A DNA stretch of 63,819 bases, the filler included. It is 9 parts of 9 records of this genome, joined end to end, with 100 filler letters (N's around TTAATTAATTAA, not from the genome) between each part and the next. Parts side by side here need not be neighbours in the genome. Positions count along the whole stretch, not along the records: positions 36,364 to 41,554 come from SRR31147125_50494; 8 more parts are not named here. One strand, 5' to 3'. The notes beneath the pieces are model-generated. The model ran no database searches. It was given only the letters and a program-made list of their open reading frames with translations, and had not been told where the DNA came from. The position numbers and the translations under genes are program-made. This document shows positions 1-63,819 of the stretch, one piece after another; position 1 is the first letter of the stretch; every line of letters begins with the position of its first letter.

Positions 1-35
1 GGGGGTGGGCCTACTATTCTCAGGGATGCGCCAAG

Positions 36-1994
36 TTGTTCCAGTTCATTGCCATGTGGTCCAGTGCTACGGATGAAAATCTATACGTGAGTATCCGGAA
101 AGAACAAGGTGACTGGGTTCGAAACCATTTATATTACCTTGTATATACATTTTTTCCTGATCAGAGTCCAGCGGATACAGCAGGTTTTAGCTTTACACCG
201 GATCAGGCTGGCGCCTATTTTACATTGCTCCAACTGACTTTCGCCTTCAAAGACTCCTTTGGGCTTGAAAATGTAAAGAGAAGACAGAAGGGCGGTTGGC
301 GATATGGTATATGGCCCTACCTTTACGAAGCGTCGGATCGGTTTTCGAAAAAAGATCGTGCAGCATTGCCTTTGTCAAAACTCTGGGGAAAAAATGGAGT
401 GGGCTACACCCAGTTTCGAAGTGGCTGGGATAAGAATGCCACCATCATTGAATTTAAATGCGGCGATTATTATTGGTCCCATCAGTTTCAGAACCAGAAT
501 TCATTTACCATATACCGGCGTGGGCGGCTTGCCATCCAAAGTGGGATCTATGATTCATATTTCGGAAAGCACATGCAGTCCTATTACCGCCCGTCCGTTA
601 GTTCCAATACCGTGCTTCTAATTCAGCCGGGGGAAACAAGGTGGTTGCCCGAAAATTTGGCGGATCGGTTTCATGTGCCGAATAAGAACGGATATTTTGA
701 TGCCTGGGGGGACAGCGAAACTGCTATATTGTTCCAGATTACGGCAGTGCGGAAACCTGCTTTACATGGGATAATTATTTATGGCGGAAAAGCCATGAGC
801 ATCATTTTGAAACAGGAGATATAAGGAATTATGAGACGGCCGATGCATATACCTATGTAAGCGGTGATGCAACCAACGCCTATAATAATCGGGAGTTCAC
901 GGTGGCGGGAAACAGACCCAAGATGGGGCGGTTTTTGAGAAGAATGTTGTTTGTTGACCGAAAATACCTAATCATTTCAGATCTTGTAAAATCCCTTGAC
1001 AGTCGATACCTTAAAAAATGGTTGCTCCATAGTATTGAAGAACCGCTCATTGAGTCCCTCCCCCTAAAAACAGCGGTGAAAAATCATCGGGAAACATATG
1101 AAGCCGGTGTGGTGAAAATAAAAGCTGGCGATGGACAGCTTTTTTGCCAAACGCTCTTTGCTGGCGACTTTCGTGTTGAAAAAATCGGTGGTAAAGCCGA
1201 GATTTCAAGAATTTTGACCGGATCATCCAACCAGGGGAATGCTGCCCTTTCAGGTTTTTTAGAACCGAGATACCATCGTATCAGCGACACCATTGCCACG
1301 GATAAGGCTCTTGAAGAGTCATGGCTGATTCAGTTTTTGGACAATGAGCAGTTCGCCGTGCAGGGAAGTGTCACAGGTAAGGATGGGGTGGGATCCATTA
1401 AAAAACGGTATTTTCTGTCAGGAAGCCAGTCTTTGTTGATTCCTGCAAATAATTGGTCTGGCATCCCTGTCAAAGGAGATATATTTCGGTTTGACGTCAT
1501 TGCTCATTCCCATCGCTTCTGGGTCAATGATAGGAATTATGCTCCAAGTATCAAAAAGATGCTGACGATTTTTAAGGACGGTTCTAGGATTCAGCCTGGG
1601 GGCTGGAGGGTTGAAGTCTATCCTAAAAAACAACAAGAAATGGATGATTTTCTTCATTTTTTGTATCCGTGTGATTCAAACACAAAAGATTTCCCCAAGG
1701 TTAGCTCACTTCAAGACTCTGGAGGTCTAATGAAAGGACTGGTCGTTGAAGGATGGGCTGTTTTATTTCCCAGAGGAAAAGTCAAAGCTCCGGAAAAGTT
1801 TTCTTATTCATTGTCAAAAAAGAAGGAAATCTCGCATATAGTGGCTGGTATGAAGCCCGGGGCCTTGTATGAAGTTCTGCATTCTTCTCAGAGCGGGCAG
1901 GAGAAAAAACGGGTCAAACGTGTTGAAGAAGCCTCTGCCGGGGGATTCTTTTTTCGACAAAAGGCGTCCAGCGCATTGAAATCCGTTCTTTATA
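36..1994 (+). CDS. Heparinase II/III-like polysaccharide lyase, 5'-partial, frameshifted twice
   Basis: Motifs FRSGW, FKCGDYYWSHQ..NSFTIYRRGRLAI, KWLLHSIEEP and WRVEVYP. ORF 36..824 joins ORF 902.. through an indel in the G-run at ~706-711, restoring WGGQR...YVSGDATNAY. A second indel at ~1940-1950 probably gives the true end ...QRIEIRSL* at 1994. Confidence 0.7.
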
Positions 1995-1999
1995 ACAGC

Positions 2000-3190
2000 C
2001 ATGGGCTGATCTGGAATTTTATCCTGGTCTACCGAGGGTTTTTTATAAAAAATCTCCAGATTTCAGCGTCTGTCTTGCTCTTGGTTGTTTTTTTTGCAAC
2101 TGAAAATCTATGTGCTTGGCAAGTTGAACAGATACAAAAAGGTCGGGATCGTCATAAACTGTCTTTTATTTTTATACCATCAGGTTTCAGCACTGATATG
2201 GCAGATCTCTTTGAGAAGGAAGTGGCAGCCAATTTGAAAAAAATGTGGCAGAATAATTTTTTTGCCTCTCATAAGCAAAGATTTGATATTTTTAGGGTCG
2301 ATGACCAGTACGATGCTTTTGGAATGAAAAGCCCAGAGCAGATTTTAGCGTTGATTGATGAGTACGGCAATTGCCGCATGGAGCAAGCCCGTACCTGTCA
2401 AACGGTTTATATTGTAGTTCAAAATAAACCTGGCGGCGGACAGACCTATGTTAACTACGTTCAGTTGGGGCGTGATGCCAAAAGAGTGTTTACTCTTGCC
2501 CATGAGTTGTCAGTTCATGTCTTGGGCAATCTGCATATGTTTAATGGCCCGATTATGAAAGACGAATATCTGTCAGAAAGCAATTGTAAAATTGAGAACT
2601 ATACATACACCATTGCCAATGCCCATGATATATGCAGCAATGAAAAGTGGGCAGATTTGGTCCAGAAGACTCCTTTCAAAGGAGCAGCATATTGTCCCCA
2701 GTTTTTTCGGCCAACAGAGCGTTCTATTGCCAGGGGCTCCAATAACCGGTATTGCTGCCCGATTGGATACAAAGCCGCACGCATCGGGTTGGCAAAAAGA
2801 ACACACGACGGTTCCAGGTACGATGATTTAAAAAAACCGACGGTCAATATATTTGCCACCAAAACGGGCTTTGTTTCCAGTATTGTCGAAATAGAAGTAA
2901 ATGCATCGGATCTTTCCGGAATTGATCGTGTTGAATTATATGCATCCATTGATCATCGGGAATACCGCTCTGTTGGTATTGATAGAAAAAATCCGGCCTA
3001 TTTTCGGATGAATTTGGATAAACTTGGCGGTAAAGAAATATGGTTTAGGGTATACGTATATGACGGGTCGTGGAATTACTGGGGTTTCCCGGATCCAGAA
3101 AGTCAGTTTGGACCGTATCACTTGAAAAGGCAGGATAATTGTGAGAAATCATGGTCGATTCGAAATTTTAAACTGGAATCCAGAAGATAG
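2000..3190 (+). CDS. Secreted M64 (IgA peptidase)-like metallopeptidase with C-terminal Ig-like domain; start uncertain
   Basis: Signal-like SVLLLVVFFATENLCA; FIFIPSGF..FF..HKQRFDIFRV; AHELSVH...DEY; KGAAYC..FFRPTERSI; Ig-like KPTVNI..VNASDLSGIDRVELY. Fused to the lyase in the ORF track, probably by a sequencing indel. Confidence 0.55.
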   Translation, partial: HGLIWNFILVYRGFFIKNLQISASVLLLVVFFATENLCAWQVEQIQKGRDRHKLSFIFIPSGFSTDMADLFEKEVAANLKKMWQNNFFASHKQRFDIFRVDDQYDAFGMKSPEQILALIDEYGNCRMEQARTCQTVYIVVQNKPGGGQTYVNYVQLGRDAKRVFTLAHELSVHVLGNLHMFNGPIMKDEYLSESNCKIENYTYTIANAHDICSNEKWADLVQKTPFKGAAYCPQFFRPTERSIARGSNNRYCCPIGYKAARIGLAKRTHDGSRYDDLKKPTVNIFATKTGFVSSIVEIEVNASDLSGIDRVELYASIDHREYRSVGIDRKNPAYFRMNLDKLGGKEIWFRVYVYDGSWNYWGFPDPESQFGPYHLKRQDNCEKSWSIRNFKLESRR

Positions 3191-3193
3191 GGA

Positions 3194-4509
3194 TTGAAGG
3201 GTTTGGCGCTTAAAGCGATAGCATTCATCCTGGTAACACTGACAGTCATGGGCGGGAGCGTTCTTTTTCATCCTTTTCTAGGACTATGCGGCTATATCAT
3301 GTCATACAATCTCAACCCAATGGGCTTTTGGTGGGGAAGAGAGTTGCCCGAAATTTTTCATCGTTATTCACTTGTTTTTTCCCTAAGCTGTTTTGCCGGT
3401 ATCGTTATCCATTGGGGTAAATTACGATACAGGAAAATATTGGAATCTCAGGAAATTTTATATCTGCTTTTGGTGCTTATCATTTGGGGGTCTGTGCTAA
3501 CCGGTATCCAGACTCCGAGCCTTGGGGCAAATGCCATGAAAATGACTAAAATGGCGATTATACTTCTTATGGCCTCCCACCTGATTACCAATATGCGGTT
3601 TTACAAGACCGTTGTCTGGGTTTATATCATTGCCGCTTTCTACAGCGGATTTGAGATTTTCAGCGCTGACTATCTGTCCTATCGGGGAGGGAGGTTGGAC
3701 GTAGGAATCGGTGGTTCCGATTTTGTGGAAGGCAATTTCCTGGCTGCCCATTATCTGATGGTACTGCCCTGGATTGGTATCTTTTTTTTGAACGGAAAGT
3801 GGAAGTCCAAAATTATTTGCCTTTTTTCTGCAGCTTTCATCACTAATACACTAATTATTATTGAATCACGTGCTTCCTTTCTGGCATTGACTGCCGGAAC
3901 TGTTTTTGTCATTATCAGTGCCGGACAACGACTCAGGAAAAAAATTTTTCCGTTGATATGCATTGGTCTCATCGGTTTTTTTTCCTATCGGATGCAACAT
4001 TCTGGGAGCGAATGAAGTCAATCGACACCCGGAAAGATACTATGGATCAGTCCTCAGTAGGTAGAGTTGAGGCTTGGACTGCGGCGATGCAGATGTTTCA
4101 AGAATATCCCTTTGGAGTCGGGGAAGGAAATTTTAAAATGATGATCGGCAGATACAACCCCGATGCCGAGGGGCGAGATACGCACAATACTTTTTTTAGA
4201 TGCCTTGCTGAGCTTGGCATACAGGGTGTGATGGTTTTATCTTTGATGGTTGTTAACGCTTTTAGGATGTTAATAAAAATAGAAAAATCGATTGAACCGA
4301 AAAATCTCATGGGATATGAATACAGCGCACAGATTCTTGCTCTAAAAATTGCATTGATCATGTATCTGGTAACAACCTGTTTCTTGACTCATACTTACGT
4401 AGAGGAATTTTACTGGCTTCTTATGTTCCCCTTGTTTTTAAAACGGAGTTATGAAAATGAAATTTTGGAAAACCATCAGGGGGCGGAATCGGATCAAAAC
4501 TATGCTTGA
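3194..4509 (+). CDS. O-antigen ligase/Wzy_C-family membrane protein (exosortase-associated type), frameshifted
   Basis: Multiple TM segments, SRASFLAL, GRVEAW..PFGVGEGNF, DTHNTFFRCLAELG. ORFs 3194..4015 and 3958..4509 join at the T-run ~3976-3983. Confidence 0.8.
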
Positions 4510-4548
4510 CTTGATTGCACACCTGAAATATGAGGTGCAGAAAATATA

Positions 4549-6221
4549 ATGAGCACAAAAAAAAAACAGACATTCAGAGCTAATCCTTCAATTACCTTTA
4601 AAGATGTTTTTTATGTAATGGTGGTTTTTCTGATTGCGATTTTGCTCAGGCTGTTGCTTCAGTCTGGGATCGAGGGCTCGGACGATGTTGTATATCTTTC
4701 CAAGGCATTTGAAATTAGTCAAAATCAGCATACCGTGCCCAGCTATGTTTCACATTTGAGAATTGGGTTTTTAATCCCCATCGCAGCTTTTTTTAAGATG
4801 TTTGGTGCGAATTCTTTTACCTTTTACCTCTGGCCATTATTGGTTTCCATTACTCACCTGATGGTCATCTTCTTGATATCAAGATTGCTGTTCAATAATC
4901 GGGCAGCATTGTTCATAGTGCTGATCGCTTCCTTTTTTCCTCTAGACATGCACCTGGCCGGACGTGCGATTGCCGATGTTCCGTTGAGCGCATCTTTGAG
5001 TTTGAGTGTGCTCTTCTATCTTTTGGCTGACCGCACCTCGGAAGGATGGGGCCAAAGATCTTATTATTTCTTATCCGGTCTTTTTGTAGGGATTGCTGTC
5101 ATTCATAAAGTTCCGGGAATATTTATTGTTCTGTTTTTTGCGATTCATTTTATCTATAAAAGAAAGCCGTTGAAAAATATTTTGTATATGGCGTCCGGCG
5201 GAATTCTAATTTTTATTTTAACCAGCCTTTACTTTTATTTCATCACTGACAATCCGCTGTACTATTTTCAGATACGGACAGGGTATAGGCCTTTTGGAAA
5301 AGCGGTTGCCGAATCCGGAGGCGGACGCTATTCCATGCCGCTGTTCTTTTATCCTTATTATTTTTTCGTGAGTATTCAGCATATCGGACTCTATTTTTAT
5401 GCGGCGTTCTACGGACTGGTTCTATATTTTTTTAAAGGAGAAAGACAATTCCGGCAGGGGATCTGGTTTGTTTTGCTCTGGTTTCTGACCATGCTGCTGA
5501 TCATGACGTTTCTTCCGGTGAAACTGCATCCCCTTCAGTTTATTCCTAAGCAGACTAATTATATGATGATGTTTACCACGCCGGTTATAATTCTGGCGGG
5601 TTTGTTCATATATAGAATAAACAGTGAGAAATTAAAATATTTCATCCTTGCAGTCTTCTTCACGTCAAGTCTCTTTTTCGCTTTTTTTCAGAAAAACACT
5701 ATAGAAAGCCATGCGTACAATTCCAGACAGGCGATTAACGAGATTGTAAAGTATCCTGGCAAAACGGTTTTCGCCGGAGAATACAGCACTCATTATTTCA
5801 GAGCACATAACCTTAAAAAAAGAATCCCATTACGTACCATTTTTTTGATGAACTTTTTTTTGAAAATATTAATAAAGCAGCTTATCGTAGGCCCTCTCCT
5901 CCGGAAAGTTTGAATGAAAAATTCATTGAAGAAATCAAAAATAGAAATGAGCTGCTTGTCGTTTTAGATACCCGGCTGGCAAAAAGGCAAAAAAACAAAT
6001 ACTATTACCCAACGCAAGATCTTTTGCATCGCCCTGAAACTGGGTTGACGCTGATAAAAAAAATCAAAAGGCAGGGGGGCTGCCGGCTGGTGATGGAGAT
6101 CATGGAAAAAATAGCTGGAGTCATTCGGAATTCAGGACTGCCCAAAAAATTTAAAAAGAAGTTTGCGTCTCTTTTCGAAGAGGTCTTCAATCCCGATCCC
6201 ACATACATTTATATTAAGTAA
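4549..6221 (+). CDS. GT-C (ArnT/PMT, GT39/83-like) glycosyltransferase, frameshifted
   Basis: Acidic pair SDDVVY after the first TM helix and many TM helices. An indel in the A-run ~5815-5821 joins 4549..5913 to 5910..6221. Confidence 0.7.
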
Positions 6222-6232
6222 GGATTGACATA

Positions 6233-7135
6233 ATGAAGGGAATCATTTTGGCAGGCGGGTCAGGAACAAGACTGTATCCCATTACCAACGTGGTAAGTAA
6301 ACAGCTTTTGCCGGTGTACGACAAACCCATGATTTACTATCCTTTGTCTGTGTTGATGCTCGCAGGGATTCGGGAAATATTGATCATATCAACTCCAAAA
6401 GATCTACCTAATTTCAAAGCGTTGCTGAAAGACGGATCTCAATTGGGAATTCACCTTTCGTATGCTGAGCAGCCAAAGCCGGAAGGGTTAGCTCAGGCTT
6501 TCATTATCGGCGAGTCATTCATCGGTCAGGAGCCAGTGTGTTTGATTCTTGGGGACAATTTGTTCTACGGCCAAGGCTTCCAGCGTGCCCTTCTTGATGC
6601 AGCTCAATTGCAAGAAGGTGCTCGAATCTTTGGGTATTGGGTGAATGATCCGGAACGGTATGGCATAGTCGAGTTTGATGAGCATCTCAACGTCATCGGA
6701 CTTGAGGAAAAACCGGAAATGCCAAGAACCAATTATGCCGTGCCGGGTCTTTATTTCTACGACAATGCCGTCATTGACATTGCAAATCAAATTACTCCCT
6801 CCCGCCGTGGGGAGTTGGAAATCACGGATGTTAACAAAGAGTACCTTAAGCGGGGAAAAATCAAAGTGAAACTTCTGGGGCGAGGGATGGCTTGGCTTGA
6901 CACCGGGACCCAGGAATCGTTACTGGAAGCCAGTGAGTTTGTAGCCACAATGGAAAAACGTCAAGGATTAAAAATTGCCTGCTTGGAAGAAGTTGCGTTC
7001 AGAATGGGATACATAGATGAAGAGAATGTTCTTCAAATTGCTGCTAAACTGAAAAGTAGTAATTATGGGAAATATTTGTTTGCAATGCTCCAACACAGGG
7101 TGAGGGGAAGCGTTCCCCCTCAATTAAACAAGTGA
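6233..7135 (+). CDS. rfbA: Glucose-1-phosphate thymidylyltransferase
   Basis: [48 protein letters not shown]. Confidence 0.97.
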
Positions 7136-7157
7136 TATTTCTTTCAGTAAGAAAAAA

Positions 7158-7257
7158 NNNNNNNNNNNNNNNNNNNNNNNNNNNNNNNNNNNNNNNNNNN
7201 NTTAATTAATTAANNNNNNNNNNNNNNNNNNNNNNNNNNNNNNNNNNNNNNNNNNNN
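7158..7257. other. Artificial contig linker
   Basis: 44 N + TTAATTAATTAA (stops in all six frames) + 44 N. Confidence 0.99.
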
Positions 7258-9478
7258 CCCCCTTGAGATTGAAGCTGAATCTTCCCGGCTTGTACCCGCG
7301 CGCGCGCGATTCCGGAAGACGGGCAAACAGCTCTCGGATCGGCGTAAAAACTCCCGCGTAGGTGGCTGGATTCGAACGCGGTGTCCGGCCGATCGGGCTC
7401 TGATCGATATCGATGATCTTGTCTATATGCTCGAGGCCGCTCAACCCGGTTCCCCGCTGCTTGATAGAGTCACGTTTCGCGGACTTTCCGGCCTTGGCGA
7501 GTTTGAACAGAGTCTCCATAATCAGGCTGCTCTTCCCGGAACCCGAGACACCGGTTACCGTCGTCATGACCCCGAGCGGAACGGATACCTTCACGTTCTT
7601 CAGGTTATTCGCCTGCGCACCAGTTATCTTCAGCGAGCTGGCACCGCGTTTTTTTACTTTGCGCCTGAGCACCGGAATCTCGATGCTCTTTCTGCCGGCG
7701 AGATAGGCCCCCGTTTCCGATTCCTCTTGATCCAGCAGGTCTGGAACTTCACCGCTGAACACTACCCTGCCGCCATGTACACCCGCCCCTACCCCCATAT
7801 CGAGAACGTGGTCGGCGGCCAGGATGGTATCGGTGTCGTGCTCGACGACGATGACCGTATTACCGAGGTCCCTGAGTTCCATCAGCGTATTGATCAGTTT
7901 CTGGTTGTCGCGCTGATGCAGGCCGATACTCGGCTCGTCGAGGATATAGAGCACCCCGGCCAGACGCGAGCCGATCTGGGAGGCCAGTCTGATGCGCTGG
8001 GCTTCACCGCCCGACAGAGTTCCGGATTTTCTGGCCAGCGTCAGATACCCCAGTCCGACGTCTTCCAGAAAGGATAGACGGTCGACGATCTCCTTCAGGA
8101 CCGGCTCACCGATCGTCCGTTCACGCTCGTTGAAGGGAAGGATGGGCAGGTCGGCCAGGAGCCCCTCCACCGACATGGTCGTCAGGTCATGGATATTGTG
8201 CGGCCCGATACGTACCGCCAGTGCTTCCGGCTTCAGCCGTGCACCTTTGCAGACCGGGCAGACCTGCTCGTTCATGTAGCGGGCCAGCTCATCGCGTATC
8301 ATCGCCGACTGCGTTTCATGATACCTGCGGTCAAGCTGCGGGATAACTCCCTCAAAGCTTTTCACCGCAGTCATTACACGCTTGCCTTTCTGGTAGTAAA
8401 ACTCGATCTCATCGCGTCCGGAACCATAGAGAATGATATTCCGGTGTTTCTCCGACAACCGCCCAAACGGGGTCTTCAGCGAAAACCCGTAATGCTTGGC
8501 GACGGCGGCCAGCAGCTGGCCGGTATAGGTCGATTCATTGCGCCAGCCCCACGGTGCAATCGCCCCGTCAATAACCGACAGGGAATGATCGGGAACGATC
8601 AGCCCCTCATCGAAGAACTGCTTGACCCCGAGGCCCCCACACTCCGCACAGGCTCCCTGGGGATTGTTGAAGGAGAAAAGCTGGGTTGACAACGGCGGCA
8701 TCGAGATACCGCAATCGTGGCACGCGGCAAACTCGCTGAACAGCTGCTCCCGGTCACTGTCGGGAAAGCAGGCCAGAAGGAAACCATTGGTCACCTTCAC
8801 CGCGGTACTGATCGAATCTGCCAGCCGTCTCCTCACCGATTGTTTCACCATCAGCCGATCAACGACAATCTCTATCGTATGCTTCTTGTTCTTGTCCAGT
8901 TCCTCAACATCATCGGCATGCAGGATGTCGCCATCGACCCGCACCCGCACAAAGCCCTCCTTCCGGATACGGGCAAGCAACTGCTCATGCCGTCCTTTCC
9001 GGTCGGAGACCATCGGTGCCAGCAGGATGACCTTGGATCCCTCCGGTTCACCGAGGAGAATATTCACCATGTCCTCGATGGATTGTGAACGGATCTCCTT
9101 GCCGCACGCGGGACAGCACGGCCGGCCGCAGCGTGCAAAGAGCAACCTGAGATGATCATAGATCTCGGTCACTGTACCGACAGTGGACCGGGGATTTTTA
9201 CTGGTGGTTTTCTGCTCGATCGACACTGCCGGAGACAACCCTTCCAGCGAGTCGACCTCGGGCTTGTCCATCTGACCGAGGAACTGGCGGGCATAGGTTG
9301 ACAGCGATTCAACATAGCGTCGCTGCCCCTCGGCATACAGCGTATCGAACGCTAGTGTCGACTTGCCCGATCCCGACAGGCCGGTAAACACAACCAGGGC
9401 GTTTCTCGGCAGATCTACGTCGATGTTCTTCAGGTTGTGCATCCGTGCTCCACGGACGCGGATTGTCTGCGGTTCCAT
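7258..9478 (-). CDS. uvrA: Excinuclease ABC subunit A, 3'-truncated by contig end
   Basis: GARMHNLKNI, GLSGSGKS, Zn fingers, LSGGEAQRIRLA, second Walker A GVSGSGKSS, SPIGRTPRSNPATY. Confidence 0.97.
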
Positions 9479-9486
9479 TGTCGCCG

Positions 9487-9909
9487 TCACCCGTTGATAA
9501 ACTGTGCGTGGTCAATCTTGATGCAGCGATCCATGACCACCTGTAACCCGCCCCGTTCGGCCGCTTCAGCAGCCTCTTCATTCACCACACCCTGCTGCAT
9601 CCAGACGGTGTCGGCGCCGGCAGCCACCGCCTGCTCAACGATGGGTCCCACATCTTCTGATCTCCTGAAGATGTCGACAATATCTATCTTCCGAGGTATC
9701 GACGCGAGGTCGGGATAGCAGGTGCGACCGAGGATCTCATCGTGCCCAGGATTCACCGGAATAACCTCGAACCCCTGACCTATCAGGTAAGCGGCGACCA
9801 TATTGCTGGGCCGTTCGGGCCTAGGGGACAATCCCACCACCGCAATCGTTCTGGCCGCCTTGAGGAGCGTGGTGATCCGCTCGTCAGCACCACCGTTATC
9901 AATCATCAT
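9487..9909 (-). CDS. CoA-binding protein (YccU-like)
   Basis: IAVVGLSPRPERPS, VIPVNP, IDIVDIFRRS, VWMQQG, VMDRC. Confidence 0.9.
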   Translation of the reverse strand: MMIDNGGADERITTLLKAARTIAVVGLSPRPERPSNMVAAYLIGQGFEVIPVNPGHDEILGRTCYPDLASIPRKIDIVDIFRRSEDVGPIVEQAVAAGADTVWMQQGVVNEEAAEAAERGGLQVVMDRCIKIDHAQFING

Positions 9910-10081
9910 ATGTCACCGTAAATCAGGTTATTTTTTACTATTTGAGCCAGCAAAATATAATGGAGATCGGCTGGACAAAAGTCAAGATAACAATTATAAC
10001 CAGACTTTTAACAAACCTTAAAAAACAGGCTTCATACCGGACTGGTATGGGCCCCCACGATACTATGATGAAGGAGCTAAC

Positions 10082-10960
10082 ATGAATTTCCAGGATATAA
10101 TTTTCGAACTGGATACCTATTGGGCCGAACAGGGCTGCATCATTCAACAACCGTACGACATGGAAGTCGGGGCCGGGACCTTCCATCCGGCCACACTGCT
10201 GCGGGCGCTGGGACCGGAACCGTGGAAAGCGGCCTATCCGCAGCCGTCGCGCCGGCCGACCGACGGTCGTTATGGTGACAACCCGAACCGTCTGCAGCAT
10301 TACTACCAGTACCAGGTGGTGATCAAGCCTTCACCGCTCGATGTGCAGGAGCTCTACCTGGAAAGCCTCAAACGGTTCGGGCTCAACCTCATGGAACACG
10401 ACATCAGGTTCGTTGAAGATGACTGGGAATCCCCCACCCTTGGAGCCTGGGGGCTCGGCTGGGAGGTCTGGCTTGACGGGATGGAAATCACCCAGTTCAC
10501 CTACTTTCAGCAAGCCGGCTCGATAGATCTGCACCCAATAACCGCAGAGATAACCTACGGTCTCGAGCGAATCGCGATGTACCTGCAGGAGGTGGACAGC
10601 GTCTACGACATTTCCTGGAACGACGAGATCAAATATGGAGACATTTTCCACCAGGCCGAGGTCGAATTTTCCACGTTCAACTTCGAAGAGGCTAATGTGG
10701 AAGAAATGATTCAGTATTTCAATTCATACGAAGCGGAGGCCCGGAAGCTGATCGAGAAGGGACTGGTCCTTCCTGCCTACGATTACTGCCTGAAATGCTC
10801 ACACGTGTTCAATCTGCTCGACGCCAGAAAAGCAATCAGCGTCTCCGAACGAACCAGGTACATCGGACGGATCAGGAACATTGTAAGGCTCGTTGCTGAG
10901 ACCTATGTCGCTCAGCGCGAGAGCATGGGACATCCCCTGCTCAAATCGGAAACGGTGTAA
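10082..10960 (+). CDS. glyQ: Glycine--tRNA ligase alpha subunit
   Basis: [50 protein letters not shown]. Confidence 0.98.
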
Positions 10961-11015
10961 AAGGTGAAGAGGCCGATCACCATCGCCTTAAATTCATCTC
11001 CACAAGAGGTGCCCG

Positions 11016-13277
11016 ATGGATATTGATAAAGAACAACAGGCCCGGGCATTGGCCAAAGCAAAACAATCTCTGTTGCAGGCGGAGATCAAACGATCGGAGA
11101 CAAGACTGAACAAGAATGTCGGCCTTTTTCAGCAGGAAGAATTCGATATCCTGCTCAACGATGAATTCGTCGAGAAACTTGCCGAGCATATAATCAGGCA
11201 GTACCACGGGAACCAGCGCAAGAAGGCCATCGAACTGATGGACACGCTGGAAAAAAGTATCTGCAGCAATTCCGCGCCGATCAGGGAGCGCTCACTGATC
11301 GTGATGCTGTTGCTTTCCGACCATGTCCACGCCAACAATATCCGGGAACTGTGCGGTGTCATCGCCCGTATAGCTGCCAACTGGCTCTATTACGAGAACG
11401 AATTCATTGCCGGATTCGAACCCGTCTGCCGCCAGTTGCAGCGGATCATCGTCGAAATGCTGCGGGCACAGCAGTGGTACGAGGCGGAACAGTTTATCAC
11501 CACCCTCAACAAGATCAGCAACAAATCACTGCCGAAAAACAACCTGATTTACGGCGTCGTGTCCCGGATCCACGCCGGTCTGTCCGACCCCGAAATCCTC
11601 ACCGGCATGATCGACGCGTACCTGGGCGACTCATCACAGCGCAAGGATGTGGTCGAATCCATCCTCATCAATATGGGCGAGCAGGGCAGCCACCTCCTGA
11701 TCCAGCGGCTCACCCACAGCAACGACAAGGAGGAGCGGCTCGCGCTCCTGGGGCTGATCCCCCGGATTGGCGAAGTCAGTCAGCCGGCCCTCACGCACTA
11801 CCTCAAAGGAAGACAACCGTGGTACGTCACCAGGAACATCATCATGATCATTACCAGTCTGGGCGACGACGAACTCTACGCTAAAGTTAGACCCCATCTT
11901 GGCCACGAGGATATCAGGGTGCAGCAGCAGGCAGTCACCTGTATCGAGGTTCTGGGAGGTGAACAGATGGAAAGCCGTCTGCTCGACGCACTGTTCATCA
12001 TCAACGATGAGTTAAAAACACACCTGATCGACCAGCTGGTCCAATTCAGAGGCCGGAAAGTTGAGAAGGCACTGCTCGAGCTTCTCGACCGACGGGAAGA
12101 TTTCAGTAATCATATGTCCGACTTTCTGCTGATCAAGCTGTGCACCGGGCTCTCCGTCTATCCCTCGGAGCAGACAGACAGCAGGCTGCTGGCACTGGCG
12201 GATGAACGTACCAAACGATACGGCACCAATGACAGAGTCCTCCAGGCGGCCGCTGACGCGCTGAAGGCCGTCGAGCATGCGATTGACCGTGCCCCCGAGT
12301 TTTCACCTGATCCGGAAGATGAGATCACAGGTGAGTTGACTGATGAAGAAATAGTGTCACAATTGCCCGCCGACCCTTCCGGTGTCTCAACTTTCACTGA
12401 CGGCGGGTTGAGTGACGTGTTCGTGGAATCGCTTACAGACACGCTGAACGCTAAAAAATCAACCGACAACGACAGGGTACCCGACTCCGTATCCCTGCCG
12501 CTCCAGAGTCAGGACCACCACCTGATCATCTGGAACAATTTTTATGAGCAACTGGAAACAAGAGAAGCAAACCGTTTTTTCTCAACGCTTGTTCCTGAAA
12601 CATTTCAACCCGGCGACACAATCGTCTCCCAGAACGAAGAGCAAACCGATCTCTTTTTTATCGACCATGGATTTGCCAACGTCATTCCCACTTCCGCATC
12701 GAGCAATCTACACGTTTCCCCTGTCCAGGCAGGTGAGATAATCGGTAGCGATACCTTTTTTACAGACACCCCATCGTCGATCTCGATTCATGCCCAGACA
12801 GAGTTACAGGTACGCCGCCTGGGAAAAAACCGGCAGACCGAGCTGCAGGAAGAGCTTCCTGAATTGATGTCAAAGCTGGAGAGCTATTGCAGAGACCACG
12901 ATATCATACCCCTTATCCAATACAAAACAACCACTGATAAGTCGCTATCCGAGGTTGTCGTCCACTCTACTTTGTTTGCTGGCGATAACACGAGTGGCCG
13001 GCCTGTTTCTGAACACACGGGTGTCGTCACTCATACGCTCCGTGGAGGATTTAGTATCAGGTTGCCGCTCACGCCCCCTGCACATGCAGGAGTCAGCCTC
13101 GGACACCAGGTCAGTGCTGAGTTAACCGGAGGTGACGGCCGAACCACAACCTGTTTCGGTGTCATCGTCGGAAGTTGTCGGCGCGAAGAACCGGATAATC
13201 GGCTGCTTATCCATATCAAGTTCTATCATCCGGTGCGAGACGATCAGTACACCTGTAAAAAACTCTCTATCATGTGA
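11016..13277 (+). CDS. HEAT-repeat protein with cyclic-nucleotide-binding domain and C-terminal beta (PilZ-like?) domain
   Basis: HEAT-like PWYVTRNII and HEDIRVQQQAV; acidic linker; cNMP-like FQPGDTIVSQNE..LFFIDHG..GEIIG. Confidence 0.65.
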   Translation: MDIDKEQQARALAKAKQSLLQAEIKRSETRLNKNVGLFQQEEFDILLNDEFVEKLAEHIIRQYHGNQRKKAIELMDTLEKSICSNSAPIRERSLIVMLLLSDHVHANNIRELCGVIARIAANWLYYENEFIAGFEPVCRQLQRIIVEMLRAQQWYEAEQFITTLNKISNKSLPKNNLIYGVVSRIHAGLSDPEILTGMIDAYLGDSSQRKDVVESILINMGEQGSHLLIQRLTHSNDKEERLALLGLIPRIGEVSQPALTHYLKGRQPWYVTRNIIMIITSLGDDELYAKVRPHLGHEDIRVQQQAVTCIEVLGGEQMESRLLDALFIINDELKTHLIDQLVQFRGRKVEKALLELLDRREDFSNHMSDFLLIKLCTGLSVYPSEQTDSRLLALADERTKRYGTNDRVLQAAADALKAVEHAIDRAPEFSPDPEDEITGELTDEEIVSQLPADPSGVSTFTDGGLSDVFVESLTDTLNAKKSTDNDRVPDSVSLPLQSQDHHLIIWNNFYEQLETREANRFFSTLVPETFQPGDTIVSQNEEQTDLFFIDHGFANVIPTSASSNLHVSPVQAGEIIGSDTFFTDTPSSISIHAQTELQVRRLGKNRQTELQEELPELMSKLESYCRDHDIIPLIQYKTTTDKSLSEVVVHSTLFAGDNTSGRPVSEHTGVVTHTLRGGFSIRLPLTPPAHAGVSLGHQVSAELTGGDGRTTTCFGVIVGSCRREEPDNRLLIHIKFYHPVRDDQYTCKKLSIM

Positions 13278-13294
13278 CCGGAAGGATAGGGACA

Positions 13295-14152
13295 ATGAGC
13301 ACCGGCCTCTTCTTCGGACTTACCACCGTTGACATGTTCAACGTAATCCCCCGTCACCCCCTGCCCAACCAGAAAATAAAGACAGAGCACCAGGCTATCA
13401 GTGCCGGGGGCCCCGCCGCCAATGCCGCAGTGACTTTTGGAGCATTTGGCAATAACGCCCGATTATGCAGTGGTCTCGGCACCCACCCTGTCGCTGCTCT
13501 CGCTGCCATAGATCTTCACGAGCACCACGTGACTCTTATCGACGCGACAGTGGATCCGGACGACCTCCCCGTCCTGTCATCGATCCTCATCGATTCATCC
13601 ACCGGCGACCGGTGTGTCGTCTATTCCGATCCCGGCCGCAAACGGTTGCATGATGAAATCAATTATCACAACTTGCTCAACGGGTGTGAAGTGGTTCTGT
13701 TCGACGGGTTTTATCTCGATCAGGCACTGGTTGCCGCACGGACGGCCAGGGATCGTGGAATCACCACCGTTCTCGACGGCGGGTCATGGAAAAAAGGTCT
13801 GGATACCCTGCTGCCGTTCATTGATTATGCTGTCTGCTCGAACGACTTTTTCCCTCCCGGCTGCAGCACCACCGAAGAGGTTTTTTCGTATCTGAACGAC
13901 ACGGGAGCGGCTCGCTGCGCGATCAGCCGGGGGCCCGATACGATGGTTGCACTCGCCGACGGAGCGCTCACCGATATCCCCGTTCCCGAAATCAAAGCGG
14001 TCGATACGCTGGGAGCCGGAGATATCCTCCACGGAGCATTCTGCCATTTTATACTCGCCCACCCTTTTGTCCAGAGCCTGCAGTTGTCTACGGAGACGGC
14101 TTCGCACTCATGCAGGTATCACGGCACGCGGGAATGGATCAATCATCTTTAA
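13295..14152 (+). CDS. PfkB-family carbohydrate kinase
   Basis: AGGPAANAA, LDGGSWK, VDTLGAGDILHGAF. Confidence 0.9.
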   Translation: MSTGLFFGLTTVDMFNVIPRHPLPNQKIKTEHQAISAGGPAANAAVTFGAFGNNARLCSGLGTHPVAALAAIDLHEHHVTLIDATVDPDDLPVLSSILIDSSTGDRCVVYSDPGRKRLHDEINYHNLLNGCEVVLFDGFYLDQALVAARTARDRGITTVLDGGSWKKGLDTLLPFIDYAVCSNDFFPPGCSTTEEVFSYLNDTGAARCAISRGPDTMVALADGALTDIPVPEIKAVDTLGAGDILHGAFCHFILAHPFVQSLQLSTETASHSCRYHGTREWINHL

Positions 14153-14172
14153 CACCTCAGGACACCACTGCC

Positions 14173-14391
14173 ATGAAAAACAAAACGCCAGCCTCCCCTG
14201 TCGGCATGAAACTGATTGACGCAGTCAATCATCCCCAGCAGTCAGAGAGCCAGGAGAGCTTCGCCAAAGCACTGGAGATAACCAAAGCCTACGCAGCATC
14301 AGGAGCGGCAACCCATTACAGTGCGGTGGCCCGGCTCTTTTTCGATCTGTTCGAAATGTTCGAGACCGGAAAAGATCCACGGGACAAGTGA
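14173..14391 (+). CDS. Small hypothetical protein
   Basis: 72-aa ORF following pfkB, helical composition. Confidence 0.55.
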   Translation: MKNKTPASPVGMKLIDAVNHPQQSESQESFAKALEITKAYAASGAATHYSAVARLFFDLFEMFETGKDPRDK

Positions 14392-14553
14392 TTTTTATGA
14401 GGATTTTTATCAATATTTGTAATATTACGTAACAGTTCCGGATATTCGCAACGTTTCTTGTCTGGACAGGTCTATTCCGCCATATCAAATTACCGCACAC
14501 ACGCACCGGAGAACCATCGGAAAACCACGGTGTGCAGGATAGCAGAACGAAAG

Positions 14554-15456
14554 ATGATCCACAACACGACTGAGCAGTCGGCTGTGATCCTTGTGGTCGA
14601 CGATGAAAAACAGATTCTGAAGACGCTGGACCGAGTTGTCTCATCACTTGGCTACAACTGCTTCACCGCCTGTGACGGTCTGGAGGCTATTAACGTTTTG
14701 AAACGGAAAACCTGTGATCTGGTGCTCTCGGATGTCTTCATGCCGAAGATGAATGGCATGGACCTGCTGAAGCATATCATCAGGTTTCATTTCAACACCG
14801 ATGTGATTATCGCCACCGGCTACGAGGACAGGGTCAGTTACTCGGACGTCATCCAGGCCGGCGCCATCGATTTCATCAAGAAACCGATCGACCAGAACGA
14901 GCTCGAGGCCAAACTGGCACGGGCCCTTCGGGAACGCCACATGATCAGGAAGTTGGAAACCCTCTCCATGAGCGACGGGCTCACGACTCTTTTGAACCGC
15001 CGCGCCTATAACAAGAGTTTCCCTCACGAAGTTGAGCGCGCGGCGAGGCAGGGATATTCCCTGTTTCTCGCGATGATCGATATCGACAACTTCAAGGGCT
15101 ACAACGACACGCACGGTCATGACGAAGGGGACAAGGTGCTGGTCGCCCTCGGAGAGGATTTAAACGAGTCTACCCGGAACAATGTCGATCTCTGCTTCCG
15201 GCTCGGAGGCGACGAGTTCGCCGTCCTGCTACCGCAGACGTCGGCATCGCAGTCACATGACATCCTCAGCAGGGTCATGCAGAAGTTCAGCAAGCGCGCC
15301 TATAACGGATTGACGCTGTCAATCGGAATTGTCAGCTGCATGCGTGATGTCAGTATCTATCTCGGGGATGATATTCAACAGATGCAGGTACGCGCCGACC
15401 AGACCATGTACGAGGCCAAGCACTCGGGAAAAGGGCGAATCGTCAGCTACACGTAG
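14554..15456 (+). CDS. Response-regulator diguanylate cyclase (REC-GGDEF)
   Basis: ILVVDDE, SDVFMPKMNG, KP; DGLTTLLNRR, DIDNFKGYNDTHGH, RLGGDEF. Confidence 0.93.
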   Translation: MIHNTTEQSAVILVVDDEKQILKTLDRVVSSLGYNCFTACDGLEAINVLKRKTCDLVLSDVFMPKMNGMDLLKHIIRFHFNTDVIIATGYEDRVSYSDVIQAGAIDFIKKPIDQNELEAKLARALRERHMIRKLETLSMSDGLTTLLNRRAYNKSFPHEVERAARQGYSLFLAMIDIDNFKGYNDTHGHDEGDKVLVALGEDLNESTRNNVDLCFRLGGDEFAVLLPQTSASQSHDILSRVMQKFSKRAYNGLTLSIGIVSCMRDVSIYLGDDIQQMQVRADQTMYEAKHSGKGRIVSYT

Positions 15457-15476
15457 CCTGCCCTCTCGGCCTTCGT

Positions 15477-16916
15477 CTACCGACAACCATCCAGGGCATT
15501 CTTGTGAAACGTCACATCCGGTTCCACCGGATATCTGCGATTAAAGCAGGCGAGACAGAAATCATCCATCGTCAGGCCGGTGGCCTCGACCATTCCTTCG
15601 AGACTGAGATAGTATAACGAATCCAGCCCGAGAAATCGGGCGATTTCATCGACCTTACTGCCGGAGGCTATCAACTCCTCGCAGGAAGGAAAGTCGATGC
15701 CGTAATAGCACGGGTAGCGCGTCGGCGGACAGCTGACCATCATATGCACTTCCGCCGCCCCCGCATTGCGAAGCGATTGGACCCGGCTCTTTCCGGTGGT
15801 GCCGCGGATTATCGAATCCTCGATAATGATGACCCGTTTCCCCTCCATGAACGAACGGACCGGATTCAGTTTTACCCTGACATTGAAGTCACGCATCGAC
15901 TGGGTCGGCTGGATAAAGGTCCTGCCGACGTAGTGATTCCTGATCACCCCGAATTCCAGCGGTATTCCCGACTCCTGGGAGTAACCGATCGCCGCATAGT
16001 TCCCGGAGTCCGGAAACGGCATCACGAAATCCCCGTCGACCGGGCATTCCTGGGCGAGGATCTGGCCCATACGCTTGCGCGTCTCGTACACGTTGATCCC
16101 GAAAATATCGGAGTCCGGGCGTGCGAAGTAGACGCTTTCGAAAATACAGAAACTGCGCTGTCGCCGGGGCCACGGGTAGATCGATGTCTGCTCGTCTCCC
16201 TTGCAGATGAGTACCTCTCCCGGTTCGATATCGCGTACGTACGTTGCCTCAACCAGGTCGAGCGCGCAGGTCTCCGACGCAACGATGAAACCGCCGGTGT
16301 TGAGCCTGCCGAGGCAGAGCGGCCTGAACCCGTTGGGGTCCCGAATGGCGATCATGGAATCCTCGGTCATCATCAGCATCGAAAAGGCGCCCTTGATGCT
16401 CACGAGTGCATCTTTCAAACACTCTTCGAACGATTCCCGGTTGGAACACGCCAGCAGATGCAGGATCACCTCACTATCCATCGTCGTCTGGAATATGGAA
16501 CCATTTTCCTCCAGCTCCCGCCTCAGGCTGACGGAATTCACCAGATTCCCGTTGTGGGCGACGGCTATGGTCTTGCCCTTGTGGCTGACGAGCAGCGGTT
16601 GGGTATTGACGACAGTGGATGCGCCGGTGGTGGAGTAGCGCACATGGCCAATCGAGATGTGACCGTTCAGGCCGGCCAGATCATCTTCGGAGAAAACCTC
16701 AGAGACCAGCCCCATATCCTTATGGACTCTCACGTGGCGTCCGTCGGACGTGACGATCCCGGCACTCTCCTGACCCCGGTGCTGCAACGCGTAGAGACCG
16801 AAATAGGCCAGCCTGGAGGAGTCGTCGTGATTATAGATACCGCAGACACCGCATTCGTGACGGGGTTTGCTGGAAGGTGCGGTAGAACCGGCTGGCAGAC
16901 CATCGGAAGTATTCAT
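15477..16916 (-). CDS. purF: Amidophosphoribosyltransferase
   Basis: Propeptide then ECGVCGI, LQHRGQES, GHVRYSTTG, EDSIIRGTT, CYYGIDF, CLACF. Confidence 0.97.
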   Translation of the reverse strand: MNTSDGLPAGSTAPSSKPRHECGVCGIYNHDDSSRLAYFGLYALQHRGQESAGIVTSDGRHVRVHKDMGLVSEVFSEDDLAGLNGHISIGHVRYSTTGASTVVNTQPLLVSHKGKTIAVAHNGNLVNSVSLRRELEENGSIFQTTMDSEVILHLLACSNRESFEECLKDALVSIKGAFSMLMMTEDSMIAIRDPNGFRPLCLGRLNTGGFIVASETCALDLVEATYVRDIEPGEVLICKGDEQTSIYPWPRRQRSFCIFESVYFARPDSDIFGINVYETRKRMGQILAQECPVDGDFVMPFPDSGNYAAIGYSQESGIPLEFGVIRNHYVGRTFIQPTQSMRDFNVRVKLNPVRSFMEGKRVIIIEDSIIRGTTGKSRVQSLRNAGAAEVHMMVSCPPTRYPCYYGIDFPSCEELIASGSKVDEIARFLGLDSLYYLSLEGMVEATGLTMDDFCLACFNRRYPVEPDVTFHKNALDGCR

Positions 16917-17000
16917 CAAGCATCCCTGTTCGATCGTATTGTACCTGTGCAAGGCAGCGATGGCGGCGGTGTGGGGCTATCCGACATCATGAAAATAATC

Positions 17001-17032
17001 GGGGCACAAAGAAAAGCGGTTCTTTGTGCCCC
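17001..17032 (-). terminator. Stem-loop, probable terminator downstream of the M20 peptidase
   Basis: Perfect 13-bp stem GGGGCACAAAGAA / TTCTTTGTGCCCC with a 6-nt loop. Confidence 0.55.
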
Positions 17033-17105
17033 TGACCCACTGCCGAATGTTTATAACAAGTACGGACGAAATTCAACTACAAAGAGACGAGCCGACCCCG
17101 CCGCA

Positions 17106-18248
17106 TCACATACATGCGATGGTGAAGAGCAGCTCCGTCAACCTCACCATGTCGTTGAGATCGAGGTTCTCGTCGGTGGTGTGTACGTCCGTCATACCAG
17201 TCGCGATAATTGCCGTGGGCAGCCCGTAACCGTTAAAGATATTGGCATCGCTGCCGCCGCCGGCGACGATGAAGGACTGCTCCCGCCCCAGCCTGAGTCC
17301 GGCTTCCCTGACAGTTTTGACTACCAGGTCATCTTCTCCGAGGCGCATCATCGGATATTCCGACTCGACTTTCAGATCGACCGTGGGAGGACGGTACTCG
17401 GGACTGTCGATAGCCGGCCAGCCTGCCACCGTATCGAGAAACACCGTTTTTATTTCGTCGGTATAACGAGCCAGTTTTTCGGCTGAATGGCTCCGCACCT
17501 CGCCCTTGAGCATCAGGTGCGCCGGTATGATATTTGTAGCGGCGCCTCCCTCCATAATACCGATATTGGCCGTTGATTCCTCGTCGAGTCTCCCCAGCTT
17601 CACCTTCGTCAACGCCTGTGCCGCCACCAGAAAAGCACTGACTCCCGCCTCGGGCCGGATCCCCGCATGCGCCGCGGTACCGTGTACATCCACCTTGAAA
17701 CGGTTTGCCGCCGGCGCGCCGATAATAACCCGGTCGATACCGGTGGAGTCAAGAGCATATCCGTACGGCGCTTCAAGCTGTCCGTACTCGAGAGCCTTGG
17801 CACCCCGCAGCCCGATTTCCTCACATGTCGTGAAAACGAGTTCGACAGTGCGGTGATTCCCATTGTGTTCCCGGAGCATATGAATCAATTCGATGAGCGG
17901 CGCAATTCCCGACTTGTCGTCCCCGCCCAGGATCGTCTCACCTCCGGACCGGAACACATCGCCGTCTCGCAGCACCTTAACCCCGTTTCCCGGTTGTACC
18001 GTATCCATGTGGCAGGCAAAAAAGACAGGTGCTGAATCACTGTTTCCGCTGAACCTGAAAATCAGGTTCCCTGAATCGGATCCGGTCTGCGCGGCAGAAC
18101 CATCCTCGTAGAAATAATCTGCACCCAGGTCGCGAAATACCTTCTTCAGATAATCGGCTACCGCTTTCTCCTGTTTCGACGGACTGCTGATCTCGCACAA
18201 TGTGACAAAATATTCAGCCAGACGTTCTCTCTCTATTTTCGCTTCCAT
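17106..18248 (-). CDS. M20/M25/M40 peptidase T-like metallohydrolase
   Basis: CHMDTVQPG, LGGDDKSG, CEEIGLRG, GGGSDAN, VHTTDE. Confidence 0.9.
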   Translation of the reverse strand: MEAKIERERLAEYFVTLCEISSPSKQEKAVADYLKKVFRDLGADYFYEDGSAAQTGSDSGNLIFRFSGNSDSAPVFFACHMDTVQPGNGVKVLRDGDVFRSGGETILGGDDKSGIAPLIELIHMLREHNGNHRTVELVFTTCEEIGLRGAKALEYGQLEAPYGYALDSTGIDRVIIGAPAANRFKVDVHGTAAHAGIRPEAGVSAFLVAAQALTKVKLGRLDEESTANIGIMEGGAATNIIPAHLMLKGEVRSHSAEKLARYTDEIKTVFLDTVAGWPAIDSPEYRPPTVDLKVESEYPMMRLGEDDLVVKTVREAGLRLGREQSFIVAGGGSDANIFNGYGLPTAIIATGMTDVHTTDENLDLNDMVRLTELLFTIACM

Positions 18249-18284
18249 TATTCCTGTTTCAATTGAGGGTGACTTGAGTTGATT

Positions 18285-19207
18285 TCAAGAGTTATGCAGC
18301 AACACCACCGCATGGCAAGAGATGCCTTCCGCCCTGCCCGTATACCCCATTTTCTCAGTCGTGGTGGCCTTGATGTTCAGCAGTTCCGGAGAGACCCGGC
18401 AATGAGCTGCGAGAGTCTCCTGCATCGCGTCCATATACGGGGCCAGTTTCGGTGCCTGACAGACAATCGTGATGTCGGCGTTGCCCAGCATGAATCGGTC
18501 ACCGAAGGCCAGCTCGACTACCCGGTCGAGCAGCAGCACGGACGATATGTCCTTATACGCGCCGTCACTGTCCGGAAAATGACGGCCGATGTCCCCTGCC
18601 CCGATTCCGCCCAGAATCGCATCACAGAGCGCGTGGCACACGACGTCCGCATCGGAATGACCGGCCAGACCGTACTCATGCGGGATCGCGACCCCACCCA
18701 GCACCAGCGGGCGGCCTGCGGCAAAGCGGTGGGCATCAAAACCGTGCCCGATCCTGATTGGTGTGCTTCTGGATTTCATGATCGATTCTGCAAGGTGCAG
18801 GTCCTCGGGTCGCGTGACCTTGATATTGGTTTCCTCACCATCGACGAGTGCAACCCTGACTCCTGCCTTCTCAAAAAGCGAGGATTCATCGGTGACATCA
18901 TTGTCCCCGATCATCGCATACGACTTTTCAAACAGTTCCCGGCGCGCCCCCTGTGGGGTCTGGGCCTGCCATAGAGCAGTGCGATCAACCGTCTCCGCCA
19001 CGAACGGATCAGCAGCCTGTCTCTTCAGGGTATCCTTGACCGGCACCGCCGCAACAGCCGCGCCGTAGTGCTCTACCCCTTCATAACAGCGTCTGACCAA
19101 CGACTCCGAAACCAGCGGCCGGGCACCGTCGTGTACCAGTACGATATCGATTTCATCGCCGAGATGATTCAAACCGTTGCGCACCGAATCCTGCCGTCTT
19201 CGCCCCC
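18285..19207 (-). CDS. ispDF: Bifunctional IspD/IspF, 5'-partial
   Basis: VHDGARP, AQTPQ, NIKVT, then [25 protein letters not shown]. Confidence 0.93.
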
Positions 19208-19307
19208 NNNNNNNNNNNNNNNNNNNNNNNNNNNNNNNNNNNNNNNNNNNNTTAATTAATTAANNNNNNNNNNNNNNNNNNNNNNNNNNNNNNNNNNNNN
19301 NNNNNNN
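19208..19307. other. Artificial contig linker
   Basis: N44-TTAATTAATTAA-N44. Confidence 0.99.
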
Positions 19308-19454
19308 CCTCAAAAGAAGGTTAAGCTCATCCTGAAGGGCTGATCGCCCACTGTCTGCCGTGATTTCTTTATCGGCCATTTTACTCTGGACAGCCTTGAT
19401 CTGCTCCTGCAGAATTATGAGGTGCCTTAGCTTTTTTTCCAGGTATTTATCCAT
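19308..19454 (-). CDS. Hypothetical coiled-coil protein, 3'-truncated
   Basis: MDKYLEKKLRHL... runs into the gap. Confidence 0.35.
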
Positions 19455-19616
19455 ATCAAATCTGATAAAAAGCATATACCCCGGAGGTAGCGCAGTCAAT
19501 TTGTTTATTTTTTATAATCTGCCTTCAGGCGCCTTCCCCGGAAGGAAAATAATTTTAAGATTAATTTAAGATTCTTGTTTTATATTCTTTCAACAAAAAT
19601 AAAAAAAGAGGGAATT

Positions 19617-22600
19617 GTGAATCAATTTAAACCGGTTTTACTAATTTTGCTTCTCGTTCTGGGAGCAGCGGCGCTTACAGCCCAGACTATCGAAATCCCC
19701 GGTGTTGGAGCCGTTGGATTTGAAAAGATTAACAGCACTACCTATTCAGTAAGTATTCCCAATCTGGGAACCTATGATTTCGAAGGACATTATAATAGCC
19801 CCTCGGATTTTGACCTGGCGGCAACTCTTCCGATAGGAGATTTCACAGATTATATTCCCGGTATAGGTCAGCTTCTCGGTGTTCTAGGCCTTGATTCTGT
19901 GGAGTACAGAATAAAACAGACCGGACTGGGACTGAAAATCCATCTGGAATCCGGCGGACTTGGATTTCTGCGGGGTACAGTAACCGAAGCCCTTTCAGAA
20001 GTAGACGTCCTGAGAGTTGCAATTGACGGGATTATTTCAGTGTTGGAACTGGAAACACTGGATTTAACCGGTCAGGTTATGGACGGCAAACTGATTGGGA
20101 AGGTTCAGGGTGTTATCTCTCTGGCGACAGCCGAAATCGGATTCAATACAGGAGAGGGTGAGCTTTCAGTCTCTGCAATTGTTGATTCCATAGTAGACAG
20201 TGTTCTCCCCGCAGCAATGGATTTTGTAGGAGATCTTGTCGAGGCCGCTTACGATGCGGTTGCTGATGCGGCCGAAGAAGCCGCCGATTTTGCAATGGAT
20301 GCCGCGGAGGATCTTATCCGCGAAGTCGGTGTCATCGCCCATGATGTTTCGACCAGTGTGTCCCATGGCTCCCACAGTTTCAGCAAGTGCTATAATGATT
20401 GCACAAGAAACTATGCCAACAGTCAGCGAAATCCGATGCTTGAAGGAAGCAACAGAGTTTTTCAGGAGTTCTACAACCGGGTCTACCGGGATATACGAAA
20501 GATTAACGGCGTGGATGCCAATGACACAAGAGTGAAAAGAAACAACCTGATCTACGCCGACTGGAACAATCTTGTTACCACCTTCGATAACAAATGGGCC
20601 GGTATTCGGAATGACGATGAAGTGGAAAACTACTTCTTCAAGAGCAGCTCCGAAAGGAGAGCCCGGGACCGCTACAGAGGGATGATCGATGAATCCTGGG
20701 GCCAGAACCGGGCTTTCCGGGATGGTCTCTATAGCCGACTGATGACCATGACGGCTCCTGTTCGACTGACAAGAACCTCCCAGGAAGCCCTGAGTATGCT
20801 CGCCACCGCCGCGAAAACCGGAAGGGCTGTTCAGTTTCTCCATACAGACACGGATGTTGCCTGGGATCTCAGCTGGAACAATGATACTGTCAGCGAAAGA
20901 GACGGTGCTAATATAACCTACTGGGACAAACACCATGGGGCCAATCAGATGTGGTATCTTGTTCCTACCAGAGTCCAGGATACCTATCACATCCAGTCGG
21001 CAGCCACGGGCAAGTTTATCCATATAGGCAATGCAAACGACCGATCCGGCTCCAATATTCTGACCTGGGATGGATATGGAGCGCCCCAGACAACCTTCAG
21101 GGCCTTTGCCGATAATAACGGCTATATCACCTGGATGACCGAAAACGGCAATGCCTTCGATCTGGCTGGTGGAAACCCCGTTACGGGTACTAATCTTCAA
21201 ATCTGGACACCGAACCATTCTTCCGCCCAAAAAGTTTATTTAGACTTTCCCACGGAACAGCCGGTATTAAAACCGGGACTCTATCGTATCCGGTCCGCCG
21301 GCCGGGGGTCCCATTATCTGATCACAGACCCTGTAGAGAGAGACGGTGTCAACGCTATGCTCTATTCAGAAAATGATCATATCGGACAAACCTGGTATAT
21401 CCGCGGAGCCCACTACCGGGATGGCAAGATCACCTACAGCCTCTTTAACCTGGGCTCCAACCGCTATGTGCACACCGAAGGTGCCCGATTCGACCGGGGG
21501 ACCAACCTTCTGGGATGGAGCGGTGTAGGCGGTGAAAACACGTCTTACTTTTTCCTGCCTCAAGATGACGGGACCTTTGTGCTCCAGGCCCTGGGAGGTC
21601 AAGTTTTCGATGTTGAAGGCGGTGGCGATGCTGCTGGAAATCATACAAATGTTCGTCTATGGGATTATAATGGAAACTCCGGTCAGAAGTGGTATCTTGA
21701 ACCTGTGGAAGAAGATCCGGCCGCTGTCCTGGCAGACCGCCATGCGGGCTGGGCGGCTAAGGAAGATCTGCAGAACTGGGCCGCCGACGGCAAAGCGATA
21801 TATATTTCCCTGATGGATCACGATCTCGTCTGTGATGTGGCCTGGGGGGATGAGGCTGTTCAGGGAAGAGACGGGGTAAATGTCGGGTTTTATACCAGAC
21901 ATCATGGCACAAATCAGCTGTGGTACCCTGTTCCGGCCGGCTCGCGAGACACCTATTACTTCCAGTCCGCGGCTACCGGAAAGTTCCTCCACATCAAAGA
22001 TGATCAGGACAGAGCCGGAACAAGTCTTGAGATCACAGACGGCTCTTCTTCTCCCGGAACAGCTTTCCGGATATATGGAGAGAAGGACGGGAGCCTGATC
22101 TTCCAGACCCAAAATGGGAATCTCCTGGCCATGGAAGGAAAAATCCCCGAATCAGGCAGGGATCTTCTCCTTAAAAATGCCAGGAGCAATGAGAATATCA
22201 GGTTCCATCTATCCCTTCCCCTTGTCCAGCCTGAGGTTAAGGCAGGACTTTATCGGATCCGATCCGCAGGCGCCGGCCGTCACTACTTAATCACCGATCC
22301 TTCGGAGATGAATGGCGTCAATGTTATGCTTTACCAGCAGAACAACCATATAGGCCAGACCTGGTTTATCCAGGGGTCCTATTCGATGGAAGGCAGGAAT
22401 ACATTCAGCCTTTATAACAGGGGTTCCCATCGGTACATCCATACAGAAAACGCCCGTTTTGACCAGGGAACGAACCTTCTGGGCTGGAGCGGTGTCGGTG
22501 GAGAAAACACTGCCTACTGTTTTCTCCTCCAGGAGGACGGATCCTATGTCATTCAGGCTAAAGGCGGCCGGGTCTTCGATGTCGCAGGCGGCGGTCACAT

Positions 22601-22682
22601 GGCGGGGAACAATGTGAATGTCATGCTCTGGGATTACAACGGCGGTTCCGGTCAGAAGTGGTTTCTGGAGCCGGTGAGATAA
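19617..22682 (+). CDS. Large secreted protein with four C-terminal ricin-B (beta-trefoil) lectin domains
   Basis: GTG start after GAGGG; signal peptide; repeated QxW motifs (NQMW, GQTW, GQKW, NQLW); two ~300-aa tandem modules of clear similarity. Confidence 0.8.
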   Translation: MNQFKPVLLILLLVLGAAALTAQTIEIPGVGAVGFEKINSTTYSVSIPNLGTYDFEGHYNSPSDFDLAATLPIGDFTDYIPGIGQLLGVLGLDSVEYRIKQTGLGLKIHLESGGLGFLRGTVTEALSEVDVLRVAIDGIISVLELETLDLTGQVMDGKLIGKVQGVISLATAEIGFNTGEGELSVSAIVDSIVDSVLPAAMDFVGDLVEAAYDAVADAAEEAADFAMDAAEDLIREVGVIAHDVSTSVSHGSHSFSKCYNDCTRNYANSQRNPMLEGSNRVFQEFYNRVYRDIRKINGVDANDTRVKRNNLIYADWNNLVTTFDNKWAGIRNDDEVENYFFKSSSERRARDRYRGMIDESWGQNRAFRDGLYSRLMTMTAPVRLTRTSQEALSMLATAAKTGRAVQFLHTDTDVAWDLSWNNDTVSERDGANITYWDKHHGANQMWYLVPTRVQDTYHIQSAATGKFIHIGNANDRSGSNILTWDGYGAPQTTFRAFADNNGYITWMTENGNAFDLAGGNPVTGTNLQIWTPNHSSAQKVYLDFPTEQPVLKPGLYRIRSAGRGSHYLITDPVERDGVNAMLYSENDHIGQTWYIRGAHYRDGKITYSLFNLGSNRYVHTEGARFDRGTNLLGWSGVGGENTSYFFLPQDDGTFVLQALGGQVFDVEGGGDAAGNHTNVRLWDYNGNSGQKWYLEPVEEDPAAVLADRHAGWAAKEDLQNWAADGKAIYISLMDHDLVCDVAWGDEAVQGRDGVNVGFYTRHHGTNQLWYPVPAGSRDTYYFQSAATGKFLHIKDDQDRAGTSLEITDGSSSPGTAFRIYGEKDGSLIFQTQNGNLLAMEGKIPESGRDLLLKNARSNENIRFHLSLPLVQPEVKAGLYRIRSAGAGRHYLITDPSEMNGVNVMLYQQNNHIGQTWFIQGSYSMEGRNTFSLYNRGSHRYIHTENARFDQGTNLLGWSGVGGENTAYCFLLQEDGSYVIQAKGGRVFDVAGGGHMAGNNVNVMLWDYNGGSGQKWFLEPVR

Positions 22683-22690
22683 TATACGAC

Positions 22691-22727
22691 AGGAGCCGGA
22701 TTTTTAGTTCCAATTCCGGCTCCTTTT
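22691..22727 (+). terminator. Rho-independent terminator
   Basis: AGGAGCCGGA...TCCGGCTCCT followed by a T-run, between convergent genes. Confidence 0.7.
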
Positions 22728-22752
22728 AAACTATCCGATTTAGCCGGTTCGA

Positions 22753-23525
<773 letters not shown>

Positions 23526-23615
23526 AATTACCCCTAATGTATTTTCTTGCAAAATAGTGAATCTACCGTATAATGTTATTAAAGGCCTTTTTACAATAAT
23601 ACTTTGGCGGCAATA

Positions 23616-23633
23616 AATTGTAAATTTACAATT
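23616..23633. promoter_or_regulatory. Candidate TetR operator
   Basis: Perfect 18-bp palindrome AATTGTAAATTTACAATT between divergent SDR and TetR genes. Confidence 0.5.
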
Positions 23634-23689
23634 CGAACGGCTTGTCAATGAAGTTTACAAATCAGTTATTCTGTAAGCATTAATATGAG

Positions 23690-24244
23690 GTGACAAGAAT
23701 GATTAAGGCTGACACAAAAAAAATCCTGATCAGCAGCTTTGAGGAACTTGTCAAGGAAAGAGCCTTAGACAGCATCACGGTGCAGGACATAGTTCAAAAC
23801 TGCGGTGCTTCCAGAACAACATTTTACTACCATTTTAAAGATAAATATGATCTGATGCTCTGGGAATTCAAGAAACATACAGAGAAAAAAGAGAAATGCG
23901 CTGAAGACTTATCTCTAGAAGAAGCGATTCTTTCTGCCCTACACTTTTTTTTAGAGAATAGAGATTATTATTCTAAGATTGCTGCTTATGAAGGACAGAA
24001 TTCGCTAAGCGAATTCTGCAATATATATGGTATAAATGCGTTTCAAGCCATTTTTTCAAGAAACCTGAGAGAAACAAACCTCCCCGAAGAACTCGTCTAT
24101 TCCATTAAGTATTTTTGTTCCGGTTCAACTTTTATTAATATGGAATGGATAAAATCCGGGATGACGGAACAGCCCGATAAAATTGCTCTGTTTATCATAA
24201 ACAATATTCCGGATCCAATATTGGAGTTCTGGCCAAAACATTAG
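23690..24244 (+). CDS. TetR/AcrR-family regulator (DhaS-like C-terminus)
   Basis: ITVQDIVQNCGASRTTFYYHFKDKYDL HTH. Confidence 0.9.
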   Translation: MTRMIKADTKKILISSFEELVKERALDSITVQDIVQNCGASRTTFYYHFKDKYDLMLWEFKKHTEKKEKCAEDLSLEEAILSALHFFLENRDYYSKIAAYEGQNSLSEFCNIYGINAFQAIFSRNLRETNLPEELVYSIKYFCSGSTFINMEWIKSGMTEQPDKIALFIINNIPDPILEFWPKH

Positions 24245-24295
24245 ACATTTCTTCCGAGAAAACAGAGAAACCGAATTTTTCATTCTCTGAAAGTT

Positions 24296-24485
24296 TTATA
24301 CCTTACGACTCTGAAGCATCTCTGCTTTTTTATCCGGTTTTTTGTCAAGTTCAATATCCTCCGGACGAACCCCTTTGTCCTTCAGTTTTCCAATGACATC
24401 ATCAAGAAACGCATCACTTCCCACGATATAGCAGATCGGCTTCTCATCAAAGGGAAGCGTCTTGAAATCATTATTAAAACTCTCT
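24296..24485 (-). CDS. C-terminus of probable FNR-like FAD/NAD-binding oxidoreductase (partial; absent from ORF track)
   Basis: Manual translation ...PICYIVGSDAFLDDVIGKLKDKGVRPEDIELDKK...*. Confidence 0.5.
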
Positions 24486-24585
24486 NNNNNNNNNNNNNNN
24501 NNNNNNNNNNNNNNNNNNNNNNNNNNNNNTTAATTAATTAANNNNNNNNNNNNNNNNNNNNNNNNNNNNNNNNNNNNNNNNNNNN
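24486..24585. other. Artificial contig linker
   Basis: N44-TTAATTAATTAA-N44. Confidence 0.99.
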
Positions 24586-24802
24586 AAAAATTGAAAATCC
24601 TGTTGAAATGATAAAATGGGATGGAGTTAAAAAATCGGAACCAAAAGCCTTTGCCATTAGCTGGGACGAATTAGGTATTAGCGGAGAACAAAACGTTAGA
24701 GATTTATGGAGGCAGGAAGACATTGGGAAACACTCGGACAAACTACAGATTGAAGTAAAATATCACGGGGTATTTTTAGCTAAGATTTCGCCTGTTAATT
24801 AA
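24586..24802 (+). CDS. C-terminal beta-sandwich of GH27 alpha-galactosidase-like protein (partial)
   Basis: WDELGISGEQNVRDLWRQEDIG...HGVFLAKI. Confidence 0.7.
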
Positions 24803-24833
24803 GATTGAACAAACGTTTTTATAAATAATATGG

Positions 24834-24866
24834 AAGAGGCTATCTCAGTAGGGGTGGCCTCTTTAT
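24834..24866 (+). terminator. Rho-independent terminator
   Basis: AAGAGGCTATCTC-AGTA-GGGGTGGCCTCTT stem (with G-U pairs) and T-rich tail. Confidence 0.6.
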
Positions 24867-25150
24867 ATTTAAAATGAACTTTCCACCTGCATAAAATTTC
24901 CCGATTTGTCGGTAAAAAATCCCGGTTCTTCTATTTCATTCTGCCATAGTGTTGCATACTACTATTTTCGCTATAAGAATTAAAAGGCAAAGCAATAAGA
25001 TAAAAAAAATATTATTCAGGTTGGGCAAGTATAACAGCAAACCTGAATACGACTGATGCTTTGTGCCACGAATGAAATTATCCGAAAAATTACAAATCAG
25101 CTTAACCTAAATTGGTACTTTTGGTTTTTCTGTAAGATTGAATTTGAACA

Positions 25151-26224
25151 ATGACATCAATATCAAACAAAAAGAACTTAGCAGTTATACTTCATATTTT
25201 AGCATGGGTGGTGCTAATTATTCTTCCGCAAATAATTATTAACAGGTATTGGGGTAACAATCAATTTATAGATTGGCGTTTTTATATTAATGCGTTTATA
25301 TATGGATTTATCTTTTACGTTAATTTCCTTTGGCTTATTCCTAAGTACTATTTTAAAAAGAACAAACTTGTTTATTGGATTTTGGCGGCATTAGTTCTTG
25401 TGGCTGGCTACTACATAGGAAAGTTTAGCAATGAGCTTTTTCACGATCCGGAAAGAGAAAGGATAATGAACGAGGCCTTTGATAAATTAAATAATATTAA
25501 GAGGCCACGACCACCATTCCCCGAGATGCAAGGGTATTACACAATTCTTATTGGTATGTGTATAACAGGTTTTTCAATAGGACTTAAATTAATTGAGCAA
25601 CAATCGGTTAACGAAAAACGCCAAAAAGAGTTGGAAAAAGAAAAGCTTAATTCTGAACTGGCGTTTCTGAAAAACCAGGTAAGTCCGCATTTCTTTTTTA
25701 ATACCTTAAATAATATTTACTCGCTTGTTGAAATTAATACTGCCGATGCGCAGGCTTCCATTTTAAAGCTTTCTAAAATGATGCGTTATCTGTTGTATGA
25801 ATCGGAAAATGGAGAGGTGCGATTAAGTAATGAAATTGATTTTATGAAGCACTACATTGATTTGATGCAACTGCGCCTGTCGAAAAAAGTGGAAGTGGAT
25901 ATACAGTTCCCCGAAAAATTTAACGACCATAAAATTCCACCTTTGTTGTTTATTACATTTGTTGAAAATGCTTTTAAACACGGAATTAGTTATCGGGCAG
26001 AATCTTTTATACGAATGAATTTGCAAACAGAGAAAGAAAAAATTACCTTTTTCTGTACCAATAGTATAGGGCGTACCAGCGAAGAATTAGATGAAAAGAA
26101 TTCGGGAATTGGGCTGCAAAATGTAAGAAAACGTTTGAATTTGCTGTTCCCCGAAAAACACGACCTGAAGATTACATCTACTAAAGAAAGTTTTACTGTT
26201 TTGCTAAACCTTGAATTAAATTAA
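25151..26224 (+). CDS. LytS-family sensor histidine kinase
   Basis: N-terminal TMs, LKNQVSPHFFFNTLNNIY, FVENAFKHG, SGIGLQNV. Confidence 0.93.
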   Translation: MTSISNKKNLAVILHILAWVVLIILPQIIINRYWGNNQFIDWRFYINAFIYGFIFYVNFLWLIPKYYFKKNKLVYWILAALVLVAGYYIGKFSNELFHDPERERIMNEAFDKLNNIKRPRPPFPEMQGYYTILIGMCITGFSIGLKLIEQQSVNEKRQKELEKEKLNSELAFLKNQVSPHFFFNTLNNIYSLVEINTADAQASILKLSKMMRYLLYESENGEVRLSNEIDFMKHYIDLMQLRLSKKVEVDIQFPEKFNDHKIPPLLFITFVENAFKHGISYRAESFIRMNLQTEKEKITFFCTNSIGRTSEELDEKNSGIGLQNVRKRLNLLFPEKHDLKITSTKESFTVLLNLELN

Positions 26225-26226
26225 AA

Positions 26227-26946
26227 ATGATTAGAACAATTGCCATAGACGACGAACCTCTTGCCTTGCAACTGGTTAGCGGGTACATCGAAAAAACGCC
26301 TTCTCTTGAACTTGTTGGCGCTTTCGATAATCCGATGGATGCCATGGATTTTTTAGGCAATAATGAGGTGGACCTGATATTTCTCGATATTCACATGCCC
26401 GATTTAAATGGAATTGAGTTTACCCGAATTTTGATAAACCGCCCGAAAATTGTTTTTACAACGGCTTACGAACGTTATGCCCTTGAGGGATTTAAGTTAG
26501 ACGCAGTTGACTACCTGTTAAAACCTTTTGCTTACGAAGACTTTTTCAAGGCTGCCGAAAAGGCAAAAAAACTAATAGGTTACGAACAGGCCGATAAACA
26601 AAAGGAGGTAATAGAAGCAAATAACGAGTTTCTTTTCCTGAAATCGGAATATAAAATAAGGCGCATAAATTTTAACGACATTTTGTATATCGAAGGATTA
26701 AAAGATTACATAAAAGTTTACCTGCAACACGAAACAAAACCAATTTTATCTTTGAGTTCGTTAAAAGCGCTCGAAGCAAAACTCCCCGAATCGAAATTTA
26801 TTCGTGTTCACCGCTCATTTATCGTTAACCTTGAAAAGGTAGAAACCATAGACCGTAGTCGTATTGTTTTCGGAAAGGTTTATATTCCGGTTGGCGACCA
26901 ATACAAAGAAGCTTTTCAGGCTTTTGTAAAGAAAAATTTTTTGTAG
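26227..26946 (+). CDS. LytTR-family response regulator
   Basis: IDDEPLA, FLDIHMP, DYLLKP, FIRVHRSFIVN. Confidence 0.95.
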   Translation: MIRTIAIDDEPLALQLVSGYIEKTPSLELVGAFDNPMDAMDFLGNNEVDLIFLDIHMPDLNGIEFTRILINRPKIVFTTAYERYALEGFKLDAVDYLLKPFAYEDFFKAAEKAKKLIGYEQADKQKEVIEANNEFLFLKSEYKIRRINFNDILYIEGLKDYIKVYLQHETKPILSLSSLKALEAKLPESKFIRVHRSFIVNLEKVETIDRSRIVFGKVYIPVGDQYKEAFQAFVKKNFL

Positions 26947-26947
26947 G

Positions 26948-27665
26948 CTAATTCAACAAACCTTCTTGTTCCAGCAGAGTAACAGCTTTAATTAAGGTAG
27001 GTTCATCTAAAACGGTTAGCTTGTTTTTTCTGAGTAGCTTTCTAATCTCTTTTTTATGCTCGGGTAATAAGTGCGTAAGCGATTTTCGTTTTGGCTGAAC
27101 TTTGGAATATTTACCTTTTGCAGAATATAAAAAATAATCGCAATTGTGGTCTGAATTCGGTGTCGCGCATAATCTGGTTTCTATCAAGATAAGGACTAAC
27201 TTTTAGTTCTCGTAAAGTGTGATAAGCCAGTAACTTATTCTTGCCGGAGTATAATTCGCGGAAATAGCGTGAGGTTTTATTAAAAGATTTGTAGGGTAAA
27301 TTTAGAAATAGTACTTCTTTCCCGTTCACCTGATACGAAAAGGATTGAACGATCTCTTTGTCTACCGAAAACAGAGTATTCCGGTTTTTATTAAACAGAA
27401 TTAATTCATCGTAGCGATGGTTGTAACGAAAGCGCAGATTCTCGAATTTGTCGCCATCGTTTAAAGTAACACCACCGGTTACCCAATCGTCTTGCAAGAA
27501 AAAATAGCTGTTCGATTCTGCCGTTATGTAGTATGAAACTCCCATTAATTTTCCTTGCAGTCGGTTCGACTTTTCGCTCAGGTTATTCCAGTATAGTCCT
27601 GAGTTTTGTCCATACACACAAGCTGAAAATAGCAGCAAAATTCCTATGATAATTCTTTTCATCAT
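26948..27665 (-). CDS. Secreted hypothetical protein, frameshifted
   Basis: Signal peptide; ORFs 27111..27665 and 26948..27187 overlap and join through an indel at ~27150. Confidence 0.6.
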
Positions 27666-29308
27666 TCTACTTCTATTATTCGTGATGTTTTAACCGGTTT
27701 ATTATCCGATGTAATTCCTTCAACCACAATTTCAACATTTCCTTTAAAATCAGATAAATTGAAATTAAATGTATTCGTAGTATCAACATTCAGTGTTTTC
27801 CAAAGGTAAACCTGGCGAATGTCGGGCTCTGTAGCTTTTAATTGGCCGGTGCTGTTGTGTGGTTCTTTATCGGGCTGCAAACAAGGTATGTCAAACTGAA
27901 AAATGTTACTTTGTTGCGCCATCCACAAATTCGATTTATCTCTGAGCGACACAGCCATAATGCCCATAAATACAAGGTCGCCAAAAACGCGTTCGTTCTG
28001 AATTAAATCGATATATGCAATGTCGGTTGATTTTAAAGAAGTAAGTAAACTGTTTTTAAAGATAGGAACTCCATTTAGTAGTCGAAGCGGTTCGTTTTCG
28101 AAAATCATTTTTAACGCAGGACAAATCATTCTAAAATACACTTCCCCGTTTTTTTCTCTGTACTGAAGTCCCGGTAATAACTCACGCGAGATTTCTTTAA
28201 AATCGGGCAAATCGAAAAACTCGTCAGGAATAATGCGCTTTTCCGGTGGGCCGTAAAATGGGAATTCAAATCGTTGTGGCTTATAAAAATCATCGGTATA
28301 CGAAAAAGGCGACGGATTAAACAACTTATTTATAAAATTACCTTTTATAAAATCGCCAATAAAATCTGATTCTTTTTTTGTTAGAATTCGTTGGTTAACA
28401 GGTAAATTACAAGTTAGTTGTAAGGTGTTAAAGCAGGGATGAATTTTGTATAATCCATAATTTTCAGATGCCGTTTGCATAACAATACCTGCAGTTCCGC
28501 GTGCTTCTTTCAGGAAAAAGTGATAATCGCCATTCTCTCCGGTAACGCAATAATCGAAGTAAGGCGGTTCTTCGGAAATTGAAAGTAATACCAGCTCATT
28601 TTTTACCGGACGGTTTTCTTCGTCTTTAACAAAACCGCTTAGAATTAAACCATTTTTCTCTTCAACTTGTGGAATTTCAGGATAAACACCCGATGCAGTG
28701 CAATCAACTCGTCCGCCCAGTGCATGCGACAGAGGATCGACTAAACGTGCAGTAATAATGGCGTTTTTAATATTCTTATTCTGAATAGAAACCTTTCCGC
28801 TTACTTGTTCGCGTGTGTTGTATTTTAATTTTTCGGTAATAATCTGAATTGCCTTTTCTGCTTCTGTTTTTTTTATTCCATTTTCATCAGGAACCGGAAA
28901 TTCAGCAATTCCATTCTCGAATCGATTATAAACAAAAAGTGTTTTTCCGTGGATTGTAAAATCTTTCTCGTTACGCTGAATATTAATAAAAGGCGATACA
29001 AAATATAAACCGGAACTTAATGAATCGGGAATATGAATAAAACCTTCGGCCCAGCCATTTTTACAAATTTTTGCCACGTTGGCAATAGGATTGCCCGTGT
29101 TAGAGTCGAGCTGAACATGTACAACATTATTACGTTTTTCTATTTCGGTGGGTATTTTTACCTTAAACCACAGCGTATCGCCCGAAATGCAAAACTCCTT
29201 GTCGGTAAACAGAACTAATTCTCCGCTTATTGAATTATTCTGAGCCTGCCCGCAAAGAAATGCAAAAAACAATGCACAAAAGGATAATATTTTTTTACAA
29301 CTATTCAT
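27662..29308 (-). CDS. Bacteroidota MG2-like/plug-associated exported protein
   Basis: LFTDKEFCISGDTLWFK, IPDSLSSGLY, PDIRQVYLW, SDFKG..VVEGIT; typical partner of DUF4249. Confidence 0.6.
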   Translation of the reverse strand: MNSCKKILSFCALFFAFLCGQAQNNSISGELVLFTDKEFCISGDTLWFKVKIPTEIEKRNNVVHVQLDSNTGNPIANVAKICKNGWAEGFIHIPDSLSSGLYFVSPFINIQRNEKDFTIHGKTLFVYNRFENGIAEFPVPDENGIKKTEAEKAIQIITEKLKYNTREQVSGKVSIQNKNIKNAIITARLVDPLSHALGGRVDCTASGVYPEIPQVEEKNGLILSGFVKDEENRPVKNELVLLSISEEPPYFDYCVTGENGDYHFFLKEARGTAGIVMQTASENYGLYKIHPCFNTLQLTCNLPVNQRILTKKESDFIGDFIKGNFINKLFNPSPFSYTDDFYKPQRFEFPFYGPPEKRIIPDEFFDLPDFKEISRELLPGLQYREKNGEVYFRMICPALKMIFENEPLRLLNGVPIFKNSLLTSLKSTDIAYIDLIQNERVFGDLVFMGIMAVSLRDKSNLWMAQQSNIFQFDIPCLQPDKEPHNSTGQLKATEPDIRQVYLWKTLNVDTTNTFNFNLSDFKGNVEIVVEGITSDNKPVKTSRIIEVE

Positions 29309-30380
29309 TCGGATATCTTTTTGATGAATATTCCCAAAAATCAGGTTGTGTTCCTACTTCTTCACCACTATCAGGAATATCATAAAAATAAGGTATAGGC
29401 TTAAATACTATCGATGTATCTACTGCATTATATTTCACAAAATAACGTCGCTCTTTAATGGTAGAAATTTCAAAATTACCAAGTATAATTTGGTCAGCAT
29501 CGTTTGTACAGCTTATATTGCTCCGGGCTTGTACATACAGGGGATCGAACAAGCGACCATCAGACTCCAATTGATTGTTTAGGTCAGCATAGTAGTCGTA
29601 TGCCGATTTCGATAATCCATACTGGTACAAAACAACAATCCATCCGGAAAAACTTTCGCCGGATTGTAAGTAGGCATTTTCTTCGCAAAAATATAAGGGG
29701 TGCTTTTCTATATCTGTAACAGTCGAATATTCAGGTGGTGCAGCAATATTAAATGTTTCTTGCGGTGTAAAAGTTTTCCATGCGTAAACTGTTTCAGGCA
29801 CCGGTTCGCCCATCATCATAATTTCAATTTCGTAGGTATACTGCATTATTTTTTTTGCTGTAAAACGATAGTATGGCATTTCTGTTTCCGAAAAAATATC
29901 GGCATGTAGCATTGCGCCTTCTTTTTCACTTTTATCGGATATATCAGTGGCTCCGTCGAGTAAAGTTACCTGGGTTTCAGGAACTCCGTATACGGTATCG
30001 AGAACCGGGGGCTTTGGCACCGATTCAAAATTTGATTCAAAAGTATTACTCGCGTATTCAATTTTTATTTTATAACTAAGCGTAGAATCGAGCTCGACGT
30101 TGACATTAAAATTGCCGGTACTGGTTTCAGGAAGTTCGAATTCATTGTTGTTACTGTCAATCAAAGTAACATTACCTCCGTTTATTGAAGGATAAACATT
30201 TGAATCGTCGTTAAAATTTAACGATTGAGAGAGTTCAATATAATTATTATCCGCTCCATAAATAATACGTGCCTCAACAACCAGCACATTTTCCATTTCG
30301 TCGAGGTCGGCATCGTACACATCTTCGCAAGCTGTTGCAAAAAGTGCCATTAGAAAACTATATATAATCCACCTTTTCAT
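29301..30380 (-). CDS. DUF4249-family lipoprotein
   Basis: Lipobox FATAC, LVVEARI, QYGLSKSAYDYY, LFDP..SNISC..ILGNF. Confidence 0.85.
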   Translation of the reverse strand: MKRWIIYSFLMALFATACEDVYDADLDEMENVLVVEARIIYGADNNYIELSQSLNFNDDSNVYPSINGGNVTLIDSNNNEFELPETSTGNFNVNVELDSTLSYKIKIEYASNTFESNFESVPKPPVLDTVYGVPETQVTLLDGATDISDKSEKEGAMLHADIFSETEMPYYRFTAKKIMQYTYEIEIMMMGEPVPETVYAWKTFTPQETFNIAAPPEYSTVTDIEKHPLYFCEENAYLQSGESFSGWIVVLYQYGLSKSAYDYYADLNNQLESDGRLFDPLYVQARSNISCTNDADQIILGNFEISTIKERRYFVKYNAVDTSIVFKPIPYFYDIPDSGEEVGTQPDFWEYSSKRYPNE

Positions 30381-31143
30381 TAAAATCTGAAATTATAAGT
30401 TAACGACGGAATCGGAATGCCAATTACCGAAAGTTTGTATAATGAATATCTTCTATAATCGTTATTCTGGTTTGGTGTCGATTTTTTATAATAAACAGAA
30501 TACGGATTGTTCCTGCTGTAAACGTTATAAACCGACAATGTCCAGCTTCCTTTCCACATGCGTTTTTTGCGCAGGTTCTCGTCGAATGTAATCGATAGGT
30601 CGAGCCTGTGATAAGGAGGCATTCTGTATTTGTTTCGTTCGGAATAGTACACTAAATCTTCACCGGCATAGCTGTATTTTATTTCGGGAAGTGTTGTTGG
30701 GCGCCCGGAGATAAACACAAAATTACCAGAAAACCTCCATCTGCGGCTAATATTGTAGGTAGCATTAAGCGAAAAATCGTGTGGCTTGTCGTAAATCGAC
30801 GGGTAATATTTTCCATCCCAAAAGTTTTCTTCATCAAACTGACTTTCGTTTCTGCGTTTGGTTCTGGAATAAACGTAACTTGCAAAACCTGTTAACCTGC
30901 CTGTTTTCTTTTGGGCACTTAGTTCAATTCCATACGAAAAACCATTGGTCGGAATTAACGCTGTTTCAATGTGTTCATTCATTATTAGCTGGGCACCATT
31001 TTTATACTCAATAAGGTTTTGCAAACGCTTGTAATACACTTCGGCTTCAAAATCAACATCTTTTAGCCACGAATCGTTTTCTACTCCAACTGCTATTTGG
31101 TCGCTAATTAAAGGTTTTAAATGGTAATCGGCAGCTTTCCATA
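30380..31143 (-). CDS. TonB-dependent receptor, C-terminal part
   Basis: SYGIEL, SGRPTT, RMPPYHRLDLS, SVYNVYSRNN, C-terminal TYNFRF. Confidence 0.88.
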
Positions 31144-31243
31144 NNNNNNNNNNNNNNNNNNNNNNNNNNNNNNNNNNNNNNNNNNNNTTAATTAATTAAN
31201 NNNNNNNNNNNNNNNNNNNNNNNNNNNNNNNNNNNNNNNNNNN
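31144..31243. other. Artificial contig linker
   Basis: N44-TTAATTAATTAA-N44. Confidence 0.99.
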
Positions 31244-31272
31244 AGAGGTACTTGGTAAAAAGGAGGCTGCTA

Positions 31273-32184
31273 ATGGCTAGACAAACTGGTCTTGGACGTG
31301 GATTGGGTGCTCTTTTAAATGAAGACGCATTTGATGAAGTAGGCCTTAATGAATCTTCTATAGATGATGATGCGATTGCTCTTTCTAGTATTAAAGGTAA
31401 AGTTTTAGAGCTTTCTATAAGCGATATTGATACTTATGAGGATCAACCAAGAAAAAGCTTTGATCAAGAAAAGCTAGAGGAGCTTGCGCAGTCAATAAAA
31501 ACACATGGTGTAGTTCAGCCAATTATCGTTAGAAAAAGTGGTAATAGATATACTATTATTGCTGGGGAGAGAAGATATAGAGCAAGTAGAATTGCTAAAC
31601 TTAAAACTGTTCCTGCAATAGTAAAAGAGATTGATTCTAAGCAACAACTCGAAATATCTATTATAGAAAACTTACAAAGAGAAAATTTAAATCCTTTGGA
31701 AGAAGCCGCTGCAATAAAACTTTTGATGACACAATATGATTTAACACAGGAAAAAGTTTCTGAAAGAATAGGTAAAAGCAGATCTGCTATTGCAAATATT
31801 TTAAGGTTACTGCAATTGCCCGAAAAAGTTAGATTGATGATTTATGAAGGAAAGCTTTCTACAGGACATGCAAAGTGTTTAGGCGGACTTTCAAGTGATA
31901 CAGAAAAAAATGAGGCTGCGGAGAAAGTTGTTGAGCAGGGACTTTCTGTAAGAGATACAGAAAAGATGGTTAGAAAGATTAACAAGGCAGGGGATTTATC
32001 TGATACAAAGCAGAAAAAACCTGTGCAATCCCAATCTGAAGTTACCGAAGTGGAAACAAAAATGTCGAACGCTTTGGAAACAAGAGTAAAGCTAAACGGA
32101 GATTTTAACAAAGGAAAGATTGTTATCGAATATTATAACAAAGAGCAATTAGATGCTTTATACACATATCTAACCAATAAATAG
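31273..32184 (+). CDS. parB: Chromosome partitioning protein ParB/Spo0J
   Basis: GLGRGLGALL, QPRKSF, IAGERRYRA, IENLQRENLNPLEEA, GKSRSAIAN; RBS AGGAGG. Confidence 0.96.
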   Translation: MARQTGLGRGLGALLNEDAFDEVGLNESSIDDDAIALSSIKGKVLELSISDIDTYEDQPRKSFDQEKLEELAQSIKTHGVVQPIIVRKSGNRYTIIAGERRYRASRIAKLKTVPAIVKEIDSKQQLEISIIENLQRENLNPLEEAAAIKLLMTQYDLTQEKVSERIGKSRSAIANILRLLQLPEKVRLMIYEGKLSTGHAKCLGGLSSDTEKNEAAEKVVEQGLSVRDTEKMVRKINKAGDLSDTKQKKPVQSQSEVTEVETKMSNALETRVKLNGDFNKGKIVIEYYNKEQLDALYTYLTNK

Positions 32185-32213
32185 TTTAACAAAATCGAAT
32201 ATAATGCAAAATT

Positions 32214-32239
32214 AAAAACCGCAGTTTATTGCGGTTTTT
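32214..32239. terminator. Bidirectional terminator
   Basis: AAAAACCGCA-GTTTAT-TGCGGTTTTT between convergent genes. Confidence 0.7.
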
Positions 32240-32244
32240 CTATA

Positions 32245-32260
32245 TGTTCCACATGGAACA
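32245..32260. promoter_or_regulatory. parS site 1
   Basis: TGTTCCACATGGAACA resembles the parS consensus TGTTNCACGTGAAACA; lies 60 bp after parB. Confidence 0.8.
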
Positions 32261-32281
32261 TTTTCCTTATACAAAATGTTG

Positions 32282-32297
32282 TGTTCCATGTGGAACA
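32282..32297. promoter_or_regulatory. parS site 2
   Basis: TGTTCCATGTGGAACA, the exact reverse complement of site 1. Confidence 0.8.
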
Positions 32298-32320
32298 CAA
32301 TACAATTTAAAAAAGTTAAA

Positions 32321-33028
32321 TCAGATAACACCTTTTATAAAATTGAACATAAAATTTGTTGTGTAAAAGAATGACGCAAAGGCGGAATCGTAAAGTAAAT
32401 CATATATTTGAGTTATTGGCATTAAAATAAGCGCTAGAGGAGTTAGCATAAAAACTCCGTACGTAATAAAGCAGCCTCGTATAAAACCCAAAAAAGCAGC
32501 AATCAAAGTATCGTGCCTTTTTAAGACAGGAAACTTAAAAGTATAATTGAAAGAATTAATAATAAAGCCAAAGATAAATGTAGATATAAAAAATATAATG
32601 ACAAATGATAGAATATTTATAAACACGTTGGAAACAGTAATATCATAATAATCGCCAAGAGTGAAATAATCGTACTTTTCAAAAACTTTACCAACAATAT
32701 TGTCCTTTATAAGGCCATTAAAAGGTATAGGCAAATTAGATTCATTCACAAGCTCGTTTATTCTACTATAAGATAAATCATCAATCAGTAATTTTGTGTT
32801 TTCAAAAGAAACAATCCTTTCAGAACCTTCGGTGAAATTATATATAAAAGTGTACACCGATTTATTGTTTAAAAGAGATTTTGCTATAATAGGTGTGAAC
32901 ATTATACAGCTTAGCCAAGAAAAGAAGAAAGAACCCAAGCTAAATGCTGAGTGTATAAAACCTCTGTAAACCCCTGTTAAAGTTATGTATGCAATTAATA
33001 TGAGTACTAGCCAATCAATAATATTCAT
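32321..33028 (-). CDS. CvpA-family membrane protein
   Basis: MNIIDWLVL..GVYRGFI, DTLIAAFLGFIRG. Confidence 0.75.
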   Translation of the reverse strand: MNIIDWLVLILIAYITLTGVYRGFIHSAFSLGSFFFSWLSCIMFTPIIAKSLLNNKSVYTFIYNFTEGSERIVSFENTKLLIDDLSYSRINELVNESNLPIPFNGLIKDNIVGKVFEKYDYFTLGDYYDITVSNVFINILSFVIIFFISTFIFGFIINSFNYTFKFPVLKRHDTLIAAFLGFIRGCFITYGVFMLTPLALILMPITQIYDLLYDSAFASFFYTTNFMFNFIKGVI

Positions 33029-33076
33029 TTATTCCTCCAAATAGTAAGTTGTGATTTAAAAAAGTTTCATCTATTT

Positions 33077-34181
33077 TTATGGTAAATCAAGAAGCTTATA
33101 GGAATTGCCATATTTAATAAGAGCAGTATTGTCTTTAGCAATCGTAATAAATTCTATTTCCTCATCAAAACTATAATTTTTTTGATAAACTCCTTTTGTA
33201 TTATATATATAAATAAAATCGTTTCCAAATAAATATAAGCTATGATTATTCATATGCATATCATTTATCTTTACAGGAAAGTTGATTTTATAATAATAAT
33301 TTTCATATAATATTTTTGCGTTCATATAATAATCTTCTCTGTTTTGTACTCTTGGAACAACTACAAAACAAGGCGTATCTCCGTGGATGTTTTGCGCTTT
33401 AATATCCCAATCGTATATAGTACTAGAACTTATTTCATTGCTAAATCTATCAAACTTAGTAAGATTCTCTGTAGTAGCAACATACATAAACTCATCGCTA
33501 AAAAACACTTTATAAGCAATTTCAGAATACAGATTGGTAAGCCCTGTCATCGACACTCCCGGTGTATAAGTAATAACTCTAGAAACAGGAACAGAGTTAT
33601 CGGGGTCGGTCGTTAAGAACCATATTTCATCAGAATCTAAAAAGTCAAAGTCTACAACATACTGCGGCGTAAAACTTATAGAATCAAAAACCGTTTCAGA
33701 AGTGTTGTAAAAATAAACAATATTCTCTCCGATTTCATCATCGTTTATTATTTGGCTAAATACAGCTACTACATTGTTTCCGCATTTAACATCAAATATA
33801 GTTCCTGCTACTTGAGTAGAATATAAGTATTCTCCGGTAATAGACATAACCTGTAGTGTCTTTTCATCGTAAAAAGCAATAAGAGTATCAGAAGCTGCAA
33901 GTTTATTATCAGATGAGTTTATTTCTTTTGCATAAACATGTAATTCATTGTTGTATTCAAATAAGCTAAGCTTTTTATCTTCAAGAGTGATATAGTACTC
34001 ATCTAAAAACATATTGTGAGCTATCATTTATATTGACATCAACAAAACTATTCTCTAAAGTATTATCATTTTTATTATATAAATATAAACTTATAAGAAG
34101 CATGATAATTGATAAAACAAGCAGAACTACAAAAATAGTAAGTCTAGCGTAATTTTTAACCTGCAAGCGTTTTTTTGCCAT
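33077..34181 (-). CDS. Membrane-anchored beta-propeller-like protein (DUF5711-like), frameshifted
   Basis: TM anchor in 33999..34181 overlaps the beta-rich ORF 33077..34027; context upstream of cvpA. Confidence 0.5.
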
Positions 34182-34254
34182 ATTTAAGTATTTCCTTATA
34201 AATAATTTTTATAAGATGATTATATATTTTTTTTAATAGTGTGTAAATGAAATT

Positions 34255-34509
34255 TTAGAATAGTCGAGAATATACACCTGTTTGTAAAATGTGTGCGGCG
34301 TGTTTTGGGTCTATATTTGTTACATCTAAAAACAAAGTTGGTTTTTTTGGATGCAAAGAAGAAATAATATTATTTGATGTACTACGCTTATATATCAAAG
34401 CATCAAAATATTTCGCCTCGCTATATTCAACAAGTGTAAGGTTGTATTTTGCAAGCAGTAAGGCGTATTCCTCGATATCTGATGTAAAAGCGATTACCAT
34501 AATAATCAT
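34255..34509 (-). CDS. YkuS/UPF0180-like small protein
   Basis: DALIY and C-terminal YSRLF; size and context. Confidence 0.5.
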   Translation of the reverse strand: MIIMVIAFTSDIEEYALLLAKYNLTLVEYSEAKYFDALIYKRSTSNNIISSLHPKKPTLFLDVTNIDPKHAAHILQTGVYSRLF

Positions 34510-34675
34510 TCCCTTTCATATCGTGAAAAGATTCTTTAAAATATCTTGGTTTTATTGTTGGTAAATTTACAAATGTTTATTCATTGTTAAAACAAATAAT
34601 ATAGTAATTAATAATAATATTTGATATAATCTACAGTACGAAAACAATATATAAAAAAAGAAGGTAAAAAGATTT

Positions 34676-35509
34676 ATGCAAATTACAAAGATGCATGGTC
34701 TTGGAAATGACTTTATAATTTATTATCCAAGAAATAGCAAAGAGGTGGGTTTTGATTATCCAAAGTTAGCAAAGGAAATGTGTGCAAGAAGACTGGGTAT
34801 AGGTGCTGATGGTCTTATTTTAGTTATGCCATCAGAAACTTGTGATATTCAAATGGTAATATACAATGCTGATGGTAGCCAAGCTGAAATGTGCGGTAAT
34901 GGGATTAGGTGCTTTGCTAAGTATGTGTATGAAAAAGGCATAGTAAAGAAAGAAGACATGACAATTGAAACATTGGCGGGTGTTATAAAACCTAAGTTAT
35001 CAATCGAAAATGGAACGGTAACTATGATTAGTGTTGATATGGGCACTCCTATTTTTGAACCTAAAAATATACCAGTGAATATTGAAAAAAGCAAGTTGAT
35101 GAATTATTCGCTTAATATAGAAGCAAAAGATTTTGATATCGCAGTTACAAATACTGGGGTTCCTCATACTATGGTTTTTGTTGATGAAATAGATGAGAAT
35201 ATTGTACGAGAATTTGGACCACTCATTGAAAAGCACGATATCTTTCCTAAAAACACAAATGTGAATTTTGTTAAAGTTCTAGATAAAAACAATATTATAG
35301 TTTCAACATGGGAAAGAGGAGTTGGGCAAACACTAGCTTGTGGTACAGGATGTTGTGCAGCTGTAGTTGCTTGCTATGAAAGAGATTTTTGTGAAAGAAA
35401 TGTAAGAGTTTCTTTGACAGCTGGATATTTGGATATTGAATATAAAGAAGAGAAAAATATCATTATGACAGGTCCTGCCGAAACCGTATTTGAAGGAGTT
35501 TATTTTTAA
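34676..35509 (+). CDS. dapF: Diaminopimelate epimerase
   Basis: KMHGLGNDF, AEMCGNGIRC, WERGVGQTLACGTG. Confidence 0.96.
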   Translation: MQITKMHGLGNDFIIYYPRNSKEVGFDYPKLAKEMCARRLGIGADGLILVMPSETCDIQMVIYNADGSQAEMCGNGIRCFAKYVYEKGIVKKEDMTIETLAGVIKPKLSIENGTVTMISVDMGTPIFEPKNIPVNIEKSKLMNYSLNIEAKDFDIAVTNTGVPHTMVFVDEIDENIVREFGPLIEKHDIFPKNTNVNFVKVLDKNNIIVSTWERGVGQTLACGTGCCAAVVACYERDFCERNVRVSLTAGYLDIEYKEEKNIIMTGPAETVFEGVYF

Positions 35510-35529
35510 TAATAAGAAAAACAAATTTT

Positions 35530-36263
35530 ATGAGTTATACTAAAAATAAGCGTATTATAAATGTTGATAATCATGTTGTATATTTAGCTAAGGTTCTTAG
35601 CGAACATGGTATAGAAATTATGCTAGTTGGTGGATATGTTAGAAATTCGCTTTTAAACTTGGAAACAACAGATTATGACATTACTTCAAAGGCTAAACCT
35701 TTGGAAATAAAAAAGGCACTTGAGGGGAAATTAGAATTTCAAGTAATAGATAAAGCGCTAAACTTTGGTACAATTCAAATTAACTTATATTTAAATAAAG
35801 AAACATACGAATTTGAACACACCACTTTCAGGTGTGATTTTTATGATGAAAACGGAAAACACAGACCAAGCCATGTAGAATTTACTGATGATATTAAAAT
35901 AGATGCAAGCAGAAGAGATTTTACGATTAATGCTATTTACTACAGCATAGAAAAAGATAAACTTATAGATCCGCTTGGCGGCATAAAAGATATTGATAAC
36001 ATGTTAATAAAAGCTGCAAGAGAGGATGCTAGGCTTACTTTAAAAGATGACGGTCTTAGAATTCTACGAATGATAAGGTTTGCATCTCAGCTAAACTTTA
36101 AAATTGATCCGCAACTATTTAAAGCTGCTAAAAAATATGTAGGATATCTTGAGGATATATCACCTGAGAGAAAGCTAAAAGAGCTAAAGCTAATTATGCT
36201 TTCTGATACTAAGTATAAAGATTTTAAAGGTGCTTTTAATACACCAAAGCACAAAAGAGCTTT
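35530..36263 (+). CDS. cca: CCA tRNA nucleotidyltransferase/poly(A) polymerase family, 3'-truncated
   Basis: LVGGYVRN, DYDIT, RRDFTINA, DDGLRILRMIRF. Confidence 0.85.
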
Positions 36264-36363
36264 NNNNNNNNNNNNNNNNNNNNNNNNNNNNNNNNNNNNN
36301 NNNNNNNTTAATTAATTAANNNNNNNNNNNNNNNNNNNNNNNNNNNNNNNNNNNNNNNNNNNN
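36264..36363. other. Artificial contig linker
   Basis: N44-TTAATTAATTAA-N44. Confidence 0.99.
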
Positions 36364-36702
36364 AAAAAAACAAAAAAGCTGTTTCGCTGTATGGCCGGGA
36401 TCAACTCATGCTGCATCGGGTCCGCAGGGGAGTTGAAACTTTGCTCTGCAATGGTGTCGAAAACGTGTACTTATGATTTGAAAAATGGATCGTTAGTTGA
36501 TGCATGGAAGAACTTTGTCCCGAAAGTCATTCAAATGGAATCGTCATCCCATAGATACCTCAACACATGCGGCGGTTGCGCGTTACACGATTTGTGCGCC
36601 TGGTGTCCCGCCCATGCGGACTTGGAATCTGGTGAGATGGATGGTTGCATTGACTATTTCTGTAAGGTTGCACATAAGCGACTGGAAATGGTGGCGGGGT
36701 GA
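36364..36702 (+). CDS. SPASM domain of a radical SAM peptide maturase, 5'-partial
   Basis: LFRCMAG..GELKLC..YDL..GS..W, CGGCALHDLCAWCP...YFC. Confidence 0.85.
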   Translation, partial: KKTKKLFRCMAGINSCCIGSAGELKLCSAMVSKTCTYDLKNGSLVDAWKNFVPKVIQMESSSHRYLNTCGGCALHDLCAWCPAHADLESGEMDGCIDYFCKVAHKRLEMVAG

Positions 36703-36855
36703 GCTTTTGTGACGGGTAGGGTGTATCCCGTCAATGCAATTTGGGCGTGGTGCTGCCGAATCAGCCACAATCTATTTGGCGGATTTGGCGAACTTGTAGG
36801 TTGAAATACACATTTTGAGGGGGCAGTGATGGAAACAAAGAAAAGGAGTGAAACA

Positions 36856-37002
36856 ATGCAAAAGAAAAAGTGGAAAAAACCGGAGCTGGTGGTCATTGTC
36901 AAATGCAAACCGGAAGAGAGTGTTTTGGCCGTGTGCAAGGCGTCCAGATTTTCTTGCGGACATCCTACCGATGGGCCAACTAGTATTATCGCTGCAAGTT
37001 GA
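36856..37002 (+). CDS. Putative RiPP precursor peptide, 48 aa (absent from ORF track)
   Basis: AGGAG RBS at 36844; MQKKKWKKPELVVIVKCKPEESVLAVCKASRFSCGHPTDGPTSIIAAS*; WxxPxL leader motif; lies after the SPASM gene; alternative in-frame ATG at 36829. Confidence 0.75.
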   Translation: MQKKKWKKPELVVIVKCKPEESVLAVCKASRFSCGHPTDGPTSIIAAS

Positions 37003-37058
37003 CGTTAATTGAGTGGTTGATTATTATTAACAGTAATACACTTTAAATGGAGAGAAAA

Positions 37059-37658
37059 ATGAAGAAAGGGATGGTTAGAGAGATACTTCTCATTTGTGTC
37101 GCCATGCTCGGACTGGTAGCACCTGTCGGGGCGTCAATATTACACTATGATTTTGAGCTCGTCGTAGATGAGAAGATCGGGGACAATCCATATTCGTTGG
37201 AGATAGGTAGCGTTATCGATGTTTTGATCGATCTGGATACGGATCAAGGCGAGTCCGACGGAACGAAGAGTCAACACAATGCATCAAATGATACAGAATT
37301 CTTTTTGTCAATGAATTTTGGTGGTACGGTGTATGAATTTACAGATGATATGTGGTATGAGCCGAGCCATGAATTTCCTATTGTAACCATTTTGGAAAGC
37401 GACCTGAGTATTAATGTCATTGATTTCATGATAAAAATAGATTCCGATTATATCGGTATCGGTATGCAATCAACCCAGAGATCGTTCGATGATCCTCATA
37501 CTTTCGGAGAAGGAGAAGATGAGACTGGAGACCAATGGTCTTTTTCCGGTGCACTGCCGGAGGGGGTAAAACCGATCCCGGAACCGAGCACAATGCTTCT
37601 TTGCGGTATGGGACTGTTGGGGCTTACCCGGTTGACAAGAAAAAAAGAGTGCTGTTGA
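37059..37658 (+). CDS. PEP-CTERM sorting-domain protein
   Basis: Signal peptide; acidic body; C-terminal PIPEPSTMLLCGMGLLGLTRLTRKK. Confidence 0.92.
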   Translation: MKKGMVREILLICVAMLGLVAPVGASILHYDFELVVDEKIGDNPYSLEIGSVIDVLIDLDTDQGESDGTKSQHNASNDTEFFLSMNFGGTVYEFTDDMWYEPSHEFPIVTILESDLSINVIDFMIKIDSDYIGIGMQSTQRSFDDPHTFGEGEDETGDQWSFSGALPEGVKPIPEPSTMLLCGMGLLGLTRLTRKKECC

Positions 37659-38112
37659 TTTATTGAGACGGAACTGTCGGATGCATTTTTTGCTTTCAAA
37701 TCCTATGATACGATATCTTGCTGTTTTGATGATTCTTTTCCTATGTATGACTGATACTGGAGCTGCGTGTCAACATCGCCACCCTTCTGACGCATCCAAC
37801 AATGAAAAAAACGTGTTGATAACGCTCGCTTCCCAAGCCGGGCTGAGTGTCGTAACCCGATGTGGGCGTATTGATTCAAGAATCACTCTGTTTTTGTTCG
37901 TGAAATTGCTTCAGGAAGTGCTTTCATGGCAGGGTACCCAATGTGCCTATGCCAATGAGTCCATTGCGGATTGTCGAATTTATTGCGCTGATTGGGCCTG
38001 GAACCGGGGCTGCAAAACATGGCTTCCTGAAGCATCCCAATACTGTATAAAATACTTCTCTGCAGCATCAGATGAGTAGGCAATATTGATGCCTCTGCCG
38101 GAAAAGAGACAG

Positions 38113-39458
38113 ATGATAAAAATTGCCGCCATTTTGTCGGTCGGTTTGCCCCTTCTCACCATATTGAGTTCATTGTACATTTCCCGGGGGCATTACAGAC
38201 ATGCGGAGCTGGGACTTGCCAACGGTGTCTATGAGCCCATGGCAGCCCATTTGTACGACGCCCTCGATGCCCTCCTCTGGGGCTTGCCCCTCTATTTTGC
38301 CGGGCGGATTTGCAAAAAATCCATACCGGTCTTGGAAGGGTGTGGTATGAGCGGGGGAGACGGTCGGTTTCCAATGCTGTGGATCAATTCTCCAACATGC
38401 AAACCGCACTATCCCACTATACCCGGGCATTGGATTTAGGATATCGGGATATTGAGGCGATACGCGGCGTTGCCCAGGCCACCGCCGCCCTTGAATTTAC
38501 CCATCAGACACTTTTTCCCGATAGGGAAAACAGGTTCAATGCCCTTCCTCTTTTTATGGCGGTGTCTCAAAAAGATCCGGTTAACTTTACCTCACAAAAT
38601 GAGGTTGCCCATTACCTTTATAAAAAACGACTGGATGCCGCACTTCGCGTGCAGGTGACCCATATGATGGCCCACGCCCCGAACTCATATCGGCGGTTAA
38701 AAAAAGAGAGTTACTATTCAAGTCATCTATGGGATGCCGTGCAACAGGGGCTGGAAAACGCCATTGAAACCCGGGTTGCCGTCCCTCACGCTCACCGATC
38801 CATATCCATGCTTTTTGAAGAGAAAAAAGAGTATGCACAAGCGGCAGGACATCTCAAGATTGCAATGGGATCCCAGCGCGTTGGTTATTCAAGCGCAACC
38901 TATCTTAGGCTGGGAAGACTCCATCTAAAATCGGGGCGTGTCGATGAGGCGCACACAGCGTATATCGCTTCGCTTCGACTCAACTCAAAAAAGTCATCCA
39001 AGATCAAAAAAAAGATCCACACCATATTTTCTCACTATAACCGCCATGGGGACTTGGACGCATTCCTTGAATTTGCCGAAATTGCAAAAAAACGCCGGCT
39101 TTACACAAGGGCGCTGGAATTTGCGAGTGCCAAAGCACAGATTGCGTTGAAGCGGTTTGTCCAGGCAAAAAAGACACTCCGGCATCTCAATGAAATCCAT
39201 TCCGATCCGGAGGTTTATCATTTACTCTCTGAAGTGGCTAGAAAAGAGAAGGACTGGGACCAAATGGAGCTGTGGATTCAAAAAGCCACCATGTTGGAAC
39301 CGGAAAAGGCGTTGTATTTAAAAGTGCTTGCAGAGGCACTGCTTCATCAGAAAAAATATCGCTCCGCTGCAGCCTATATGGAAAAAGCAGTTAATAAAGA
39401 TCCGGGGAATGATCGCTATCAAACATTTCTTGAAACCATTCAGTCTCGAATCAACTAG
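38113..39458 (+). CDS. Membrane-anchored TPR protein, frameshifted
   Basis: N-terminal TM in 38086..38439 joins 38310..39458 by an indel at ~38300; TPR-like YLRLGRLHL..EAHTAY and KAVNKDPGN. Confidence 0.65.
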
Positions 39459-40756
39459 CCACATTCTGCTTGGCTTTACGGTGCTGATTTATCCCCTCAC
39501 CGTGTTCGGCGCGATTTTGCCCGATGGCAAAACCATGGTTTTGATCTTACTGTTTTCATCATTTGCCCTTCATGGGTGTTCTCGCGTACTAACCAATAAG
39601 GATATATGGTGCTCACCGGCCTTGTTGCGCCCGCTATCCGCACTTACGTGTCTTGTCTTCATTTCTATCTTGACTGCGCAAAACAAAGCACGCGCTTTGG
39701 ATTCATTTATATTCTTTACGGCCTATCTTTGCTGTTTTGTGCAATGCCAGGTCATGTTTAAATCCGAAAGACGTCAACGCTATTTTGCGTATGCCTTGTG
39801 GGGGATCACCGTAATCATCTCCCTGAGCGGGTTAGCGGACTATTTCATATGGAGTCAGAAGCTTGAAAAATGGTTTCGATTGAGAGGGCCGTTCGGGAGC
39901 TATAACCTCATGGCCGGATGGTTGGTCATGGCAATCCCGGTATCGATTGGATTGCTCATGTCGGTTCGGAGAAATATCTATTTGCGTATGGCGTTGTACG
40001 CGTCTTTGGGGATTATGTGCATCGCCCTGTTGTTTACCTATTGCCGGGGGGTGGATCGGTGTGGTGATTGGAATGCTTTTTATGGGAGGGGTCTGGTTTG
40101 TGACAAAGCGCCATCGCAGACAATCCATTCAGAAAATATTTTTGTCATTCGCCTGTATTCTTGTTGTTATTGTTCTCTTTTTTTTGTCAAACCCGACTCT
40201 TGTCCGACGTTTCAATACCATGACGCAACTTGAAGTTACCATTGCACTCAATGGTAGGCCGGAGCTGGCAACCGCTGCCGCGGCACTGATACGTGACTAT
40301 CCTTTTACAGGGGTGGGGCCGGGAAATTATGCATCGGAGATCACCCCCTATATGCCGCCCGGAATGGGACGACTCCATTTTACCCATAACGACTATCTGC
40401 AATATATTGCGGATGTGGGCCCGGCCTTAATTCCCATACTCATTTGGCTGGCTTGGATCTATTTTAAAAACGGTGTTTTAAAGGTGAAGCGCGCCGGGTC
40501 TCGAGTGCAGCCCATTGTTCTTGGAGCCATGGGGAGCGGGGTTGGAATGATGGTTTATAGCCTTGGTGATTATAATCTTCATATTGTTGCCAATATCATG
40601 CTGTTTGCGGCGTTGGCGGCGCTGGTGTTGTCACCCCACCCCCATCCCCCTCTTCAAGGATGGAGAGGAAACGATCGGCCGAGGGAATTTGAAGGGGTGG
40701 CGTGTTGGGATGCTTACTGGATGTATCAAATTGATTGGGAGGTGAAAGTTCAATGA
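39409..40756 (+). CDS. O-antigen ligase-family protein, frameshifted
   Basis: RLRGPFGSYN, TYCRGGW (indel in G-run ~40045-40051), YPFTGVGPGNY, FTHNDYLQ, DYNLHI. Confidence 0.8.
40631..40673 (+). repeat. ~40-bp palindromic dispersed repeat, copy 1 (inside the ligase 3' end)
   Basis: TCACCCCACCCCCATCCCCCTCTTCAAGGATGGAGAGGAAACG; similar to 41508 and 47420. Confidence 0.65.
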
Positions 40757-41493
40757 TTGATATCCATGCACATATTCTTCCGGAAATGGATGACGGACCA
40801 AAAACGTTGTTACATGCCATTGAGTTGGTAAAGCAGGCCGGCGCTCAAGGGGTGACGGGAATTATTGCAACCCCGCACTCAATGGATGGTGTCTATCAGT
40901 GCACTCCCCAAGATATTTTTGAAACGTGCGGTCAACTCAATGCGGCATTGAAAAGCGAAGGCGTCCCCATTCATATCCATCCGGGAGCTGAGGTTCGTTT
41001 GACCCATGATTTGATTTCACTTTATGACAGTGGTCAATTGGTGACCCTTGGGGATAACGGAAATTTCCTTTTATTGGAGTTACCCTCCATGTTTATCATC
41101 GATGGGGTTTGTCATATCATCCGTCAACTGGCGGCAAGAGGGGTGGATACGATCATTGCCCATCCGGAAAGAAATCGATTGCTTATAAAAAGGAGTTCAC
41201 TGCTTCTTCAGCTGCTTCAAGAAGGGGCGTTTCTACAAATTACGTCAAGCAGCCTGACAGGCAGCTTTGGGCGCTCCATCAAGAAAATATCAGAGGCAAT
41301 GGTTAAAGAGGGACTGGTCTCATTTGTGGCATCGGATATTCACCCCGGGCGGCGGTGGATGCTTCAAAAAGCGTATGAGAAGGTTCTGGGGCTTGCGGGT
41401 GAAAAGCAGGCGGAAATCATTTTTCGGGAGAATCCCGAGCGGGTTATTGGTCAAGGGAGTGCAGAGGCTGTTTATGTCAAGGGAACGGTTTGA
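40753..41493 (+). CDS. CpsB/CapC PHP-family tyrosine-protein phosphatase
   Basis: MIDIHAHILP..DDG, IIATPH, GAEV, IIAHPERN, ASDIH. Confidence 0.92.
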   Translation: MIDIHAHILPEMDDGPKTLLHAIELVKQAGAQGVTGIIATPHSMDGVYQCTPQDIFETCGQLNAALKSEGVPIHIHPGAEVRLTHDLISLYDSGQLVTLGDNGNFLLLELPSMFIIDGVCHIIRQLAARGVDTIIAHPERNRLLIKRSSLLLQLLQEGAFLQITSSSLTGSFGRSIKKISEAMVKEGLVSFVASDIHPGRRWMLQKAYEKVLGLAGEKQAEIIFRENPERVIGQGSAEAVYVKGTV

Positions 41494-41507
41494 AACGTGT
41501 GGGCCAC

Positions 41508-41549
41508 TCACCTCCCCCCATCCTCCTCTCCATGAATGGAGAGGGGGCG
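41508..41549 (+). repeat. ~40-bp palindromic dispersed repeat, copy 2
   Basis: TCACCTCCCCCCATCCTCCTCTCCATGAATGGAGAGGGGGCG; stem CCTCTCCAT/ATGGAGAGG. Confidence 0.7.
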
Positions 41550-41554
41550 TTTAG

Positions 41555-41654
41555 NNNNNNNNNNNNNNNNNNNNNNNNNNNNNNNNNNNNNNNNNNNNTT
41601 AATTAATTAANNNNNNNNNNNNNNNNNNNNNNNNNNNNNNNNNNNNNNNNNNNN
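41555..41654. other. Artificial contig linker
   Basis: N44-TTAATTAATTAA-N44. Confidence 0.99.
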
Positions 41655-41662
41655 AAAAAAAA

Positions 41663-43687
41663 TTGGGGAATGAAGTCTGGTGCAAAGTACATTCAAAGGT
41701 GTTGTTTGCCAATATCCTGGCAACAACACTTATTTTTTCCTGTTCGCCGGTATGGGCTGAAGAAGACAATACAGACAAGGCAACCACTCGTTTAGGAGAA
41801 ATGGTTGTCACCGCCACCAAAATGTCCACAGAGGTGGACAAGATACCAACCAACATCAGCGTTATAACACATGAAGAGTTAGAACAATACCCCGGTTATT
41901 ACAATGCACTGAACGTGTTGCAGGACCTCAATATTCCGGGGATGTTTTTTTCTGCGAATTCCAGTGGATCAGGAAATGGGGATATGTCCATAAGCACCAG
42001 GGGCAGCGAAAATTCCTATTGGGCAATGAAGGTAATGGTAAACGGGGTGGAGCTTAACCGAGGGAAAGGATATATCCGGCCTGGACGTCTGGCAATACAT
42101 GATATAGAACGCATAGAAATCACAAAAACACCATCCGCCGAATATGGAGATCAGGCCATTGGAGGGGTAATTAACATCATCACCCGAAAGGCAGATTCGC
42201 CGCTTGAAGGAAAGGCCGGTTTGGCGTTCTCCAGTCTGGGCGGAGGCAATGCTTATTCTGTGATCAATGGTACCCAGGGGAAATGGGACTATTACATTGA
42301 TGCCTCTGCTGTCCGGGAAGACACGTATCAGGACGGAGGCTATCTGGACGGGAATAATTTATACAGCAAGGTAGGCTATACACTCAATGACGACGCATAT
42401 CTTGAATTCCATGGCTCTCACAAAGATTCCCAGGGAATTTATAGTATGGGACTAACGAGAGAACAGTTTGAAGAAGATCCCTCACAAAACATTAATACGG
42501 GGGTTGATCAATACAACGAAAGTGAAGAGAATCTGGGTGCTCTTGTGTATCAGCAACAGGTAGGACAGAATGAACTGATGGCAAAAGTCGAGATGCAGAA
42601 ATCAAGTTATAAATATTACTATTACGGATATTATGGCGAAGAAGAATCCTGGGCTGCCCACTCGGAAATAAACATGACCCTTAACAACAACATTAAGGGC
42701 ATGGCCAATAAAATGGTTATTGGCGGAGAATATCGTTTCCACAAACTTGATCCTCAGTCGTATAGCGGCGCGTCAAGCTTTTATAATGTAGGAACAATCT
42801 ATGGGGATTATTCACGTGAAGATATCAGCTACGCGGGATATTTACAGGATGAGCTTCGGATTACTGATGCGTTGACCATTTCCACAGGGATTCGCTACGA
42901 CTATTTTGACTTAGAACAGACCGCAAATAATGCAAACAGTTCGTCCTGGACACAGGAGACGGGAGATTTCAGCCCTAAAATCGGTTTTACGTATCAAGTC
43001 TGCGATGAAGTTAATCTATTTGCAGGATTCAACAGCGGCATAAAAAGCCCGGTAAGACTTCCCCAATCGAGGACTAATGGAAACCTCGAACCGGAAAAGC
43101 TCCGTGCATATGAGATCGGAGTTCGGGGATATCTCTCTGATTGGCTGGATTACAATATAGCTCTTTTTTTGCAGAAAGTAACAGATAAATTTGTCAGACC
43201 CGGAGTGGAATGGACCTCACAATTTGAAAACGCAGGTGAGACCTCGGCTAAAGGAGTGGAACTTGGGGCAAAAGCAAAACTTCCCTATCACTTCTACGCT
43301 GCAACCAGTTTTACATACCAGCAATCCGAGTTTGATGAATTCGTCAGCCAGGGCGTTGATTATTCCGGGAACAAATTAACCGGTGTGCCGGATATTATTT
43401 TTTCCTTCAAACTTGGTTATATGGATGAACTGATCGGCGATATTTCCCTGACTCCCGTATACACAGGTAAGCGCTATTTCAACTATGCCAACACAAATGA
43501 AGAAGACGGATTCTGGGTATTAAATGCCAGATATGCAAAAAACTTTGGCAAAATTGAAATGTATATTGCAGCGAACAACCTCTTTGATGAAATGGCTGTT
43601 GGCAGTGGCAGCGGCAACCCGGGAAGTGAAACGTTGTATCCCATAAACGGATTCAATGCCATTGTTGGAATGAATGTGACGTTCTAA
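41663..43687 (+). CDS. TonB-dependent outer-membrane receptor (start may be truncated)
   Basis: TonB box EMVVTATK, plug IERIEI..YGDQAIGGVINIIT, LEPEK, NNLFD, terminal F. Confidence 0.92.
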   Translation: MGNEVWCKVHSKVLFANILATTLIFSCSPVWAEEDNTDKATTRLGEMVVTATKMSTEVDKIPTNISVITHEELEQYPGYYNALNVLQDLNIPGMFFSANSSGSGNGDMSISTRGSENSYWAMKVMVNGVELNRGKGYIRPGRLAIHDIERIEITKTPSAEYGDQAIGGVINIITRKADSPLEGKAGLAFSSLGGGNAYSVINGTQGKWDYYIDASAVREDTYQDGGYLDGNNLYSKVGYTLNDDAYLEFHGSHKDSQGIYSMGLTREQFEEDPSQNINTGVDQYNESEENLGALVYQQQVGQNELMAKVEMQKSSYKYYYYGYYGEEESWAAHSEINMTLNNNIKGMANKMVIGGEYRFHKLDPQSYSGASSFYNVGTIYGDYSREDISYAGYLQDELRITDALTISTGIRYDYFDLEQTANNANSSSWTQETGDFSPKIGFTYQVCDEVNLFAGFNSGIKSPVRLPQSRTNGNLEPEKLRAYEIGVRGYLSDWLDYNIALFLQKVTDKFVRPGVEWTSQFENAGETSAKGVELGAKAKLPYHFYAATSFTYQQSEFDEFVSQGVDYSGNKLTGVPDIIFSFKLGYMDELIGDISLTPVYTGKRYFNYANTNEEDGFWVLNARYAKNFGKIEMYIAANNLFDEMAVGSGSGNPGSETLYPINGFNAIVGMNVTF

Positions 43688-43691
43688 GCGC

Positions 43692-43795
43692 ATTGGCGGA
43701 GATTTGCCCGGATTTTTTGGTGTGCTTCACACATGGGGACGCCAGTTGCAATATCATCCACACATTCACTACATTGCGCCGGGCGGGGCATTCAT
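43692..43795 (+). pseudogene. IS91-family (HUH rolling-circle) transposase remnant
   Basis: IGGDLPGFFGVLHTWGRQLQYHPHIHYIAPGG; only ~35 codons survive. Confidence 0.8.
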
Positions 43796-43859
43796 GTCGG
43801 AAGACCCGTTGCTTCCGATGGCAGTTACAGCTCTCCCATCCGAAGCAATAGCTCAGACG

Positions 43860-44702
43860 CTACTGGGCGACCCATCTTTTTTCAGTGCCTGTCGGTTGTT
43901 GGAGTGCATATTTTTCTGGATTCATTTCAATCAAAATGGACTTGAGTGACCATTGAACCAAGCGACCAAATTTCTCTTCATCATATATTTGCTCGCATAT
44001 TTGCAGAACTTTGGGGTGCATCTTGCAGTTACTCCGTAAAGACCTCATTGCACTTGTATATAAAACTTCATTTATCCTTGCCCATTTTTCTTCTTTAGTC
44101 TTTGGATTAGGATATTTCTTTTTTGATCCTAAAAACGATGCAAGTTCTAAGATTGAAGTTATGTTTTCTATCGGTTCTTTAGTTCCTGATGCTAGGAAAC
44201 GTCCCCATTGAATGTCAAGAAAGCCCCAATATTTATCGATTGTATTTAAGTCCGGAGGATGTTGTTGTGTCTGAAAATTGAAATAATTATGTGTTTGAAA
44301 CTGACTCTTACGTGAATTATCTAACAGTGCCTTTTCTGATTCTTTGGTATTTGATAACCAAAGAGCAATCAGCACTGTCTTTTGATCTCGTTTTGGAAGT
44401 GAGTCGATTATGCTAAGCCAATCTGGAATTTTGTCGGCATTTGCTTCAAATACTGTCGCCGCAAAACCAAGAAAAGGAAATTGTTTTTTTTCATTACTCA
44501 GCAAGCCTTTCGAACTCATTTTTTCAAGCCAATTGGGGAACACATCTGGTGAAGGGTGTTTATAGTATGAGGTCATCCAGTCTATTAAATCATATTGAGT
44601 TTCAGATATGTTCTTTGTGGGTTGATGATTTCTCTTTGCTTGAGAACAACTCAGGGAACCAATAAGAAAAAACAACAAAATGAGAAATATTGCTCGTTTC
44701 AA
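43860..44702 (-). CDS. Hypothetical lipoprotein carried as an integron gene cassette
   Basis: TTG start, lipobox-like SLSC, AT-rich; flanked by GTTGGAG upstream and the complementary CTCCAAC near the 3' end. Confidence 0.75.
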   Translation of the reverse strand: MKRAIFLILLFFLIGSLSCSQAKRNHQPTKNISETQYDLIDWMTSYYKHPSPDVFPNWLEKMSSKGLLSNEKKQFPFLGFAATVFEANADKIPDWLSIIDSLPKRDQKTVLIALWLSNTKESEKALLDNSRKSQFQTHNYFNFQTQQHPPDLNTIDKYWGFLDIQWGRFLASGTKEPIENITSILELASFLGSKKKYPNPKTKEEKWARINEVLYTSAMRSLRSNCKMHPKVLQICEQIYDEEKFGRLVQWSLKSILIEMNPEKYALQQPTGTEKRWVAQ

Positions 44703-44712
44703 AATAATTTAC

Positions 44713-44771
44713 CTCCAACGGCGCTAATCAGCCGCACGTTTTTTGCGTCGGCTGGATTAGCATGGTTAGGC
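44713..44771 (-). mobile_element. Integron attC site (59-base element)
   Basis: Minus strand: R'' GCCTAAC, 5 nt, L'' TAATCCAG, CCGACGCAAAAAACGTGCGG, L' CTGATTA, 5 nt, R' GTTGGAG; unpaired C and A correspond to bottom-strand extrahelical G and T. Confidence 0.85.
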
Positions 44772-45092
44772 TATGATACTAATTCAAGGTTTTTTTAAAT
44801 AACTTATCCATTTTCAAAATCCCTTTGGAACTGCACAATAATTCCACTTGGGCAAGGTTCAACGTTCAAGATTATTCCAGAACGAGTCATAAATTTTTTT
44901 TCAAAAACAATAAAAACCACAATAAATGCAAAATTATACAATTTATTATACAGTTTTTTCAGCATAACCTCAATAAACTATTCTTTCACACGTATCATAA
45001 GAAAATGCTGTTGACAACCGGTTTTTGAGAGTGATTTGAGAGTGATATGAGAAATTCTAACAGTATAACTATACAATTTGAATATTATAAAG

Positions 45093-45130
45093 AAGCTTTG
45101 GCATCATGATAAAGCTTTGGCATCATGATA
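45093..45130 (+). repeat. Perfect 19-bp tandem duplication
   Basis: AAGCTTTGGCATCATGATA twice, upstream of the MCP gene. Confidence 0.85.
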
Positions 45131-45325
45131 AAAAATGAGTTAGAACTGTTATCCGGCCCCGGGAATTTACGCGAAAAAAAAGTTGTAAAAATAGGAACGA
45201 TACCGTATACTTTCATAAATTCACAACACGATTCAACAATCTAAATTACAAAAAAAATCGGCCTCCCTTTAGAGACGAATTTATTCCTTGATGTCCCCCT
45301 GGGTGGGCCGGAAAGGGAAGCAAAA

Positions 45326-47236
45326 ATGAAGATCAGTTATAAGATCGGCTTATTTTCATTGATAGTCGCCCTGGTACCGATGATCATCGTTGGAGTCGCC
45401 GGATACACCAAGGGCTTTAACATGCTCTTGGACAGCCAGATCCAGTTGGCGGAAGAGGCCTGTCTCAGGGCCCGGGACCAGATCGTAGAAAAACTGGAAG
45501 CAACCCGCCGGATTGCCGACAGTACGGCCCAAAGCATGGAAGCCATAGGCGTGCCCACAGCGCTTAAGGCCGTTAAATCAGTGGCCGACCACCATGAGGA
45601 TTTCATGTATGCCTATTATGGGCAGGAAAACGGAGACTTTCATATTTTTCCCGAGACCCAAATGCCAACCGGATTTGATCCCAGAAAAAGACCCTGGTAC
45701 GGCATTGCCACAGGTCAAAACACTGCGGTTTCAGCCCCTTATGTGGATGCGGTATCCGGAAAGGTCATCGTCACCGTTTCCCGGGCAGTGTTCAAGGCCG
45801 GAAAAAAAACCGGAGTGGTGGGAATCGATCTTGATTTCAGCAATATTTCCAAACAGATCTCAGAAATTAAAGTGGGACAGACCGGATATGTCTTTGCAAA
45901 TTACAAAGACGGCACTGTACTTATCCATAAAAATCATGAACTTATCGGAGAAAATCTTGCCGAAAAACACGATTTCATGAAAGAAATGTTGAGATTGAAA
46001 AACGGATTTCTCGAGTATGATTTTAACGGGAAAAAATTTGCCGTAATCCGTACCCTGAAAAACTATCCATGGACCCTGGGGGCCGGCACCTATTACGAAG
46101 AGATTTACCAGCCCTTAAGGGCCCTTCGCAACTTCAGCATCATCATCGGGTTCATCACCCTGATCGCCGTTCTTGGCGGTATTTTCTTCATGACCCGCAG
46201 CATCACCCTGCCCATTGCCGGCATCAGTGTCAACATGGAGGATATTGCCCAGGGAGAAGGGGATTTGACCACAAAGCTGACGGTTGCCACCAAGGACGAA
46301 ATCGGCAAGCTTGCAGGCCACTTCAACACCTTTGTGGAAAAGCTGCGGAATATTATTAAGGATGTCGCAGACAATACCATCAGGCTGGACAAATCCTCGA
46401 CAGAGCTCTTTCAGATCTCCGAAGATATGAGCCAGGGCGCCGTTCGCATGACCTCAACATCCAACTCCGTGGCCGCAGCCGCAGAACAGATGAGTACGAA
46501 CATGACGTCAGTGGCCGCGGCAGTGGAAGAGTCCTCCACCAATATTGAGATGGTTTCCGCTGCGGCAGAGGAGATGACCTCCACCATCAACGAAATCTCA
46601 GGCAATACCGAAAAAACACGCATGTCCAGCCAGCAGGCCGTATCCAAGACCCAGTCCGCCTCCCGGAATATGACCACGCTGAACGCGTCTGCCAAGGATA
46701 TCGGCCATGTGGTTGAGACCATCACCGACATCTCGGAACAGACCAATCTTTTGGCCCTGAATGCCACCATAGAGGCGGCAAGGGCGGGTGAGGCCGGAAA
46801 GGGCTTTGCCGTGGTTGCCGGCGAAATTAAGGATCTTGCCGGCCAGACCGCCAAGGCCACCCTTGAAATCAAAGCCAAAATAGAAAATATCCAGGGCGCC
46901 ACCCAAACAGCCATAACCGAGATCGAATCCGTGGAGACTGAGATCAGCGGGGTCAACGAGATGGTGGACAGCGTGGCAGCGGCCGTGGAAGAGCAGTCCG
47001 TCACGACCAAGGGAATCGCCTCTAACGTGGTTCAGGCCTCCCAGGGCATTCAGGAGATTGCCCGGAACGTTTCCCAAAGTTCAACCGTGGCCGTGGAAAT
47101 CGCAAAGGAGACTGCTGATTTGGATCAGACCATTCAGGAGATCACGGATCAGACGGTCCAGGTGAAATCCTGCTCCGGGGATCTGAACCAGTTGTCGGAT
47201 GCCTTGAAAAAAACAGTCAACCTTTTCAAAATTTAA
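45326..47236 (+). CDS. Methyl-accepting chemotaxis protein (dCache-HAMP-MCP)
   Basis: [13 protein letters not shown] dCache, [38 protein letters not shown]. Confidence 0.95.
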
Positions 47237-47410
47237 GTTATCCCCACAATAGATCGGCCATCCGGGGAAACCCATCTTTCCAGTAAATACCTGGTATTGA
47301 ATGGTTCGATACGAAGCCCCTTGTACTACAAATGGGTTGTAGCCTTTAAATGTGCTTCATACCGTCAAATCCAAAACAGTGAAGGACGCCAAAAACCCTC
47401 TCGATTTACC

Positions 47411-48172
47411 TCAGCTGAGCTCCCCCTCGCCATTTATTGAGAGGGGGATGGGGGGGACAGCATTGCCTTGTAATTCCGACATCTGTTTTCCTTGCTTGAT
47501 AGGGGTGACATTGAAATCCGACGATTCTCCATTGCGATGTTTCATTTCAATGGCTTTTTCCGGGCAGACGGGAACACAAACCCCGCAACCGTAACAGCGA
47601 GCCGGATTAAAAACAAGTCCGCCATCATCCATATATCTGGCATTGAACGGACACCGTTCTTCGCAAATACCGCATCCGCCACATAAATCGTCACGGGTGT
47701 CTGCAATAAATTCCGAATGCACCACCAACTCCGTCCGGTTGTGTTTGATCAGCAGCTGAAGATCATGACAGCAGCAGGCACAACAGTTGCATAAAGCACT
47801 GACTTTCTGGCCGGGCCCGTAGATACTCATATGAACGAGGCCCGCCTCTCCGGCGCTCTTCAGCACCTCCACGGCTTCATCGAAATCAACCCGGCGGGCC
47901 ATATTTTTCTCAACCGCTTTATCGGCTGCATCATTGAGTAAAAAACAGACCTCCCGAGGGTTGTCGCATTGATAATGCGTCCGGCATTCACATGCCGTCA
48001 ATGCGAATGAATCGGCACGGGTCAGTACGGATAGGGCTTGCCGAGTCGGCATGACCCACTGTTTTACATCAAGGGAGGTTTCGATTGGGATGACTCTCGA
48101 AGTGTACGCCACCTTTTTTTCACTCAGCCATCTGTCATATCGATTGGCGTATCTTAATAAAAATGAATCCAT
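47411..48172 (-). CDS. 4Fe-4S dicluster domain protein
   Basis: CECR, LCNCCACCC, CGGCGICEERCP, CYGCGVCVPVCP. Confidence 0.88.
   Translation of the reverse strand: MDSFLLRYANRYDRWLSEKKVAYTSRVIPIETSLDVKQWVMPTRQALSVLTRADSFALTACECRTHYQCDNPREVCFLLNDAADKAVEKNMARRVDFDEAVEVLKSAGEAGLVHMSIYGPGQKVSALCNCCACCCHDLQLLIKHNRTELVVHSEFIADTRDDLCGGCGICEERCPFNARYMDDGGLVFNPARCYGCGVCVPVCPEKAIEMKHRNGESSDFNVTPIKQGKQMSELQGNAVPPIPLSINGEGELS
47420..47457 (-). repeat. ~40-bp palindromic dispersed repeat, copy 3 (inside the Fe-S gene 3' end)
   Basis: Minus strand TCCCCCCCATCCCCCTCTCAATAAATGGCGAGGGGGAG; encodes PPIPLSINGEG. Confidence 0.65.
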
Positions 48173-48217
48173 ATTCTTTCCTTGTCTCAAATGGGACTGT
48201 CCAAATGACCGATGGCG

Positions 48218-48977
48218 TTATCCATGGGTGACAGCCAGTTTTCTAAACATATTGGAAAGGCCGGTGGATAAGATGTAGATCTGATCAACGGGTAAATTTT
48301 GATCGGCGGTATCGTCAAAAAAGAGATTCAAATCCGATTCCAGCCCATCCTCGGGATGATTGTAGCAAATGAGCATCGGGAGCAACGGAAGGGGATGGAT
48401 AATGAGGGATATGTCGGCATCATAATGGTTTTGAACCTGTTTTCCGTTAAACAGTTCGATGATATCACGGAAAAAATCGGGATTTGTATCTGCCACCTGC
48501 TTGAACTGCGCCACACACGAATGCTCAAAAAAACGAGACCAGTTTCGGGATGTTTTCAGCTCTCTGAAGGGAACCCATTTTCCGGTGGGTAAGAGCCCTT
48601 TGCCGCTGATGACATGGGTCAGCACCGGGGGGGCAAGCCATGGGTTGACGTGAATATCTGTCGAGATTTCCCCCTGTTGATCGATCCCGAAGTCTTTGCC
48701 CAATATTTTTAAAACCAACCTCTCATTGAAAAATCTGCCATTCAGCGTCTCAGCCCTTGAGACAAGGTCAATCCCGTTGATTTCAGCTTTTAACCGTGTC
48801 ATTGCCTTGATGTAGTCCTGCTCAAACGAGGACGTGTTCTTCGACTCTTTCTCACCGTACTTTTCAATAATCTCTTTATCCAGCTTTGGGCATTGACTCA
48901 AGGGGATCTCTCCTTGAAATACAGCCGCTGCAAACGCCAGGCAGGTGGGTTTATTGCATTTTCTACAGTTGCTTTTT
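48218..48977 (-). CDS. DUF3786 protein with N-terminal Fe-S domain, 5'-partial
   Basis: KSNCRKCNKPTCLAFAAAV...CP, then WVPFREL and PLPLLPMLICY..ESDLNLFFD. Confidence 0.8.
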
Positions 48978-49077
48978 NNNNNNNNNNNNNNNNNNNNNNN
49001 NNNNNNNNNNNNNNNNNNNNNTTAATTAATTAANNNNNNNNNNNNNNNNNNNNNNNNNNNNNNNNNNNNNNNNNNNN
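48978..49077. other. Artificial contig linker
   Basis: N44-TTAATTAATTAA-N44. Confidence 0.99.
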
Positions 49078-49159
49078 GTCCGCCTACGTGCGGCACTCCG
49101 GGAGGGGTTACCATCGGGCAGACATGCATATCAGTTACTCTGGCTGCTGGTTGTCCCAT
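49078..49159 (-). CDS. PAAR-domain protein N-terminus (partial; absent from ORF track)
   Basis: GGAG RBS; MGQPAARVTDMHVCPMVTPPGVPHVGG. Confidence 0.88.
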
Positions 49160-49236
49160 TTTATTTCTCCTTATTACTGGTATCTCAAAGATTACCGTAA
49201 AGGCTCTTGTATGAAAAACATCTCTTTACTTCTGTT

Positions 49237-49816
49237 TTAGAGGTAATCCCATCTGTCTTTGCCTGCTGCTGTGTTTACCCCAAGTTTTATAAATTTATTA
49301 TACCATTCAAAAAGTCTTCCTGCACTTATATTATCATCTTTATCCTTTGCCAGTCTGGCTGCCAGCATTGCCACTGCGCCGGTATAGGATACTGCAGAGA
49401 GGTCATGCAGGTTCTGTGCCGGTTTTGCAGGTATTTCATCTCCGAGGTAAAAACTGGAGCAGAATTTTAACCATGGAATAGGTTGCTCTGCCTCATCTTC
49501 CGGCATTTTTTCTGCCGGTTGGTTGCTTCCTGTAGGATTTTTTACCCAATCAAGAATTTTTCCAAGCTCATCATTCTCTGCAGCCGTCAGCCCTGTTTTG
49601 TCACTAGAGTAACAGCGGCATGCCCACCAGACACCCTCTCTATGACTCAGACAGCAGCCGATAAATTTTACTGCTCCATTTAGCTCTTTATTCTTCTGTA
49701 GTCTTTGGAGATAGACATCAGCTGTCACTGAGTATGGGTCGAGTGCCAGCTCTTCATCACTGAAAAAAATTTCGCCACACTATATCTCCGGCAATTATTT
49801 TATTCAACTCAGTCAT
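49237..49816 (-). CDS. DUF6931-like T6SS-associated protein, copy 2, frameshifted near the 5' end
   Basis: AVKFIGCCLSHREGVWWAC..WVKNPT; ATG at 49816 with an indel at ~49775. Confidence 0.65.
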
Positions 49817-49822
49817 TATCTG

Positions 49823-50386
49823 CTACTCCTGTTGTCTGCAGATGTTGAGGCCAAGCTCAAGACATTGCTGGTAGATCGGCTGTGGCTCTTCTGGTTCGAG
49901 TGTGAGTGCCATCATCACTAGTGCTACTGCAGAGATCTTGCCCGGTAGTTGCGGGGCAGGTGGTACTTTTTCTACAACTTCAATATCAGGTGGAACTACA
50001 TTGTCTCCAGTCCAGTAGACTGCTCTGCAGAGGCAGCCTGCAGGGCTCAATTCCTCTTCATTCTCAGCTGCATTCCATGAAGCGACAAGCCCTTCCTGTG
50101 TCGGTTCTGCCAGCCACTTCTCTACAGATATAAGAGCCAGTTTTGAGTTGTCCTCCAGTTTCTTGTCAAGATAATATTTGACACAGCACCATGCCCAATA
50201 GATACAGCTTTTACTGTCTACCAGACAGCAGAGTAGACGGATAGCATCAGCCATATAGCCACTCTCTGTCAGTGTCTGGACTGCTTCTTCAAGATTCTTA
50301 CACTGTAGCGCTATTGCCCCAGCTTCTTTCTCTATATCCTTGCCGCACCACTCTACAGCAAGTTTGACAGGTATAAATGCAACCAT
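49823..50386 (-). CDS. DUF6931-like T6SS-associated protein, copy 1
   Basis: DAIRLL..YWAWCC..WLAEPT..AVYWTG..LELGLNI. Confidence 0.7.
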   Translation of the reverse strand: MVAFIPVKLAVEWCGKDIEKEAGAIALQCKNLEEAVQTLTESGYMADAIRLLCCLVDSKSCIYWAWCCVKYYLDKKLEDNSKLALISVEKWLAEPTQEGLVASWNAAENEEELSPAGCLCRAVYWTGDNVVPPDIEVVEKVPPAPQLPGKISAVALVMMALTLEPEEPQPIYQQCLELGLNICRQQE

Positions 50387-50463
50387 TTTTCTACTCCCGA
50401 CTTTCTAATCTTTAATATTTGCAGCACAGCAAAAGCCATTTTATATGACTTTTGCTGTGTGTA

Positions 50464-52749
50464 TTAATTAATCATGGCGATGCCACCTTTGACAGTAACC
50501 ATAGCATCACCACTCAGTGTCGCCATTGCTCCTTTGACCTCTGCACTGGCAGTACCTTCAAATGTTGCTGTCGCCTGACCTTTGACAGAAGTACTTACAC
50601 TCTCAAGTGCAGCCTGTGCCATACCGAGATCAAGCTTGGATGCACCGGCTTTGAGAATTATACCGCTGTTACTTATCTCAATTGATGAACCGCCTACTTT
50701 GAGAGTTATCTTTGTCTTACCAGTAAGAGTTATCTCCTGAGCGTCTACAGAATCTTTGGAGGTTATTTTTGAAGAGCGTGACTGACTTACCTTGATACTC
50801 TGCGCTCCGGTTACTTCAACATCATCCTTGCCTTTTACCTTGAGAGTCTTGTCGCCATCTATCTTCTTCTCTTCATCGCCGGTAATACTGCTGGTTCGGT
50901 TATTCTTGACTGTCAGAGTTTCATCATTATCAATTGTGGTGGCTCTGTCATTTTTTACTTCATGTGTCTCATCATTATCAATAGTGCTTGTCCGGTCATT
51001 CTTAATGACAATAATTTCATCATTCTCGACTGTCTTGTTGCGATCATTCTTGACCGTAATAGTCTCGTCGTTGTTGACTGTGCGAGTTCGGTCATTTTCC
51101 ACCGTGAGAGTTTCGTCATGTTTGACTGTACCTGTCCGGTCATTCTCAATTGTATATATTTCATCATGCTTTATATCTGTTGTTCGGTCATTCTTGACCA
51201 GAATCTGCTTGTCTTTTTCTGCTTGAATATAAAGAAGTTCTTCATCTTTTTTATCTTCAAAATAGATCTCGTTGAAGTTGTCACTACTTCCTTCAGAGCT
51301 GGAGTGTGACTTTATGCCGTTCTGAGTAGGATTACTGCCGGGGTAGGGTGGATTATTATCATTGTTATAGAGGCTGCCGACAACAAGCGGTCTGTCAGGA
51401 TCACCATTGATAAATTGTACCAGTACTTCCTGACCGATTCTCGGAGTAAAGAGTGCCCCCCAGTTCTTTCCAGCCCAGGAGGTTGCAACCCTTATCCAAC
51501 AGGAACTGTTTTCATCCTTTTTGCCATCTCTGTCCCATGGGAACTGAATTTTTACTCGCCTGAAGTCATCTGTCCAGATCTCTTCACCCGAACTGCCGAC
51601 TACTGTAGCAGACTGCACACCGCGTATCTCAGGTTTGGGCGTTACTTGCGGGGCACGGAAGGTTTCGGCTTTAGGCATGCCAGTAAGTTTGCTGGTAAAT
51701 GAGGGTTCTTCCCCTTCTTCCCCAAACCGTCCAACTTCTCCGCGAAATGCTACATTGTCACGTGAAGAGTAATTCCCGTTATCTATCTGTATCTCATTCC
51801 TGATAATCAGGTAATCTGTATTCTGATCTTTACGGGGACAGTTACTCAGAGAGAAGGTGTAGCCGGTTGCTGCCCCTCGTATCATGGTTGCGCAGCTGAA
51901 CTGATCGTAACCGGTCTGTGCTGCCTGCAGATTTACTTCTGCAAACTTCTCACCATCACTGCCTGTGGCATATGAGTTGCCATATGCTGTGTATTGTTCC
52001 ATACTGTTGTGGCTGTACTTCCTGCTCTGGTTTTTTTTGTTCAAAAGACTACCAGAAGGATTTTTGAAGTCATAAGCATTTACAGACGCATTACAGGTCT
52101 GAAACGCTTTGCGCAGAGACCAGTTGCTGGTGGCATTGAGCCAGTCTATCTTACTTACGCCATTGCCGGTAGAATGACTTGACATGGAGTCTACAATAGT
52201 CATCTCATGCTTGCCGTCTGAGTGCTTGAAGTAATAATACAAACCATTCTGCTCCATCAGTCTATTGATGAAGGCAGCTGTAGATTCATTATACTGGACG
52301 CAGTATGGTAACTCCGGATACTCTCCGGTTACTGAGACAGAGTAGTCATTGAAGCCTGCGTCTCCAAATATTTTCTTGATAATATCCACAACGCTCATCT
52401 TCTGGAATACTTTGCAGTCAGTAGCATGTTCCAGCAGAGCAAACCATGGTCTGATTACGACATGGTATTCAGCAAATACATTGGTAGAGGCTACCTGCCA
52501 GGTCTCTGTACAGATGCCGTTGAAGTAACGGGTGGTATTCCCGTCTTCGTCGCATTTGAGTGCTACAGTGATGCTCTCTCCAATCAGAGAATCAAGATTG
52601 AGGTTCTGATCTGTGCTGACACAGATTGCTTCATAGCTGAATGGTCTGGACAACTCTTCGCTGCCTGTGAGTGAATAGAGCAGGAGCTTATTGTCACCGA
52701 GTGGTGTGCTGATCTGTGCCATTCTCTCGTTCTGTGTATAATCTGCCAT
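50464..52749 (-). CDS. vgrG: Type VI secretion tip protein VgrG/TssI
   Basis: EELSRPF, YCVQYNE, QFPWDR..SSCWIRV, PRIGQEVLVQFINGDPDRP, IQAEKD, gp5-like octapeptide repeats. Confidence 0.95.
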   Translation of the reverse strand: MADYTQNERMAQISTPLGDNKLLLYSLTGSEELSRPFSYEAICVSTDQNLNLDSLIGESITVALKCDEDGNTTRYFNGICTETWQVASTNVFAEYHVVIRPWFALLEHATDCKVFQKMSVVDIIKKIFGDAGFNDYSVSVTGEYPELPYCVQYNESTAAFINRLMEQNGLYYYFKHSDGKHEMTIVDSMSSHSTGNGVSKIDWLNATSNWSLRKAFQTCNASVNAYDFKNPSGSLLNKKNQSRKYSHNSMEQYTAYGNSYATGSDGEKFAEVNLQAAQTGYDQFSCATMIRGAATGYTFSLSNCPRKDQNTDYLIIRNEIQIDNGNYSSRDNVAFRGEVGRFGEEGEEPSFTSKLTGMPKAETFRAPQVTPKPEIRGVQSATVVGSSGEEIWTDDFRRVKIQFPWDRDGKKDENSSCWIRVATSWAGKNWGALFTPRIGQEVLVQFINGDPDRPLVVGSLYNNDNNPPYPGSNPTQNGIKSHSSSEGSSDNFNEIYFEDKKDEELLYIQAEKDKQILVKNDRTTDIKHDEIYTIENDRTGTVKHDETLTVENDRTRTVNNDETITVKNDRNKTVENDEIIVIKNDRTSTIDNDETHEVKNDRATTIDNDETLTVKNNRTSSITGDEEKKIDGDKTLKVKGKDDVEVTGAQSIKVSQSRSSKITSKDSVDAQEITLTGKTKITLKVGGSSIEISNSGIILKAGASKLDLGMAQAALESVSTSVKGQATATFEGTASAEVKGAMATLSGDAMVTVKGGIAMIN

Positions 52750-52858
52750 AATATCACCTCGCTTTGCAGTATATTTCTTATTGAATGATTACTCTATAGC
52801 TTCTCTTTACCTCTAAGATGCATGAATATGGAAATAGTTTCGCCTTTTCCGAGTTATT

Positions 52859-55659
52859 TTACTCAAATTTATAAGTAAATTCTTCATCCGCAACATCAAT
52901 ATCAACACTTTGCAGCTCTCTGCCTTCGAGCATAGTGTCGAGGAATGTGCGACTGATTTCCGGGAGCAGGGTATTGGTGATAATACCATCAATTACACGA
53001 GCACCACTCTCAACCTCATTACAACGGTTACGAATAAGTGAGAGTACTTCTGCAGTGTAATTGAGTGGTATGTCATACCTCCGCCTGACTCGCTTGACAA
53101 CCTTTTCAATCTTGAGTTTGATAATATTATTCATCACCTCATCACCAAGTGGGAAGAATGGTATTGTTACCAGTCGACCAAGAAGTGCTGCAGGGAATAC
53201 TTTGAGGAGCGGTTCATGAAGTGCGTCAGCAAGACCTTCCGGATCCGGCATCATGTCTGGATCTTTGCACATATTGCTGACCAGTTCGCTACCGGCATTA
53301 CTTGTCATGATAATCACAGTATTTCTGAAATCAATCAGCCTTCCTCACCATCTTCCATCCGCCCTTTATCAAACACCTGGAAGAATATCTCATGTACATC
53401 AGGGTGAGCCTTTTCGATCTCATCGAGCAGGACTACGCTGTAAGGACGTCTGCGTACAGCTTCTGTAAGGACACCGCCTTCGCCGTAGCCGACATATCCC
53501 GGAGGCGCACCCTTGAGAGTGGAGACAGTATGGGCTTCCTGAAACTCACTCATATTGATCGTTATCAGGTTGTCTTCTCCTCCATAGAGTGATTCCGCCA
53601 GAGCCAGAGCTGTTTCAGTCTTACCAGTACCGCTCGTGCCGGCAAGAAGGAACACGCCGATTGGTTTATTAGGATCTTCAAGCGATGCACGTGAAGTCTG
53701 GATACGTTTGGCAATAGCTTCCAGAGCGTGATCCTGCCCGACAACCCTTTTCTTGAGAGTGTCAGCGAGGTTGAGAACCTGAGTTATCTGATCGCTGACC
53801 ATATTTCCAAGCGGTATGCCTGTCCAGTCAGCAATTACTGCACCTATGGCATTTTCATCTACAGCTGGGAGGATGAGCGGTTGTTCTCCTTGCAGAGCTC
53901 CTAGTTCTTCTTCAAGACCTTTGAGTTCTTCTTTTGCTGCAGTAATTTCCTCTGCAGACATCTCAGGGGTTGCTTCAATAATATCTGTTACTTCTTTTGC
54001 TTCTACTGCAGGAGTAACTTCAGCAGCTGGTTCTTCTATAACTTCTACTTCCTCTGGTTGATCATGAAGCTCAACAGTCACCTCTACCGGCTCTTCATCA
54101 GAACTTACAGTCTCCCGTAATTTGTTTTTAATTTCGACAATTTTTTCCACAAGTCCTTTCTCTTTGAGCCAGCGTTCTTCGAGTTCCTTGTGGTTTTCTT
54201 TCTCTTGAGTAAGTTTTTCACCAAGTTCCTGCAGGCGTTTGTCATGCTCTTCACCTACGACTTCTTCCTTCTCCAGAATTTCAATCTCAAGTTCTAGTGC
54301 TTCAATCAGTCGTCTGGAATTTTCTACTGCTACAGGTTCAGAGTAATGGCTTATCGCAACTCTGGCACTGGCAGTATCAAGGACGCTGACAGATTTATCA
54401 GGGAGCTGTCTGCCGGGGATGTAGCGTCTGGAGAGGGTTACAGAGGCTGCAAGAGCTTCATCAAGAATCTGTACTTTGTGATGTTTCTGCAGACCTTTAG
54501 AGATGCCGCGCATCATCTGAATGCCTTTGTCGTCATCTGGTTCTTCGATAAGTATATTCTGGAACCTGCGAGCGAGAGCAGGATCTTTCTCGAAATATTT
54601 TTTATACTCACTCCATGTTGTTGCTGCAATTGTACGGAGCTCACCTCTAGCGAGAGCCGGCTTGAGCAGGTTGGCTGCATCACCCTGACCTGCCGAACCT
54701 CCTGCACCGATCAGCGTGTGCGCTTCATCAATAAAGAGGATGATTGGTTTCTCAGAACTCTGTACCTCTTCGATGACTGATTTCAACCTCTCTTCAAATT
54801 CACCTTTCATACTTGCACCTGCCTGCAAGAGACCAAGATCGAGTGAGTGTATCTCGACATCCCTGAGCGGCGGCGGTACATCACCTCTGGCTATGCGTAC
54901 AGCAAAGCCTTCGGCTACCGCAGTCTTACCCACACCCGCTTCTCCGGTCAGGATCGGGTTGTTCTGTCTGCGCCGCATCAGGATATCAATAATCTGGCGT
55001 ATCTCATCGTCACGCCCGACAATGTTATCAATCTTACCCAGCTTCGCACTCTCAGTCAGGTTCTGAGTGAATTGTTTGAGTGCCTCTCCTTTACCCATTT
55101 GGGCAGGAGCTATTGCGCTGCTGGCTTCCCCAGGTTCTACTCCGCCTGTCAGGTTTGAACCGTCTGAAGCGGTCATTGTTTCTTCGGGTGAACCGGCGAG
55201 AACTTTATCAAGGTTGTCACAGTAATCGTCGATATCTATTTTAGAAAATTCATGACTGATACTGAGTAGTTCTTTTCTGAGTGCACTTATCTTGAGCAGC
55301 CCGACCATGATGTGCCCTGAACGTACTGCAGGCTTATTGAAGAGCAGGGAGGTAAAGAGCCAGCCTTCTTTGACTGCATTCTGGAGTGAGTCTGAGAAAT
55401 CTCTGATAGAGGTAGAGCCTCTAGGGAGTTCATCCAGTGATCTGGTCAGATCTGCAGCCAGACGTGAATTATCGAGTTTATAATGATCGACCAGATGTTG
55501 AATATCAGAGTCCTTGAGGGTGAGAACCTGATGAATCCAGTGGACAACTTCAACATAAGGATTACCCCGCATCTTACAGAAAACGGTTGCGCTCTCCATA
55601 GAGCGGTAAGCAACGCTGGTCAATTTACCAAACATTTTACTCCTGCTGATCTCTGCCAT
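52859..55659 (-). CDS. tssH: Type VI secretion ATPase TssH/ClpV, frameshifted
   Basis: [39 protein letters not shown]. An indel at ~53342 restores [19 protein letters not shown] and joins ORF 52859..53317. Confidence 0.93.
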
Positions 55660-55740
55660 TGTCTTTTCCTTTGTCTATATTATACGATATAAGATGAATC
55701 CAATAATATGTAAAAAATGTTTCTTTTGATAATACGTCTA

Positions 55741-56465
55741 TTAAATATTACAGCATACGTGCTGATCTTCTTTGACTTGATAATTCTCTGCTTTAAGCCA
55801 GCTGTTCCAACCGAGACGGTTATCTCCTCCAAGTCTTGTTGAGGGTACTTCTTCAGCTTTCAGTATTAAAATTGCCTCCCATTCCAACTCTTCTCCGTTA
55901 TAGAAACTTATCCAATCCCGCAGCTTTGCTGCATTATCCCCACAAGGCATGAAACTGAGATACTTATTAAATTTCAGCGGCCCCAGATGAAGGCGGAATT
56001 TCATTCGGCAGTCATAAAACTGCACCCCTAGAGTGGCGTGGGTTGTCAATCTGGCTTCACTGCTGCCGAGTCTGCAGCGATACTGCTTGGGAATGATATA
56101 CCAGGCACCAACAAGCTCTTCCAGTCTTACTTGTATTTTGAAGTATCCTTCAAGAATATAGCATAATTTTTCCGGGTTCTTGACTATGCCTGCAAGTGCA
56201 TTAGTGAAATAGGCTTTACTGGCAGATTGCAGACTATCTCTTTTTGTAAATTCTTCACCGCAGGTGCCGCTCAATGCATTGAAGATATTTACAAATGTAT
56301 CTTCTTCCGGTCGATCATAGCTTACCTCCATTCTACCGAGTGCCCATGCTCTGTAGAGAAGCAATAATGAGCGGTGATGAAAGATATTGAGAAAGTCTTC
56401 GAGTGTTGTATCTTTCTTATGCCTTACCTGAGTATAAATATAGTCTGTCAGGTTGAGCGGCATCG
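55741..56465 (-). CDS. tssG: Type VI secretion baseplate TssG, 5'-partial
   Basis: PLNLTDY, DFLNIFHHR..YRAW, FRLHLGPL..YLSFMP, RLGWNSWL. Confidence 0.9.
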
Positions 56466-56565
56466 NNNNNNNNNNNNNNNNNNNNNNNNNNNNNNNNNNN
56501 NNNNNNNNNTTAATTAATTAANNNNNNNNNNNNNNNNNNNNNNNNNNNNNNNNNNNNNNNNNNNN
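56466..56565. other. Artificial contig linker
   Basis: N44-TTAATTAATTAA-N44. Confidence 0.99.
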
Positions 56566-58082
56566 CCCCTGACGCTTTCGGTTATTGCAGTCTGGGGATT
56601 TCGGTTGACGTTACAAAAGCTGCTTTAGAGAACGCTCGTGTCGTTATTGCTCAGATCAACCCTCGGATGCCGAGAACGTTCGGCAGCACCTTTGTTCATA
56701 TCGATCAAATGGACCATATGGTGTGGTATCCGGAGCCGCTGTTGACAGCTATTCCACAGATAATAGACAAAAACGTAGCGCGTCGAATCGGACATTATGT
56801 CGCGCAATTGGTGGGAGACGGTGCCACGCTACAGATCGGTTTCGGGTCACTGCCCTCCGCCATTTTGAAATATTTGGAAAAAAAGCGGAATCTGGGGCTG
56901 CACACCCAACTTATCACTGACGCGTTCCTGCCGCTTTTCGAGAAAAAGGTGATCACCAATACGAAAAAAAACTTCATTTCCGGACAAACGGTTGCTTCCA
57001 TGTGTATGGGGAGCGAGAAATTGTATCAATATATTCACGATAATCCGAGTTTTTATTTTCGCACCTCAGATTATGTCAGCAACCCCACCGTAATTGCACA
57101 AAATGATAATATGATTTCGATTAGTTCGGCTTTGGAAATCGATCTTACGGGTCAGGTTTGTACGGATTCCCTCGGTTTTAAGTTTTATAGCGGCATTGGC
57201 GATCAAGTTGATTTTTTACGCGGCAGCGCCATGTCCAAGGGCGGTTTTTCCATTATTGCCCTGCCATCGACGGCCCGTAACGGGCGAAAGTCACGTATCG
57301 TTCCCCATCTCAGTCTTGGCGCCGGCGTGGCAACCACCCGAGGTGACGTTCATTATATCGTGACCGAATACGGTATTGCAAAGCTGCATGGCAAAGGGGT
57401 CTATCAGCGGGTCATGGCGCTGGTTCAAATCGCCCATCCCGCTTTTCGGTCCCAATTGATCGAAGAGGCCAAGCGACGTCATTATATTTTTAAAGATCAG
57501 ATTCCTCCGTCGATTGAGGATTTGCTGTTTATAGAAGATTACAAAAGTAACTATCTGTTGAAGTCCGGAAAATTGCTTTCCTTCAGACCCCTTTTGCCCT
57601 CGGATGAATTTGACTATCGTAATTTTTTTTACTCACTTCAGAAAGAGACGATTTATAGCCGGTTTTTTTTTCAGATGGAGTTATTCACACATGAAGTGCT
57701 TCAACAGGAGTGGGCGAATATCGATTATCGTAATAATGTGACCCTCATCGGTCTGGATCAAAAAGGCCTTCACGAGGAAATCATAGCTGTGGGCTCTTAT
57801 GCCGAGGGAAGCCCATCAAGCGCTGAAGTCGCTTTTGTGGTTCGGGAAGACTTTCAAAACATGGGGATTGCCTCCTATCTCCTCGATGTTCTGGAGAATA
57901 TCGCCGTAATAAACGGCTACAAGCGATTCGGCGCTTGGGTGCTGGAAGAGAACTCGGCCATGATTCAGGTTTTCACAAAGCGTTACCCCAACGCCAAGGT
58001 GACCCTCAACGAAGAAGACGGGTATCGCATTGAAATGGATTTTTTCGCATCTACGGAAAATCAGTATAACTGGCCCCAATAG
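56566..58082 (+). CDS. Acetyl-CoA hydrolase/transferase fused to a GNAT domain, 5'-partial
   Basis: CSLGISVD, DGATLQIGFG, SGIGDQVDFLRG, VTEYG; C-terminal AEVAFVVREDFQNMGIAS. Confidence 0.88.
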
Positions 58083-58408
58083 TACGGTTTCAAACCAATC
58101 TCCTTTCCCATCCCGTATCCTTTTTATTTTTCCGCGTTTACTCCATAAGCACCTTGTATGGCGAATCATCACTATATGGAAATAGCCATTGCTGTGGATT
58201 GTATGCTTTTCCTGCCTGCCGTAAAATATAATCAAAGAAAAAAGGGGGATCAGATTCGCTTTTCGCCTTATTCCCGGATCAAGTGATCTGAAAGTAATGA
58301 AGCAAGAAAAAATCCAACCCGAGCATTTGATAGTCGTAATTTGCCGAAGTTACAATGGGTGCTTTGACGATTTTGACTTTTTACGATCAAGATAGAAAGG
58401 AGAGAAAA

Positions 58409-58633
58409 ATGATTCTCAAGCAAGTAAGTGATAACCTAAAAATTTTTAAAGACATGGGAATGAACAAATGGCGAGAGACCAAGATGGCCGATTTGAAAAA
58501 AGGGGTGCGCATCAGAATCTACTCGCCCAACGGCAGGCCGTTGGAAACCGGCGGTGACGAAACGTTCATAACACTCACGAACGCGTTTCGTAAACTCGGA
58601 CAGTGGGCCGTGGAAGTGAAGGCAATATCCTGA
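58409..58633 (+). CDS. Small hypothetical protein
   Basis: AAGGAG RBS; 74-aa ORF upstream of the lyase. Confidence 0.5.
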   Translation: MILKQVSDNLKIFKDMGMNKWRETKMADLKKGVRIRIYSPNGRPLETGGDETFITLTNAFRKLGQWAVEVKAIS

Positions 58634-58686
58634 CACGGCATGTCACTGTTGCCCAAACCTCGGTCGTAGATTTTCAGGGAGGAAAA

Positions 58687-59925
58687 ATGGATAAAGACAA
58701 TTGTAATGACAACAAGAAATTGAATGGACAATTACCCGATGAAATCGTGATGTTGGAGCTTTTGCTGAGGGACGGTCTGCAGCATGCCCATAAAACCGTA
58801 CCGACCGAAGCCAAGGTATGGTACGCGGAACAGCTTGTTCGGGCCGGCTATAAATATATTGAAGTCACCAACTTCGGTCATCCGAAACTTCTGGCTCAAA
58901 GTGTTGATGCCGAAGAAGTCTTGGAGCGCGTATGCAAATTGGCGGTCGTCCAGGAGGAAAAGCCCCACCTCAAATGCTACGGCATGACGCGTAAAGCCTT
59001 TGAACGGGCTGCTGATATGGCCCAGAAAGGCTACGCCACCGACAGCATGGCCTTTACCATTTCAGCGGAAGACCTGCATGGTAGCCGAAACTCCGGGCGT
59101 ACACGTAAAGAGTACCTGCAAGAGATTCCAGATATGATAAAGATTGCCCAGGCCAACGGATTTGAGATCGATATGGCCATTGCATGTACCTACGGTTCGC
59201 CCATTGCCGGGCCGGTTCCCATAGAAAACACCTTTGAATTGATGGATTGGGGTATGGATCACGGCATCCGTAATTTCACTCCCTGCGACACCACCGGAGA
59301 GTCCAATCCCAAAAGATCTTTTGAATATATGTCGGCCTTGGTGGACCGTTACGGCAAATATGATGATGAGATTAAATTCAGAATTTCCCATTTCCATGAA
59401 TGCCGGGGACAGAGTCTGGCCAACACGTTTGCGGCAATTTTGGCAGGTGCGCGTGTTATCGAGACCTCTTTAGGCATGGGGGGGCAACCGGCGTTTATGG
59501 TGGATGGTGTTCCCGGCAAGGGCAGTGGCCCCCTTTATACCAATTCGTGGGAAGTCGGCAACTGCCCCACAGAGGATACCCTGGTCATGTTGGACGAGAT
59601 GGGCATCCAAACCGGTATTGATATCGATCTGGTGCTTTCCTTGGGTCGGGTTTTCGAATGGACCATGGAAAAATCCCTGCCGGTTTGGACCACAAAGGCG
59701 GGACGCCCCATCAAGTATCCGGTGGAGTGGTGCATACAGCCAAATAATCTTGAACACATTCCCCCCTACGGTCCGCCGCAGATGTTTTGGGCGTCGCCCG
59801 AGAAATATATTCCCGCTTCCACAGAATATGTCAGCCGCGAGTTCGAAGGACGGACCTACAAGTGGGGCAGGTGCGAAGGAGAAGAAGATGAGTATTGCCG
59901 TATCGAGACGTTTGAAGAGGAATGA
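58687..59925 (+). CDS. HMG-CoA lyase-like DRE-TIM metallolyase
   Basis: LRDGLQ, CDTTG, HFHE, GNCPTED; GGAGG RBS. Confidence 0.8.
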   Translation: MDKDNCNDNKKLNGQLPDEIVMLELLLRDGLQHAHKTVPTEAKVWYAEQLVRAGYKYIEVTNFGHPKLLAQSVDAEEVLERVCKLAVVQEEKPHLKCYGMTRKAFERAADMAQKGYATDSMAFTISAEDLHGSRNSGRTRKEYLQEIPDMIKIAQANGFEIDMAIACTYGSPIAGPVPIENTFELMDWGMDHGIRNFTPCDTTGESNPKRSFEYMSALVDRYGKYDDEIKFRISHFHECRGQSLANTFAAILAGARVIETSLGMGGQPAFMVDGVPGKGSGPLYTNSWEVGNCPTEDTLVMLDEMGIQTGIDIDLVLSLGRVFEWTMEKSLPVWTTKAGRPIKYPVEWCIQPNNLEHIPPYGPPQMFWASPEKYIPASTEYVSREFEGRTYKWGRCEGEEDEYCRIETFEEE

Positions 59926-60055
59926 TTGACGACTGTAGATGAGATAGCGATAAAAAATAAAAATTCGGAAATTACATAACAATGGGTTTCTATGCCGCCA
60001 CGGCATTTACGGACGTCCGGACACGGCGGAAAAATAGCAAACGAGGAGGACAATT

Positions 60056-61626
60056 ATGAATCTGGCAGATGGTTTAAGAATCAATGCTTGGCGTTATCCG
60101 GAAAAGGCGGCGGCGGTTTTCGAAGATCGGCGCGTGACTTACAGCGAACTGAACGACCGTGCCAATCAATTGGCCCACGCCATTCTCAAAAGGGGATACA
60201 ACCGGCAGACCAAGTGTTCGATTATTATGTACAACAATATCGAGTTTCTGGAAATCTATCATGGACTGACACGCGCGGCAATGATTTCCGTGCCGGTCAA
60301 CTTTCGCCTGGTTCCGTCGGAGCTCGAATATATTGTCAACAATTCCGATTCGGAAGCGTTGTTCGTCGGGATCGAGCTGTTTGACAAGCTTCGCCTGGAA
60401 AATATCCCGGCTGTGAAAAAAGATAATATTTTTATCATTGGCCCCAAAGATCGGACTCCGGACGGTTTTATGAATTACGAGGATCTGCTGGCCGGCAATC
60501 CGATCCAGGAACCTGAAAACGTCGAGCAGCGCGAAGACGATATTTTCTTTTTCGGTTATACATCGGGCACCACTGGTTTTCCCAAAGGAGCCATGAACAC
60601 CATTCGCGGTACCTTGGACATCGTAAAAAACGTTTTTGTGCGTACTGCCGGCAAACCCTATATCCAGTTGAACCAGCGGGTGTTGTTGGCCATCATTCCC
60701 ATTTGCCATTCCAATAGTGTCTGGTCGACCCTGATCACTCTCTGGTGCGGCGGTACCAACGTTATTTTTCCGTCGGGGCGTTTCGATCCGGAACAGGTCC
60801 TCGAGCTTATCGATAAAGAAAAGGTGACCACCAGTTCCATGGTGCCCACCATGATCAACCGTATTTTGGAACTGCCGGAAGAGGCCAGGCAAAAATACGA
60901 CATGAGCTCTCTGACCTCCTTGGGAAGCTCTTCGGCACCGTTGTTGACCAAAACCAAAGAAAAGGCCCTTGAATTTTTCAAGAACGTTCGGTTCAGCGAG
61001 GGCTACGGTTCAACCGAAACCGGGGCGTTGACCACGCTTCGCCATAAAGATCAGATGCGAAAGGTGCGCAGTATCGGCCGGCCCAACCCGGGCATTGAAA
61101 TCAAGCTCGTGGATGAGGCCGGCAACATTGTCACCGAGGCGAACAGACAAGGCGTATTATGGGCCAAAGCCCGTTCCGCCTTTATCGGTTATTATAAAGA
61201 TCCCGAAAAAACAAGCGCTTCCATTGACGGAGAGTGGTCATCCGCAGGCGATGTGGCCTATTTTGACGAAGAAGGATACTATTATTTGGCCGATCGAAAG
61301 CACGACATGATTATCAGCGGCGGTGAAAACGTCTATCCAATTGAAATCGAGGAGGTGATCACCCAACTTCCCGAAGTGTCGGAGGTGGCTGTTATCGGTA
61401 TCCCCCATCCCGATTTCGGAGAAGAGGTGAAAGCGTTGGTCAAGTTGAAAAAAGAGACCCCTCATTTGTTTCCACCATTCTTGAGTACTGTAAAGACAAT
61501 CTGGCTGGATATAAGCGTCCGCGATCAGTGGATATCGTGGAAGATTTTCCTCGCACCGCTACCGGAAAAATTCTCAAGCGAATTTTGCGCCAGCCTTACT
61601 GGGAAGGTCAGGAGAGGGCGATCTGA
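60056..61626 (+). CDS. Acyl-CoA synthetase (AMP-forming), frameshifted near the 3' end
   Basis: YTSGTTGFPKG, EGYGSTE, GDVAY, DRKHDMIISGGENVYP. An indel at ~61455-61470 restores LAGYKRPRSV..PRTATGKILKR...* at 61626. Confidence 0.9.
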
Positions 61627-61783
61627 TTGTCAGGATGTTCCGGCCTTTTGATGTTCGACAAGATGATTCCTTTAACAAATGAATGAAGGACGAAAAACGT
61701 AATTTGGGCCTGACCCAATTGAAAAATTGGATCAGGCCGGGAAGGCGAAGCAATTGATGCAACAGGGAGAAAGAGGAGGATAA

Positions 61784-63333
61784 ATGGAAAGAGCGGATTT
61801 GATCGCAGAACTGACCGAGAGAAATCAACGGGTCTTTGAGGGAGGGGGGAAAGGCGGATAGACAAACAGCACGCGGATGGAAAGCTTACCGCGCGGGAGC
61901 GTATTGACATATTATTGGATCAAAAAAGCTTTTCGGAACTGGACCGGTTCAAAACCCACCGGTGCACTGATTTCGGAATGGCGGACAAACAGATTCCCGG
62001 AGACGGAGTGGTGACGGGGTATGGCCATGTCCATGGCCGACCGGTGTTCGTTTACGCCCAGGATTTTACGGTCTTTGGAGGGTCCCTCTCATTGGCCCAT
62101 GCCGAGAAAATCTGCAAGGTCATGGAAATGGCCTTGCGGGTAGGGGCTCCCATTATCGGATTGAACGATTCCGGCGGGGCGCGGATTCAAGAAGGTGTCA
62201 TGAGCCTGGCCGGGTATGGTCGGATTTTCCAAAACAATGTCATGGCATCGGGCGTCATTCCTCAAATCACGGCCATTATGGGACCTTCGGCCGGGGGCGC
62301 AGTCTATTCACCCGCCCTGACGGACTGGATTTTCATGGTGGAAAACAGCAGTCACATGTTCATCACCGGCCCTGAAGTTATAAAATCCGTCACACGGGAA
62401 GTGGTGAACAAGGAGGAATTGGGGGGGGCCATGGCTCACAATGCCAAAAGCGGCGTCGCTCATTTTTCAACATCCGATGATCGCGAGTGCCTGCTGAAAA
62501 TCCGTGAACTCCTCTCTTTTCTACCCCAAAACAACATGGAAGACCCGCCTTGTATGAATTCAGCGGACGATCCTCAACGGCAGGATGAAACATTGCGTCA
62601 GGCGGTGCCGGAAGATCCCAACAAGCCCTATGACATCCGTGATATCGTCCATTCCAATATGGATGAAAATTATTTTTTTGAAATTCAGCCCCATTGGGCA
62701 AAAAACATGGTCATCGGCCTAGGCCGCCTCGATGGGAGACCCGTGGGAGTGATCGCCAATCAACCGGCGGTCATGGCCGGTGTGCTGGACATCAACGCCT
62801 CAACCAAAGCCGCTCGGTTCGTCCGGTTTTGTGACTGCTTCAATATTCCTCTCATCATTTATGAAGATGTCCCCGGATTCATGCCCGGCACCATGCAGGA
62901 GCACGGCGGCATCATCAGGCACGGGGCCAAGCTGATTTATGCCTTTGCGGAGTCCACGGTGCCGCGAATCACCGTCATTACCCGTAAGGCATACGGAGGC
63001 GCCTATATCGTCATGAGCTCCAAACATCTGCGAGGGGATATCAATCTGGCTTACCCCAATGCCGAAATCGCCGTAATGGGAGCCGAAGGTGCGGTGAATA
63101 TTATTTGCCGGAATCAAATCAAGGCGGCGGCGGACCCGGATGCCGAGCGGGAGGAGCAGATAAAATCGTACCGCGAAAAGTTTTCCAATCCTTATAAAGC
63201 CGGGGAACTGGGATATATTGATGAAGTGATTGACCCGGCAGAGACCCGGCCGAAAATCATCCGGGCTCTCCGGATGCTGAAAAGCAAACAGGATAGCAAT
63301 CCACCCAAAAAACACGGTAACATCCCGCTATAG
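61784..63333 (+). CDS. Acyl-CoA carboxyltransferase subunit (PccB/MmdA-like), frameshifted near the 5' end
   Basis: ATG 61784 after GAGGAGG; indel in G-run ~61843-61849; [39 protein letters not shown]. Confidence 0.92.
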
Positions 63334-63350
63334 AAAGGAGAGACGAAAAT

Positions 63351-63819
63351 ATGTCCTGGAGTCAAGTACTCGAATTGATTCAGAGTATCCTTATCACCCA
63401 GACCGGGATTCCCAATCTCGCGATCAATCAGGTGATTATGATGTTGATCGGCCTGTTTTTTCTTTACCTGGCCATTGGCAAAGAATACGAGCCTCTGCTT
63501 CTGGTCCCCATCGGATTCGGTATTTTTATCGTGAATTTCCCCCTGACGCCTTTGATGGGCTTTACGGAACACGGCAATCCCGAACTGATCCGGGTCTTTT
63601 ACAAATACGGGGTTGAATGGGAGGTCATCCCCTGTGTGATCTTCCTTGGGTTGGGTGCAATGACGGATTTCGGTCCCCTCATTGCCAATCCCAAAACCCT
63701 ACTCATCGGTGCCGGGGCACAGTTGGGGGTGTTTGTCACCTATCTCGGCGTGCTCTTTTTCGGTTTCACTCTAAAGGAAGCTGCATCCGTCGGTATCATC
63801 GGCGGTGCGGACGGCCCCA
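63351..63819 (+). CDS. Sodium-translocating decarboxylase beta subunit (OadB/MmdB), 3'-partial; absent from ORF track
   Basis: YLAIGKEYEPLLLVPIGFG, IFLGLGAMTDFGPLIANPK, GAGAQLG, GIIGGADGP. Confidence 0.93.
   Translation, partial: MSWSQVLELIQSILITQTGIPNLAINQVIMMLIGLFFLYLAIGKEYEPLLLVPIGFGIFIVNFPLTPLMGFTEHGNPELIRVFYKYGVEWEVIPCVIFLGLGAMTDFGPLIANPKTLLIGAGAQLGVFVTYLGVLFFGFTLKEAASVGIIGGADGP

What the first reader, a model, noticed from the sequence alone, without database searches (positions are those of the whole stretch)
36364..37658. Uncalled RiPP-like precursor behind a radical SAM/SPASM enzyme, directly ahead of a PEP-CTERM/exopolysaccharide locus
Seen: a 48-aa ORF below the ORF-track cutoff (36856-37002, AGGAG RBS) reads MQKKKWKKPELVVIVKCKPEESVLAVCKASRFSCGHPTDGPTSIIAAS. 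It lies 153 nt after a SPASM domain and just before a PEP-CTERM gene. Known: (Y/W)xxPxL is the leader motif bound by PqqD-like RiPP recognition elements, and SPASM radical SAM enzymes crosslink peptides, often through Cys thioethers. Inference: this is the substrate of an uncharacterised maturase, with leader W-KPEL...PEE-VL--CK and a Cys/Ser/Thr/Gly-rich core. I cannot assign it to a characterised RiPP class. Its link to exosortase cargo, a ligase and CpsB suggests a role in the cell surface or biofilm matrix rather than as an antibiotic.
Basis: partly seen in the sequence, partly recalled or inferred. Interest (0 to 1): 0.78.

Follow-up and report, generated by a model that had tools for sequence, protein, structure and literature searches.

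The report
Conserved radical-SAM peptide precursor, unnamed family
The 48-residue ORF is a real, conserved precursor peptide of a large unnamed family that always sits beside a set of radical-SAM, chaperone, kinase-like and peptidase genes, and its position next to cell-surface genes in this window looks incidental.

Summary
The ORF at 36856-37002 exists exactly as described. It lies 153 nt after the 3' end of a radical SAM/SPASM gene that is cut by a contig start, and 45-57 nt before a PEP-CTERM gene. It is not a chance ORF. An exhaustive phmmer search found 197 related representatives (best E 9.4e-10). A profile search found 1314 clusters, and every name shown was 'hypothetical protein'. No Pfam or NCBIfam model matches it.

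Across 250 relatives the N-terminal ~28 residues are nearly fixed and the rest is hypervariable. 94% end in Ser or Thr. A peptide HMM hit 16 ORFs in 10 of 77 fetched loci. All 10 loci carry the same cassette: an HprK-like P-loop protein, one or two rSAM/SPASM genes and PqqD, with an S24/S26 peptidase in 9 and often an ABC exporter and a PF14907 nucleotidyltransferase. None of 30 AhbD/NirJ-type loci had a peptide hit.

The cassette resembles the SynChlorMet cassette and kinase-bearing lasso clusters but fails the cut-offs of every named family. No PEP-CTERM gene occurs in the 77 loci, so the proposed surface or biofilm role is unsupported.

The window copy is an atypical short-core member, and its upstream cassette lies off the contig. 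I rate it a new variant of a known kind.

The parts
36364..36702 (+). 3' fragment (112 codons plus stop) of a radical SAM/SPASM maturase gene, truncated by the contig start. It is the peptide-adjacent 'rSAM2' type.
   Evidence: Translation. 47-62% identity to 20 full-length proteins of 344-396 aa. All 7 family-invariant Cys are present. In the tree it sits with P0004-P0008 (100/97), sister (90/81) to the peptide-adjacent rSAM2 clade and apart from the rSAM1 clade.
36844..36848 (+). AGGAG ribosome-binding site, 7 nt before ATG 36856
   Evidence: Read directly.
36856..37002 (+). Precursor peptide gene, 48 aa plus stop. An alternative start at ATG 36829 would give 57 aa.
   Evidence: phmmer best E 9.4e-10 with 197 representatives at E<=1e-3. 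Family HMM E 4.6e-21. Profile search found 1314 clusters.
36856..36939 (+). Conserved leader-like region, residues 1-28. It carries W6, P9, L11, P19-E20-E21, L24 and C27-K28.
   Evidence: Invariant or nearly invariant columns of alignment A2. Motif counts over 250 peptides. The exact leader/core cleavage point is not known.
36940..36999 (+). Variable core, residues 29-48. It has one Cys (C34), a G-P-T-S stretch and a C-terminal Ser.
   Evidence: The window belongs with the short-core minority: 19 of the 246 relatives have at most one core Cys and a core of at most 30 aa, and about 13 of them share the window's Cys spacing and C-terminal Ser.
37047..37658 (+). PEP-CTERM protein gene (likely start ATG 37059). 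It is an adjacent gene, not part of the conserved cassette.
   Evidence: No PEP-CTERM homologue in any of the 77 related loci.

Best explanation
The ORF encodes a precursor peptide (a RiPP substrate) of a large, unnamed, cross-phylum family.

Shown:
- The family has a fixed ~28-residue leader and a hypervariable Gly/Ser/Ala/Thr/Cys-rich core that ends in Ser or Thr.
- Its genes lie directly after a specific rSAM/SPASM gene.
- The conserved cassette holds an HprK-like P-loop protein, a paralogous rSAM/SPASM, a discrete PqqD and an S24/S26 (signal-peptidase-I-like) peptidase. An ABC exporter and a PF14907 nucleotidyltransferase are often present too.

Inferred mechanism:
1. PqqD binds the W-x2-P-x-L leader as a RiPP recognition element and presents the core to the rSAM/SPASM enzymes.
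2. These enzymes install radical cross-links at the conserved Cys residues. Thioethers are the most likely chemistry, at about 0.45.
3. The HprK-like kinase phosphorylates the hydroxyl of the C-terminal Ser, as its homologues do in lasso-peptide clusters. Where the nucleotidyltransferase is present it may extend that phosphate.
4. The S26-like peptidase removes the leader near the invariant C-K junction.
5. The ABC transporter exports the product.

In this window only the last maturase gene (as a fragment) and one short-core precursor are on the contig. The PEP-CTERM/EPS genes downstream are neighbours by position only.
For: Homologues:
- 197 representatives at E<=1e-3, best 9.4e-10 at 60% identity.
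- 1314 clusters by profile search. Every name shown among the 120 listed rows is 'hypothetical protein'.

Leader and core architecture:
- W6, P9, E21, L24 and C27 are invariant in 54 aligned sequences.
- Over 250 peptides: W-x2-P-x-L in 250 of 250; xEExVLxxC in 246 of 250; K after the junction Cys in 240 of 246.
- The C-terminal residue is Ser in 207 and Thr in 24 of 246.
- The last Cys has exactly six residues after it (the last of them the C-terminal residue) in 195 of 241.

Linkage:
- The family HMM hit 16 ORFs in 10 of 77 loci, plus the window.
- All 10 loci also encode an rSAM2-type enzyme, PqqD and an HprK-like protein. Nine encode the S24/S26 peptidase.
- Two further close loci (L004, L012) end before the position where a peptide gene would lie.
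- Negative control: 30 loci whose rSAM is AhbD/NirJ-like (13 reach the curated cut-off) had no peptide hit.

Cassette components:
- PqqD: PF05402 at 49-65 bits vs 23.4.
- Peptidase: TIGR02228 at 52.8 and 57.9 vs 51.85.
- The HprK-like proteins keep an invariant G..GK.T Walker A motif and a downstream Asp.

Leader-RRE binding: the PqqD and precursor of locus L005 gave weak support.
- Score 0.42; best of 3 controls 0.01.
- The pass mark was reached by 51 of 78 solved complexes and 2 of 108 mismatched pairs. At 0.60 or under it was reached by only 5 of those 78 and by all 4 mismatches that passed (of 180).
- The runs agree in at least 53% of contacts, and partner pLDDT is at least 47.
- Solved RRE-leader complexes exist, so the pass may reflect likeness to them. 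The alignments were not used.

Window enzyme: it falls on the peptide-adjacent rSAM2 side of the tree.
Against: - No chemistry is shown. Thioether formation, phosphorylation and the cleavage site are all inferred.
- The window contig starts inside the rSAM gene. PqqD, the kinase homologue, the peptidase and the second rSAM are therefore unseen here, and no other contig of the window holds them (tblastn).
- The window enzyme and P0004-P0008 form their own subclade (100/97). No genome context could be fetched for it, so its cassette may differ.
- The window core lacks the family's usual motif of a last Cys followed by five residues and a C-terminal Ser. It has a single core Cys.
- The usual ABC exporter gene is replaced here by the PEP-CTERM gene.
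- One related locus (L017) does carry a CpsB homologue just after its rSAM.
- The nucleotidyltransferase was seen in only some loci.
- The complex result is weak only.
Confidence: 0.8

Rival explanations
1. The peptide belongs functionally with the downstream PEP-CTERM/exopolysaccharide genes. It would be a matured peptide acting in the cell envelope or biofilm matrix, co-transcribed with exosortase cargo.
For: - The PEP-CTERM gene starts 45-57 nt after the peptide stop on the same strand, and no terminator-like site lies between them.
- One distant cassette locus (L017) has a CpsB homologue about 380 nt after its rSAM.
- L007 has a PF10082 beta-barrel porin about 1.6 kb downstream of its peptide genes. 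That this Pfam family accompanies PEP-CTERM systems is recalled, not tested.
Against: - 0 of 77 related loci encode a PEP-CTERM protein, by phmmer with the window protein or by a C-terminal pattern.
- Related loci place ABC exporters after the precursors.
- A promoter-like TTGACG-17-TATTAT site (10 of 12) lies at 36999-37027, between the two genes. The number of such sites in the region is at chance level.
Confidence: 0.07
2. In this organism the locus is a remnant. The cassette is incomplete or decayed, and the short-core peptide, though homologous, is no longer matured.
For: - The core lacks the motif seen in 195 of 241 relatives (last Cys, five residues, then the C-terminal residue) and has one core Cys where three is the mode.
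- No exporter gene follows the peptide.
- An adjacent gene, the O-antigen ligase, is split over two frames.
- The upstream genes are unseen.
Against: - The leader block is fully intact.
- The rSAM fragment keeps all 7 invariant Cys.
- A good RBS is present.
- 19 of 246 relatives also have short cores with at most one core Cys. About 13 of them share the window's spacing between the junction Cys and the core Cys and end in Ser. The short core is therefore a recurring subtype, not a one-off truncation.
Confidence: 0.1
3. The ORF is a chance ORF, or a small unmodified protein or regulator that merely neighbours the rSAM gene.
For: It is short, was not called by the ORF track, and no curated family matches it.
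Against: - E 9.4e-10 against 1.84 billion proteins and HMM E 4.6e-21.
- A conserved-leader, variable-core pattern.
- Strict co-location with the cassette in 10 of 10 peptide-bearing loci, with multiple tandem copies in L001 (4), L005, L007 and L020 (2 each).
Confidence: 0.03

Closest known systems
SynChlorMet (SCM) cassette: ScmC, ScmD, ScmE, ScmF (NCBIfam TIGR04248-TIGR04251)
   Same: Both have the same four component types: an HprK-like protein (ScmC), a PqqD homologue (ScmD) and two paralogous rSAM/SPASM enzymes (ScmE, ScmF). Proteins of the related loci hit all four models.
   Different: Every score is far below the curated cut-off: ScmC 25.5-42.5 vs 125, ScmD 21.6-33.6 vs 100, ScmE 71-86 vs 400, ScmF 62.5-86 vs 400. 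The present cassette adds an S24/S26 peptidase and has an identifiable precursor family. From memory only: the SCM model text says its precursor was not identified. Haft & Basu 2011 was not held, and no held paper contains 'SynChlorMet'.
Kinase-bearing lasso peptide clusters (paeninodin, pseudomycoidin)
   Same: - A discrete PqqD-type RRE.
- A leader with aromatic-x2-P-x-L. YxxPxL is conserved in actinobacterial lasso leaders (passages of PMC6784204).
- An HPr-kinase homologue, a nucleotidyltransferase and a precursor ending in Ser (passages of PMC8498205).
- The nearest named ESM Atlas cluster is a lasso leader family, at score 0.78. This is a lead only.
   Different: No lasso cyclase (asparagine-synthetase-like) or transglutaminase-type B2 protease appeared in the Pfam scan of 66 neighbouring proteins from 11 loci. 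rSAM/SPASM enzymes take their place. The leader aromatic residue is always Trp.
Thioether RiPPs made by rSAM/SPASM enzymes: sactipeptides (AlbA, SkfB, StsB) and ranthipeptides (SCIFF/CteB, PapB)
   Same: The maturase is an rSAM/SPASM enzyme with a full 7-Cys auxiliary-cluster motif, and the cores contain Cys. SkfB is the best solved-structure match by sequence (E 7.1e-19).
   Different: - The enzyme is about 370 aa with no fused N-terminal RRE; the RRE is a separate PqqD.
- All sacti/ranthi models score far below cut-off: AlbA 55-71 vs 850, StsB 63-86 vs 625, PapB 43-76 vs 340. For the window fragment, SCIFF maturase scores 11.9 vs 425.
- The peptide matches no SCIFF or other precursor model.
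PQQ and mycofactocin pathways (PqqE/PqqD, MftC/MftB)
   Same: Both use a discrete PqqD-family chaperone with an rSAM/SPASM enzyme acting on a small ribosomal peptide whose C-terminal residues matter.
   Different: Scores are below cut-off: mycofactocin maturase 60-97 vs 265, PqqE 53-81 vs 381. The hypervariable cores, multiple precursor copies and exporters suggest secreted peptides rather than a cofactor.

Membership tests
Radical SAM/SPASM peptide maturase (generic; TIGR04085 / PF13186 plus PF04055) | C-terminal SPASM domain with seven conserved Cys for two auxiliary 4Fe-4S clusters | tested here: met
   The window fragment keeps all 7 Cys that are invariant in 21 aligned sequences. As a fragment its HMM scores are sub-threshold: 22.9 vs 27 and 14.4 vs 21.5.
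Radical SAM/SPASM peptide maturase (generic; TIGR04085 / PF13186 plus PF04055) | N-terminal CxxxCxxC radical SAM core | not testable with these tools
   This part of the gene lies off the contig. It is present in all 20 full-length relatives.
RiPP precursor peptide (generic) | Conserved leader, hypervariable core, and a gene adjacent to the maturase | tested here: met
   (architecture). (16 ORFs in 10 loci, all within the cassette).
RiPP precursor peptide (generic) | The leader is bound by a RiPP recognition element | tested here: inconclusive
   PqqD is encoded in 10 of 10 peptide-bearing loci. The complex prediction gave weak support only: 0.42 against a best control of 0.01. No PqqD gene is on the window contig.
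RiPP precursor peptide (generic) | Post-translational modification of the core | not testable with these tools
   Needs mass spectrometry of the expressed peptide.
SynChlorMet cassette | Components reach the equivalog cut-offs of TIGR04248-TIGR04251 | tested here: not met
   Every component scores at most about a third of its cut-off.
SCIFF / ranthipeptide | SCIFF-type precursor with a TIGR03974 or PapB-type maturase | tested here: not met
   The peptide has no NCBIfam hit at E<=1. TIGR03974 scores 11.9 vs 425 on the fragment. PapB scores 43-76 vs 340 on full-length relatives.
Sactipeptide | AlbA/SkfB/StsB-type maturase with a fused N-terminal RRE | tested here: not met
   All scores are below cut-off. 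The relatives begin about 30 residues before the CxxxCxxC motif, so they have no fused RRE.
Lasso peptide | Asparagine-synthetase-like cyclase and a transglutaminase-type leader peptidase in the cluster | tested here: not met
   Neither appears among the Pfam hits of 66 neighbouring proteins from 11 loci.
PEP-CTERM/exosortase system component | Conserved co-occurrence with PEP-CTERM proteins or an exosortase | tested here: not met
   0 of 77 related loci hold a PEP-CTERM protein. No exosortase gene is on the window contig.

The most novel reading that the evidence does not exclude
This peptide family and its cassette define a new RiPP class spread across many phyla. Records fetched here are labelled Aminicenantes, Thermodesulfobacteriota, Nitrospirae, Actinomycetota, Bdellovibrionota, Chloroflexi and others. 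In this class, radical-SAM cross-linking of Cys residues is combined with phosphorylation of an obligatory C-terminal Ser by a core HprK-like kinase, and sometimes with phospho-glycosylation. If so, the family would also supply the kind of precursor that SCM-type cassettes have lacked.
Probability: 0.4. Interest if true: 0.75.

Novelty: new variant of a known kind. Interest (0 to 1): 0.6.

Why it matters
Radical-SAM/SPASM RiPPs are a productive source of new peptide chemistry. Here a family of at least 1314 sequence clusters carries no name, no Pfam or NCBIfam model and no paper that my eight family-directed full-text searches could find. It also has very sharp sequence rules: a fixed leader, an invariant C-K junction, and a last Cys followed by five residues and a C-terminal Ser.

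A kinase homologue is a constant cassette member. That points to a combination of radical cross-linking and C-terminal phosphorylation, which to my knowledge has been described only for lasso peptides, where the scaffold chemistry is different.

The family gives direct, testable predictions: −2 Da per cross-link, +80 Da on the last Ser, and leader cleavage near C-K. It also offers a bioinformatic handle, the leader HMM, for finding these clusters in metagenomes.

Tried and rejected
- The word-index homologue search with the 48-aa peptide found nothing. The exhaustive search was needed.
Source records and taxa of the closest peptides and enzymes (P0004-P0008, P0024-type) therefore stayed unchecked, and their genome context could not be fetched.
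- tblastn of twelve cassette proteins from L002 and L005 against the whole window hit only the known rSAM fragment. The missing upstream genes are not on any other contig of the window.
- Literature searches found no description of this family: (four leader strings). One search was swamped by 'ripple' and 'spasm' neurology papers. Subscription journals are largely not searched. Haft & Basu 2011 (J Bacteriol) was not held. bioRxiv supplements were closed.
- PMC10114670 and PMC13692751 were checked by term search only. They contain nothing on SCM or kinase-linked rSAM cassettes.
- The promoter and terminator scan of 36364-38400 gave counts at chance level.
- The ESM Atlas gave only unnamed clusters at 0.90-0.91.
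- A lasso-peptide reading was rejected for lack of a cyclase or B2 protease.
- A heme-pathway (AhbD/NirJ2) reading of the rSAM fragment had the best NCBIfam E-values. It was rejected because full-length relatives reach only 80-126 bits against a cut-off of 500, and true AhbD/NirJ loci form the outgroup and lack peptides.
Full report
**1. The observation**

The window is not one stretch of genome. It is nine contigs joined by N44-TTAATTAATTAA-N44 linkers, and their GC content ranges from 30.5 to 55.5%. The finding lies on the 5191-bp contig 36364-41554, so 36364 is a contig end.

- An open frame from 36364 to the TGA at 36700-36702 encodes 112 residues of a SPASM-type C-terminus.
- After 153 nt, an AGGAG (36844-36848) precedes ATG 36856 by 7 nt. 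The ORF then runs to TGA 37000-37002 and gives exactly the 48 residues quoted.
- A second start, ATG 36829 behind GAGGGGG, would give 57 residues. The family HMM alignment extends into that stretch, so the true start is open.
- The next gene (37047 or 37059 to 37658) passes the PEP-CTERM models (PF07589 24.4 vs 20.7; TIGR02595 16.2 vs 16).
- It is followed by two ORFs without family, a TPR protein, a Wzy_C/O-antigen-ligase gene split over two overlapping frames, and CpsB (PF19567, 164 bits).
- No exosortase gene is on the contig.

**2. Is the small ORF real?**

No Pfam or NCBIfam model matches the peptide at E<=1, and a word-index search found nothing. Deeper searches did find relatives.
- An exhaustive phmmer run against 1.84 billion representatives found 197 proteins at E<=1e-3. 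The best was P0024 (52 aa, 60% identity, E 9.4e-10).
- Of the 150 listed hits, 147 are at most 100 aa. The three long ones are a 180-aa protein holding two tandem peptide-like copies and two repeat proteins that look like chance matches.
- A profile of 54 sequences found 1314 clusters at E<=1e-3 among 3499 candidates. Every name shown among the 120 listed rows is 'hypothetical protein'.
- The ESM Atlas returned only unnamed clusters (0.90-0.91). The nearest named cluster is a lasso-leader family at 0.78, which is only a lead.

**3. Anatomy of the family**

In alignment A2 the columns W6, P9, E21, L24 and C27 are invariant, and L11, P19, E20 and K28 are nearly so. Everything after K28 is hypervariable.

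| Feature, over 250 short relatives | Count |
|---|---|
| W-x2-P-x-L | 250 of 250 |
| xEExVLxxC | 246 of 250 |
| Lys after the junction Cys | 240 of 246 |
| C-terminal Ser | 207 of 246 |
| C-terminal Thr | 24 of 246 |
| Last Cys has exactly six residues after it (the last being the C-terminal residue) | 195 of 241 |
| Three further Cys in the core (the mode) | 141 of 246 |

Cores are rich in Gly (13.1%), Ser (11.9%), Ala (8.8%), Thr (8.3%) and Cys (8.2%).

The window peptide has the complete leader block but a 21-residue core with a single Cys (C34). It belongs with a minority of 19 of 246 relatives that have at most one core Cys and a core of at most 30 aa. About 13 of these share the window's pattern: four to eight residues between the junction C-K and the core Cys, a G-P or A-P stretch, and a C-terminal Ser.

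**4. Linkage to the enzyme and the cassette**

The rSAM fragment has 20 full-length relatives of 344-396 aa at 47-62% identity. They carry CxxxCxxC about 30 residues from the N-terminus, so they have no fused RRE. They have seven invariant Cys in the C-terminal part, and the window fragment retains all seven. Seven of them were scanned against NCBIfam and none reaches any curated cut-off. The best hits are AhbD or NirJ at 80-126 bits against 500.

A scan of 185,579 species-representative genomes with the alignment returned 77 loci. A local HMM built from 147 peptides hit the window ORF (E 4.6e-21) and 16 ORFs in 10 loci: L001 (4), L002, L003, L005 (2), L006, L007 (2), L008, L010, L016 and L020 (2). 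L004 and L012 are close relatives whose contigs end before the expected peptide position. L009 and L013 carry weaker look-alikes seen by eye only.

All 10 peptide-bearing loci also encode a PqqD protein, an HprK-like protein and the peptide-adjacent rSAM ('rSAM2'). Nine encode an S24/S26 peptidase. The closest loci (L001, L002, L005, L006, L008, and also the truncated L004 and L012) also encode a paralogous 'rSAM1'. ABC exporters follow in L001, L002, L003 and L006. PF14907 nucleotidyltransferases occur in L001, L002, L009 and L016.

As a negative control, 44 further rSAM ORFs were scanned. Thirty are AhbD/NirJ-like at E<=1e-60, 13 of them above the curated cut-off. None of those 30 loci had a peptide hit.

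In a maximum-likelihood tree:
- the window fragment groups with P0004-P0008 (support 100/97);
- that group is sister (90/81, not starred) to the rSAM2 clade;
- it is separate from the rSAM1 clade (100/99) and from the AhbD/NirJ outgroup (100/100).

The fragment fills only 28% of the tree's columns. No genome context could be obtained for the P0004-P0008 subclade.

**5. Mechanism**

Shown: the architecture of the peptide family and the composition of the cassette.

Inferred:

(a) PqqD acts as the recognition element for the W-x2-P-x-L leader. PqqD-type B1 proteins bind lasso leaders, and actinobacterial lasso leaders carry YxxPxL (passages of PMC8498205 and PMC6784204). A complex prediction for the PqqD and precursor of L005 gave weak support.
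- The score was 0.42, and the best of 3 controls was 0.01.
- The pass mark was reached by 51 of 78 solved complexes and 2 of 108 mismatched pairs. At 0.60 or under it was reached by only 5 of those 78 and by all 4 passing mismatches (of 180).
- The runs agree in at least 53% of contacts, and the partner's pLDDT is at least 47.
- Similar complexes are solved, so this shows likeness at best.

(b) The two rSAM/SPASM paralogues modify the core. The conserved Cys pattern makes thioether cross-links the most likely chemistry, but nothing here tests it.

(c) The HprK-like protein keeps an invariant Walker A (G..GK.T) and a following Asp in 9 aligned sequences. In lasso clusters such kinases phosphorylate the side chain of the precursor's C-terminal Ser, recognising little else, and a nucleotidyltransferase adds hexose to the phosphate (passages of PMC8498205). 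Together with the 94% Ser/Thr C-termini, this makes C-terminal phosphorylation a specific and testable prediction.

(d) The peptidase reaches the archaeal-type signal peptidase I cut-off in L005 and L002 (52.8 and 57.9 vs 51.85). It is the likely leader peptidase.

(e) The ABC transporters suggest export.

**6. The PEP-CTERM link**

The adjacency is real in the window, but it is not conserved.
- phmmer with the window's PEP-CTERM protein and a C-terminal pattern search found no PEP-CTERM protein in any of the 77 loci.
- A promoter-like site lies between the peptide and the PEP-CTERM gene, but such sites are no more frequent there than in shuffles.
- No other contig of the window carries cassette genes.

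**7. Comparison with what is known**

The cassette has the same component types as the SynChlorMet cassette (ScmC, ScmD, ScmE, ScmF), but every score is at most about a third of its cut-off. It shares the PqqD, the leader motif type, the kinase, the nucleotidyltransferase and the C-terminal Ser with kinase-bearing lasso clusters. It lacks a cyclase and a B2 protease. It fails the sactipeptide, ranthipeptide, mycofactocin and PQQ models. SkfB is the nearest solved structure by sequence (E 7.1e-19).

Eight full-text searches aimed at this family found no description of it. Subscription journals, Haft & Basu 2011 (not held) and bioRxiv supplements were not visible. A specialist source may therefore already list it.

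**8. Verdict**

The precursor interpretation is supported and sharpened, and the surface or biofilm inference is not supported.

The family is a new variant of a known kind: an rSAM/SPASM RiPP with a discrete RRE that is unnamed, very large, and has an unusual constant kinase partner. The window's own copy is a truncated, atypical short-core example, which limits what this locus alone can show.

Noticed in passing
window 1-63819 (linkers at 7158-7257, 19208-19307, 24486-24585, 31144-31243, 36264-36363, 41555-41654, 48978-49077, 56466-56565): The window is nine contigs joined by N44-TTAATTAATTAA-N44 spacers. Their GC content ranges from 30.5% to 55.5%, so they may not all come from one organism. 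Adjacency across the spacers means nothing.
   Followed up: yes
window 39328-40756: The O-antigen-ligase/Wzy_C gene is split over two overlapping frames (39328-40233 and 39947-40756). Each half matches the N- or C-terminal half of IctB/Wzy-type models. This is either a frameshift or an assembly error.
   Followed up: partly
window 36829-36831: An alternative in-frame ATG with GAGGGGG 5 nt upstream would give a 57-aa precursor. The family HMM alignment reaches into this extension.
   Followed up: partly
window 49078-56465: A separate contig carries type VI secretion genes on the minus strand: TssG, a ClpV-like AAA ATPase split into two ORFs, VgrG (Phage_GPD/Gp5) and two DUF6931 proteins.
   Followed up: no
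L005:8085-11475: After the two precursor genes come a LynF/TruF/PatF-like peptide prenyltransferase homologue (106.6 bits vs a cut-off of 140), an FAD-binding protein and a third rSAM/SPASM gene. These are possible extra tailoring steps in this locus.
   Followed up: no
L001:1536-6326: There are four precursor genes in one locus, two on each strand, with different cores. The S24-like peptidase here is fused to a GNAT acetyltransferase domain (L001:4767-5795, minus strand).
   Followed up: no
L006:7248-8276 and L006:1656-2894: An IS1595-type zinc-ribbon ORF sits between rSAM2 and the precursor gene, and a Mutator-family transposase lies upstream of the cassette. Mobile elements are inserted in and beside the cluster.
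   Followed up: no
L017:7490-8227: A CpsB homologue (E 1.2e-28 to the window's CpsB) lies about 380 nt after the rSAM of a distant HprK-like/rSAM cassette. It is the only one of 77 loci that echoes the window's neighbourhood.
   Followed up: no
L009:8259-11798 and L013:1-5409: Very large Peptidase_C25 (gingipain-type) proteins flank two distant cassettes whose small ORFs have a Y-x-K-P-E leader variant that falls below the HMM threshold.
   Followed up: no
P0052 (180 aa): One database protein contains two tandem copies of the leader-plus-core unit. It is either a fused ORF call across two precursor genes or a genuine two-unit precursor.
   Followed up: no
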